A stretch of DNA of 64,000 nt from Basidiobolus meristosporus CBS 931.73 (lineage: Eukaryota > Fungi > Basidiobolomycota). The translations under genes were made by a program, and so were the position numbers. The notes under the pieces are model-generated. The model was not told the DNA's origin. It searched no databases and was given only the letters and a program-made list of their open reading frames with translations. The stretch covers positions 1 through 64,000 of the forward strand of contig MCFE01000002.1 of NCBI GenBank assembly GCA_002104905.1, given 5' to 3'. Every line of letters starts with the position of its first letter. Within the stretch, counting starts at the first letter, position 1. Positions 1 through 64,000 of the stretch are shown one piece after another.

Positions 1-142
1 AACCCTAACCCTAACCCTAACCCTAACCCTAACCCTAACCCTAACCCTAACCCTAACCCTAACCCTAACCCTAACCCTAACCCTAACCCTAACCCTAACC
101 CTAACCCTAACCCTAACCCTAACCCTAACCCTAACCCTAACC
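1..142 (+). repeat. Telomeric repeat tract (CCCTAA)n, about 23.7 perfect copies; left chromosome end
   Basis: Uninterrupted AACCCT repeats from base 1 to 142; this is the C-rich strand of the TTAGGG telomere. Confidence 0.99.
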
Positions 143-670
143 AAGAACACTTAGCCTTGTGGTTATCCCTAACCCTTCCATACCCATGGTTGTGGGTTCA
201 AATCCTGGATCCAGCAAAATTTGATTAATAAATTGATGTGTGCTCATTGGGAGATGGCTTGATCAACCATCGGGCAAAGTAAAGGCTCTGATTGGCTGAA
301 ATCCTTGAAATGCTAATTGGCCAGATTTGCCTAGTAAATTTGGCCAGTGATCGCCCAGAAATTCATCTCAGTTCCCCCAGTCTACTGGCCATTCCGGCCA
401 CAATTCAGCTACCGCAAACCAGTATAACTTAGCTCAGATATATTCAGATTCTCACTTCTCAGGCCTGGCTTTCCAGGAAACCTCTCTCAGACCTAGCTAA
501 CTAGGAAATATAGTACCACTCAGCTTCTCAACTCTCAGACCTGGCTTACCAGGAAGATATCTCTCAGACCTAGCTTTCTAGGAATAACTTCAGATTAACT
601 TGGCTTCTTTAGATACTTGTCATAAGTAAATAAAGATTTCACCACTTGGTGACTTTCCTCCCCCCTAACC
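143..670 (+). mobile_element. Telomeric array unit 1: 528-bp non-coding SINE-like element, apparently full length
   Basis: Starts directly after the telomere (CTAACC|AAGAACAC). Contains a tRNA-like A/B box head and a hairpin array. Ends TGGCTTCTTT(601)...AATAAA(629)...TCACC-ACTT-GGTGA(639-652)...C6-TAACC. No long ORF. Confidence 0.75.
152..205 (+). promoter_or_regulatory. tRNA-type (Pol III type 2) internal promoter-like A box and B box; repeated at 680-733
   Basis: TAGCCTTGTGG at 152-162 (one mismatch to TRGCNNAGYGG) and GGTTCAAATCC at 195-205 (fits GGTTCRANTCC). Spacing matches a class I tRNA. Acceptor, D and anticodon stems do not pair, so this is not a functional tRNA. Confidence 0.55.
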
Positions 671-1205
671 AAGAACACTTAGCCTTGTGGTTATCCCTAA
701 CCCTTCCATACCCATGGTTGTGGGTTCAAATCCTGGATCCAGCAAAATTTGATTAATAAATTGATGTGTGCTCATTGGGAGATGGCTTGATCAACCATCG
801 GGCAAAGTAAAGGCTCTGATTGGCTGAAATCCTTGAAATGCTAATTGGCCAGATTTGCCTAGTAAATTTGGCCAGTGATCGCCCAGAAATTCCTCTCAGT
901 TCCCCCAGTCTACTGGCCATTCCGGCCACAATTCAGCTACCGCAAACCAGTATAACTTAGCTCAGATATATTCAGATTCTCACTTCTCAGGCCTGGCTTT
1001 CCAGGAAACCTCTCTCAGACCTAGCTAACTAGGAATTATAGTACCACTCAGCTTCTCAACTCTCAGACCTGGCTTACCAGGAAGATATCTCTCAGACCTA
1101 GCTTTCTAGGAATAACTTCAGATTAACTTGGCTTCTTTAGATACTTGTCATAAGTAAATAAAGATTTCACCACTTGGTGACTTTCCTCCCCCCCCCTAAC
1201 CCTAA
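671..1205 (+). mobile_element. Telomeric array unit 2: near-identical tandem copy of unit 1
   Basis: Same 5' start (AAGAACAC). By eye it differs from unit 1 at two substitutions (attcatctc/attcctctc; ggaaatatag/ggaattatag) and in C-run length (9 vs 6). Followed by CCCTAACCCTAA. Confidence 0.8.
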
Positions 1206-1699
1206 ATCTCAAGCAACAAGGTTACAACTTATCCAAGATTGTTAACATGAGATTTATCAACAATCACACTCTGGAGGTAGTACTTGACAAAAGTATTGCT
1301 AAAGAGTTCTCTCAAAATGTCTCTGACCAGTTCTACTGGGAACCTACTGACCATGCCTTTAAAGAGTTTCCTGATTCTCCAGTTTACAAGACCTTCTCAT
1401 TAGAGGAATCTCTGCTCTCAAGATTCACTTCACTTATCAAAAACTCCCCTTCACCTGCTGTTACCCACTTCCTCAAAGATTATTATATCTCTCAAGCTTA
1501 TTTACTTCACTCCCCCATGAACCTGAACTCCAGTGTACTCTGGGATACTGCCTTAACTTTAGCTTAGATTTATTCATATTCAACTTGGTGTTTACTTTGG
1601 GAATCTTCTATTCCCAGCTGGCTTCTTTATTTGTAGTTAGACTTGTCTGAAATCAAATAAAGATTTCACCTACTTTGGTGACTTTCCCTCCCCTAACCC
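1206..1699 (+). mobile_element. Telomeric array unit 3: 5'-truncated coding element (subfamily A)
   Basis: Coding homology begins at the junction with the preceding telomeric seed. The 3' end carries TGGCTTCTTT(1619), AATAAA(1656), TCACC-TACTTT-GGTGA(1666-1681) and CCCTAACCC(1691-1699). Confidence 0.75.
1208..1567 (+). CDS. 5'-truncated ORF1/Gag-like (RRM-like) protein fragment, subfamily A
   Basis: The frame is open upstream of ATG 1247 (LKQQGYNLSKIVN-MRFINNHTLEVVLDK). It aligns without gaps to the unit-4 protein at roughly 45-50% identity by hand count, so the ATG at 1247 is internal. Confidence 0.65.
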   Translation, partial: LKQQGYNLSKIVNMRFINNHTLEVVLDKSIAKEFSQNVSDQFYWEPTDHAFKEFPDSPVYKTFSLEESLLSRFTSLIKNSPSPAVTHFLKDYYISQAYLLHSPMNLNSSVLWDTALTLA

Positions 1700-2365
1700 C
1701 TCTCCACTTCTCTTTCAGCTTCTTCCTTACCTTGCAACCCCTCAATTAGCTCTTCATCCAGTCAATCTGAAAATTCTCAGCAACCAGGAACTTCTACTAC
1801 TTGTACTCAGACCTACTCCCAAGCAATTCAAGCTCATCCAAAACCAGCTGCCCATCCATCAAGACAGTCTCCTAAGCCAGTGCACTCTAAAGCCAGAAGA
1901 AGATTCCCTGTCAGCCCTGATACTCCTCCTACTGCCAACTGGGCTGTTTGCTATTTCAGAAATGCAGGATATCTCCCAATATCAGAACAAAGAAACTACC
2001 TCAAGGACCTAGGTATTCATATGCCTAAAATTATTAACATTCAGTACATTGCCAGGGATCTCTTGGAAGTTATTCTTGACAAAGATATTGTTGAAGATTT
2101 TACAGAAGAAGTCAAAAATATGCTTGATTGGGAGCTCTCAGAGCATATATTCAGACATCATTTGGACATTCCACTCTTTGTGCCATTCTCTCTGGAAAAA
2201 GAACTCCTCAAAAGATTTACCAGCTTGTTGAAAAACTCTCCTTCCCTTCAAGTCACAAACTTCCTCAAGAAATACTACAGTGAACAAGCAGTCTTGCTAC
2301 ACTCTCCTCTAGACTTTGATATTGAGGATATTTGGGATTCAGCAAAGTCCAAGTTTATCTTGTAG
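1700..2365 (+). CDS. 5'-truncated ORF1/Gag-like protein fragment, subfamily B: S/Q/P/T-rich linker, beta-alpha-beta-beta-alpha (RRM-like) segment, helical C-terminus
   Basis: Hand translation shows the frame open from the junction at 1700 to TAG 2365 (222 codons). No ATG occurs until 2021; the upstream stop is the TAA of the neighbouring telomeric seed. Paralog of the unit-3 ORF. Confidence 0.65.
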   Translation, partial: LSTSLSASSLPCNPSISSSSSQSENSQQPGTSTTCTQTYSQAIQAHPKPAAHPSRQSPKPVHSKARRRFPVSPDTPPTANWAVCYFRNAGYLPISEQRNYLKDLGIHMPKIINIQYIARDLLEVILDKDIVEDFTEEVKNMLDWELSEHIFRHHLDIPLFVPFSLEKELLKRFTSLLKNSPSLQVTNFLKKYYSEQAVLLHSPLDFDIEDIWDSAKSKFIL

Positions 2366-2462
2366 GCTCCCTGCATCTCAGATATTCATATTCAAACTTG
2401 GCTTCTTTATTTATTATTTAAATAAGGATTTCACCCTTTGGTGATGATCATCCCCCTAACCC
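1700..2462 (+). mobile_element. Telomeric array unit 4: 5'-truncated coding element (subfamily B)
   Basis: Ends TGGCTTCTTT(2399), AATAAG(2421), TCACC-CTTT-GGTGA(2431-2444), C5 and CCCTAACCC(2454-2462). Shares TATTCATATTCAA(A)CTTGG with unit 3 after the stop codon. Confidence 0.75.
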
Positions 2463-2741
2463 ATTCCAGCCACAAAGCAGCTACCGCAAACCAGTATAAC
2501 TTAGCTCAGATATATTCAGATTCTCACTTCTCAGGCCTGGCTTTCCAGGAAACCTCTCCCAGACCTAGCTAACTAGGAAATATAGTACCACTCAGCTTCT
2601 CAACTCTCAGACCTGGCTTACCAGGAAGATATCTCTCAGACCTAGCTTTCTAGGAATAGCTTCAGATTACCTTGGCTTCTTTAGATACTTGTCATAAGTA
2701 AATAAAGATTTCACCGCTTGGTGACTTTCCTCCCCTAACCC
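2463..2741 (+). mobile_element. Telomeric array unit 5: 5'-truncated, slightly diverged copy of the unit-1/2 non-coding element
   Basis: Matches unit 1 from about 391 onward with roughly 7 differences. Has the same four hairpins and the same terminal signal (TCACC-GCTT-GGTGA 2711-2724, CCCTAACCC 2733-2741). Confidence 0.8.
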
Positions 2742-2933
2742 TCTTGCTACCCCCCTTCCCACTGAACAGAGTCTTGGGCACTGAAGAACTATCATCACTT
2801 CTTGTTAACTTACATACAAATTCCCCTCAGCTACACACTCTTGTTTCAAAGCTACAACAGTAGCACTGGCTTCTTTGTTTAAACTGAAATAAAGATTTCA
2901 CCTGTTGGTGACTGTATCCCCCCCCCCTAACCC
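2742..2933 (+). mobile_element. Telomeric array unit 6: short 5'-truncated unit carrying a 40-codon ORF tail
   Basis: Open frame 2741-2863 (PFPLNRVLGTEELSSLLVNLHTNSPQLHTLVSKLQQ*). Then TGGCTTCTTT(2867), AATAAA(2888), TCACC-TGTT-GGTGA(2898-2911) and C10-TAACCC. Confidence 0.7.
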
Positions 2934-2998
2934 ACCCTTTGGTGTTTATCATCCCCCCTAAATTTTACTCTATGGTGATTATTATCATCCCCGCTAAG
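2933..2998 (+). mobile_element. Telomeric array units 7-8: two tiny, degenerate 3'-end remnants marking the inner edge of the array
   Basis: CACC-CTTT-GGTG-TTTATCAT-C6-TAA (2933-2961) and ...TATGGTGATTATTATCAT-CCCC-GCTAAG (about 2962-2998) resemble the unit-4 terminus. Confidence 0.6.
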
Positions 2999-3216
2999 CC
3001 TGAGTTCTCCAAGATATGTAGACAATGATCTTAGTGCCTTAGCTAGGTGAGTATTGAGGCGTAATTACATATTTACAACAACAACAGCTGTGGTAACTGA
3101 CAATATATATTTAATGTTTTTGCACATTTTAATAATTGAGGCAAAAGTATACTCGCATGATATGTTTGGGGCGCAATAGTACTTGGATACACTATTTTAC
3201 CCTACATTTGTATCAA

Positions 3217-6200
3217 TTATACATAATCTATCCTATTATCGTCATCATCTAGTACAAACTCTAATATTGGATTGAGGGTTAGTGGAGATACTGCCACTTC
3301 GCCACAAAGATTGGCAACCATAGCTTTGTTATTTTCAATGTTGGCAAGTGCACCGGACTCTTGTAAGAGGCTCATGGCCGCTGTACTCCCTCTTAATGCT
3401 GCATAATGCAATGCTGTGTCCCCACTATTATTGATAGCGTTAACATTAGCACCAGCTCTGATGAGCAGCCTCAGCACGCCAATATAGTTTGCGATGTTTT
3501 CCGATTCGGAATCACCCATAGCTGCATTGTGCAATGGAGTATTACCTCTGTTGTTGGTAGTGTTGATGTGTGCACCCGCTTTTAAGAGAAAGTCTACTCC
3601 TTCGGGATTGCAGCTGCTTGCAAAGTAATGTAGTGGTACATTTCCTAATGAGTCTTTTCCATTGATATCTATACTATCATTAATCAGAAGAGAGAGTAGG
3701 TCTCTATCATAACAAGCACTAGCACAATGCAATGGAATGCGTCCGATACCGTCCTTATTGGTTACTTCTGCTTCGCTCGCAAGCAAATCTTTCGCGATGA
3801 CCTGCCTATCTGTACTCAAGGCTATATGCAGTGCTGTGCTTCCATAGAGGTTTTTGGAATTAATATCAGAACCGGCGTCCATGAGGGCGTTCACAGCAGT
3901 GCATTTGTTCAACTTGACTGCGAAATGAAGTGGTGTTTCCTTTTCTGCATTTCCATCATTAATTTCTGCTCCAAATATGAGGAGTAGCTTCAATGGAGCT
4001 AAGATATCGTTTCCTGCGGCATAATGGAGAGCTGTGTTACCAGCCGCATCCTTATCATTAACCACTGCCCCGGATTTTAGTAGAATTTTCATTAGACTTT
4101 GATCACCCATGAGTGTAGCTTGCTGCAAAGGAGTAATGCCATCGTAATTCTTTGTGTTAACATCAGCTCCTGCGCGAAGTAGAAGTCCGACGATTTCAAT
4201 ATTGCTGTATGATATTGCAACGAACAAGGGAGTATCTCCTGCGTAGTCCTTGATATCTACTTGTGCTCCGGAACGAATCAGGTAGTTGATGATTTTTTTA
4301 TGGCTCATTTGCACGCTATTATGCAAAGCAGTCCATCCTTTATGGTCTTTAGCATCGATATCTGCGCCTTGATTGATAAGATTTATCACGCCTTTGTAAT
4401 GGCCCACTTTTGCAGCAATATGTAGGTCGAAATCCTCCTCGGCATGCCGTTTCGCTCCAAATTTCTTCAGGAAGTCTATCATTATTTGATCTCCTATCTC
4501 AATGGCAAAGTCAAGTGGGCATTTTTTTCTTATATCGTATATGTTGATCTCTGCGCCAGCGTTTAGAAGTAATCTCACTATCTCTGTGCTCCCCATTTTA
4601 ATTGCCTTGTGTAGTGGAGTACCTTCGTTGTCCATAATATTGACATGCGCCCCAGCTTCAAGCAGAATCTCCATTATTGCAACATTATTGGATCGGATAT
4701 TAAACGTTGCCAACAAGATTCCTTTTGACGTAGCCTCTATACTAGCCCCACGAGCAAGTAAAAGCTTCACCAATCTCGGGTTTTCAGAAAGTACGGCGCG
4801 GTAGAGGGGCGTACTCCCATTATTATTCACCACGCTCAGGCTGGGTCCAGCTTCTAGCAGTAATTCGGCTATTGATTCATCCACAACAACATGTAGCGGG
4901 GTGTTACCACGGTCAGTAATAATGTTGGCATTCGCACCCTCATGAAGCAGTAGTTTCACTATTTCTACATGGCCATTTTCAACTGCATGATATAAGGGGG
5001 TGCCATACGAGTCATCCTCCACGTTGATATTTGCTCCAGCTCCAATTAATAGCTTTAGAACTTCAAGGTGACCATGCTCTGCAGCATATGTGGCCGGAAT
5101 TTCGCTTGCTACTGTCTCAATATTTATATTAGCTCCTGCTGATATCAGAAGCTGCGCAATATCTTTATATCCTTTTGCGGATGCGATATGAAGAGGGGTT
5201 TCTTCATGATCATTTTCGATATTAGTGTCTGCCCCAGCATCAAGTAGGAGCTTCACAATTGCACGGTTTCCTGATCGAACGGCATGAAGCAAAGGCGTTT
5301 CGTCTTGCGAATTTCGGATGTTAACATTGACCCCGCTCACGGCGAGCAGGAGTGTGACTAGTTCTTCGGCGCTTATTTGGGAGGCCAGATGTAGTGCCGA
5401 CTCTCTTTGCTCATCTAGTAGATTGACATCAACCTTCTTTGCTATCAATGCCCTCACTAGACTACACGAGTTTTTTATACAGGCCCAATGTAGCAATGTT
5501 CTGCCCTCAATACATGGAATGTCTTCAATTGATTCTGAAAACCTATCCATCCATCCAACTGCGCTTACCATATTTCCTAGCATGGTTTCCAATAAGGACA
5601 TCACTCCGCTAGAGATCCCGATATTCTCTTTGGCCATAAGTTGCACCATTCTCTTGGCATGCTCGTATGGCGTATTTCCCGCTTCGGTTGTATGGCTAGC
5701 TAGATGGTATTTAACTGAATCCAGCTGCATTTTTGCCCAATCAAGGGACTGTAGTATAGATACCACTTCTTGTAAATTGATCCGATCCTCAGGATTGATC
5801 TGAGTACAAGACTCAATCAGCTGTCGAACTTCATGTGGCAAATCCAGTGTTAGTGTCTCTACCAACTCCAAGTATATCGATTGTTCCTCTAGTTCTTTGT
5901 GCTTTCGTTTGGTGTGCCGAGGTCTACTAATTCGTTTGAATACCTTGAAGCACAGCATACCGAAGCTGTAAACGTCGCAACATGACCATAAGTTAACACT
6001 ACGATCTGATGAGCTTCCGGGAGCGATCCACTCGGTGTCCATCATCTTGTAATTTCTGTACTTCACACCGCCAATGAAGTCGACGATTTTTGGCTCCATA
6101 TCGCGATCTATTGTAATACTGGAAAGATTCAGCCCGGCATGGATCATCCCTGCTCCCAGAGCTCTTTCCAGAATCTTGGCTATCTTTAACAAAATTATTC

Positions 6201-6567
6201 GCATACCTTCCCAGCCGACTGTGTCACCATGCTCGTTAACAAACTCATCCAAAGTTGGATCGGATACATTCTCTGTGACCAGCCAATATAGCGGGCCACC
6301 TCCATCTTCATCGCCCGCAATTAAGCCTAATGGTGTGGGCAACCCTTCTATGCCCAATCCTGTCAGCAACTTCATCTCAGCAACGGCTTCATCGTGGTCT
6401 ATTAAGGTCGAATTAACCTCTCTTATAGACACCAGTCGATCTTCCAAGATTCCTGTTAATATTCTCTCTTTTCCACCCGTAATGAGCTCCTGTACTGAAC
6501 TTATATCGGCTCGTTGAATTATTAAAGGAGACATAAGAGCTAAAAGGCGATCTGATTTACTTGGCAC
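3217..6567 (-). CDS. Pseudokinase plus about 22 ankyrin repeats; apparently intronless (first ATG at 6534)
   Basis: 1116-codon ORF. The N-terminal kinase fold has degenerate motifs (VSIRE, IHAGLNLSS, DFI, WIAPG, DVYSFG). About 22 GxTPLHxA...LLxxGAxVN repeats follow. Confidence 0.9.
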   Translation of the reverse strand: MPSKSDRLLALMSPLIIQRADISSVQELITGGKERILTGILEDRLVSIREVNSTLIDHDEAVAEMKLLTGLGIEGLPTPLGLIAGDEDGGGPLYWLVTENVSDPTLDEFVNEHGDTVGWEGMRIILLKIAKILERALGAGMIHAGLNLSSITIDRDMEPKIVDFIGGVKYRNYKMMDTEWIAPGSSSDRSVNLWSCCDVYSFGMLCFKVFKRISRPRHTKRKHKELEEQSIYLELVETLTLDLPHEVRQLIESCTQINPEDRINLQEVVSILQSLDWAKMQLDSVKYHLASHTTEAGNTPYEHAKRMVQLMAKENIGISSGVMSLLETMLGNMVSAVGWMDRFSESIEDIPCIEGRTLLHWACIKNSCSLVRALIAKKVDVNLLDEQRESALHLASQISAEELVTLLLAVSGVNVNIRNSQDETPLLHAVRSGNRAIVKLLLDAGADTNIENDHEETPLHIASAKGYKDIAQLLISAGANINIETVASEIPATYAAEHGHLEVLKLLIGAGANINVEDDSYGTPLYHAVENGHVEIVKLLLHEGANANIITDRGNTPLHVVVDESIAELLLEAGPSLSVVNNNGSTPLYRAVLSENPRLVKLLLARGASIEATSKGILLATFNIRSNNVAIMEILLEAGAHVNIMDNEGTPLHKAIKMGSTEIVRLLLNAGAEINIYDIRKKCPLDFAIEIGDQIMIDFLKKFGAKRHAEEDFDLHIAAKVGHYKGVINLINQGADIDAKDHKGWTALHNSVQMSHKKIINYLIRSGAQVDIKDYAGDTPLFVAISYSNIEIVGLLLRAGADVNTKNYDGITPLQQATLMGDQSLMKILLKSGAVVNDKDAAGNTALHYAAGNDILAPLKLLLIFGAEINDGNAEKETPLHFAVKLNKCTAVNALMDAGSDINSKNLYGSTALHIALSTDRQVIAKDLLASEAEVTNKDGIGRIPLHCASACYDRDLLSLLINDSIDINGKDSLGNVPLHYFASSCNPEGVDFLLKAGAHINTTNNRGNTPLHNAAMGDSESENIANYIGVLRLLIRAGANVNAINNSGDTALHYAALRGSTAAMSLLQESGALANIENNKAMVANLCGEVAVSPLTLNPILEFVLDDDDNRIDYV

Positions 6568-8789
6568 TGGTATTTTCTTGAGTTGAAGGAGATGTATTGA
6601 TGATGCATAAGGTAGAACTTCAATCCTTTTATGTATTCTCGATTGCCAGCCCTACTCTGACGTGAATACATCTTATCTTTGATTAGCATAGTTAATAGCT
6701 TGGGTGCTGCGGACTATTAGCTCTTAATATAAAGCATCATTTTTGATTAATCTATCACCGAACTAGGTTGAGACTTCTTTCGATCAGCATGCCAGGATAC
6801 CCCCGTTCTTAGAGTAATGTGAGCAACTGCCGCAGCCTTTGACCAGGAAAGGGCTGGCTGTAGTGTTATCCAACTAGTTCGTATCCAGAAATGCCATCCA
6901 TTAGTATCATTCACAGGATTTCTCTCCTTAAACCTTATATAAACCCTATTGTATGCACCAGATCAATTATCTGGTTGTATTACTTGGGTGAGACTTCTAA
7001 AAGTTTAGTGAGAAATGCTGCAACATTATCGATTTCGGAACAACTGGTAGATAATAATTATATTTTTTGTTGCCTATTAGTCTAGTGTCATTGTGCCTGG
7101 CTGTACTAATATTGGGCATCATTGACTATCAAGTAGACTTGGTGCCCAACGCATATTTTTGGGGCTCTTATACATGTGTAAAAGCTTGGATGTCACTAGG
7201 CCCTAAGCCCGTGTCTCAATGATGTGAGATGGGTGAGTATTAGATGAAATGGAACGGATCCCATATGTCATAGGGCTGCATGAAGTAGATCTCTACAAGC
7301 GTAGTCGATAGCAAATTTGTTTTTGAATCAAAGTAGGTTGAATATTTTGTTGCCTTTAGGGAAAGTGAGGGCTACGCTCTACTACAAACTCAAGCTTTAG
7401 GCACCGGTGCCGAGTGCAAGAAGGACAGAGTGGCTTTGTGTCCAGCAAGTGGATTTACATAATTTTCACCAGCATAATACGAAAGTAACCGTATGTGGAC
7501 ATGAACACTTGAATCACCCACAAATGATGATGCGTAGTGCATTATGTTATACATATGCGTATATGTCTCCCGCTACGAGGCTCCGATCTGTATAGCATCC
7601 AGTCAAATCTTGTTTATAGAAGTCACACCCACTAAGGCAATCGCAGGATCATAAGTGATCAAATAGCGTAGTGGCTTGGGTAACCATGGAAGCACGTTCG
7701 CTTGATAATAAGAGAATATCTTAACTTCATAGCGAATGGCTCAACTTCGAATGTATCCTGGGCCCACTATTCATAACCAGCAATTTTTGTATGAGACTGG
7801 ATCATGAACGCAAAAAGATCATTCCATTGCTAGCAATGATAAGAATCAAGAACTCCCTCCACCAACAGTATTCAACTACATGCATGATGTCTAATTCAAT
7901 ACCGTCTGTGTTGAGAACATTGACCAATGTTAACTGGTAGTAAATTGGCATCTGTATCTGTTATTTAATTCTGGAGGAAAACCCACTCTTCACCTAATTT
8001 GTGACATATTCAAGAGTCGATGTTCGTTTGCAGCTCCACGATTTCTCAGAGCAGAAGATCAATGTTTGGCAAGCTCCAAAAACAAGGGATCCACTTTGCA
8101 TGAAATTAGCCACACATTCGCGATTGCCATACATTGTTGAATCAACCGCACCACCACTTTATAAATATGAATTAGATTGTACCTTCGTATACATAAGCCG
8201 GTTGGATCTGGATTCAAGTATCCTTTAATCATCTGTGCTGTATTAACCAGCTAATAAAACATGCATTCTGCTGAAGCAAGATTGATCCAGTTGTGCCGAG
8301 TAATACTGATCCCATTGCCTATCTTGAAGGTCACGTAGGATCAGGCAGGAGGACCGCCATTTTAGTTGCCGCTCGGCCACGTGTCTACCCCTACTGATAC
8401 CTTGATTTTCAAGCTAGTTGATGATGATAGAGGAGACTCTGGACTGGCTATGATCTATCTATTCAGCATTCAGCAGTATTTCTTAACCATACTACGTGAT
8501 AGCTTGCTAACGGTTGCTAAAGGTTTGTAGCAAGCATCGGTTCAATCAGTGCACGGCTCATTATCGAAACGTAATCGCAGCATAACCCTGAAGATGGCAC
8601 CACTAGTATCACTATTTTTGTTATTGCAATCATTACTATTATTGATGCAGCTGTGTCACCAGCATTGCACCCTTTCTCCTTATGATTGCGTTCAATGTAG
8701 TCATTTCATCTACATTGCTACTATTATAACTTTTTCATGGCTATTATTTCTCGTGCAATTTCCATACAATTTCTATCCTTCTTCCATAT

Positions 8790-9940
8790 TTTCTGAAATC
8801 TAACTACATCAACGGCTCCTGTGAGGTCTGGGCTGGGCCGATTGGCATTGTGGAGCTGTAGGGCAGATATCTCAATCCAGTGAGGATAAGTTTGAGAGAT
8901 AGCAGGTAACTGTGTGAGCTTATTCTTCGAGTATACTTAGTTGGCATCACAACAGCCTGTGGGATTTCTGAGGGTTTTTTACTTGCTGGCACTGCCTTCA
9001 GCTTATCCTTACCAGAATCAGGCAATTTCTTTGCAATTTTTCAAGGCTGTACTAACTAAATTGGGTGAATGACCATAAATCTGAATTTTTATACCTTCAA
9101 AGCTACATTATTTTCCTTTATCATAGCGTGTACAGTGGGTTTAGCAATAGGGATGGGTTCGTTACACATCAGATATTCATTTAAATATTCTAGTGGAAGA
9201 ATTGCCAACAATATCCCAATGCTGAAGGGATTGAATATATAGTGTTAGTTACAGGTTTTTGATCGTATATTGAAGTGCTTGCAACGTCCGTGTAGACATC
9301 CTCAACCCCTACTAGAGCAGCATGTACTCGCTTTGCTATGCAATACTACCCCAGATTAGTCATGACACCCATGAAGTAGATTGAATACAGTGTTGGTTGC
9401 GACAGTCAGGGATACACTGGACCTGTGAAAATCCTCGGCGTGTTTGTAGCCACATCTAATACAGTAAACTGCAGCTATACTTTCGGAAGAATGAAAATGG
9501 TCCTCTTTATTTCTACACACTTTGTGTTAAATTGCCCGATGATCAGTTAATCTTGAACATTTGTAGATCGGCTGCAATCTTATTGGTCAGTACTACCGTC
9601 CAAAACAAGCTGGCCTCTCGTTTATCATAGCAATGAATTCTGACATTAACTCGTCGTCGTGGTTTGACTCTCTCGGATTTTTTGTTGCTGCCAAGATGTT
9701 GCTTCCTGTATTCAGCAGGTGAAGTTTTTTTTGCCACCTTGAAATATTTCTTTCGGCATTTCCACAATTTTGAAGTATTGTCAAAAAATTGATACGATAT
9801 TCATTTCCCAACCAGAATGATTTTCTTGCCGATTGGCTGAAAGTAAACCTGACGGATGAAATCCAGGTGCAATGCCAATTAATGGCAACATATCTGTTAG
9901 CTTTAGCCCTTCGCATTATCCCGCTAATGGCTTCTAACAT
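8790..9940 (-). pseudogene. Possible decayed pogo/Tc5-type (CENP-B HTH plus DDE) transposase relic
   Basis: Fragments across frameshifts and stops resemble the family: NAERNISRWQKK...DDELMSEFI, NKIAADLQMFK, CHD*SGV (cf. NMDETP) and YLPYSST...TSQEPLM (cf. LPPNTT..LQPLD). By-eye similarity only. Confidence 0.35.
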
Positions 9941-10099
9941 CGACTCTGCTTGCCTGCATACAGGTTTGATAAGTTGGTTTATTGTAACAATCGAAGACCT
10001 TCATAAATACAATACAAATTGTAAAGAATATGGCAAGATTCGCACAACATCGGCCATTACATTATTTTAGTAACATAGCTTGATACTACTATTTGATGA

Positions 10100-11618
10100 T
10101 TATTTCTTCTTTAGCCTTGCCACAAAAAAGCCGGAGGTGCTAGAAACCAGCGGCTCGAATCGGGCACATTTACTAAGATCAATATCATCAGAGTGTGATT
10201 TTGCTTTTGTGTAAGTAAGATGTTCTATGTGCGGAATGTCTTGGAGTTCACAATCCTGATGATTGCGAATAAACCATTCTATTACCTCTTCATTTTGCTT
10301 GCGGGATAGACTGCAAGTACTGTATACTAATACACCTCCACTCTTGAGTAGCTCCCAGCCTCTGGAGATCAAGTCTTTCTAGTATAAGGTTTAGACCTGT
10401 GCTTCCGATGAGTTTACAGTGATTGTTAGGAATACCTGTAACTTGGTGATGGTGTTGATACGATCCGGATTTAGGAAGTTCTTTTCAAAGTTGTCCCAAC
10501 CCCACTTGTCGTACTGAGAAAGCATTGTAAGTACCTCTGCTGCTCAACCACAGTAAATGATGCTTCTACCTTCAAAATATGAGATATCGATCCATCATGG
10601 GTACATTCAGCGTCAACCAAGATCTACGAAGATAAACTGCTATATCAGTAATCTTACGCCTATGATGGTTTGTAGTGTCGTTCATACCTTGTCATACAAT
10701 AGATCTGGGTGTATGTGCTGCGGGTCATCTCTTAGCAACCGTGGTGCATAGAACGGTTTCTGCGCTTTTTCTGGTACAATGGCATCTTCTGTTACTTGTG
10801 GCCCACTGCAGCCAACCTTCAGATGCGATTTCTCCCCTCCTTTACGGACACATCTGCCAGGATGGACGCAGACCGTTGGAGCATGGATATTAAATGTTGT
10901 TCCGTCATGTACAAACACCCTGGCGCGAAAGACTTTGTACTTCTTTAACAAGCTTCTGCATGTCGCAGCTCGATGCTCTGAAATATCTACTCCCGTTACT
11001 GTCCCTGATCCATCCTTACCGAGGGAATCGGCAATCATACAAAGCTTGGCACCTATAATGAAGCATGTTGGTAAATCAAGGCTGATTTGGTTGCCTCTAG
11101 CGTATCATTCTATACCAGGCGCACAGCACAAGTCCAAAATATGGTCGTCAGGCCTTACATCCAAGGCATATACCGCTAATCCCGAACTTAAATCTATTCC
11201 AAAAACCTTTAACAAGCATTAACAGCTGATCAACGGAAGAAAATTATAGCGACGGCTTACTTTTCCAGCCTTATATCTATAACACAGTAATAAGGCGGTT
11301 ACTACAACTGAGCAGGCGAAATTAGAGTTATAAAATGAACACTCACAAGGCCGAGCTAGCAATCTTTATCGTGCCATCCAAACCATAGAATCCAGGAACT
11401 CCAGGAACCTCCCATATGTCTGTGTTCAGCTCTTTCTTCAGCTCCCCGACTATTTCTTTTTCGTCCAATGTGGGGTTTATCCGAATGTATCTGGGTAAAT
11501 TAACTGACTGTCCGTATATTGTGGGATCGATCTCATTCTCTTCTAAAAATTTTAGGAACGCCGGCGGGAAATTCTGGTCTTTGGCTGACCACTGTTGGCC
11601 TTCACTCAGGGCAGTCAT
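10100..11618 (-). CDS. NOL1/NOP2/Sun-family RNA m5C methyltransferase (multi-exon; span given)
   Basis: Exon ORFs include RYIRINP, VTGVDISEHRAATC, LLYDKV and GGVLVYSTCSLSRKQNEEV (TCS catalytic motif), separated by short GT-AG introns. Confidence 0.85.
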
Positions 11619-12050
11619 GCTTCGACTGTTCGTTGTAAGTCTGTCGACTCTAAAAGCACTGCGTTTTCGCTAGCCAATTTTTTGCGAAATTTCGATGAGC
11701 CAAGTTAGCTAAAAAAAATCGTGTTCAATCGCTAGTGAAGGACAATCACGCAGTGTAAGATCTATATATAGGGCACTAATTTAATCTCGATATGGCCTTT
11801 TTCTTATACGAGGTTGTATTCTCCGAATATCTAAGATACACATTGTTGAGGGCGCCATGTTCTGAGGATCTTAATGTTGCTAAATCTATGCATAATAGAT
11901 TCATGAAGAGGGCATTTTGATTTTTGATCTTTCTTTGTGCGTTGATCTCATCCCATAACCCCTGTCGATTTTTTGTGCCTAAGTGAGGTTGTCGCTCATC
12001 GGAATACGTTCTTCCTTTTCCATTTCCTTGAGTGTTAATTGGAACCTACT

Positions 12051-12528
12051 ATGAGCCAACCAGTTCGGTAAGAAATTTAAGCTACATATTTCCGCGGCCT
12101 ACATGTAATTATAGGCGAATTCACATCCGTGCGTTTCATATATCCATCCATCTGTTTACTCGTGCTCTGCCCTACTTTTGTTTTAAGAAAGTTGACTAAT
12201 ATGCTTTTTACTGTAATCCAGTCTTTACTCTAAGGGCCGTGTTTTGGGCTTCAAGCGTGCCAAGCGTAACCAAAGAACCAACACCTCTTTGGTTCAGCTT
12301 GAAAATGTCTCTACCAAGGAAGATACCCAGTTCTACCTTGGCAAGCGTGTCGCTTATGTCTACCGTGCTAAGCGTGAAATCAATGGCTCCAAGGTCCGTG
12401 TTATCTGGGGACGTGTCACTCGCCCCCATGGAAACTCTGGTGTTGTCAAGGCCAAGTTCAGATCCAACTTGCCTCCCCACTCCTTCGGTGCTAGCGTTCG
12501 TGTCATGATGTATCCTTCCCGTGTTTGA
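12051..12528 (+). CDS. RPL33: 60S ribosomal protein eL33 (L35a); join(12051..12067,12222..12528)
   Basis: The spliced product [18 protein letters not shown]...[26 protein letters not shown]...RVMMYPSRV is a typical eL33. The intron has canonical GTAAG and CAG ends. Confidence 0.97.
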
Positions 12529-14239
12529 ATCTAAGCCGTCCTTATGTTCAAATTGCTGTTGGGCAAGAGGTCTTCAATTTGTACTGAATAAATTTGAGAG
12601 CATCGGAAACAGCAGTAACTAGCAATATGGAGTCTGTCACTGACAACACTCAACAACATGGTTTTCTAGGACCGGCGTCACTTCTTGGTTTCCACATATA
12701 TTAGTCATGAGTACCGTAAGGAAACCCGTAGATTTATTGTGTTGTTAAGTGGAAACATGATCAATCTAGCAGCTACTCACGAGGGTCATGAATTTTGGTG
12801 ATGATTTTGCTCTCATTGTTTGTACTTCATTTATACTGGAGTGTGTATGCGTTGTCCAGAGTCTAAATATGTTGTTTCAACTGTAACTGCTACAATGACC
12901 ACGTGGATAACAGTTTTAGCTCGCGTTAGAGGTGGTTCGGAAAGGTATTACTGACTGGAATTTTCCAAGTTTACCCCGGAAAAATACATGTGAGAGCCTT
13001 TGTTTACTTGGTACAATCGAGTAGAAGGGTCGTAAAAGGGTCCTCGCGCTTTCCTCGCCCATAGAAGCAATTTGTTCCTAAGGTTGATGTAACAGGAACA
13101 AGAGAAGTGCAAGAAAGTAGGTGTTACATCGTAATGATAAATAAAACAAGATGTACACAGGTACTGCTAAGGTAGCTTACCATTCTAGGTGGTTGGTTCA
13201 AAATAATACCGAGCGAAAGTGGCCGCAAATGGAAATGCAAAGGTGTTGGTTTCCTTTAGGAAGAAAGAATAAAGCAATTTGAAAATACCTGAGGCAGATC
13301 TAATAGAAATATGCCGTCTGGTTGCTTGTTTATCATCTGCAGTTGGCATTGGAGCGTGGAAGGGTATGCTAATATTAAACGGATTCGTGCTTACAAGGCG
13401 TTTTGGGATATCAGCGAACTCGACACGCCGTCGTGGTGTATTGGATAGCTCCCAAAGATATCTCAATGACCAACTATTGAAATGAATATATAAATTAACG
13501 ACAAACCAATCAGACCATGGAGAATCATTTTATCATTCCCATTGTTGGATGTGCAAATAATGTACATCAATTGTCGTGTTCAACACCTCAATCACCGTGT
13601 GAGCCAAGTTCTAATGGATTTTGTAGAGCTATGTAGCATATTTTAGGGGTTGTTTTGGGGATGTCGGCTTGAGCCAAGGTCCATTCAGCATCAATGTTTC
13701 AACAGTTCACCTGGATTCTTGTAAGGCAATGACAGTATAGTTTTAACAGGTCTGTCTTCGCCACCATTGTAGCGAGTGCGCAGTTTATCTTGTGAGCAGA
13801 CCACAGAAACCAACGGTCCCATCTATTTCCAAAGCCCCATTAAAGCCGCTTGGTACTATAATTTGGCAGCGAGAGACAGTAAGATTCACATGCATGGAGA
13901 TTTTATTTATTTTAACTTCACCCAGCGAGGTAACTCGTGCTATTGGCATGTCTGATCATTGATGAATAGTTCTATCTGCTAGGTACTTTCCTAATATTTC
14001 AAGTCCAAAGAGAAGGTAAATTTAAGGGTCAGAATAAGAAATAATGGCGACACAAAAGGGTGGTCAATGGGTTTGATATTATATAAGCTTGAAATCAACT
14101 TCAAAAGCGAGAAAGGTTGAAGGAAATACGGGCGTGGATTACTTCAAAATAGCGGAAATAAACTTTGCCAAAAATTGCAACTAATAAAGAATAGATGTTT
14201 TAATTAGATTATTGGTGCTAACCTCGAGGTGCTCCGCGT

Positions 14240-16451
14240 TTACCGAGAAACATATTGAGATTTCTCTGTCAGAGGAGAACTGTGCAGGACCTCTTGCTTA
14301 TGCTCTAGGTTCGCTTGTTTTAAATGCCCACCGCCTATGTTGTGTTGATAGTGCTTTCCGATTCTTTGCTCCCAATGGCGATTGCGATCCCACTCCAAAA
14401 CTCGGACACTCCAGGATATCGAGTGCCAGGTGTCTTTAAGCTCTTGGATTTTTTGCTTCAATACCGTGACAACTCGATCCTTAGTCATGACCCCTGCTTG
14501 ACCATCATTGAGCTTGAGCTGCTGGATTGAAGTAAGGATACCCTTCTTCGCATCGTTCAGGTGGTTCAGATAAGTCAGCATGGAGCGGCGATAAGGCTCG
14601 TAGTTAAGATTGTACATGTGATGATGAAGGGCTTCGAAGTGTTTAAATGAGTACATAGTAAGTCTAGGATGGTGTGCGTAGCTTTCCAAAATGTTGTTGT
14701 TCTCCAATAAACGTAGCGGCTTGACAATGAAGATAATTCTAGCTGTTTCCGGAAAAAACGGAGCGCGCTTTGAAATAGTGGGTGAGTTGGGTATTTGTGG
14801 CTCTCTTGGTAATTTCAGTTCCACCGTTTCTACGTCGTACAAATCCGCCAAACTCAAGTCCAGCCTGGTTATTTGCTGAAGCTTGATGAAACCTCGAAGG
14901 AAATGCAACCGGAACTGTGCTGCATCCGATAGATTTTTGGAGTTTTTCAGAGAATATTGTATGTCTTCAATAGAATTTGTCTCGACATTCTCCTCGCGCG
15001 TGGCGAGCACTGTATTCCACTCACTCTTCGTCAGAGTGGGGTCGTCCCGAATCTTTATCATCGGCATGGTGTGTTTACGATCCTTGGGGATCAGGATATT
15101 CAATCCAGAGGGCGTGGCCTGCAGGTGGAGTAAACTGATATATAGCCCAGGGGAAGGGCGTGTATACCTTGCATTGAATAAACTCCAGGCTTGCGAAAAG
15201 ACTGTGCAGCATGACGCATATACTTCGGTATCCAGACACTCCACAGTACGCCACTTAAGGGTTCCATTCTTGATGGATTCAGCAGCAATCGAAGGAAGTG
15301 AATCGTCGGATACATACTGGAAAGATAGAAGCATCTTGGAGGCGAGCTGAAGCAGATCTAGCGGATGCTCATACAACAACCCGAGCTTAGGTAAGGGGGT
15401 GATTTTCATTAAATTGCAAGCAGCGTCGCAAAAAGCTAGTCTTAAGTCGACATTATAGCCTTGATGCCTAGCTTGGTTATGAACTAGCGGGTTGTAGGTG
15501 TATGAAGTATTGGTGTTTTCCCAATCCATTGCTGCTTTCAGAATCCACACGAAGTCGTCACTCTGTTCGTTGAAATCCTTATCTCCCTTCACCGAGGAGA
15601 ATGACTCGGTAACCAAAACAGTTGGTAACAGTCCGTTACTTGTTTGGAGAATTTTGTGGTCGCTCCGGAATACCATAACGCTCAAGAAGAGGCAATCACG
15701 CCGGAGTTTCGTCTTCAAGGAGGTATAGGATCTACCGAAAAAATTGGAAAATGAACTATGTTTCGGAGGCAACTTCGTTGCTTCGTCGGAATTTCTGGAC
15801 AGAATAGGCTTCATTGTTGCCAATTAGTTCGATGTGTAGTGGTACGAAAGACAATTTTGCTATTTTGTACTTACAAGCTTTGAGGCCATCAACTCAAAAT
15901 AGTCCGGCTTTTTACTCAACAACATAAGGGATTTCTGATATGTCGTTAGTACGGGCTTATTGACGGAGGTATAGATTCAAGCGGAATACATACTCTGGCT
16001 TCGGGAGGATAGGATTCGATGGAATATGCATCGTTGAGCCAGCTATTGAGGGTTTGAGAGTAACTGTAGGTGGATATTCAAATTAGTCTGGATGTCTTGG
16101 GTTGCAAGTTGAACGATCGGGCTTACATTGCGTAGTTCCACTCATCCCAGTACTCAAAATGGTCACAGCACTGCGATAGAACATCTGTTAGTAATTTGCA
16201 TTGACAGAGGCTTTCGGTATGTCCTATACCAACTCAACGGCCTTTCGGATCAGGGTTCCTTGCGGAATTTTTAGATGAATGACCTTTGCCCGAGTCAAGT
16301 CCCTGACACTGATGGTAACATTAGGAGAGCTATGGAATATCTTAGTTAATTGCACCCAAGACTTGATGGGATGTAAATGGTAAAGCTCATACTTGGTGTC
16401 CTCGTAGGCCGATCCATTATTGCTCTTGAAGAGACTTTCGTGGGAGTTCAT
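14240..16451 (-). CDS. Protein with a C-terminal region resembling animal ANKFN1/Wide-awake (multi-exon; 5' end uncertain)
   Basis: 527-codon last exon with PSPGLYISLLHL...IKIRDDPTLTKSEW, LYDVETVEL, FEALH and IQELKDTWHSISW. Upstream short introns are visible near 15.8-16.2 kb. Confidence 0.6.
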
Positions 16452-18817
16452 TTGAATGAAATATGGGATGTAGCGGTGGTATGGAAGAGTGGAGTCTTCG
16501 GAAAGCCTATCAAATGTATCAATATGCCTATAGCGTATGCAGTGAGAAGGGAAGAGAACTAATCGTAGGTAGAGGAAGAGATTGATATGAATCGTGAGGA
16601 AGTACTACGGTGGGTGCTTAAATAAGTGATCTTGTGGTATATCAAGCTCTCGATCGGCTTTGGAACCTGTCCGGTAGATTTTACTCCTTTTCCCTTTAGC
16701 CTAAATGAACGTGACTGCACGCATTGAGATCAAATTTGTATTTGGCGACTAATGTCAGGTTCAACAAGCAAACCATGAATGTGATAAAAACAAGATCTGA
16801 ATAGGATGAATATATTCATGAAGGCCTGCCAGTTTAAAATAATCTAAATCTTCCCACTCTGTTGAACTGAATAAAGAGTTCGATTGAGTTTCCAGCTAGT
16901 GGGTACTTACATACGAGTCATGCGGAGCTTGGAGCCCCTGATTAGTAACTAATATCAACACCAAATTGGTTAAAACTAATCATCAGAATGCGGCGATGCG
17001 ATGCAAGCATGCGTTTCGGAATCTCCAACCATATGCACTTCCTAACGAACAGGATGGCTCTCGTGTAGAAGCGAGTCCGTTCAACCTCACACTTCCCTCA
17101 CAATGTCTTAATAGATTCAGGAGCATGGCCATAACGACTCATGATCACGGTGCTCGCTCAACTTCATCACACGATCTCCATAGACCAAGCGCTCATATCC
17201 GGGATAGTGCCTAAGCTATGTCTCTACGGCCCATTGATTCTTCCTTCGCTTGGCTTTACATCTGGACTGCTATCCGTATGATTTACACTGCTGAACACTC
17301 CGAAGCGGTTAGATTTGAAACAAACACCGGCGGTAGGATGCTTAGATTTGCTTGACACCTTCCTTTCTGAACTTCGTGACACTGCTTATGTGGAACGAAG
17401 CATCTACGATGACCCCATGGTCCAATGTAGCTCCTCAGATACCGTAGGTGGAGGAATGCGAGTCCGATCTGATTGGCTGTATTTCACACTTATGTAGATA
17501 CAAGTACAAATTATAACAAATAAATATCCTCAAACCGAGGTTAATAACAACAACCAACAGAGAAACCAAGTAACGGCCTCTTTTCTGCTGCCTTCATCCG
17601 ATGCCGATGGGTTAAATTCGGCCCAAGAAGGGTAAATTTCTTGACGTGATAATTTAAACATCAACGCCTGATTTTCAGACAATTGAGGCCATTTGGTTTG
17701 ATGTTACAATTGATCGCAGGGTGGCGATATTACTGAAGAACGGATGTCAAGGCACCCAATACCCAGCCAAAACATCCATTTCACTTGCTGGAAACCTCAA
17801 GGTACCGAAACCCTGAACACAACAGAAACGCTGTTGTTTAACACATCATTTTAGGGTCCGCGCCTTGCTTACTGAGGCGGTGACGATTTGTGTTGTACCT
17901 GACTCCACAAAAGACTTAATAGGGTTTTAGAACGGACTCATGCGCTCCTTTTAATATCTTCTCCCTTTTCCAATGTGAGGCGTATCTCAGGAAATATCGA
18001 TATCTGGAGTGCATTTCATCTCCTTACCCCATGGTGAAGTATTGTCCAAATGCCATCCCACCCTAGTTCAGTCAGTGCTGGTGAGTTCAGCACGCGATTC
18101 ACCTGACAACATGGTTTAGACCGTCTAGGGAATAACAGGGTTTGAAGTGGTTTTTCTCCGTCCTCGACCTGCAATTATCCGTATTTTGTTGAGCGACCAT
18201 TTACTCCTTTTCTAGAAATCGGAAAATCCCCATGCTATTAATTACCGAGGAGAGCGTGAATGCCCTTCACCAGGGAAAACTACCCGGGAATTATCGAAGA
18301 TCCGCCTGGCCTATCGCGCTGGTGTGGCTTGAACTCCAGCTCCTTTCATTTAACTCCACCCCCTCTGCCCCCGTCAGCCTGCAGCAAACTTGTCATTGCA
18401 AATGCCGTGTTATAATAGCTCATGGTTGCGCATCAACCTCATGAAAGCAACCCAGGTTTAGATCAGGTGATGTTTTCCTTATTGAAGCTGATTGCAATTG
18501 TAATGATATCATCCATCATGGGTGTATCTGGTTATCCGGAATAGAGGAACATTCTGGATAAATGTGCATGCAAATCTACGGGATTCCTGATGGATTCGCT
18601 CGATATTGATAGTTTATTGGATCTCGCCATTTTCAAGTGTGCCCCAGCGGAACCAGGTTTGATATAAAATCTAAAAAAAACGGTTTAGATCTGCACACTT
18701 TGGGTGGATTGAAAATTTTTTGACTTGGGGGAGGAATGATTAAACCATGTTTTAGGTGTCGACTCACTTTGCCCTTGTTGGTTATCCTCCCACCGTTGAC
18801 GGACTCACTTGTATATT

Positions 18818-20143
18818 ATGCCTCCCAAGAAGCAAGTTAAAGAAGAAAAGGCTCTACTTGGCAGACCTTCCAACAATCTCAAGATCGGTGTTGTTGGCTT
18901 ACCTAACGTTGGGTAATATATTATTCCTTTCTGACCAACTTGCCCAGCGCAGTACTAATCTTTCCATACTTTAGTAAATCCACTTTCTTCAATGCCATTA
19001 CAAACTCGGCTGTAGCTGCTGAGAATTATCCTTTCTGTACCATTGGTATGCTTTACATGTGTATGGCATCTGTGCTACCCAGTTCTAATTTCCCTTGCAA
19101 TCATAGATCCCGAAGAATCCAGAGTCGCTGTTCCCGATGAAAGATTCGATTGGTTGTGCCAACACTTCAAGCCTGCCTCCAAGGTCCCTGCTTTCTTGAC
19201 TGTCATTGATATTGCTGGCTTGGTTAAGGGCGCTGCTGGTGGTGCCGGTCTTGGCAACGCTTTCTTGTCCCACGTTCGTTCAGTGGATGCTATCTTCCAT
19301 GTTGTTCGTGCTTTCGATGAGGAAGACGTTATCCATGTTGAGGGTGAGCTGGACCCTCTTCGTGATTTGGAGATCATCCATGAGGAACTTCGTTTGAAGG
19401 ATGAGGAATTCCTTGCCAAGAAGTATGACTCTTTGGTCAAGGAAACCGTTCGTATTGGTAACGGTGGCAATGCCCAGGATAAGGCCAAGAAGGAGGAGTG
19501 TGCTATTGTCAAAAAGGTTTTGGACTGGGTCGCCATCGAAAAGAAGGATGTTCGTAAGGGAGACTGGAGTAACAAAGAAATTGAAATCATCAACGGCTTG
19601 ATGCTCATTACCGCCAAACCAGTTATCTATCTTGCCAATTTAAGTGAACGTGACTTCATTCGTAAGAAGAACAAGTGGTTGCCCAAGATTAAGGGATGGA
19701 TTGATGAGCATAACCCCGGAGATCAACTCATTCCTTTCAGCGCAGCACTTGAATATCGTATCTCCCTTCTCTCCACTCCTGAAGAGAAGGCCGAGGCTCT
19801 TAAGGAAGCTGGTGTCGATTCCAACTTCCCCAAGATCATTGTTGCTGGATACAAGGCTCTTCAATTGATTTACTACTTCACTGGTGGACCTGATGAAGTA
19901 CGTGCTTGGACGATTCGTAAAAACACCAAAGCTCCACAAGCCGCCGGAGTTATCCACACCGATTTCGAGCGTGGATTCATCATGGCTGAAACCATGAAGT
20001 ACTCCGACCTCAAGGAGTTGGGCTCTGAGGCTGCTGTCAAGGCTGCTGGTAAATATAACCAAAAGGGTAAGGAATACGTTGTTGAAGATGGAGATATTAT
20101 TTTCTTCAAGTTCAACACCACCACTCAACCCAAGAAGAAATAA
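18818..20143 (+). CDS. OLA1: Obg-like ATPase OLA1/YchF; join(18818..18912,18975..19045,19107..20143)
   Basis: [13 protein letters not shown]-loop, [29 protein letters not shown] and the TGS-domain [12 protein letters not shown]. Splicing gives a continuous 400-aa ORF. Confidence 0.97.
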
Positions 20144-20720
20144 ACACCCACTAGATATATCGCTGTTTTAACGATATTGCTCACACACTCACATTCCATA
20201 AATTCGTTTTTAAGTGACCTAGATCCGCTCTCACTCTACGGATTCCATAATTTCGAAAGAACGATACTTTATTTACGCATGTTTTGTGGTGTTACTCGAA
20301 CTACAGAAAACCAACAAAAGTCTATCTATATATCTAAAAGCCAAGCGGGTGATCGAAAAAATCCATATTTGTTACTGAAAACGATAGATTTCTACGTATC
20401 AAACAGAACACGGACTTGTACATGAACAAGTTCGCTGGCTGCGGGTAAATGTGGTTCTCAACTAGAAAAAATACAGGTGATTTAGGGATAGATGATCATT
20501 ACAGGAAATCAGATGGAGGTGATAAGATTCTGTTCAGAGAAATCTTTAAGATAACCGAAGGAATTATGGGACTTGGCTCATACAGTGCAACACCTGTTTA
20601 CAAATTTACGTTTTATACATTTGTGATTTCCTTAACATATTATCGGAGCATACTAGTGATGCTAGAGTCGGAGGAGCTCTGTCAAATATCCAGTTAGTAA
20701 CGGAGTCAGGACAAACGGTG

Positions 20721-22213
20721 TTATAAGATATGACTTACCCTTGAATGGAATATGCCCTTAATTTTGGCTACTCTATCATCGGCATTATCGGTGCTTGCTG
20801 CCAATGAACTGAGCATTTGTTCTAGCTCAACAACATCAATACTAGCATCGGATCTACAGTCCGAAGAGAGTGGGGTTGACGATCGGGATACCAGAGAGAA
20901 GGAATATTCTGATTCGAACGAAAAGGAGGAGTAAGACAGTCCCGACTGCAAATCCCAAGGATCATGACTAGTAAAGCGACGAATGTATTGCCTGAAGTAA
21001 AATCCCAGAGTAGACAGTCGAGTCTCGATCTCATCCTCAGCCTCTGGGTAACGCAATTTGAAATCACGAAGTCGGCTGATACCATCACGAATGGTCCCTG
21101 GATTACGAATAAGGTTGAAGATCAGATCCAAATCCGAAACCGAGTCAATTTGAATCCGAAGTCCATCACTTTGAGGATACTCGTAGATTGGTAACACGGC
21201 CTCTTGGCTAACGGAGAGTGATGATACGAAGTCTTCCGAAATCTCTTCACCCTCGGTTTGAGTCAATACGTTGACTTGATTCAAAAGGGAGATCATATTT
21301 TTATACACCGTGCTCTTCTCTGTACTTGTGAGCGGAATCAGCGGAGCGAACTCTTGGTCAGACATCACATTGTGAAGTACTCTGGGAATGGCCATTACCA
21401 CCCGCACAGGGTCGATACCTAATGCACTCTTCATACTTTTATCGGAAGCCAGACCAGAGAGGTATCGCTCAAAAAAGCACTGTACATCCATAAGCAGCTC
21501 GTTGATATTGACTTGACTGTATGCAATATCGGCTTGAAGGGACTTTTTGGCACGAATAATCAGTTTGCGAATTAAGCCACAGGAATGGTAAGGCTGAGCT
21601 ACTGCTTCACGAGTTAAGAAGTATCTTTCTGTGATACTCTTGCCATAAAGATGGATCAACACTCTAAAAACATAACGAGTTCAATACATGGCAGAGCAAG
21701 GAAGTGCGGGTTTACCTACTTGTAGATGACGTTCGGATTAGCATTTTTAGTGATCTTCTGGAACACAAAATCGAGCGAATCTCCCAATGTATATTTATCG
21801 CTGGTGGGGAGGTCCTTGGCGAGCATATCCAAATTGTAAGGTATCAACCGTTCAAAGAGAGATCTCAGTGTCTCGTACTGTAACTCCATAACCAAAGACT
21901 TGCACGAGCATATTTTCAACAAGCTTAGTAGCAAATGCTTTATCTGCGAAGGTGTAAAGGGATCCTGCTCAGCTTGCTCTAGCACTAGCGTTAGCTTCAG
22001 AGTAATAGAGCTTGCAAGGTTATTGACGAAGGGTATCAGATTGTTGGCATTTTTTTCGGCCAAGTTGAATATAAGTTTGGACGCCCGGATAGTCTCCTTG
22101 GTATCTCCTCTCAAAATTACCCCAGCAAGGAGTTCTTTCCTCAAGGGTAAAGGTCCAAGAACCTCTCGCTGATTGCCAAAAGACACCACTCTACTGTAGT
22201 GTGATACCAACAT
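20721..22213 (-). CDS. Protein resembling only the C-terminal region of XMAP215/ch-TOG/Alp14; complement join(20721..21663,21720..22213)
   Basis: An in-frame 56-nt GT-AG intron joins the two ORFs (478 aa). RDGISRLRDFKLRYPEAEDEIETRLSTLGFYFRQYIRR resembles the XMAP215 C-terminal motif as recalled. Confidence 0.55.
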
Positions 22214-22833
22214 AAATCGACTCCGTATCTACCCTTATGTTGAGTTAAGTCAGGTTTGTGAGGGACAGAAGCCTTGATTATATATGAAGGAACAGTGAAA
22301 AAATTCGAGACGCCAAATTTACAGTTACTATTCAGAGAGTTGGGGTAGAGAAGAGGGCAGTTCCAACAACAAGAGGACTTTAAGCGATTAAAAGGATTAG
22401 GCAGGGCTGTAGTTTTAAAGGATGTTAAGTTATGCCCGATGCAAACGCACCGAGATGTTGATTAAATGGAGCATTAAACAAGGACCCCACTGCTCAATAT
22501 ATACGGACTGCAAGCTGGTGTAGAGTGGTACTTTTGCATGTATGCAGCTTTTGTGTATCAACAAGAATTGGAGGCAACTCGTGATGCATCTAAAATTACC
22601 GATTATTTTCTACAATCGAACAACCAATCTGATGAACACAAAATACAGCCTGATCATAAATGACATATCTCATCGGTCAAGTCAAAAAGCTGAAACACCC
22701 TCGTACTCCCTAATTAGAGGCGCCGCACCTTACATCAAAACGAAAAGCAATAATGAAGCATCCATATTGAAAACATATATTGAATGCAGGTAAATACTGG
22801 TACTAGCCATTTCGCCAGCCATGGGATTCTTGT

Positions 22834-23534
22834 TCATGCAGGATGACTCACACACAATAGGCATCGAAATGGTAGGGTGTTGGTTGAGCCAAATTGTGTC
22901 TCAGGCAAATCAAATACGTAGGTGTTTCTGAAATGCCAATGCACTATCTCTAGAAGAGATTTGGTCAAGAAATATGTCAATAATAGCCATGATGACAATG
23001 CAAGCGACAAGGACCAACCTACCTTGTTCAATATAATCAACCGAGGCACCCGTAAGGTAGCTTCCTCCGCTTTAATTCGGGATCTATTTAGGCTCAAAAA
23101 CGTGAACTCTGGATTAGGGATGCACCTTGCATCTATGTAATTTACACCATTTTCATCTGGACGGGGTCGAGCAGATTGATCACATCGCATGGATCCACTG
23201 TTAATGTAACTATCCGAGATGGCCTTGCAATCGGCAACCTCATCCGAAATATTGCCACCCAATGGCCCTTCTCCCCACGTTTTATAATATGGAAGCCAAG
23301 ATGGTATTCGACATACTAAGAATGGAAAGCCATGACGATGTATGCTTCGACATTTATCTGGTCGACCACATTCGTGCATGCAGCACCCATAGATGGAAAC
23401 TGGACTGGTTGCCTCACCTCGTGAAGTGATTCCAGCCTATTAATCAATACAGTGGCCTCATTTCCAATCATGTCGACTTGGCCATATCTGGTTTGTGAAA
23501 ATATTGGACGTTTACAAACTACGGTTCTATACAT
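22834..23534 (-). CDS. Hypothetical or decayed coding region (two overlapping ORFs in different frames)
   Basis: 181- and 72-codon ORFs with a hydrophobic stretch near the end; no recognisable family. Confidence 0.25.
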
Positions 23535-23695
23535 TTATGAATGCGTTGCTTTCTGTTGCTAGTAATTCTGTACTTAGGAGGATAAATGTTGGAGGAGGGA
23601 GACATAGAATGACATAGTTGCAGTGATAGGATTGCTTGGAATCTCCCCAGATAGATGTGTCAAGGATATTGAAATCAGTTTCAGAAAGTACGATT

Positions 23696-24914
23696 CTAAT
23701 TCTTGAAGAAAAGGACGTCACCCTCGTCCTCAACGAATCGGCATTTGGTCCAGCTGTGCCACAATGCTTGCATCAAAGGTCTATTATCGAAGTAATAGTA
23801 GTCACCAAGAACTTTCTTGATCGCTTCGGTAGCCTCCTCAGCATGGTAATGGGGCATTTGGGAGAACAAATGGTGGGCGACGTGGGTGTCAGCAATATGG
23901 TGGAAAGCGGCGTTGAGAATAAATCCGTAATCACGATCAATGGTAGCCAGAGCACCACGTACGAAGTTCCACTCGTTATTGCGATAATGAGGGAGTAATG
24001 GGTCAGTGTGTTGCAAGAAGGTAATCAATACAAGCCAGAAGTTGACCCATAGGTATGGGATAATGTAAAACTTCACCACAGCCATGCTTCCATACACCTG
24101 CCCAGCGTAGAACAAAGCCCCGATTGTGGCGAAGATACCCAACACAGAAGCAATGATTTGTCCCTTGTCTTTCTCATCGAAGATGGGAGACCAGTGGTGG
24201 AAGTGGGAGGTCCATTGCTTGTAGTCTTGTCCAGAGGCATTCCACAAGAGATAGGCAGGCCATCCAAAGGTTAACATGATGAATATCCATGCCAGATCCA
24301 TCAAGGGAGCAGCCATGATGGCAGAATCATCATGATCCTCCTCATCTTTCTTGGAGTCCAGGCCTAGTTCGCTACGGGTAGAAGGAACAAAGACTTGATC
24401 TCTGGTCATGTGTCCAGTAGCCTTATGATGCTTAGAGTGACTGATTCTCCAGGAATGATAGGGGACAAGCAGGGCACTGTGAAGAATAAGGCCAACAGTG
24501 TTGTTGATGGTTCTAGAAGGAGAGAAGGCTTGGTGGCCACTAAATAAATTCGAAGTATCAGCATATGTTTAAAGGAAAATATCAAATGACAGCATCTTAC
24601 CACTCGTGGGCAAGAACCCACACACCAGTACCGACGATTCCCTGAAGGAACCAATACACTGGCCAAGCAATGTAGCGGAGGGTAGTGGGTAGAGAGTCGA
24701 TGTAAGTAGCAACATAGAACAACGCAGAGATCAGCGCTAAATCCACGGCGACGTACATGAAAGATCTAAAGGTATCCCTTTCAAAACAGTGATTTGGAAC
24801 GGCATCACGCAACTCCTTGATGGTGAAATTGGGTGGTTGGAAAGTCTTTTGTTGCTTTTCCTTTAGTTCCGCATCACCATTCACTCTCCTCTTGAGGCCC
24901 ACATCGTTAACCAT
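23696..24914 (-). CDS. FAD2: Delta-12 (omega-6) fatty acid desaturase; complement join(23696..24539,24601..24914)
   Basis: Three His boxes after splicing (HECGH, HSKHH, HVAHH), plus FTIKELRDAVPNHCFER, LQHTDP, GALATIDRD and C-terminal CRFVEDEG. Confidence 0.95.
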
Positions 24915-26389
24915 TTTGGTGTATTGGAAAAAAGAACCAAGGATGATTAACCCACTTGGTGTGTGTGTGTGTTGAATATAAGGAGATGCTGCTCGCTTTA
25001 AAACGCCTTGAAAGCCGTGAAAAAAAGTCTGGTGAGCCAGGGTATTTCCATATTGGGTAATCAAATTTAGGCTGATACGGAATAGTCAAGAGAGAGTATT
25101 GAATGAAATATATTGATAGAATGGCGGGGAGGGATTGGGGTTGTAGTGGCCAAGGTTCATTGATTCATCTTTGTAACTGAGAGTTCACTGGTGTTTAGAT
25201 CATTATCATAATCTATTTATTTGAATCAATTGAGATAAAGTGAAACTCCTTTCGTTCCGGCTAGATTTGGGGGGAAATTCTGATTGAATGGGAAGCAGGT
25301 AAAATAAACCGGGTATATTTTGGGAAATATTAGGGAGGAATCGCAACATGTTGGAGAAGATAGAAAACAGTCACGACGGGGCTCCCAAACGAGCAATCGG
25401 GTTTACAAAAAGACTCAATTGGAATAATCCTGATACGATCTTATTGTACACTTGGCCTGGACATATGCCGGCATAAGAGCATATGAGATGTGTGTTTCAG
25501 TACTAAGAACCACTACCAGGGATGTTGCATCCACTCTTTTTTAATTCCACTCAGGATTCGTCAGGGGCCGTGTATCGTCCACCAATGCTAAAAAGCCAAG
25601 TGGAAGGTAGCCTAAATTGGAACACTCATCAAATAATAAGCTTCACAATGGAGGGAGATGATTGAACGATGGCCGACATGTGAGTGCACAAAGATGAAAA
25701 TTTCACACACAATTGATAAGCTTTCTGAGCAGCATTTGGAATCAATTATTTGGTTTGGTGGAACTCGTGTTGGTATAACCTTACTCGATGATGTGGGTTA
25801 AAAATTTGAATGGGTGGCCTCGGGACCATCAAATTTTCTATCAACTTGGCAAGTTTCTATTGATCAAGGTTTCACAGATAAGAGCAGTAGTCGTTCTATT
25901 GTGCTAATCATGTACTGTAATGAGTTCCGCTGTGGAACTGAGTACATGAATTGAATGTACTTTAACCTCGTAGTGTGTGGCAAACCCCACTCAACGAGCT
26001 TTGGAGTTTTGTATGAGCTCCATAAAGATATCCGAAGTGTCACTACAGCGGATTAATTCTTCTTGAAGAGTTATCAAAAGCGGGGCCTACAATGATCCCC
26101 TACTAACCTTGCCTTTACTTCGACATTAGGAGTAAGTTGGGAATGTATTGAGAATGATAGGGCTTTATTGAAATAAATAAGAATCATTAATGGACAGGAG
26201 GCCTGGGTCGGTTGCGTTTAGTTCAGATAGGTAAACACTTTCATTGTAGAATATTTGTCAGATATATCAAGAGGATGTACAACAGAATCACTATGCTATT
26301 AACAATGCTGATCTCAATTAACCTAAAAATGGTCTGCACGCTGGGATGAGCGGCAGATATAGCTCATGGGACTGATAGACGGCGAGTGT

Positions 26390-27769
26390 CTAATATCTTT
26401 GTTCTCTGTCAAACTCATGCCACTGAAGTTGGGGAAGAATCAAATCTGGTGGAAGCAACACTCGATCAATCACATGAATCACCCCATTTTCAGCAATCCC
26501 GTCAGCAATAATAACACGTGCTTGACGGTTAATAGTGATATCTATACTGCTCTTGTAGTCCGTTAAGATCCGAAGAGAAAGTCTTTCTCCATGAACCCAT
26601 GATGGGTAGTCGACGGTATAAACATCGTAAGGCTCATCTACGTAGCCAGCATTTTTCACGGTCCGGTTGGACCGATCCAATCTTTCACCATCTACAGTGC
26701 CAATGGATTTTCCTGCTTGCGAAGAGGACTTGGACTCTTCCTTACCCCGGCGATCATGTCTATATGGACGGTCGGTTAGATCCGTGTCCCAGTCACGATT
26801 GCCATTATTTCCTCGGTGATTAGGCAGGCGATCGTTGAAACCATCATCTTGACGTGGTCTACTTTCACGGGCATCCCTGTCGTCTGCTGGTAGTTTCAAA
26901 TCACCAGCATAAATAAGCTCGGGGGAAATATGGTTGAGCAGTACGAAGCGAAGGTCTTTGCGGCCCTCAGGAGAGAGGAGATAATCCAAAGCTGCATGAC
27001 CCAGACTCTTGAATGCAAAGTTATTCGGGACGAAAACGGTCAATCCGGGCTCATTAAATTCCTTTTCGAGGCCTGAGGTTTCAATGGCTTTTAAGAAGAT
27101 TGAAAACTCGGAGTATCTGTTCAATTGGGTTAAAATGTTCTTGGGGAGGTTGATCACGTCTCTAATCACATGGACGATTCCATTCTTAGCCTCGATGTTG
27201 GCCTCGCTGACTTTGATCCCGTTGTTCAAGTAAAGTCGGCTCCCTTTACGTTCAATCAAGATTCGTTGTGGCTCATTGAGTAGCTTGGGTGTGACGTATG
27301 ATGTAGCGACTGCATCGCTTCCCTGAATGTCCTCCTCATCAATAATGTCCGGAATGATATGATAGTTCAGGACTTTCTGCAGCTCGTCAGGGGGTAGTTC
27401 GTACCGTTCAGTAAACTCAGCAAAAGCGTCGTCAGTTGGCGCAAAGATGGTAAGCTAAACAGACAAATCTTAGTAATCACGGCGAGAGAGGCCAATCATT
27501 CGTATACTAACCGGATTACGGGGGTTACTAAGATCATTCTGCAAGTTGCCGCTTGACGACGATAAGGTCTTCAGAAATCTAGAGAAACGTCCGTCAAGTT
27601 CCAAAACCTCGAAAACCGAGCTGGCCTTGTTATATCCCCTTGTTTGTTTTAATGTTTCTTCCTCGTTGACAATATTTCCATTATTGGTCGCTGAGGTAGA
27701 GGCAACAGGTTCTTCTTTATCTTGTTCACGGCCCACAGGGCCATCAAAGAGTGCACGGGATAGCGACAT
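26390..27769 (-). CDS. Fasciclin (FAS1) domain protein, two exons
   Basis: TIFAPTDDAF...NYHII, NGIVHVIRDV, TVFVPNNFAF...LNHI and NGVIHVIDRVLLP are FAS1 H1/H2 motifs. Intron near 27453-27516. Confidence 0.9.
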
Positions 27770-28249
27770 GCTGGACCTTGGTGAGAGGAGGAGTATGAGA
27801 GTGTGGTGTGATGAATACTTGGTTAAATACTCTGGTTTTATATGGCTTCGTCATCCACTGGAAATCGATCACAAAGATTTGGCAAGAATTCATGGTCATG
27901 AGGAAGTGAATCTAAGCCACCATTTACAATATTAAGGAGAATATAGTATAGATGTGCGCAATGGCAAGAGTGCCGCTTGGGTGGCTTGTACTCTTGGAAA
28001 CAACAGGTCTTAAACGATGGTAACGAACCAGCAATTCACATGCTCAAATTGAATAGAATTCGTATAATTTTCCAGTTTAATTAATTGAAATTGAATCACT
28101 AGTGACAGTAGATTGGCCATGGCAAAATTCGTATGTACCAAGCTTTTGCACGGGAAATGATATTCTAAGGTGTAATGGAGATGCTTAAGGTCAAGCATAT
28201 GAATTTACAGTAAATGAAGGCTGCTGGATTTAGATACTACTTGACCCAT

Positions 28250-29984
28250 TTATATCTTTAGGTTACCCTTCTTAATCTTTTTGCGGAATGTACGGTTTCT
28301 GCTGAAGTGTTGAGATAGAGACCCTTTGGTGCTGGTGCTCTCATCAAGGTTACCATTGGCACTCTCGCTATCTATATCTAGCGCGGTATTGCCTTGGGAA
28401 GCAGCCTCGATTACTTTAGCCATGTCTGTATCGTCTTGTGTAATCAAGTTGATGACTTATTTAAAAAGTTAGTTCCGTTTCCATTCCAATAGACAAAATG
28501 AAATACTCAACTCACCTTTACCAGGCTTCCCAGCTCTCGCGGTACGACCTGAACGATGCAAATAATTCAATACGTTCGTGGCAAAGTCAGTTTGAATCAC
28601 AGTGTGCACATCAGGAATATCAAGGCCTCTAGCAAGTAAATCGGTGCAAAACAAAACGGAGATTCCCTTGTCAGTGGCGGGTTTGGTTAGCTCTTTCAAG
28701 ATTTCCTCACGCTCAACTCGATTCACATTTTTGTGAACTTTCATACAATTAATTTGTTTCGTGCTGATGTTGTTTTTGGCTAGAGCACCTGAAACATAGG
28801 AGTGATATTCATCAACATTGCTGATATTGTTCCCAAAGATGATGATTCTTCCACCCATAGATTGCTCTTTGTATTGCTCCATGATCAGTTCCAAGGTGCG
28901 TTGTGATTTGTTTTGTAATTCGTTTCCCAAGTTGCTATCGATCTTTAAAAATCTCTCTTCTAACTGCGGAACAGTTCTATGTAATCCGTGAGTGCTGATG
29001 GTAATGGCGTTAGGGAACTTCTTATTCAGGCTACCACGTAGCGACTTTCGATTAGTGACTGGTGGCAAGGTGGCACCCAAGAAAACAAACTGCCGGTTAG
29101 AAGGTTGGTAGTTTTCGACATCCTGACCAATAAGATCCTTGGGCAACCCAATTTCTGAATCCCAATTTGCCTCTGAGTGCCCTTCAGAAGCGGTATGAAT
29201 CTTGCGATTTCTCAAAAACGAAAGCAACTGCTGAGTAGATCCGCTAAAGCTTTCCGAAAACAGCATATCGACCTCGTCAAAAATAACATATCTAGTTCTT
29301 TCCAGTAGTTTCTCCAAATCATCCAATTTTGACACCTTTTTAGTCATGATTGAGCCTGGGGTAGTTACTAGGATCTGCGCCTCATTTTTGTCCACACCAA
29401 CTTGCGATTGTGGATTCAATACTGTACGGATATTCATATCAGGGTCGATGATTTGATTTAATACTGAGGCTACTTGCCATACCAATTCTTTTGATGGTAC
29501 TAATGCTAAGGCAACCGGTGCGACTACCTTTGGAGGAGCGTATAAATTATTTTCCAAAATATTGGAAACAATGGGTATCAAATAGCCTAAAAGATGTTCA
29601 GTTATTACATGCCGCGGATAGGGTTAAAGGAGAAAAACTCACTTAATGTCTTTCCAGAGCCAGTTTCTGCAGTGAATATGACATTAGCTCCGCTGTTAAG
29701 GGCAGGGATGGCCTTAAGAGCAGACATATTAGTATTATGAAAGTAATTTAGAAATACACAAAGCTGACCTTTTTCTGAATTTCTAACGGGGAATTGAACC
29801 CACTTTTCTTCAGATTATCTATCAGACGTGGATGAACCCCGAGCTTTCTCCACTCATCCGAGCTCATTGAGCGAATATGTGTTGTTTGAAATAGACTAGC
29901 GCTACGAAAGGGAGCCCTACGGGAGTAGCCAAACGCCTGTTGCGCATAGTGCGACTTGAATGTTTTTAGGAAAACGGAGTTCAT
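28250..29984 (-). CDS. DEAD-box RNA helicase, probably mitochondrial (Mrh4/DDX28-like); multi-exon span
   Basis: Q motif (SPLEIQKK), AETGSGKT, VPSKELV, VTTPG, FDEVD, GAT, TDLLARGLD and HRSGRTARAG. The R/S-rich N-terminus resembles a targeting peptide. Confidence 0.9.
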
Positions 29985-30254
29985 TGAGGAAAAGCGAAAA
30001 GGTCCATGTTACTTGAATTTTAATCAAAATTTTCTTTTTTGGCATTTATCAGAATTCTCGTTTATCGGAGTGCCATTGGTTTATGTCCCCTGCTAGCTAA
30101 ATCCATTTCGAACTCAGCAACTCTATTTGATATTGCCATTGAATGATTTTATTAATTTTGCACCCGATTTCAATAGCTTTCGGAACTGTACTCAAAGTTT
30201 CGACACCATGTGGAGAATATATGCAATAGTCGATAGTAGTCTCTGGATCAGTGA

Positions 30255-31223
30255 TTATACTAGGTCGATATCACTTGATTGTAAATGTGCGTTATATCCC
30301 TTGGGCAATAATATTCGACATGTAAGGCTATTATGCCATTCACCTAGAACACAATATATCGCACATGCGCGGGGTAAAAGACACAGAGAGAATGGAATGC
30401 ACAGCATGAATATTGTCAGTACTACTACGAACAGGACGATCGATAGGGCGAGCTTTAGGAATAGGAAGTACACTATACTCCCCCAAGTTAAATGGTCAGT
30501 GATCAACTCCTTCAGAAACGCCACTGAGATGCTTATGGATTGGTTGCGTCGTGGGGTGAGTACTGGAGGTAGATATCTTTGTGATTGTGCATCACATAAA
30601 AGATTCTGGGCCGCCAGCTCTACGAATGCTAGCACACTGTTTGCAATGAGCGGTTTGAGTAAAACGCACCAACCCAAGGGGTTTTTACAGCCTAATGTCT
30701 TATAACAGTAAATCACTTACCGATAGCTCCAAGCAGCCAAATAGAAATAAACGAATGCAACTGGGGGGAAGATCAAAGTAGCAAACGCGAACACAAAGGT
30801 AACGCTCACCCATATAAACGCGAATAAGGACAATGGAAAGCTAACAAGTAGCAAATAAATAAAGCATGACCAAGCGTGTCTGTTTAGACACCTCTTCCAA
30901 TAGTGGTTTTCTTGCCGCCTTGGCTCTATTGATGGTGAAATAACATGGGAGGCTACAGGGACTGAGAGTACAAGCTCAGCTGATTGCTCGTGATATGTGA
31001 CGGTTGAGCTAGAGGGTGCAACATCAGATGTTGGCTCTGGATGTAAGCTGTATTCAGGAGGAACGTCGCTGTGAACCTCCAAGTCGAGAGGTTTAACTTT
31101 GGGATCTGTACCAGAATCCATTTGTACAGTTTTTGTGGCGATTTCCTGAAGAACCATGCACTCTTTTATAGCAGTTGGCTGAGGATTGACCAATGAAGAG
31201 AAATCGTAAAACCAGTAGAGCAT
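30255..31223 (-). CDS. Multi-pass membrane protein with repeated 'putative sensor'-like (PF13796-like) segments
   Basis: Two exons with HAWSCFIYLLLVSFPLSLFAFIW and TWGSIVYFLFLKLALSIVLF repeats. Confidence 0.6.
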
Positions 31224-32561
31224 CTTTTGGGATGCTGAATTCCCGCATTGCTATTTGTATAGCTAATTCGGGCCTGGACAGGTTTAGTGTACGGTGTGTA
31301 GTTTACAATTGGATTGTGAGATAAGAAAACAATTGATCACACGAGTCCAGGATCTCTAAGCTGCGGACTTGGTCATGGATTTCAAGAGAAAGTACCATGG
31401 TGCAAATTAACATTAGGCTAACCATATAGTTATATGTCAGAAGTTTCGGAGATGAGTCCCATCTAGGTTTGGCTTGACCAAATTCACTACCAATCCAAAT
31501 ACCGGCTGGCAAGTGACGTGCCTCGATTATTCAACCGTCACTTAAGTTGGTAAGAATACAACATACAGCGCATAGTACAATAGCCAAGACTCACCCAAAA
31601 CTTTTATTTTCGGCTAGGAAACAGGTTGGCTTTATCATTGGCGTCACCATCAAATGTCAATATGACCAATTTCTATGACCAGGAGTTCTCCATATTGCCG
31701 CCAAGACGATCGTAATGTATGCCGTCCTACTCGCTTCAAGATTTCACATCATGTTTAGTTTCGCCAAGCATTTGCAACTAACGATACAATCTCCGGTGAT
31801 CGTCCGTTTGGCTTCTTGGCTGCATTTTTGATGTATGCAATGTAGTGGGCATTGGCATTAACATTAAATCCAGATGCTACCCCAGACCTTGATTGGATCC
31901 AACTTGTGGATGTAACCGTAACTCAATGGCTAATATTGTTCAATGAGAATCGATGTGAGGGCAGCCCAAGCAATCTTATTATATATTGGGATTTTAAGAT
32001 GTATTACGGAATGAATGATCAGTATTTAAGTGCCAGGGACATACCCAATAGAGTCAATGTGCTACTGCTTGCATAGATTTTGATTGGCGAACAATGAATT
32101 TGGAGTCTGGTTGATTTACTTTTGTTGGATATTGATGGGCACAATCTAGCGGCAGTCGCCTCATACTTCGTAAAGAAGGCATTGGGTGTCTAATGGTGCC
32201 AGGATAGACCCATTCATAGACTAATAGTTATCGTAATGATCTTTGCGTACAAGATGATTGAGAGGCACTATAATTGAATATCCCTTCCACTTGTTTCTGT
32301 GTAAACGTACCCAGAGATACCTTATTGCACCCTTCTTTGGTCCTCACACCAGCAAAGCTTTTATCGCTTACGTATTGTATAGTCAATCATGCTAAACATT
32401 GTAACTTCTCATTTGACCCAAACAAACCTCCATACGAATATGGTTTAAGATAGACAACAAACTCATATCAGCTCAAAAGACTATGCCTATTTGGAACTTG
32501 AAGAATACCTAACATTATATGCCTACGCATAGGGTATAGATACAAGTATATGTAGTTCGAT

Positions 32562-34387
32562 TTATGCTGTTGATACAATATCTTCATCCCTGTCTCTATT
32601 CTCTTTCATATACAAAGATTCTAAAGCAGTAACCAGGGATAAAATAGCGAGGAAATTGAAGATGAGATGGAAATTAAATGGAAATGCATAATCATGACTC
32701 AGTGACCAACTCCATAATATGCCACCGAGAGAAGGCCCAATCGCTCTAACCAAAGAACAGCTAACTTGTGTGATTCCATTCAATGAGCCGAGAACCTTTC
32801 TTGATGGTGTGGAATTGGCAACCTATTCGATTTCAAGAAGTCAGAGATTGCATCTCAAGTTATACTCACAGTTACTCGTACTTACCAAGATATTACAATT
32901 TGTGAAGGAGAAGATATTGCAAGCGATACGTAGCCCAAGCAACGTTAGTAAAGCTATCCATACTAGGTGGTTGGCATCTTCGTTGTTTTCCGCGTCCCGC
33001 GCAAGGTAGGACACAAATGGAATTAAAAAGTACACCGGAGCTATACTCAACATGGACAGTCTAAAGAGTTTATGCGGGCCAAAGATCCTGTGTAACATAG
33101 GGTAGAGAAACCATTGAAGTGGTGGAGTAAGGAATCCGCAGAATGACAGAAATAGCCCAGTCTGTTTAGCCGTGAAGTGTAATCCACCCTTCATAATACT
33201 TGTAGCTGCCCAGATAGGAATAGCCTCGTCAGCAATGATACTCTGAAAGGACAGCAGCATATATCCAGCAATCACTGGTATTGTCCTCCTAGTCAAGGCC
33301 TTTGAGATACCTGCTTCCGAAGTGACAGTTTCTGACTTTTTTGTCAATTGTGAAACACCAGTCTCAGGTAGTAGCGGGGTTGTTTCAGTTGGATGATTCT
33401 TTTGAACCTTGATATCTAATGTCTCTTCCAGATAAAAGTATGCTACGACAAGCCCAAAAAGACTAATCGAGGAAGACACGAAGCAAGGTAGAAAGTAAGG
33501 ATATGTATGGAAGAATTCCCACTGGCCAAAAACGCTTGGGTATTGCTTGGCAGGCTGCGCTAATAAACCACCTAGGGTGGGACCAACTAATAGGAATCGG
33601 TGTTAGGATAACCTAATATCATCATAGCTTAACAACTACACCTACTTATGCTGCCGACACCCCACATCAAAGGTAACAAACTGAACGCGACACCTAGAGA
33701 AACGCTTAGTATTTGTATCCCACGTAGATCTTTAAGAAACCTACTTTGGTTGGTGGAATCTGTAATCTCAGCAACCATGCTTTTGATCACTCCAACGCTT
33801 CCATTCAATAGACCACATATACAGCGAGTAACTATCGCCCAAGCCAGGCTCTTGCTAAAACCAAAAAGGAGTGTTCCGAGGAATGTGCCAAAAAATCCCA
33901 TTAATAATACGGGCCGTCGTCCTATTCTATCTGACAGCATGCCCCACGGAATACCTACAGCACTGAGGGTTGAGAGAAGCGTAGTTGCCGTCTGGTGAAA
34001 TTGTGGCATACCTGTAAGGACCTGAGCTAACGCAAAGCTGGATGCGATGAATCCAGCATAATATCCTATTTCACTTTCATCCTTTACGAAGTTAAAATCC
34101 TTCACCTACTCAAATACGTATTTTAGCTCATGATATTTAAAACTTATGAATCGGCATACATACCATCTAGTGGAATAAATTACGGTGCGTGGCATTCACA
34201 CAGGAGACAATAAGTACAATGCCAATCACTGTATTTACAATACAAAGAGTCTTACGTAATAAATAAATGGGAACAGTATCGTCATAGATACTGGCTCTCC
34301 AATTCTAGCCACACAAATAATAAAGAGTTGTTGTTTTGGAAGTGGTGTGATAGTCGCAACGCCTGTCGAGGACATCTTGGGTGCCAT
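32562..34387 (-). CDS. Major facilitator superfamily transporter (ZIFL/TetA-like); multi-exon span
   Basis: TPLPKQQL start, GYYAGFIASSFALAQ, WGMLSDRIGRRPVLLMG (motif A), GLLNGSVGVIKSMVAEITD and RAIGPSLGG. Confidence 0.92.
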
Positions 34388-36734
34388 ATCTACTATGAAC
34401 AATTGTGAAGTTGAGAGGGGACGTTTTCAGCGTCTTCATGGCGCACATATGGAGGTATTTAAGGATTGACGTCAACTAATGGAAATGGAAAAGGCGAAGT
34501 CATCAGCCATATTATTAGTCATACTTATGCATGTTCGACATTTGGCAACATGTTCAGGAGTTATAACATTATTTGAGATCTGCGCAAAATACATACCGCA
34601 ATCCTTCCCATTGATCTGAGAATGTGACTACCAATCTCTATATTAAGTAGGTCGGTCATACTTTGTACCATAGCTTGTGCCTATAGCGTGCTTCCGGGCA
34701 TTTGGTTGTTGAGCGGGATAATTGATTTTCCGAGCGTGGGAGTTGTCGTTGATTCATCTAGGCAAGGAGAAGAATTACTGGTAATGCAGCCGGCCTATAA
34801 TCATCCAAGAGTTCTCTAAACCAACATGCTTAATTTTAAGCATTATGAACGTGGTTGTATTGTATAAGATGTACTCTTCATTACTCTAAAATTTCTTTTA
34901 GAAACCTCATGAGAATAATGACATTTATTCATGCTTAGTATATGCATCAGATATCGATATTTCAGAGGTTGGTTGACATAAGTGGCACTGTTCTATATCA
35001 ATTTCTCTTTCCATTCCGATACAAATTTAATCACATCCTCCAAGAAAGTTAAAGCACGGTTGATTTGGTCAACATTTCATACAATGGAGTTCAATCGGGT
35101 CAAGCTTGATTCTTTCTCTCACCAATGTTCAGTTTGATGTACGCAAAGGACCCATTATTACAATGGCCTAACTATCAAATGGGAAGTAATCATAGTGAAT
35201 GTGCTCAACATATGACTGGATGAAGCGATCAATCACCATTTGGATTAAACATCAATTGACATCAATTCTTAAACCTATCTAACTTGGGCAAATGAATCGC
35301 ACTTCTAAAATCGCACTTCGTTGTTGATCTGATCGTCGAGTTGGGGTTGGGTGGCTAATTGACATAATATGCGTGGTGAAGAATCGTCTTGAGTTAATTG
35401 ACAATTTCTGCCTCATTGTGCATAGGGAAACCTGTTGAAGTTATGAAAACCAACAAGTACGTACTGAATAAGCTGGTACCTTGGAGATGGAATGTGGGCC
35501 TGTCTCGCAACGATTAACGAAATTCTTTGCAGGTTAGCATATTAAATGTAGATTAAAAACAAAGCCTGCTAAATTAAAAATGGAACAACGCCATTTCCGA
35601 TTGCATTATTGAACGGGGCTTAGTGGCAAAAATAATAATGCAATCAAATATGAGCTGGGAACATCACAAGAAAAGCTAGTAGGTGCCCTTTGTTAACCGA
35701 CAAACATTGACGACGATGCCACGGAACAAAAAGGGTCAATGGCGTTTGTTTAAGATTCTCATATTGGAGGCACATTTATAGCTTAAACTCCTTGTTGCAA
35801 ACAAAGGGTTTTCTAATTCCTATTATGGTGGAGCCGTCATTAGCATGCATGCTTTCGATGTAAGAGAGAAACAAGTATGAAATCATCAAAATCTACAAAT
35901 CACCATTAGCGTGGTTCCTGATTCCATCTATTTTATATTGCAGCCGTATCCACCATTAAGGCAATGGAATCTCAGAGGGTCCGTAATAGGCAGTGCATGC
36001 ATTCAAGGTCTATGCCCAACAAGCAAGCCTAATTGATCCAATTGATTGCGTATCCCATATAAGGCAGTCCACGAAATGGGCTCTGCATCCAATCTGCGAA
36101 GTAATTGGTGGTAGAGAAGTTTTGCCACATAAGTAGGTAATCTTGATTAATCTAATGCTCCACTTTATAATAATAACAACCCAATTATTGGGACGAGGGG
36201 ATATCTTGTTTAGCTCGGTATATTTGGGTAAGAATTAACGGCAAGCCAATTGCAGTGGTCTTGGGCCGTCTCATCACAAACAGGTCTGGTGTAAGCCTAC
36301 TTAGAGTACAATCCCCGGTAGTTTGAATGCAGATTAAAGATTGGTGCTTTGGGATTTAGAGCTCTCGATGTGACTATTTTGGTAGTGAGCATGTCTCAAA
36401 CTTGTAAACCAGGTGTGATTTTTGATTTGTGGTAGGGACTGGCCTATCTTTTATCAAGGCCGAGGACTGACACGATTCATTTATATTTTAATCTTGCCTC
36501 TGGTTCTTTCTTCTCCATTTTCCGTTATAGACTGTCTTCTGATCATCTTCCTTCTTTACTTTGACAACTTGACGTTGTTTGATTACCTTTTAATTATCCA
36601 TCCGGCTATACAGGCTAATTGGTTTTCTACCTGACATTATTCTCTGTAGTTTTTTCATTATTCGGCTCCTAATACTTGGCCTAATCAGAAGTTTGGGCTG
36701 GAATATCTGAGTTTTCTGTAGCTGGCCCTTTTAT

Positions 36735-39700
36735 ATGATTGTTCTGTTAAACGTAAACCAAAACTCTTTAAATATGCCCAGACCGTTGGACAAAAATAGG
36801 CTGCATCCAAGCTTCGAGTATATTTTGGAAACGCCGGAAGGAAGAGAAATAAGAGACCCGGCTGTCGATTTAGACGGCGTACTGGAGTCCAATAAAACCT
36901 CGCATAACAAGAATCTCTCTAGGTACCACGCTCTCCACGTTCCAAAATATCCTATCTACCGACTGTCCCAGTTCATCAAGCAGAAAGTTCAGTCAAGCCC
37001 GCGATTGTCACATAGGACTTCCGAGACGTCGCTGACATCCATTGCTTCTTTCTCTCTTTCCGACGACGAATCAGGTCAACTGGAAGATGGAGAGAGCATA
37101 TTTCTCGACTTGTCATTCAAGGGATTGGAGAAATTCCCTGAGACTCAGCATGGTGACGAGACTCTGATGGATCATGTTCGCGAGCTTCATTAATTTGTTT
37201 TACCAAACCTAGACATCACGCACCTGGTACTTGCCAATAACGATATCAATTGGTTCCCGCTGTGCACATTTTGGAATCTCCCGCACCTGGTGATGCTGGA
37301 TTTATCCTTCAACCAGGTTACCGAGCTGCCGCCAGATATTGGACAAGTCCTGACTTTGCGGGAGCTGTATCTCAAAAATAACCATATCGAGATTCTGCCC
37401 CACACCATCTACAACCTGGAGAATCTGGAGGTGTTGGATATCTCAGACAACAGAATCAGATGCATTGGTATGTTTTAATGATTTATGAATGAGTAAGAAA
37501 TTGTGATTGACTGAGAGCTATTCGTAGATCCGTCGATTTGTAGGTTAACATCCTTGACTCACCTGGATATTCGTAATAACCAGCTGGTCGATATCCCATT
37601 CTCACTCGGCTTGCTATCAGCCAATCTGGCCTCCTTTCTGGTTGACGGAAACCCTTTCATCTATCCGTTCAGCGACCTTGTAGTGCCGATCTTATCTGCG
37701 CCTTTCCGTGGCAGACGTAGCTTCATTAAAGTATCGAATACGTATCGGGACAAGAGCGCTCTTGCAAACAAGAAAGGCGACGATCTTGCGGGATATGGGT
37801 ACGGTGATGCTCCAATGTACAAGAAGTTTTCACTTGGCCGCCTCACTCTGAATCGAAAGCCAGCCGTGGTTACTTTGCTCGATAACGAGGGGACAATGCG
37901 AAAGGAGAGGAAGATCAGCCCGCCGCTGAATCATCTGAGGAGTAAAATTGCCCAACACTATCCCTCGTCCTCTGATACAACGTTAAACACCGAACTCGAT
38001 ATGAAGCGCTCATCAGCCCAAACCCGACTTTCCAAGACCACCATGGAGACCAACCCTAAACTCTACCCTTTCAACCCTCATCAGATCGATGGAGGCGCTG
38101 ATCTAAATCCCGGGCTGAAGGTTTCGGCCGAAAAGTTATTCATACAAGGCAGGGATACCACAAAATCATGCGAGAACCTCACCAAAGGACAACAGCTCAA
38201 GACGTTCTTTGACCGAACTCTACGACCGCGTTTCTCGTCTCCTAATCTTATTCAAAATAGAAAGAATGCACTGCTTGAGATGGACAATGGATACCCGGAC
38301 TCTCGACGCAACAGCATAGACCAAAATAGGCCTCTGTGGAACTTGAATAACTCAACTGGATTTGATTTATTGAGTAGTTCATACTCTTCTTACTCGGGAT
38401 CATTCTTTCACTTCCGTCCAGGTAGCTGGAGTTCTGGAGATTTAAGCTCAACGGTGTCACCAGGTGCATTAAGCACTTTCCTAAGCAAGCTCCGTGACTT
38501 ATACGATCTGGACCCGGAGACCAATGAGCACGATCTACTTAAAGTAGGGATTCAAAAATGCGGAGATGGTGTAACGTCTAATGCTGGTGACCCGGACACT
38601 GAGCAAATTTATCGAAAAGCAGGTACAACCTCAGTTTATTGGTTTCTGATGACAATATTGCGGTGTGCTAAATTATGAGCAGTTCATCTTTCTATGTATG
38701 GCATTGTGGATCAACGGCACAACATCATCAACGAAATCATTTCTACCGAGGAAACCTACGTTACCTCCCTCGAAAACCTGGTCCAAGTAAGTACGGATAA
38801 TCCTCATACTGGAATACAGTGCGTTGATACGTTATGACTCAGATATATCTGCTGCCTGCGGAGGCCAATAAGGTGATGAGCTTGAAGAAAAGTAAAGCAA
38901 TATTTTCCAATGTCGAGAGTATTCTTCTATTTCACCGTGATCACCTCTTGCCTGCTCTTAGAGCATGCATGAAAGAGGAGGGTCAATGTATAGGGCGGGT
39001 ATTTGCCAAACACGTAAGTGCTCTTTGAATCTGTAATAATGACTCTAGGCTTACATCGAGTACCTATATAGAACCCTTATATTAAGATGTATTCGGTATA
39101 TATCAATAATTTCGAATACGCATTATCGGAGTTACAATCTCTGCTCGCCAAACATCCAAAGCGAACCGGGGCTTATCTGAAGGTTATTTTCTATGTCTAT
39201 TCACCAATGTCTACTTGAATATTCATTGGATTCTTCTATAGTCTGCCCTGAAAAACCCGAACCACAATCAGCTGAATCTTCAGGGGTATCTGCTATTGCC
39301 AGTTCAAAGAATACCTCGATACAAGATGCTACTCCAGGTAAAGACACCCACTAGGGACGATCTCACTATTGCATATATGTAACATGTGACGCTTTGCTGC
39401 CTTAGGACCTTCTTGCCAATACTCTTCCGGACCACCCAGATAGGGAAGATTTGCAGCTGGCTTTGGAGCAGATGTCCACCAGAGCACAGGAAATCAACGA
39501 ACGGAAGCGGGAACATGAGCGTAAGCACCGTGTCATATCAATCCAGGCCCGGATTAAGGGTGCTTCGGATATTCCACTAGTTCAGCCACAGCGACGTTAT
39601 ATTCACGAGGGTGTATTGCATTTGTACAAAATTGTCAGAACCTTTAATGCTCAAGTGAAAGATCCCAAGACACAAAAGACCCGGGATTGTCCATACTTGC

Positions 39701-40137
39701 ATGAAATGGTTATTGACAGCGATTTTATGTTTTATTTGTTTAACGACATCATGATCAAGGTAATTCCTACTTCACCTTTCTGAAATCTTCTTCGAACAAA
39801 CCACTGATCAGAACGTAACGCTAACCATATAGTGTAAGCCGTCGAGTAAGGAACACCGCAAATTGAGAATTCTTCAACTCTCCTCACGATCCAAACCCGC
39901 CACAATGATCCAGCCCAACAGTAACTATAGCATCCTATCCCTGCAGTGTGGCTCGAATAATTAACCCTGTGGTTCATTAGTGATGCGTCTTGTGGACAAC
40001 CAAACAATTCTGTATTTCACTGGGTCCTCGGAACTGGTATGTATCCTGCAATGCGTCATGGTGGCATGTTACTCATATTCTTTGTATATCAGCTGAAACA
40101 GTGGACGGAGTTGATCAATCATCGAGCGGATGCCTGA
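36735..40137 (+). CDS. Leucine-rich-repeat plus DH(RhoGEF)-PH protein; multi-exon span
   Basis: LRRs (LDLSFNQVTELP, LYLKNNHIEILP, LDISDNRI), DH motifs (EIISTEETYVTSL, IFSNVESILLFH, YLLLPVQRIPRYKMLL) and a PH-like tail ending near 40137. Confidence 0.88.
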
Positions 40138-41292
40138 CTTGATCCATTTTGCGCTTAATCATAATACATTAAATCTTCACCTCTTCGACTTCAAACAGAT
40201 CACTCGTCTTTTAGTAGAGCAGAGTATTGGTACATACACGAAACCCATGCGATATGGCCCTTCGATTTACTCATCAATATATATATGTTCCCCCTCCCTC
40301 CCTCCACCCATATATTCCTTTCTTGCCAAGCCACGACATTTGCCACTTCATTTATCACATGTAAAATCCTGTACACCTCTCACGAACCGAATGCTTATCC
40401 GAGTTGATTTATCCAATTCTAATGAACCTCTCTTACAAATGATTTGCTCGATAATTAGTGTTGTGAATATACATTTGAAACCATAAATCCAATTGCCCAT
40501 CTGATTCAATTCCCATGTTTAGGGGATCCACAACACAACGCCTAAACATACTCCGATTTATAGAGGTTCCAAACCAATAGCCACTGATGTTGTGAGTGCA
40601 TGCTTATCGAGTGTTAGATAGCTAAAACCACTAATCAATGCACTAGTCTGTAACCGATTGGATGTTACAGTCACTACCCTTAATGTCATGTACATGACAA
40701 ACCCTTAGCCACAATGATCAAGAGGTACCATATCGAATCGGTCATGATACCACACCTGTACTTGAAGAAACAGCTGCTGGCTTCGCTTCAACGACCGACC
40801 GAAGACCAATGACGAATATGGCCGATCGGTACAACTTCGAGCAGCCATCAGTCTTCGATCAAATTTAAAAAAATGCTCGTTTGAGACTTGCGCAACCTCT
40901 ATATCAGTATCATTCAAAATACTCGGCAAAAATGGAAGTGTCATTTCGACAGCTGCAATTAGAATTTCGGCAATGGCAAGCCTGATTCAGAGATGATTTG
41001 CTCTAGTGTAATAAGCCATATCATGCAAATTTTTCAATTTGGTAATTTCAATCTAACATTATTTCACCACTCGGTATCATGCCTCCATGAGGAATTACCA
41101 AACCCTACCAATTCCCAAACGGTATTTTACCAACGCCTCCATCTAATCACGTCAATTTGAAAGGTCAGATAAATAGATTTAATTCAAGTGCTGATGATTG
41201 GCCACAGTAAAAACGCGATCTCAATAACGGAATTTGTACATGAAACTATTCTTATGTACAAAACTAGCAAGGAGTTCAGGGTATAGTTCGTA

Positions 41293-44200
41293 TTAGAAGT
41301 AAGTGTTCCCATAATAAACGTGTTGAAAATCAGAATCTAACCGCATAGTATTGCCGCACCAAATATGGCTGGTGTGCTTGTATCCATGCTGTCTATGAAT
41401 TCCGAACCGGTTATACCAGATTTTATGTTCAGTGACCGGGTCAGTTGGTGTTATCGGCGAGCTCTTCGACACTAAAGCAGAGAGTTGTGACACGCATAGG
41501 TTGAGGTCACCTGGAATATGCGATACTGGAGAAATCAGTGTACCAGATACTGGTGTACGTTGAGTAACTGATATGGGCTCTGGTATGGCTCTCGAGTTTT
41601 GCGAAGGCATGTGTCGGATCCTTGATGACAATTTAGGGGCTCGCTGGGAAGAAAATCCTGCATCTTTCACTGCCTCTTGATGCTTCTCGTTTAGTAAGCG
41701 ATAATAGGCAACCGTGTAATCATTGGATGTCATGCGCAATAAGGCCATGTCCTTGAGAAGATCCTGGATGAGCTTGATCAAGTGCTTAAACTGTATAGTT
41801 TTTACTTGACCACCATCACACTTGGGTTTCTCGAGATTTTCTTCATTAGTGATCACTTCTCTGAAACGGTGTTGCATATTGGTTATCTCTTTTACAATAT
41901 CGTCCAGCATGGAATTACTTGTTTTTGATAGCTCGTCCACGTCAAATGCTCTGCGCTTTGGCCTGTTTAAACTTGTCATTTCGGTGCAACGAATCTTATC
42001 AACCAGATTCATCGAATGCTCATATAGCATATTTAAATCGGTCGAAGTATATGGGAGATTCGCTGATCGACTGTCTCCTACTTGATATGTTTTCCTAAAG
42101 AATGCTAGGCAAAATTGTCTGAGCACATATTGGATTGGGCTATACATTTTAGTATATAAACTACCTTCTCTACTGGCAAACTTAGGTGTCTTAAGCTCTT
42201 CTTCTTGACCTAGAGTCTCGTGATATTCCCGGTTTGTAGGAAGATTGGCGAATTGCAATGAGAGTGGTGATAAAATCGGCTTCTTGTCAAGCGGGCTTTT
42301 TGGATTGGTCCATTCGAACTTTTTTTCAAATTCAGACTCGGCATTCGCACTCCTTTGTTGGCGAAATAGTCGTGCCCTGTATGTCGCAAAGCCTTCAGGT
42401 AGAACATCAATATCTACATCGGGTTGTAAGAGGTTTTTCGTGCTTTCCCCTTTCTCAAGATGAGGATTGAAAGGCCTCTGAGCACTAGCCTCCGAATAAA
42501 CTCGATGTCTAATATAATGCTTCCCCTTGAAATTCCCTGGTACGGGTTTTCCATTATTATTGACATCTCTTCGGTCGTTATTGAGTAAGGGACTATAATT
42601 ATCGCCCTTCCTGCGTCTCAATAAAACTTCCAGATTAGGCGGTCCCGGGTCCTTGTTTTTGTCTAGACGAGGTGATGCGCACTGCTCTGGGAGCAATTGG
42701 GCAGTCTTGGGTTGAGGAGTAAGGAAGCCCTTAATTATCCTGAGCGTGGGCTCTTTAATAGGTTTACTTCTCTTTGTACAATCCTCCTTCTGCGCTTGGG
42801 TGTTGGGATCTTCAGATTGCTGTTCGGTTAACACAGTCTCATTTGACGCTTTATTTTGCGTTTGTATGAGCTCGCTGATAAAATTCGAGTCAAAAGAGCC
42901 GTCACTGAGATGGTCATCATTCGAGGCAGGTATCGAGACTTCCTTATCCGCCTTGTGTGTATCCTCTATATGAATGGTCGGATTCTGGTGACCGCCATCA
43001 ATATTTGCCAAGGTGTTTTCGGATGAGGTGCTAACATCTATAGGTCTGATCTCAATCGTGGGAATGAGGGCATCATCAGCTATCTGTCTTGCTTCTCGAT
43101 TTGTATCAGTCATTGAAATCGTTGCACAAACTATGGTTAATGCTGAAATTAGTTAAACGTTCGATATCAGGCGTATCCATAGAACTACCATTGTTTGAAG
43201 GCTCCTCAATATCCAGAGCCTCGGTTTGCTCAGTCGGTGTTGTATCAACTTCGACTGATTCTTTGGCTTTCTTTTTCCTATTCTTCCGAGCTTTTCTTTT
43301 CTTCTTGGCCGATTTTTTCATTGGTGTGGCATCATCATTGTCGATTTCAACTGACACTTGGGGTAATGTTAGCTCTATATCAATAGATAGGTATGAGAAT
43401 TCCACCCAGTGTAATGAAAATATTTTGTTAGACCATTACCTAATTCTTGTACTGATTCTTCAGCACCCGCACTATTCACTTCCATTATTGGTGGCAGAGA
43501 GGCTTCCTGAGCTACCAAGGGCGACTTTTCCTTTAGGTCTTTCTCACATTCATCCTCAGGATCAGGAGGATTTGTCTGTGTGGAGGTATTGTCTGACGTG
43601 AGAGACTAAAGTGTTTTGAGTGAATTTGCAGTATAATGAATAGATAATACCAAATTTAGTACCTCATTCAAATTGGCATTAGGAGGAATGCTTTGAGTAT
43701 CTGAATTATCATTATTTGATTGACACTCAAAAGACAACGAATCATCCGAGTCCTTATCCCCTTCAGTATGCTCGGTTTTCTGTTTTCTTCGTTCTCGTCT
43801 CTTCTTTCGAACGTATTTCTCGAGCTCACCAAACATTGTATTTCCCATGATGACTGAGCCTTCTGGTGTAGTGGGCACGGTGAGCGGCCTTGGAGTATTC
43901 TCTTGCGCATGTCCCCAGTAAGATGCCATCAAAGGGGCGGAGCTACCATAGAGCTCTAGATTATTCAACTGAGAATGATCTGTATGACAGTGCTCCATAA
44001 TAGAATGGTCGAATTTCGTGCTCAGCTCATCGTGGTTCTGCAGGCTGGCGTACATACTGTCCAACGGGTCAAATGATATGTGGCCGTAGTGTATATCTTC
44101 CAGTTTAGCTCGCATCATGGCCGATTCATTGCGGGTTTCTGTCAGAAGTTCACAGTACTCCGCCACTTCAGATTTCAACCTGATGTTCTCCTCGGTAAGT

Positions 44201-45590
44201 TCTCTTAGGATAGAAACTAGCGCGTCATTTTCATCACTCTCATCGTAAGATTGATTCATCATTCTAGATTCCAACTGAATTATTTGGTGAGATTGAAAGA
44301 TGCATTTTGCAAGTTTTAGTTATGTTTGGCATTACGTATAAAATATGTTCCCGAAGTTTCTCATTTGAATCACGCAACCACGAAAGTGCTTCATATTTTT
44401 CACGCTCGTAGGTTAGATCTTGATGCTCTATCAATAGATGTTCATGAACCTCTTCCAGTTCATCTTTTAAGTGGTGTCAGTGGCTATTCAAATCTGTTTG
44501 ATCTGGAGAAACACCTACTGTAAGATTCTTTCAAAGTTCTGATTTTGGTAAGGCATGCTGCTTCCGATTCACGTGACCGGTCAAGTTCTTGCTGTAAATT
44601 GGTGGCCTGATATTCAAAGGTGAGAATGTAATAGCTGGAAAATTTAGTAGGCACGGTAGAGCACCTTTTCCTTCCATTCATCCACTTTGGCAGTTGAACG
44701 ACGCTCTCTAGCGAGCTCAGAGCAAATCTTCTCGTGCGCTTGGGTCTTCTCTTCCAAATCTCGAGATAATTCACGATTGCGTATATTTGCTTCGTCCAAA
44801 TCATTAGTGACTGCTAACAAGGTCTACGGTATTAAGGATAAAGTGAGGGTGAGTAGAAGCCCCTAAAAGGGATGTTCTTGGGTTTATATTACCTTCTCGA
44901 CTTTCAAGTTGGTTACATATAAGGTATCTCGCGATTCTTCTAGCACCTCAAGTTCACCTTTCTGTTGTTGTGTTAAGAGAAGTAATTCACGATTCTCCTT
45001 ATCTTTTTCCTCACACTACATTAAGCAGCAGGGCCTGTGTTAGCGTGAGTGAATACAATAGCATCTGAAATATAGGACCTCTTGATGTACTCCTTTCAAG
45101 GTAAAATTCAAGTTTTGTATTTGTGCTTCATTTTTCAGAAAAATCGCATTGCTTATATCTGAAAAAGAGAATATGAGTATCTTGGGTATTGCACTATATA
45201 GAGCTGCTGCTACCTGTTAAGAGCTTAAGTTGTGTCTCTTTAGCAAGGATAGTCTGACTCCAGTCGTTGTAATTTGTGCAGCTCAACGAACCACAGCAGC
45301 ATACTACTATTGGCACTGATTGTTCTTGAGGGAGTTCTGAAATATTCGCTATTGGAGACGTAAGTGCTCCTTGAGTAAGCGCGTTAGAATTATCCCAGGA
45401 ACAATAATTGCCTTAGATAAGTCAGGGCAATACATACGGAACTTATCAACCAGTTGCTGGTCGTCCAACTCCAGCAAGTTTGGAAGGGATTCCATCATTT
45501 GTGACAATAGACTCTTCTTGTATTTAACCACTACACTAAAGGATGGGGCTCGATTGGTTGATATATACAGATGGGGATATCTTAAGATGT
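41293..45590 (-). CDS. Large coiled-coil protein of unknown function; multi-exon span, 5' end approximate
   Basis: Collinear exon ORFs (45349-45531, 44484-44804, 43606-44274, 43106-43405, 41293-43113) with heptad-rich and K-rich segments. Confidence 0.7.
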
Positions 45591-47160
45591 AAGAACTACC
45601 TGGATGAGAGAGGGAGGAGGAATGCAGAATTGAAGGCTGGGGATTGAAATACTCTCGAGTTTCGCCTGGAAAGGGGTGAACATGTTTAGTAATGGAGCAT
45701 GGAAATTACAAGTTCAAAATATAAGAATGAGGTTCAATAGAAAAATCCAGTTGATGCATCTATCTGTTCATTGCTGAATTGCGTGAGTTTCGGGAATAAA
45801 CTCGCTTAAATTTAATAGAAAAGGGTTCAACCAGGGTTGAACGGTGTGAAGTAGAGTTGCAACTTTTGTCTCTTATAATGCGCATTGGGCATAGCCAAAC
45901 GAACACCTTTTGTTTTGATGGACGCTATATAGTAATCCCACCACTTTGGCAGCACACAAAGTTGAGCATTGTCATGATAGGCATTATATTGGCACGGGTA
46001 TTGCAGCATGGTCGTCTATTTTTGGCGATACAGCTGATTCAAGGTAGCAATAACATGAAAAACACAAACTCACACTGTGAAGCCTCTTGTTAAACCCATT
46101 TCGAGTGAAGTTGACCCATTATTGTTTTCATTTTCCACCTGGGCGAGTGAAACAGTCCCGTGCAGTTATTGATTAGAGTGCCAGGCTCGCATGGGCGAAG
46201 AGATGGATATTACTGGACTAGCCAAGTGGAGTGATTCATTCGTCAAAACTACATGTGTCAATCCACTCAGCCTACGGCTACCATGTGAATGGATGAAGTA
46301 CTGAATCCGAGACTACATGTCAATGAGGGAACGATTATGTGATGATGTTGATGTTTACTGGTGGACGATGCAATCGGTCCCGGGAGAAGGCACGTTCACC
46401 ACGCTCTTGCCTTTTTGGTTCATTCCGCTTGATGCCCCTGCCAACATCAGACAGGTGATGGCCTTAGCCGAATTCTTCTTGGCAAGATAAAGCCAATACA
46501 ACACTCAACACGGTTTCATCCAAGATTCACACATCGCTTTAATCCACTAACTCGCCAACATTGTTCAGTATCCAAATCCAATACCATATCATGGGTAGCA
46601 TTGTATTCGAAACAAATACGAGCTACAAATTGAAGAAATCTTCCGAGCAAGTCTATATGAAATGACAATCATAGGGCCTTCACATGATCAATTGTCCTCA
46701 TGAAAGAGTTGGATGAGGCCATTTTGCAAACTGCACTGAGGATTGTCGGCTGGACATGATTAATTAGCCATAATTCAGTATCTCTGGTTGAATAGACTAA
46801 TTATGTGACAGAAGATCTCCTGCAGCGGAGATAGGAGGCTTCTGACCTAACAGTGTTTCAATTGCTCATCAAAAGATCCTTAACCCATTAAGATTTAGAC
46901 TCTGAGCGCACGAGAATCACTTCCTATAATTGTGATCTAGACCTTAGGATGCATACACACCACAAGCATGCATGGGCTCAATCAAATATAAAGGAAAGCA
47001 CCCATCCTTCAAGTGTTTGATCAGACTCGTACAGTATCCTTTACCAATTAAGAATCGAATAGATATATCGTATATCATTGCCATAATAAGGAGAAAGAAT
47101 CTTCCCTTCTTTAGAGTACACTGATATTTCTCCTAGCAGTAGCTGGCTTACATCGACATT

Positions 47161-50100
47161 ATGGAGTTTACAAATCCTGACGTACTGGCTACCAGAAGGA
47201 ACTCCACACCATCTTTCATGAGCAACATTGACAAGACAAAGTATAAACGGCTGTTTCGATTATCGAGCCTCCACTTTGGGGAGAAGCGCAACAGTAACGT
47301 AGATGAATTGGAAAAGCTACCGACTACGATTAGCTTCGCAAAATCCGACATAGAGGCTGCGAAGTCTAATGAGATTGGTGGTAGAAATCGAAGGGACTTT
47401 TCCCTCAAGTCAAGCCCATTGTCGTCGCAGATCGATGAGAAACAGAAACATTTTGATGGGTTTCTACCCTACTATCAAGCGCTGGTACGATCCATATCTC
47501 CCAATTTCCTCTCGGTTCTAGAGCGTCGTCGCTCAAAGCATTCCAATTCGAAACATTATATTCGTGTGGCAACCATCTATGGCTGGATATCCTCCCCACC
47601 TGAGTCACCCGTAAGTCATGATGACTCTTTCAAACGCTCTCCGTGTAAAATCTCCACTCTCCAACAGACTGCTGCTCAAAAGAACAAATTAAGACGTCTA
47701 GGCTGGATTCTCAATCACTTTCGGTAAGGGGTTCACTGGTTTACAGCGTCGGTTTTGCTCTTCCTAAATTGTTGAGCGTGGAATTTTTACAGACCAAAGG
47801 AGGAAATAGAACTCTCTGCTGAGGTCGACTTTGGTCTATGGGTGGATAGTGTGTTGCCTGAGAAATTGGTGCCGTTGACTAATATAGACGATATCAGCAC
47901 TCCTATCAAGCTGAAGCCTCAGACTTCCTCAAAGAAACTCTTCCTCTCTGGGTTCAAAAAAGATTTGACTGGAAAGTGGGAATCTGGTTCGGAGGTATCG
48001 AGGTCCTCTACCAATGAATCGCTACCTACACCAACAGATGTGCCTCTGCCTGTGGACGAATTCAAGATTCAAATACCAGAATTGCAATCAGAAAATGAAC
48101 TGGACATTTCCCAGGAGTATGTGGAGACTAAAAGCGAAACAGTCGAAGTCGTTGAACTCCAAAAAGCACAAAGTGGGCAGCTTAGTGAAAACAGTGATTC
48201 AACTACAGTCTGGAAAGAAGATTCACCGCAGCACGTAATCTATTCGGTTAGTAAAGCTAAAAGCTTTCTGTCCAAAAACGAGAAAGTTCTAGTTGCGGGA
48301 ACGGTGGAGAAACTAATAGAGAAACTTACAAGCGAGATTGGTAACGAATTTCATTGACTGATCCGTATTGTATTATGCATTAATCGCTTTCAATTGAGAT
48401 AGATTACGAGTTTCTGTCCGATTTTTTTATGACATACCGCTCCTTCATGTCACCGGTGCAACTTTGCAAAACTCTGGGTGCACGCCTCAAATGGGCAATT
48501 GACGAAGGCAATGAGAATGGCAAATTCATTCAACTACGTACGTACTCGGCGATTAAACACTGGCTTGTTTTCTATTTCGATTACGATTACGTGCCCTCAA
48601 GAGCACTTCGATTCACCATGATCAATCTACTCAAGGACCTTCAGACTCGGCCAGAACTAGCAAGTTCTCCAGACATACTGAAGTGCGTGAGGGATCTTTA
48701 CGAGTGTTACAAGCGTGAAAAGAAATCGTCGATAAAAAGAAATCGCAACTCCACATATGATCCTCATGCAAATCAATCATTTAATTCCGATATGGAGAGG
48801 AAGGTCACATCCAACTTACAGGTTAAGTTACGTGCAACCACTAAGAATGCCACTTCTGTCAAGATGAAGAAGAACTCAAAGTCTTTCGAAAACCTCGAAC
48901 AATCATACAACAAAACCACGTCAAGCTCCTACGAGCGAGGGAGAGATGCTAGTTTGTGGACAATGAAAATGACCTGTGGATTAGCCAACCTCAAAGTGAG
49001 ACTGCCAGAGGTCTACAATTCAATCGCATTAGGTGTTGCTAGTGGTGATCTTCTAGAAGGGTATGATCGGTCCAAATCTGCGGAACGGTTGTTCACCGAA
49101 GATTCATCCCAACTTCCGGATAGCCCAACTAAGCAGACATTGGATACCGGTGGAGGTTCCCCACGTCAATCACAACAAAGCCTGAAGTCATTCCTTCTTT
49201 CTTACTCAACCGAAACTATAGCCCAACAATTCTGTATCATCGAACAACGTTGTTTGTGTGCTGTCGAGTGGCATGAGCTTATTGAGGTATACTGGAAAGA
49301 CCGAACTAATGAGAATGCTGTTAAGAAGTGTGGCGGAGTCTTGGCACAAATTGATCGTTTCAACATGGTAAGTACGGGTGATCAATTCAAGCAAAAGTCG
49401 TATTTACACAAACCCACACGAATATGTAGATGTCACAGTGGGTTGCTACCGAGATTGTAACGTTAAAATCAGTTGAAGAGAGAGCAAGAGTAATTGAGAA
49501 ACTGATACGTATAGCCATGGTAAACGAAAAATATTTATTCTCCTAATATTGCTTCAAGTTCTAAATAGTTGCATTCAAACAGAGATGCTATCAACATCGA
49601 AATTACTCCACTCTACTTCAGATGGTTTTAGGCCTGCAGTCGTCAAGCATTTCACGATTGACCAAGACTTGGTCAAAAGTAGGAAGCCACGAAAAACGAA
49701 TGCTGGAGGAGTTGAAGGAATTTACTAGCCCTTGCAAGAACTGGAAAAATATACGTGAAGCCATGCAGAAATCTAGTGAAGATTACAAGTATTTGGTCTG
49801 GAGTAAAGAGCCGGAGGAGCCTGTACCAACTAGACTTGACGCCCCGATGGAAAACGAGAAAAATGATTGTCAAATGGTCGGCGAGGCTTGTATTCCTTTT
49901 TTTGGTAAACTCCTTTTGGATACCTGCAGTTCTGGTACACGGAATTCTAATTAGCCTGATGCTTGTTAGGTCTTTTTCTCTCGGATTTAACGTATAATGC
50001 AGAGTTACCTTCACATGTTGAGCCTCACACAAAGCCCAATAATGATGCTGGTGCTGATTCAACAGCAGGGTCTGTTCATGATCAACCGCAACTTATTAAT

Positions 50101-50331
50101 TTTAACAAGCACAGAATAACAGGTATGGTTGATCTTGCACTAGTTATCATATCCTTTTCCTTATTGACTTCATATTCTGTAGCGGCAATAATTAAACGAC
50201 TACTCTCCTTTCAATCACTCAGTCAACGATATCCTTTTCGGCCAGATGTCTCTGTATTCCCCAAGTGTGTCTTCATACGATATTATGAGGACTCTGAAAT
50301 TCGCCAGCTGAGCCTGGAGTGCGAGAAATGA
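47161..50331 (+). CDS. RasGEF (REM plus CDC25 domain), Lte1-like; multi-exon span
   Basis: REM: LVAGTVEKLIEKLTSEI/FFMTYRSFMSP. CDC25: IAQQFCIIEQ, IDRFNMV, VLGLQSSSISRLTKTW, CIPFFGLFLSDLTYN and LINFNKHR. Confidence 0.88.
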
Positions 50332-51080
50332 TCACTGACGAAAGGTTCTCAGCGAAAGAGTATTTTCGGGGCTACACACATGTTGTGTTGTATAGATTTG
50401 GATTTTGTTTAATTTCCTAGAAGAGCATCAACTTTCAAATCTCGAACTGAGCAGAGAATGGCTTCAGCCAAGATCATTTTCTTTCACAACCATTAGAGTT
50501 CATCAAGCTAACCGCTTTAAACAGGACAGGGGCGTATTTATTTTTGCATTCCATGTTCATCATTTTGAAGATTACTCTATAGTTTTGTTTGGCACAGTCT
50601 GGGAGCAGTCTGTCTACCTTATTTCTCTCGATAGAATAGAAGCGCGCTAGTGCCATTGGATATGTAAAAAGCCCTCTTTATCTGCACGATGATGATACTG
50701 ATAGGCTCTGTAATTTTATTGTATCTAATTTTGAATTTGACACAATGCATTGCATCTTGAGGCGATATAGCCTTTTGAATAGACTAGACTAGATGAAAGG
50801 AAATAAATGAGTTATTCTATTGTTGAAACTGCGCCAGGCCAATATTATATGGTTCACAGCGACCACCTTTAGCTTATCTTCTAGATGAGGATTGAAATAT
50901 CGTACCAAGAGCAGATGCCTCGTGTTATTACTGAGCATTAATGTTTATTAGAGATTTTAAATTTCCGCGTTAGAACGTGCACCCTGCTAGAGTGGCACAT
51001 GCCTAATACGCTAGTAAATGATAGGATAATAGTACAGGTTTTGCCGAATATTACAAAATGGTATCAAGATCAAACATTAA

Positions 51081-52849
51081 TTAAGCCTTCTCGAAATACA
51101 TTCTGCGAAAACGTTGAATAGAAGAAATGCTCTCGGAGAACCGATTGAATGTGTTGAATAGGGCCACAATTTCACTACGCTGCAAAAGGTTCGGATTTGC
51201 TCGAGCACCGAACTTGTAGTCATCATATGAGAAGAGGACCTTAAGTGCAGTACCCAACCCTGTGGTTTGAATTTTCCCCCACAACCTGCATTTCTCACAG
51301 CCTACGCAGTCCATTATTCTGGTTACATTTCGGAAATGGTTTTTGAACTCTTCTTTGAGCACCATAGATGCAGCATCATTGAAGAGTGCCTTTTCATCAA
51401 AGGTGGGTGGCGATGATTTGCTGTGCTGTAGTATTTGATGGATGGTTTCCTGGTGAACAACTTGTTAGCGGCCGTACTACTACGTAAATGGTAGAAACCT
51501 ATAGTCAGTTACCTTGATAGTGGTGTCCTCTTCGGGATTACCACCACAGTAATCATAGCCCTGGAGGTAGATCGACATTTTGTTGAGCGCACGTAGCAAG
51601 ATTGCATAGTTGAAGTAGATGTTCTCTATACGGTCAGCATGTTTTCCGACTCGTTCGTGGAAGCACTCGAAATTAGATTCCCACCGAGAAGTTGTCTGAT
51701 TGTAATATTCATCACATATATGAACAGATATGGAAGCATGCAGACCTGCCCGCGTGTTAGTACTGGAATTTCAAGCATCATATTCAGTTGGCATCGCCTG
51801 TACCTGACATTAGCCGGTAAAAAACTCTTTTTTCCAAACACGTCTCGTCCTCTTCCTTTGCCGTATCCACCAGGGCATTGGTCATTGGCGAGACATGATC
51901 GGCCCCATCAGAGATCAACCTGATAGGTGCGAAGCAGTTCTCCTCATATATCGCCTTCCATATCTTGTGGGCTGGCGGACCAGTGTATCCAGTGAACCGC
52001 TCGGGATTCCGGATCAGGTTAACATACACTCCATCTGGTCAGAAACAAGTTAATTATACCATCAAATCAGGTTAACTTCAAGATTTGCCGCACCTTGGGA
52101 ATTTTCATCGTCAAGTACGCAGAAGTCCTTATCCGTAAATTCACATTTTCTGAAAGGTCGTAATCCCTGATGTCACCTAATAAATATGAGTGTTCTCAAG
52201 AACCCCTCTCGAAATGGCCACTTACAAATCCAGCTGGCGAAAAGTCGATGGCGCTGAGCTTATTTTTAAGCTCTTCCGGCACTTCGGCCTACATTCCAGG
52301 GTCAGGGGAGTTTGTCTGCAGGTCAAGGTACAAAGAGAAAGCCTACCTCATCCATAACCTCGACGTTGCAATCCTTTCGGTTGCACAAATAGTTGTTGGG
52401 CCAGAAGGGACATTGCTTGTATAGATTGAGCTGAGGAGGGGAGTTAGAGTTGTTCAGTAAGGCAGCGACTTTGTGATTTACCTTGTAATAACGGAAAAAG
52501 GGTGTTTGCACCAACTTGTGCAGCTGGGTGGAAATGTGTTCGTTCACTGTGTTGATAGTTTCGAATTCACACGAGGAATCCGCAATCAAACCCACGGGCT
52601 AGCAATCCGTTTGGTAAGTACTGTGAATAAGTCAACACGAGTTGGAGAGCTTACTTTGCAATAGTTTGGATCGGTCAATATCCCAGACTCGTGAGTAGTA
52701 GTGTTCGAGAACAAATAGGACAATGGCTCTGAATAATAACCCCAAAGCCGGGCACACAATACCACCGCAAGTGTAGGGGCTAGATATTTGACCGCAAAGC
52801 TTTTGGAGTATCCGCCAGCTGGCTTAGCATCGTCTTTTATTTCCCCCAT
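51081..52849 (-). CDS. ERO1: ER oxidoreductin 1; multi-exon span
   Basis: QCPFW...C, YVNLIRNPERFTGY, CLEKRVFYRLMSG and MDCVGCEKCRLWGKIQTTGLGTALKVLF (CxxCxxC). Confidence 0.96.
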
Positions 52850-55800
52850 TGGTAAAGGAAATTGGAAGAGCTATTGATAAGAGGTGAAGGTGATTTGGTA
52901 AGAGTAAAAGCGGAGCACTGTGACAGTGTTATAAAGCTGTGGTTTGAAAAATTTATAGCTTGGGCTGGACTGCTTTTCAGCATGGAGGATTGATTGACGG
53001 GGAATATATGTTCAAAAAAGCACTGCATATGTGATCAATCCTTGATTAATTATGAATCCTTAAAAACCATCCAATCGTCTGTGGACGAACAGTGAATTAC
53101 CAGAGTCAAAATGTATATCTGACTATATTTGTATAATGTGCAACTTGCATCTTAGGCTTGTTCCACGCAAATTATCAAAGCATATCCAATTGAGTGCAGA
53201 CACGCCCATCTTGGCAGGAAGCCTAACCTACTACGCCGACCATCTCACCATTACCAGTGGCCACTTGTTTAATCGATGACCAGCGTAACAGAGCCAGATA
53301 GTCAGCCATAACTCCCGCGTTCTTCGGCGACTTAATGAAATAGCGTTCCATGATCAATGTGTCTGACGTTGATTTGACCTCCCAATATGCTCGTGCTGCG
53401 AAACACTCTAAAACGCTTTTTCTAACTCTCAAGCTGTAGGCCGAATTCATCATATCTCTGCTGATTTTCGTCATCAATTTTACTTCTCGCCGTGTGAGCC
53501 AATAGCCTTACGGCAAAGTGAATGTTTCCGAGGCAGGTCATGAAACGACTGTGTATATTACTAATCTATTCAACCGAGAACCCTCGATATGCATGTCAGC
53601 GTTAATCTCTTTAACTAGGACTCGTAAGTATAGTTTGCCGCATGCATGGAAATGGCTTGACCTCTGTATGGCCTGTTCATCAGGATTCAAACCTTACCCC
53701 AGCGCACCTAGAGCAAAGAGTGTGGCCAATACATTAGGAGGCGTGATAAGCAGCTAATGAACATATTCCAACACCAGTATTGGCTAAATTCAACACATAT
53801 CTGCCGCTGTAACGGAGAATTGTTATGGTGGACTAACTATCAACTCCCTAATAAATCTGAAACTACTGGGCTGGTAATTAACCAGCCATATTTCCTTGGC
53901 AGATATTGTTGACTGTCTTGGCTGCTACCAATAGTCATTCGTATGATCTGCACCATTCAATCATTACAAGCACGTACAGATCTAGGCTATTCTCACAACT
54001 CGTTTATACTCGAACATCTCAAATCTCATCCCAAGACAAGTACTGAGGTTACTTGCATGCTTGAAATATAGATAAATCACGCTACAGCTACCACCCTGCG
54101 CCTGCTGATGGACCCAGCATAATTGTACGCCAATCATTATCCCTTCCTTTCATTTGAGAGTTCGCACTAAGTAATAACCAATATTACGTGTAGTTTGGTG
54201 TCTGCTGTGTGCCTTCCTCCCTTCCCTGATCCAAGAATATGCATTTCCTACATGGTAAGCTCTAATGCTACCCATAGAACTAACCTATAAAATGGCAAAA
54301 TAAAATGGCAGAACACTGATTTCTCTATAACTGGAATGGGGTAAAGATAGTAGAGGTAGAATATTTTTTAAATAGCAATGTTCTCATATTTCTAAGTCTA
54401 AATTCATAGAGCTCACTTCATAGCAACTTATTAAGAAACACTTTCTCATGATGATTGGATACAGGGTTTAGTTGATTTGTTAATCATTTGGACTCAGAAT
54501 AAACAAAACGTTACACGTAGCTAATTCAGAGTTTCTGCTGAAAGATGAAGCAGATGGAAAATGCTCGTTCTTCCATAGTATTTCAAATTTTGCGTGTATT
54601 TACTCAATAAATCAAAATGTGAATATATAGCTTTTAATGCTCTGAATTGCCAGAAATTCCTTCTGTTACTTGCGTGTTGTTAGCAAGGCTTATGATTTGA
54701 ACTTGTGAGCTATTTGATGAAACAGTTTTCAGTGTATGTATAGATTATGTGCATCGCGTGGCATATAAACATTGATTACTGAAAGTTAAATGAACTAGAT
54801 GCTATTTGTTACCACTAAGTTCAATTCAGGTATATATCCATTTTGACGAACCTCGTAAAACTAGTGATAATAATACTTTCAAAAAGGTCTTAGGAAGTGG
54901 TGTATGAAGTTTGGGGTAGATGGGATAAGCTATAAAATTCTGATAGCTTCTAGTTCTTCACGAACTCAGAGATTAGCTTGTATCTCACAACTAGATCTAG
55001 ACAGCAGTCCATTATTTAGCAGTTTTCTATATGCAAACATGTAAGAATAATTAGGTGCTTTGCCCTATAGTTATTTCAATGCTATTTAGTCAAAACTGAG
55101 CTTCAGAGCATTTGCAGGGCTTCACGAAAGTAACTCTGTGAATGTCTGCAGAAAGGTCTTAGAAAGTTCTGTGCAAAGCTAGAGGCTGTTTTGGAAAGTC
55201 TGAAGCTATAACCTACTTCCAGGGCTTCTATTTCAGTGGATTGGTGAATTCTGAGTTGACATTCGTTCCGCCAATAAGCCATGTTGTAAATCATGATGAA
55301 TAAATGATTTACATTTTTTATACCAAGTACTAATTCAAGTATTCATCATACCTAGAAGTACATAATGAATTTGCAAAGCAAGGTCTCAATCGATTGCCTT
55401 CCACAGTACACTTCTATGTTGAATTTTGCCTATCTATGCCAAAGCATAAACTCATCGCTGCTGAATTAACTAACCAGTGAGAAAATCAATCTAAATGCCC
55501 CCAAATCATTATCTAGTTCCCACATCCTCTTGCCTCAGTTTCACCATCAATGATTGATAAGGGAGATACTGTATGTGAATAAACAGGCCCAGCTATAAGC
55601 AGCTACATTTCAAATTAGTAACTTCATTATCAAGTGGAAGAGTGACCTAGTTGAGTTCAATCGAAATTCATCATACTTCGTCATCTCACCGTAGCAAATA
55701 TTTAGTCATCCAAATGGGTTCAAAATAGTTGAGTATTACAATGACTGAAAGAAAACAAATATATATAATGGATTTGATCAATCGTTTCAGGTAAGTCTTA

Positions 55801-56899
55801 AAATGCTAAAGCTAATAGAAATGACATTTTCTAGTAGAGATAAGCTTGGGAATTTCGAAGGTGTATCTGACAGGTTTTAGTGCCGGATCAAATTGCATGC
55901 CCAGGTCTAAACACTATCTGTTCGATTAGTCACGAGCCTTGGACAGAAGAAATAACAATACCGTTTACTGACTTTTGTTCTTGATACAGTATCGACGTAT
56001 CAGCATGATTATTGGTCTCCTAGATCAAGTGAATTGGCAGTTAAACACTAGTTACCTACACATATTTATACGCCCCTGTAGATTCCTATCGTAATGCTCG
56101 TCAAGTATGATCTGTGGGATACGCCATAGATTGACTATGAAGTATCCTGTATTCAAAATTCGGAAATATCACCAATTGCCCCCAATATGCTCTACTTAAA
56201 TTGACCATTTTCCAAATATTTGCAGCAGGTGCTATGCCACACTCAGAGTGGGATGAGGGTCGCACTAGAAAGCCATTATTTGACATGCCCAGGGCAAAAT
56301 AATTTGTAGCTTCGAGTAGATCCCTATTCTTGCGAAACAACACCACGAACTTCCGTCGAATCCAATATCTACTTGGCTGATTTCTGATGGTTATCAGAGA
56401 CTGTACGTCAAATTAGAAGTTCAAATGCATTCCAAGCACAATACTTACAAATAGATATATTCTTTGAGCATTTCTTGGCCACTCTTGTCCTAATTCTCAC
56501 TCAGATTGCCCTGATTTAGACACACCGAGTGTACAACATACACACTCATTGGTAGGGAGGCGCTGGACGTGATTCCACAATATCAACCCATCTGAGCTAA
56601 CTCTGGTTGGGATCACCTCAATGTGAAGCGTCTACATTTTTGTTTGTAACCTCATTTTCAGAGAAATCGCTTTTCCTCTTTAAAATGGGATCTGTGGGTA
56701 TGAGCGTCTGGGGTAAAAGAGCATAGCTTGAGCTACTGTCGAATAATGCCAATTGTACTAAAACCTCTATTGTCAATAATGCACAATAAATGGTCATGTT
56801 CAACTGTTTAGTCCAGATTAGGCTTTGTTGATTCGCCCGTCTTAAACTAGCAATACATTTTATAAACGGAATCAGCCAAGTTGCCCCACAAATTACTCA

Positions 56900-57640
56900 G
56901 CACCATGTTTCGAAATCTGCAGCTCAGTATGCAACGTAGTTGGCGCACTTTAACCATCACCAAAGTCAATATAATCTTACCTATATCTATTCCCATGGTC
57001 ATTATTTTGTGCACATTTATGGCATGTCATCTGTGGTCACATCGCCGGGCAAAATTGAACCTGACGCTGGACCAGAAATAATAAACAAAATGTTGCAGTG
57101 GATTCCACAACCAACCTTATATTTTGTCAACTGAGTCATCTCAAATAGGAAATTCTTGCGTCATTAAGGATATAGCTTGGCTCCACTTGAAGCTGTATAT
57201 CTCGATAGTAAGATCAAACCGACGCCACCGAATGAAACCTATGTACCCTTTAAGCATTGAACCTAAATTTACAGACGGCTCAGGTGGCAATCTGATTGGA
57301 ACTCTTATGGAGGGCTCGATCGTACAGTTGAAACATAGTTACCACTGTTCAAACGGAATACGTGAGTGAATTTCAGAGCCTGAGAAATGAAGTGGATCTT
57401 CAATCGGCTATCGTTTATCCTTCACTTGATCTGCACTGGCTTGAGATCGGAACCTGAGTCAGTATCTGATACCTCATCGGCATGGCGACATCCATCTCCA
57501 CTCTCAACTACTTTCTCCACCAGAGGAAGCTGAGGTAACAAACCCGTTATCAAGAAGAGCCCAAATTCACACTACTCTCAAAGTCTCTTGGCTCAGAAAG
57601 GTTGATTGTCATATAGTATGCTAACGGTTCCAGTACTCGA
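56900..57640 (+). pseudogene. Possible highly decayed Ty3/Gypsy integrase-chromodomain relic
   Basis: Faint collinear motifs: GYSLAPLEAVY (cf. G.SPFE..Y), PEK*SGSSI..YRL (cf. PKWxGPFxI..YxL) and EEAEV...LKVSW (cf. chromodomain). Many stops. Confidence 0.25.
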
Positions 57641-58443
57641 TTGGGAGGAAGATGTACTCCATGTTCCATTGCCTGTAGTAGTAGTTAAGCCACATTACAC
57701 CAATGCTACGTTTTGAAACCAAATTCCAGCCAAATCAAATCATCAATCGGACTCATTACCTAGCTAATTCGATAGTGATATTTCTTGTTACCAACCGGTT
57801 TCGGCAAAGGAAAAGCGAATATGTCAGTAATAGACATGGGTTGCCATGTTTTTGTAACACCAAAGTTGACTTGTTCCATTTACTATATTGAATCTGGTGC
57901 GCGATCTCTCGTGGGGAATATACTGAAGAGGTGAGTTCGAATTGGTGGACATGTCCCAAGTCTTTAGTGACCATCGAAATATTATCCTGACTAAATAGAT
58001 TGACAAGATATTGTATTCTTGCTTTGACAGCGTATTCATGCGTTACTGTCGGTGTATTGCAATGGTGAGATATTGTCAGAAAACACCATTCTATTTGAAA
58101 TTACTCCCAGATTTTGTGTACTTTGAGGACAAAGCGACCAATCAAGTGCTGTGAGTGTGGCCAGAGATAGTCCATATTTAGATATATCAATAAAGTGTCA
58201 TGAGTGTACATTGCTTTTGGTAACTTGCTTGATCAAAAAGCATGAGACCTAATTAGCTTCTTTGGTGAATAAATCATGGCGAGTTTCATATAAAAAGATT
58301 TCATCTGGAGTAGTCAATTTCAATCAACTCCCCTCTCCCAGCTCACGTTCTCAAACAATCTCTTAGATATTGTCGAGGTCATCTTTCGTTCTGGTCATCT
58401 GTTAACGCGCACACGCTCTCCCTGGTTCTAAACCCCAGCCATT

Positions 58444-59721
58444 ATGCCGGAAAAAATAACTACTCGTGATTCTTCTAGCAAGGAGATTCATCAGCTCGAG
58501 TTTGAAGAGGAAGCAGACAAACACAGAACTGGGTCTAGTTTCGGCGCTTACTTCAACATAGTGTGTGTTATCGCAGGTACTGGTACTTTACAGCTGCCGC
58601 TAACATTGAAGCAAGGTGGATGGATTTCTATCATCATGATAATTCTATCTGCATGCATTGCCACATACACTGGAAATCTTCTTATCAAGTGCCTCTATTA
58701 CGATGGTGTCACTCGATTACCTGACTACCCTTCTGTTGGAGAGGCTGCCTACGGCAAGTACGGAAAGATCTTTGTTAGAGTGTTCTATTATTCGATACAG
58801 CTTGGCGCATCCTGCATTTACATTCTACTCGCTGGACAAAATGCCCATGCTCTCCTAACAGACTGGGGTGTTCAGGTGAACCCGAAAATTTGTACTATAG
58901 TTGCCGCTGTTGTCATATGTATTCCGTATATAACATTGAAAACCCTCAAAGAGGTTGCTTTTTTAGCAGTTTTTGGAGCCATCGCAACATTGGTGGTAGT
59001 TTTTGTGGTGGTAGTGGAAGGATTTCTTCATTTACCAAGCCTCAAGGACAAGGATTACGGACATGCCTTTGCTCACGGGTCGGGAATTCCGATTGCTCTT
59101 GCATCTATTAGTTTCTCGTATGGCGGCAATGTCATCTACCCACACGTCGAGGAAGGAATGCGTCACCCCAAGTCCTGGAACAAGGTCTTACTGATGGCCA
59201 TCGGCACTATCACCGCTATGTATATGTTGATCAGCGTCTGTGGGTACTATATTTACGGCAATCAAACAGATTCGCCAATTTACAACAATATTCCTGCAAA
59301 CGCCGGCTACTTCGTGGCGGTCGTCCTGATTACGATACACGTTATCCTTGCTGCGCCCATCTTGCTCACGAGCTTTGCCAATGAGATGGAGATGATTTTC
59401 AAGATCGATAGAAAGTACCACAGCGCATCCAAGGAGTTTCTTCTTCGCGCCTCCCTCCGAGCTGTAGTGATTGTCGTACTGACACTGATTGCGCTATTCC
59501 TTCCTCACGTTCCTGAACTAATGTCGCTGGTTGGTGCTTTGTCAAACTGCATCATTGTGTTTGTGGCACCGATTATCCTTTATCTTAAACTCTACGGATG
59601 GAGAAGCATCTCCAAGCTGGAGCTACTATGGTGCCTTATTGTAATCGCCATCGGCTTGCTCGGGTGTGTACTCGGAGCCAAAGATGCCATCATATCACTT
59701 ATCGAGAAGACCAAAGCATAA
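58444..59721 (+). CDS. Amino acid/auxin permease (AAAP, Avt1-like) transporter, intronless
   Basis: GAYFNIVCVIAGTGTLQLP, YPSVGEAAYG, FSYGGNVIYPHVEEGMRHPK and LVGALS; about 11 hydrophobic segments. Confidence 0.95.
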   Translation: MPEKITTRDSSSKEIHQLEFEEEADKHRTGSSFGAYFNIVCVIAGTGTLQLPLTLKQGGWISIIMIILSACIATYTGNLLIKCLYYDGVTRLPDYPSVGEAAYGKYGKIFVRVFYYSIQLGASCIYILLAGQNAHALLTDWGVQVNPKICTIVAAVVICIPYITLKTLKEVAFLAVFGAIATLVVVFVVVVEGFLHLPSLKDKDYGHAFAHGSGIPIALASISFSYGGNVIYPHVEEGMRHPKSWNKVLLMAIGTITAMYMLISVCGYYIYGNQTDSPIYNNIPANAGYFVAVVLITIHVILAAPILLTSFANEMEMIFKIDRKYHSASKEFLLRASLRAVVIVVLTLIALFLPHVPELMSLVGALSNCIIVFVAPIILYLKLYGWRSISKLELLWCLIVIAIGLLGCVLGAKDAIISLIEKTKA

Positions 59722-62700
59722 CGACGGCAAGCAACCTTCGCTATTACCTGTTGGATTGACACCATCCCGATTTGTACCTACGAGAAATTTCCCTCCTGAA
59801 CAGGCAACATTACTCCTAGAATAATCGTTGCCAAACTCCACTCGAGAAATAAACCTGCTTAATCCTGTGGCGTTTCACCTCGCAAATCAAATTGACATAA
59901 GGATTGTTCATTCTGCATGGCTGTTAACGTATTAGGGAGATGCCCAATTGAGTCACCATCCAGTAGATGGTGATTAGTGAAGCATGCATAGGAATTGGGG
60001 ATCTGATGAAAAAGGCGATCATGTATTACTGAAACCCCCTATTGTTCCACTATGTTGGGGATTGAGATGCATCGTGCTGCCCATACCAACCCACACTCGT
60101 CGCATAGCGAACCTGAAACAGTCCCACGGTGCTGCATTATCCTACGGCTGTGAGAATAACCCCATGCTCGAGGAATATCGTGGCCAAATTCCACTCGAGC
60201 CCACTGCCTCAAATGATTTTCATGATCATCCAGAGCAGCCACATTTTAGGCAACGTTGAGCCTTGTGTTACGACTTTTGGTCGGATCAAAGGAGTATTGC
60301 GGATTAGTCACCAATGCGCTATGCATTTTTTTGGCCAAAAGGTATTCAGATTCCCAGTACCGTACTAACAACTTCTTTAGTCACAGAGATGATGCGGAAG
60401 TGCCACAATCATGACCGACACAAAGATTGGCATTGATTCACCTGGCTCATTGGGATGGGCTTTGTGACCAAGGCCAAAGAGCACAAGGGAGCACCGAAGG
60501 TCATTTTTGTCAGTTGAGAATCCACAGATACTGTGATGCCTGCCGCGCGTCTTCAAGTCAACTCCACGAGGAGTTCCTTTAAGGTACACGGGGTTTTCCA
60601 TAAAAGATGCCGAAATGTTTTCCCATAGCATGGATGGCAAGTGTGAGAGTAATGTGATAGGGCAGACAAGGATCATTCATCAAGTGTGAAAGTGTATACA
60701 TTACGTCGCATTCTGTGCATTTGGAGGTCCAATCTCATCTGATTTTGGAGTTGCGGAGTATTCCTATTATCAATTCCTGGATTACCTTGCCATGTTGAGT
60801 TAAGATTAGTCATTGACTTGATGAACAGTGAAGCTAAATTTGGAATTTGATATTCAATCAGGTATCCCTGACTATATCTGCTAGAAGCAATTTCGGGTGA
60901 AACTGTACTGGATTGTAGTTTACGGTGGGACAATCAGTAGTATAATAATGCCACTGGCTAATAGGGCCTTCTTTATAGATTATCTTATCTACACATCTTT
61001 CTCAAATGTTACGTTGCTTCAGTAAAATAGAAAATTACTGAGGTGCAAAAAGACTATTGTTGAAAAGTGCATTATAAACCGATCTATGCTACTTTTGTGT
61101 GTCTGCCTTTAAGATGCTAGACTTGTTTATGCTTTAAGAGCTTTGGTGCTATTGGAAGTGATTGAGAGAAATAGTAGACTTTATGGGCTTTACGTAGTGA
61201 TTTATTAAATATAAGTGTTGTATTTATTACTTTAGATATTCAGTTTCCACCTAAACCATTCATATACCTTAAGATTCTACATCGCTTATTGCATAACTAT
61301 GAATTGTTTGCTTGAGATTTGGTTTGCAAGATATCAGCTAATTCTTAGAGCTAGTGATGGCCTGGTAGTTATCAAGATTTTCAAGCTTAGTTGTTTAAAG
61401 CATTTCATCATCAACTTTGTGAAGTTTGTCTAAAGATATAAACACTGTAGCTGGAATAAACAAAACAACAAGTAAATAGCATGCAACTCCTCTAGTTGTC
61501 CAAGTCACTTCCAATACTCTCTAGAATATTGCAACACTGATACTCCCTATGAAAAATCTCAAACTTGAAATTCAGTTGATTTTCAGCTGGTATTCCGCTG
61601 GTGTTTTTTGTTCAAATTTTCATTTGCAATTTTTGATGGAAGTAGTGGGCAGCTAGTTACCAAGTTTGACACAAAAGTTTTGAGAAACTTGGAATTCAGC
61701 TGATATTATGATGGTATTCTGCTGGCCTTTTCTTAATTTTTTTTCATAGAGTATGCCAGGGTGTATTAATTGTAGAATCCTTTATGCCTTTGCTTACTAT
61801 CTACAGCTATTACTATAACTAATATCTTACCAACTAAGTCCTAGGCATATATTTCATAATTTAGCAATAAGCTAAATTGAAGCCTCAGACATATGAGTAA
61901 TCTTTGGTGAAAATATTCCAAGTAAATCTCGACACAGAATCTGTTCAGGAAATAATAGAGTTCATTGACTACGATCTACATGACCAAGCTAATGGAAATA
62001 TTGAGGAGTAAATTCGAAATTTACAACACTATCAACGACCCTTTAAGATGCAAATATAATATCTAAAATTTACATATTTCGTGAAGTAGGGTAGAATACT
62101 ATCCAAAAAAGCACAAAACCCAAGATCGGAATTTCTATCATCTGGATACCTTGATTGATGTATAAAGTATGCTGTGAAAGGTCAAAGGGATCTTGTGGCC
62201 AGCATCGAAAGCCCTACACCCGTTCAAAATTACCAGTAAAAATATCTACTATGAATAATTCCGCAGCAATATCTCATCAGAAACTAGGGCTATTTAAACA
62301 TAATACTACCACATAATGTGTAGGCCCATATGTGCATTATTCCTGTGCAAAGTACGAAATGTGATGTGATGAGCGTTCGAAAATTTCTGTTTGTACGCGA
62401 GATGGAATACCGCCGAAAAATCCATTTTGGAAGTAGTTTACTAAGCGGCCGATTCCAAGTCCATATTATGTTGATACATTTGAGAATACAGCGACAGCTT
62501 AACTTGAACAAAGCATACATTTCTTGATTTTGTTGCTAATTTCTACCGGAATTTCCAAGTTGAAATGCCTGCAGCTGTATGCACCGATGTTCATACAAAT
62601 GGGTCTATATAAAGGCTTGATTTATAGCAAAACATGTAAGTTCTCTTTTATTTGACCACTGGGGAAGGTGTGGGCATATCAACGGTATAAAAAATTGAAA

Positions 62701-62761
62701 AACATGTGGTCAAGTGGTAGAACAAATAAATGGAGAATGGTCATTAATTGTTAAAAACCCA

Positions 62762-64000
62762 CTAGGCCTGGGCTGAGGACTCTTTGTCGTTTACTGATTC
62801 GAACTTGCGTAAAATTCTATCAGCCTTCAAGGGCTCCTTTCTTCTGCCATAGCTTGGGAAAACTAAGGAAATGAGGAACCCAGAGACGGCAAGTCCAATA
62901 CCAGAGAATCCTAGAGCCAGCAAGAAAGGGGGGAAATCGTAACCTTCAAAGAAAGTGAAATGCATACCATCCTTAACATTCCCTTTAACAATAGCACCGT
63001 AAACCATTACCGAAAAGAAACCAGTGGCACACCCAATAAGAACCGATGCGGTATTAACCATATGGCGGCCAGGTCCCTCCCAGAGCCCCATAAAGATGGG
63101 AAGAATAAAGCAGGTAGTTACCAGGTTCGAAAGTAGGAAGAGATCTATCACTTGGTATCCCTTGAGAGAGATGATTACGAGCGGTACATTCACCACGACC
63201 ACTAAAATTCTGGATAACCAGACTGGACGATTTTTCAAGAATACTGAAGAAATGCTGTCCACTAATGCGTTTTGCATACTATCCACTGCAGAAGAGTTCA
63301 TAACAACTGCGAGGATGGTAACTATGATGATAATCCATGCTGGGGCTTCTCCACCATGGCCAAGTAGTGTGAACAGGATCACGTTTGGATTGGATGTATC
63401 TAGACCAGCCCAAATCGCAAGGAAGCCACAGAAACCAAGGAAGAAGACCACTAGGATTGTGATGACCATAGCTACAACTGCTCCCTGCTTGAGGGATCGC
63501 GGATCTTCAGACGCCCAAACACGTTGCCACATAGCTTCCGAAAAGCAAGTACCTGCAAACAAAGAGATCGGCATAGTTGCGATTGCTCCCCAACCATAAT
63601 AGTTGGGAGCCAGATTTGGAGGTAACTCGCTTGGCAAAGGTAAACGGAACGTAACAGCTACGTAGACGATCATGATGGCGACAAAGACTAAACTTAAAAC
63701 TGCCTGCCCTTGGTCTGTGACAATAGAAACGTAGAGTCCACCGGTTGCTGTATAAATCATAGTCGTTACTCCAATGATGATGACGATTGGAATTCGCGTA
63801 GTCCCAATCACTGTCTCAAATAGATCGCCAATTGAGGTGTATTCAGCTATCAACGCAATCGCCATATTGAAGATCATCACAAGCGCGACAAAGTATTTCA
63901 ACGTTTCTCCAAAGCGCCAACGAACAAAATCGGAGAGTGACAACACATGAGGATAGCGAGACTGAATCTTGTTACCGAAGAAAGCTACAAGGAATATCGG
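62762..64000 (-). CDS. Sodium:solute symporter family transporter, 5' end beyond the window
   Basis: The frame is open to the window edge (PIFLVAFFGNKIQSRYPHVLSLSDFVRWRFG). Also YTATGGLYVSIVTDQGQA, WQRVWAS and SSAVDS; many TM segments. Confidence 0.92.
   Translation of the reverse strand, partial: PIFLVAFFGNKIQSRYPHVLSLSDFVRWRFGETLKYFVALVMIFNMAIALIAEYTSIGDLFETVIGTTRIPIVIIIGVTTMIYTATGGLYVSIVTDQGQAVLSLVFVAIMIVYVAVTFRLPLPSELPPNLAPNYYGWGAIATMPISLFAGTCFSEAMWQRVWASEDPRSLKQGAVVAMVITILVVFFLGFCGFLAIWAGLDTSNPNVILFTLLGHGGEAPAWIIIIVTILAVVMNSSAVDSMQNALVDSISSVFLKNRPVWLSRILVVVVNVPLVIISLKGYQVIDLFLLSNLVTTCFILPIFMGLWEGPGRHMVNTASVLIGCATGFFSVMVYGAIVKGNVKDGMHFTFFEGYDFPPFLLALGFSGIGLAVSGFLISLVFPSYGRRKEPLKADRILRKFESVNDKESSAQA

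Follow-up and report, generated by a model that had tools for sequence, protein, structure and literature searches.

A probable stack of telomere-specialised non-LTR retrotransposons and their non-autonomous partners at a chromosome end of Basidiobolus meristosporus

Positions 1-2998 of the window, a 64-kb stretch that begins at the left chromosome end, are probably a terminal stack built by a telomere-specialised non-LTR retrotransposon system. A terminal tract of telomeric repeats, reading (CCCTAA)n in the + strand, occupies 1-142 (TRF: (AACCCT)23.7, 100% identity). Inward of this tract lie eight units, all on the + (C-rich) strand with their 5′ ends outward. The first host gene, an ORF for a 1116-aa protein kinase with ankyrin repeats (3217-6567, − strand), lies outside the elements. 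The initial annotation had described a telomere-specific retroelement array of about eight outward-pointing C-strand units, and both the number of units and their pattern, with the 5′ ends facing outward, a constant 3′ end and 5′ truncation of variable extent, agree with that description. The units belong to four sequence classes, LINE-A, T1, T2 and a SINE. A mixture of coding and non-coding classes with a common 3′ signal had been correctly described, and the "at least three" classes then counted become four in the window.

The two outermost units are full length. U1 (143-665) is a 520-nt SINE-like unit and U2 (671-1196) is a second SINE; both start at reference position 1 according to BLAST. 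They are in identical register, and repeat families D1 and D3 are 100% identical between them at 528-nt spacing. U1 ends in a C-run (660-665) and the telomeric seed TAACC (666-670), and U2 in a C-run (1188-1196) and the seed TAACCCTAA (1197-1205). The other six units are 5′-truncated, and in U3 and U4 the cut falls inside an ORF, a pattern that the initial annotation had noted for most of the array. U3 (1206-1693) corresponds to the ORF1-only element T2 cut at reference position 436; it retains the C-terminal 120 codons of the T2 ORF with the stop codon at 1565-1567, followed by the 3′ module described below, and its identity to the complete T2 ORF in L042 is 98%. U4 (1698-2456) corresponds to a second ORF1-only element, T1, cut at reference position 204, and contains an open frame (1697-2362), a stop codon (2363-2365) and the 3′ module. 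U5 (2461-2735) consists of the last 275 nt of the SINE (reference start 247), shows 97% identity to U1 and U2, and has a 2-nt CC microhomology at its junction. U6 (2741-2926) is a terminal fragment of LINE-A that begins at reference position 4225 of 4401 (96% identity); its ~180 nt comprise the end of ORF2 (...NSPQLHTLVSKLQQ and stop) plus the 3′ module. U7 (2933-2957; repeat family D5/D9) is a bare T1-type tail with the second hairpin, spacer and C-run, followed by the seed TAA at 2958-2960. The innermost and oldest unit, U8 (2961-2996; repeat family D9), is a degenerate T1-type tail ending in CCCCGC-TAA. Unique DNA starts at 2997, and the read-contig depth is down to the single-copy level from 2977.

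All units end in a run of 4-9 C, a length that may include long-read homopolymer errors, and then in TAA, TAAC, TAACC, TAACCC or TAACCCTAA. Neither poly(A) nor a target-site duplication was found in any unit of the window, in agreement with the initial annotation. The motif GATTTCACC-N2-6-TGGTG is present in six of the eight units, U7 and U8 retaining its distal part only; zero matches were expected from 100 shuffles, and no further match was detected in the 64-kb window outside 1-3000. The idea of a common terminal signal was correct, but the full signal extends beyond this short motif to a two-hairpin module of about 55-75 nt. The module is composed, in order, of SL1 (with AAUAAAGA in its 3′ arm), UU, SL2 (UCACC/GGUGA), a spacer of 7-10 nt and the C-run, and it ends in about one telomere-complementary repeat. 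An example is located at 602-663, and other copies at 1130-1191, 1620-1693, 2400-2455, 2674-2735 and 2868-2921, all on the + strand. The two-hairpin minimum-energy fold was identical in five families, and the consensus fold contains 15 pairs, four of them with compensatory changes. The 3′ UTRs are tiny (~60-130 nt). Such a compact and conserved 3′ module looks like a recognition and priming signal. An AAUAAA sequence is found about 30 nt upstream of the C-run; no RNA run was found to contain the sequence.

A linked reverse transcriptase (RT) ORF, the lack of which the initial annotation had named as contrary evidence, was found as ORF2 of LINE-A. LINE-A, an autonomous LINE, is about 4.4-4.8 kb long and consists of 5′ tandem monomers, ORF1 (502 aa; coiled coil and RRM-like domain) and ORF2 (922 aa), the two ORFs being separated by an in-frame UGA. 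A first look revealed at least 1,415 LINE-A candidates, and copies are 98-99% identical; a second LINE (B), which likewise ends in the 3′ module, was found at other ends. ORF2 encodes an N-terminal APE-type endonuclease and an RT. The RT matched RVT_1 (2e-24 to 5e-25), its closest solved structure was human L1 ORF2p (8e-13), and the closest database matches were unnamed APE-RT proteins of about 30% identity, some from aphids. The endonuclease part showed weak Pfam matches to Exo_endo_phos. Its AlphaFold model had 143 PDB matches at E ≤ 0.001; all 50 listed were APE-fold nucleases, and among these L1-EN was on top (4e-7), with APE1 and TRAS1-EN (2.9e-6) also present. The APE catalytic residues N, Y, GDxN, D and SDH are conserved, and Asp takes the place of the metal-binding (catalytic) Glu in each of the three relatives with sequence covering that position. 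In ORF2 residues 690-922, neither a Pfam domain nor a CX2CX6HX3C...RHD pattern was detected. The dN/dS values across ORF1, T1, ORF2 and the APE part (0.11-0.29; 0.11 for APE) point to purifying selection on the coding regions. Since the APE domain is included, an endonuclease step cannot be dismissed, and its conservation argues that nicking matters.

With a LINE RT, an N-terminal APE, a fixed 3′ end, variable 5′ truncation and no LTRs, LINE-A is assigned on its sequence to the APE-type non-LTR (LINE) retrotransposons. The 3′ poly(A) or simple-repeat tail of LINEs is absent, the units ending in the C-run and TAACCC-phase letters with no A-run. As such a tail is not universal among LINEs, its absence does not exclude membership. 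Membership in the CRE/SLACS/MoTeR/FoTeR/Cnl1 group was ruled out by the two ORFs, the N-terminal APE and the lack of a C-terminal restriction-like endonuclease; the analogy to CRE, MoTeR and Cnl1 drawn earlier fails because the endonuclease type differs.

T1 and T2 are 0.9-1.1 kb long and encode a single ORF of about 270-297 aa without RT; T1 has at least 151 genomic matches, with a typical open frame of 297 aa. In BLASTP, the T1 and T2 proteins matched the C-terminal 150 aa of LINE-A ORF1 (1e-17 to 1e-19); their dN/dS is 0.16-0.20. Judged from these similarities, T1 and T2 are ORF1-only, HeT-A-like non-autonomous elements equipped with the 3′ module of the LINE. The T1 model contains a helix at 27-72 (coiled coil), an RRM-like beta-alpha-beta-beta-alpha-beta unit at 147-217 and a helical end; the RRM-like unit matched many RRMs (VIA Z 6-7.5). 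Foldseek gave no significant match for the model, Transposase_22 was not found, and L1 ORF1p was absent among the matches listed. The SINE (520 nt) has no ORF and has its 3′ tail in common with LINE-A. An A-box-like TTAGCCTTGTGG and a B-box-like GGTTCAAATCC can be recognised in the SINE sequence, and neither ARAGORN nor Rfam made a tRNA call.

Across the 89.5-Mb genome, 1,618 matches to the strict motif were counted, compared with 0 in the reversed control; their strand bias (132/1,486) reflects contig orientation in the assembly. The genome-wide distribution was taken from a sample, namely the first 100 motif places and the best protein matches. Many further chromosome ends carry the motif in the orientation seen here: all 50 located copies, on 26 contigs, point outward, at 0.4-22 kb from the contig end (median 4.1 kb), and the mixed orientation that the initial annotation had named as contrary evidence was not observed. 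A TTAGGG tract of 118-243 nt closes 14 of 17 other sampled contig ends, and a candidate TERT is present in the genome. LINE-A 5′ starts are scattered from position 1 to 4376 (34 sampled copies); SINE copies are mostly full length, LINE copies 5′-truncated at scattered points. The ends differ from one another in the order of their units, in truncation points, in the lengths of the C-runs and in the seeds. In the read contigs, at least 48 alternative joints were found, and all 15 of those listed depart from unit 3′ ends. The array layout recurs in B. ranarum, in Logan/ENA relatives and in distant metagenomic relatives, the last bearing variant telomere-like repeats at their 3′ ends. In one of these, L071, the repeats are CCTAACG and CCCTATCA; being variant, they are element-encoded. 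Near one end of contig C1, array units are separated by 12 kb of DNA without recognised elements, an observation that speaks against the reading given next.

The stacks are best read as products of repeated rounds of target-primed reverse transcription at the end of the G-strand, followed by telomerase capping. The LINE ORF2 protein would recognise the module both on the RNA that encodes it (in cis) and on the RNAs of T1, T2 and the SINE (in trans). The C-run/UAACCC end of the RNA may then pair with the G-strand 3′ end at the chromosome terminus, and reverse transcription would lengthen the G-strand outward, a frequent early stop leaving a 5′ truncation. The primer 3′-OH might be provided by an APE nick or by a free end. 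At the new end, either a further element would be added immediately or telomerase would supply a TTAGGG cap. Given such growth from outside, the oldest units should adjoin the first gene. Identity to the young reference is indeed higher for distal than for proximal units (permutation p = 0.0003; 16 of 20 arrays), which dates the distal ones as the younger. G-overhang priming followed by telomerase re-capping is plausible. However, internal telomeric seeds measure 1-9 nt at 80 of 84 junctions and 12-25 nt at the other four. Compared with the terminal tracts of 118-243 nt, such seeds show that a full telomere was not rebuilt between most additions, and simple overhang priming with full re-capping therefore misfits most junctions.

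It is possible, although we favour it less, that elements insert inside the tract as in the TRAS/SART style, the APE nicking the G-strand of duplex telomeric repeats at a fixed position with no need of a free end. The retained APE fold with most of its catalytic residues, its dN/dS of 0.11, the structural match to the TRAS1 endonuclease and the constant junction phase, in which TAACCC-phase letters invariably come after the C-run, are consistent with this mode, but the catalytic Glu is changed to Asp. Moreover, random insertion in a tract of 120-240 nt predicts proximal tracts of varied length, whereas 80 of the 84 are at most 9 nt, and the gradient from young distal to old proximal units fits addition at the very end. 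More doubtful is the formation of stacks in single events, in which the RT, on reaching the 5′ end of one RNA or falling off it, switches to a second module-bearing RNA at its 3′ end, and the seeds are copied RNA 3′ termini instead of telomerase products. Seeds of 1-9 nt would suit such jumps, as would the enrichment of 1-4 nt microhomology at junctions (at least 2 nt at 12 of 30 junctions against ~6% expected), the tandem tail-only units of 30-45 nt (U7/U8, and units of 40 and 41 nt in L038) and the element-encoded repeats of L071. The 12-25 nt tracts at four junctions do not, and the identity gradient indicates that stacks accumulate over time, so that single events cannot explain whole arrays. 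It is very improbable that subtelomeric recombination or segmental duplication has spread the arrays as mere relics, without ongoing telomere-directed retrotransposition: sequence exchange is common among subtelomeres, and many short telomere-ended contigs in the assembly are possibly redundant copies, but the end-to-end variation in order, truncation points, C-runs and seeds, the fixed 3′ and scattered 5′ ends, the uniform orientation and the intact, 98-99% identical ORFs under purifying selection speak against it. Endonuclease-less Penelope-like elements, to which the initial annotation had likened the array, can be set aside almost with certainty: Athena/Coprina are likewise terminal and 5′-truncated, with their 5′ ends outward and a short stretch complementary to the telomere at the 3′ end, but their RT is of a different class, they lack both APE and ORF1, and they contain hammerhead ribozyme motifs (PMC4209133), whereas the families found here, for which this origin is refuted, have a LINE-type RT behind an APE domain in a two-ORF element, and no hammerhead or other Rfam match was found in window 1-3300 at E up to 1.

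Successive addition at the G-strand end recalls the HeT-A/TART/TAHRE elements of Drosophila, which also form head-to-tail terminal stacks with outward 5′ ends, variable 5′ truncation and the oldest copies innermost. HeT-A, abundant, gag/ORF1-only and borrowing its RT from a related autonomous LINE, parallels T1 and T2. However, Drosophila has no telomerase, no short repeats and oligo(A) junctions, while here a TTAGGG cap and a candidate TERT coexist with the elements, junctions carry a C-run and a TAACCC-phase seed, a SINE participates and the 3′ UTRs are short. Bombyx TRAS1 and SART1 (R1 clade) are likewise two-ORF APE LINEs confined to telomeric repeats and coexisting with telomerase-type repeats; their 3′ UTR structure, together with pairing between RNA end and target, is believed to determine where reverse transcription begins. 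They differ in having poly(A) and in residing within long TTAGG tracts in two opposite orientations, one per family, whereas only 1-9 nt of repeat separate most units here and all share one orientation. We know of no ORF1-only or SINE partners described for TRAS/SART.

Among fungi, MoTeR1/2 (Magnaporthe), FoTeR (Fusarium) and Cnl1 (Cryptococcus) are similarly telomere-repeat-associated and 5′-truncated with 5′ tandem repeats, and MoTeR2 is a non-autonomous partner sharing its ends with MoTeR1, as the hitch-hikers do here. They form one CRE/SLACS-like clade with a single ORF, a C-terminal CCHC and PD-(D/E)XK restriction-enzyme-like endonuclease, and then 3-7 TAACCC repeats (PMC12857005). The combination of ORF1 with an N-terminal APE-RT ORF2 therefore indicates an origin independent of these elements. 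In the stringent LINE-SINE pair UnaL2/UnaSINE1 of eel, the non-autonomous partner also carries the 3′ stem-loop of the LINE, which is thought to be recognised by the RT, and poly(A) is not the recognition signal; these elements insert genome-wide, whereas here the tail is telomere-complementary and all partners occur at chromosome ends only. Giardia GilM/GilT and Chlorella Zepp are LINE-like head-to-tail telomere stacks with a telomerase-repeat cap at truncated 5′ ends, as here; their element structure differs, however: GilM/GilT are not known to carry an APE, and Zepp, unlike the present elements, has poly(A). To our knowledge, no consortium with ORF1-only elements or a SINE has been described for either, telomere-specialised retrotransposons are known from few lineages only, and the sole well-studied partnership of gag-only elements with an RT donor is that of Drosophila, without telomerase.

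The consortium of LINE, ORF1-only elements and SINE has evolved independently, and telomere targeting has thus arisen two or more times in fungi, on the basis of different endonucleases. It coexists with canonical TTAGGG repeats and a candidate TERT gene, and is present on many telomere-ended contigs of a culturable fungus, at several hundred ends by a rough estimate. The system opens to experiment how an RT is aimed at chromosome ends and how retroelements and telomerase share them; whether many Basidiobolus mini-chromosomes depend on these elements also becomes approachable. A working role of the elements in the maintenance of chromosome ends, beyond that of telomere parasites, seems unlikely on present evidence. 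Ends without a TTAGGG tract would in that case be healed by reverse transcription of module-bearing RNAs, whose 3′ C-run/UAACCC might act like the template-alignment region of telomerase, and telomerase would cap the product. If true, this fungus, which has hundreds of small chromosomes, would offer a living intermediate between telomeres maintained by telomerase only and the retrotransposon-only telomeres of Drosophila, carried by an old APE-LINE lineage that is telomere-bound also in unrelated metagenomic organisms.

The window begins with a perfect (AACCCT)23.7 tract at positions 1-142 and therefore represents the left end of a chromosome, with the C-rich strand as the + strand. The tract is followed by eight + strand units (U1 outermost, U8 innermost) reaching to 2996, and the terminal head-to-tail array claimed in the initial annotation is thus present at 143-2996. 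U1 (143-665) and U2 (671-1196) are identical copies, in the same register, of a 520-nt non-coding element (SINE), and U5 (2461-2735) is a 5′-truncated copy of 97% identity. U3 (1206-1693) and U4 (1698-2456) carry related ORFs (48% protein identity) and belong to the ORF1-only elements T2 and T1, respectively. U6 (2741-2926) is a short 3′ fragment of LINE-A, a LINE, while U7 and U8 (up to 2996) are tails only. The 3′ ends of the units consist of 4-9 C followed by T, TAA, TAAC, TAACC, TAACCC or TAACCCTAA, and neither poly(A) nor target-site duplication was found at the window units. The motif GATTTCACC-N2-6-TGGTG was present in six units (chance expectation: none) and had no match in the rest of the 64-kb window. 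Summed short-read contig depth was 1e4-1e6 over 143-2976 versus about 115 over the unique flank (2977-3400), a 100- to 8,000-fold excess that, according to the tool, is not a copy number; the elements may nevertheless be far more numerous than the assembly shows. Inward of the array, the first host gene occupies 3217-6567 on the - strand. It lacks introns, and its 1116-aa product combines a Tyr/Ser-Thr kinase-like domain with some 20 ankyrin repeats.

The initial annotation had proposed a search of other chromosome ends for the terminal motif. The strict form, AATAARGATTTCACC-N2-6-TTGGTGA, gave 1,618 matches in the genome (89,489,060 bp in 1,366 contigs; reported assembly size 89.49 Mbp, 10.1101/2025.03.31.646025) and none in the reversed control. 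Positions relative to contig ends were sampled with 50 of these matches, on 26 contigs of obtained length. All 50 are minus-strand matches separated from the right end of their contig by 0.4-22 kb (median 4.1 kb), and hence face outward. Among the matches listed, those on the forward strand were mostly near left contig ends, with a few further inside (e.g. C80:18333 and C613:98030; C-numbers denote contigs of the assembly). A TTAGGG tract of 118-243 nt closes 14 of 17 sampled contig ends, and the telomere-ended contig C1034 (at least 267 kb) carries outward-facing elements at both ends. About half of the first 95 contigs have a terminal array, including C21, C22 and C23 of about 20 kb, which suggests several hundred telomere-bearing ends in the genome. 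These are either real mini-chromosomes or separately assembled alternative array haplotypes. Old cytology suggests mini-chromosomes. On contig C1, outer and inner array units are separated by about 12 kb (about 329,600-341,870; retrieved DNA pieces L032/L033) that lack recognisable elements and contain several ORFs of 130-280 aa on the opposite strand. A Pfam search of these antisense ORFs detected no domain, and the stretch may be captured subtelomeric DNA or an undescribed element.

A reverse transcriptase ORF linked to the motif, which the initial annotation had marked as something to look for, was found in LINE-A. This element encodes a 502-aa ORF1 and a 922-aa ORF2, the latter with a match to RVT_1 (2e-24 to 5e-25), and the nearest solved relative of its RT is human L1 ORF2p. 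In a fold search, the model of the ORF2 N-terminus matched L1-EN (4e-7), APE1, ExoIII-type enzymes and the TRAS1 endonuclease (2.9e-6); phmmer with the APE region alone gave no match among PDB sequences even at E 10. The APE catalytic residues (Asn, Tyr, GDxN, Asp and SDH) are kept, and the metal-binding Glu is replaced by Asp in LINE-A and in both relatives that cover the position. Full-length copies begin directly after telomeric repeats with one to three tandem monomers of about 113 nt, which recall L1 promoter monomers, and the 5′ UTR contains an embedded AACCCTAACCCTAA about 70 nt upstream of the ORF1 ATG, as read from L059:4469-4842 (- strand) and the reverse complement of L060 (756-930). 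LINE-A copies show 98-99% protein identity, with at least 1,415 first-look candidates. A second element, LINE-B, was found at other chromosome ends; it has its own tail variant, and its ORF2 is 36-51% identical to that of LINE-A.

The LINE-A ORF1 ends in A-TGA-CT(A/C), after which ORF2 resumes directly in the same frame (L059:2888-2896, - strand; L064:2112-2120; L065:905-913; L066:1666-1674; L070:1690-1698). The APE catalytic Asn lies 6-10 codons past the ORF1 stop, whereas no Met occurs in the ORF2 frame before codon 141. UGA-CUA is among the known read-through contexts. It seems likely that ORF1 and ORF2 are fused by programmed stop read-through in the manner of gag-pol, and the junction is kept in five relatives.

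T1 and T2 are about 0.9-1.1 kb long and have a single ORF of about 270-297 aa. Their proteins align to the C-terminal 150 residues of LINE-A ORF1 (1e-17 to 1e-19) and share a coiled coil with it. T1 and T2 are ORF1-only partners without RT, an arrangement known from HeT-A. In the predicted model of the T1 protein, a long helix and a disordered linker precede an RRM-like domain (Z 6-7.5 against many RRMs), and the end is helical; Foldseek gave no match in PDB at E ≤ 0.001, and Pfam gave coiled-coil noise or nothing for ORF1, T1 and ten distant ORF1-family members. Values of dN/dS were 0.20 for T1 subfamilies compared with one another, 0.16 for T1 against its Basidiobolus ranarum homologue, 0.29 for ORF1, 0.16-0.18 for ORF2 and 0.11 in the APE part, indicating purifying selection on the coding regions. 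A search of RNA runs found none containing the sequence. The SINE head (window 151-205) has A-box-like TTAGCCTTGTGG and B-box-like GGTTCAAATCC words about 30 nt apart, with CCCTAACCC embedded between them. ARAGORN predicted no tRNA in the window or in relatives, and Rfam gave no match across window 1-3300 with E values allowed up to 1, hence neither a hammerhead nor a tRNA-like family. The 5′ ends of T1 and T2 are C-rich (CCCACCCTCCCACCCC). Given such telomere-like or C-rich 5′ sequences, the cDNA of every family would have a G-rich, telomere-like 3′ end.

The last 55-90 nt are predicted to adopt a common fold in each of the five families, which relatives from other samples share. This 3′ module starts with a stem-loop (SL1) of 9-19 bp, whose 3′ arm carries AAUAAAGA, followed by two unpaired U, a second stem-loop (SL2; UCACC/GGUGA with a loop of 4-6 nt), 7-10 unpaired nucleotides and the C-run. 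For the five tails taken from the window and L066, folding against shuffles yielded z-scores between -2.2 and -3.3; further tails were also folded. The RNAalifold consensus of 12 tails has 15 pairs, four of them with compensatory changes. Examples are the replacement of C-G by A-U at the SL1 base and of U-A by A-U at the pair closing SL2 in B. ranarum. A G-U change occurs at one SL1 pair in four sequences. Loops and upper SL1 vary freely from family to family. By analogy with stringent LINE-SINE pairs, this pattern of variation would point to a structure that a protein recognises.

Junctions were examined at 26 chromosome ends (84 junctions in 164 kb). The C-run was 4-10 nt long, although homopolymer lengths may be inexact in this long-read-based assembly. 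The TAACCC-phase seed after it measured 1-9 nt at 80 junctions and 12-25 nt at the other four, compared with 118-243 nt in terminal tracts. The 5′ ends of LINE-A are spread across the entire element. Most SINEs have their full length, and AACC always precedes them. A stretch of 2-4 nt fitted both the seed and the proximal unit at 12 of 30 clean junctions (about 6% expected). Units consisting of a tail alone (30-45 nt) are found in tandem, as in U7/U8 and in L038. Unit order varies from end to end. Within arrays, the distance to the young reference is smaller for outer than for inner units (net 50 of 129 pairs; 16 of 20 arrays; p = 0.0003 by within-array permutation). Short-read contigs of the source sample contained at least 48 alternative joints, and all 15 listed start at unit 3′ ends. 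A run from another study with the same species label contained the SINE and tails at 90-95% identity, with tail-to-head joints.

The array polarity implies that the cDNA extends the G-strand. Successive target-primed reverse transcription at the chromosome terminus would be expected to leave the traces found here: 3′ ends that are fixed, 5′ ends that are scattered, SINEs of full length and an age gradient. In such a process, the module would be the obvious candidate for the recognition signal, and the C-run/UAACCC would have an obvious pairing partner in the TTAGGG 3′ end. Every complete end has a TTAGGG cap, and a TERT candidate (C935:173109-173423, - strand; L062/L063) shows two exon-like Telomerase_RBD matches (1.6e-8 and 9.8e-7, both above the curated cut-off). 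Therefore, telomerase most likely caps the last unit. The initial annotation had envisaged priming on the G-rich overhang followed by re-capping. Terminal reverse transcription fits the traces, but the internal seeds are too short to reflect the rebuilding of a full telomere from one addition to the next. Each addition must instead take place on an end nearly devoid of repeats, immediately after another one (through re-priming or template jumping), or from a nick beside the base of the tract. The conservation of the APE domain likewise does not fit the scheme of the initial annotation. Of these inferred routes, we rank end-priming with bursts first. Nick-dependent insertion comes second, and pure recombination ranks last.

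A 2023 survey of telomere-associated elements lists SART/TRAS, GilM/GilT, Zepp1, MoTeR1, Tx1-1_ACar, Athena and HeT-A/TART/TAHRE (PMC10088271). All fungal telomeric elements (MoTeR1, FoTeR and Cnl1) were assigned in 2025 to a CRE/SLACS-like clade, whose endonuclease is restriction-like and C-terminal (PMC12857005). In contrast, the Basidiobolus LINE has an N-terminal APE and two ORFs, which rules out the MoTeR/Cnl1 analogue and makes the system an independent fungal invention. It resembles the Drosophila elements in layout, those of Bombyx in enzyme type and coexistence with telomerase, and stringent LINE-SINE pairs in its shared 3′ stem-loops. A full-text literature search for Basidiobolus with telomere or retrotransposon found no description of the system.

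The relatives look like an old telomere-bound LINE lineage. Out of 1.84 billion representatives, only 53 proteins matched the ORF1 profile at E ≤ 0.001, and the T1 protein has its nearest named homologues in B. ranarum. In that species (GCA_040143965.1), T1 homologues of 62% identity have 5′ monomers of about 96 nt (L067:1-200), the same module and CCCCTAACC; one adjoins a subtilisin gene and another lies inside a multi-unit stack. A Logan contig, whose ORF2 is 59% identical, terminates in the module and then CCCCCTAACCCTAACC. Two distant ORF1-family members reside in APE-RT LINEs whose 5′ ends adjoin (CCCTAA)n. One of them, L071 (JGI metagenome 3300008116), starts with a (CCCTAA)12 cap; next come a LINE (ORF1 of 567 aa, APE/RT of 940 aa) and, head to tail, a B-box-bearing SINE with the same type of 3′ tail (cap and SINE regions: 1-90 and 4620-5200). 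The LINE and SINE 3′ ends carry telomere-like repeats (CCTAACG three times, CCCTATCA twice) that, being variant, must be element-encoded rather than made by telomerase.
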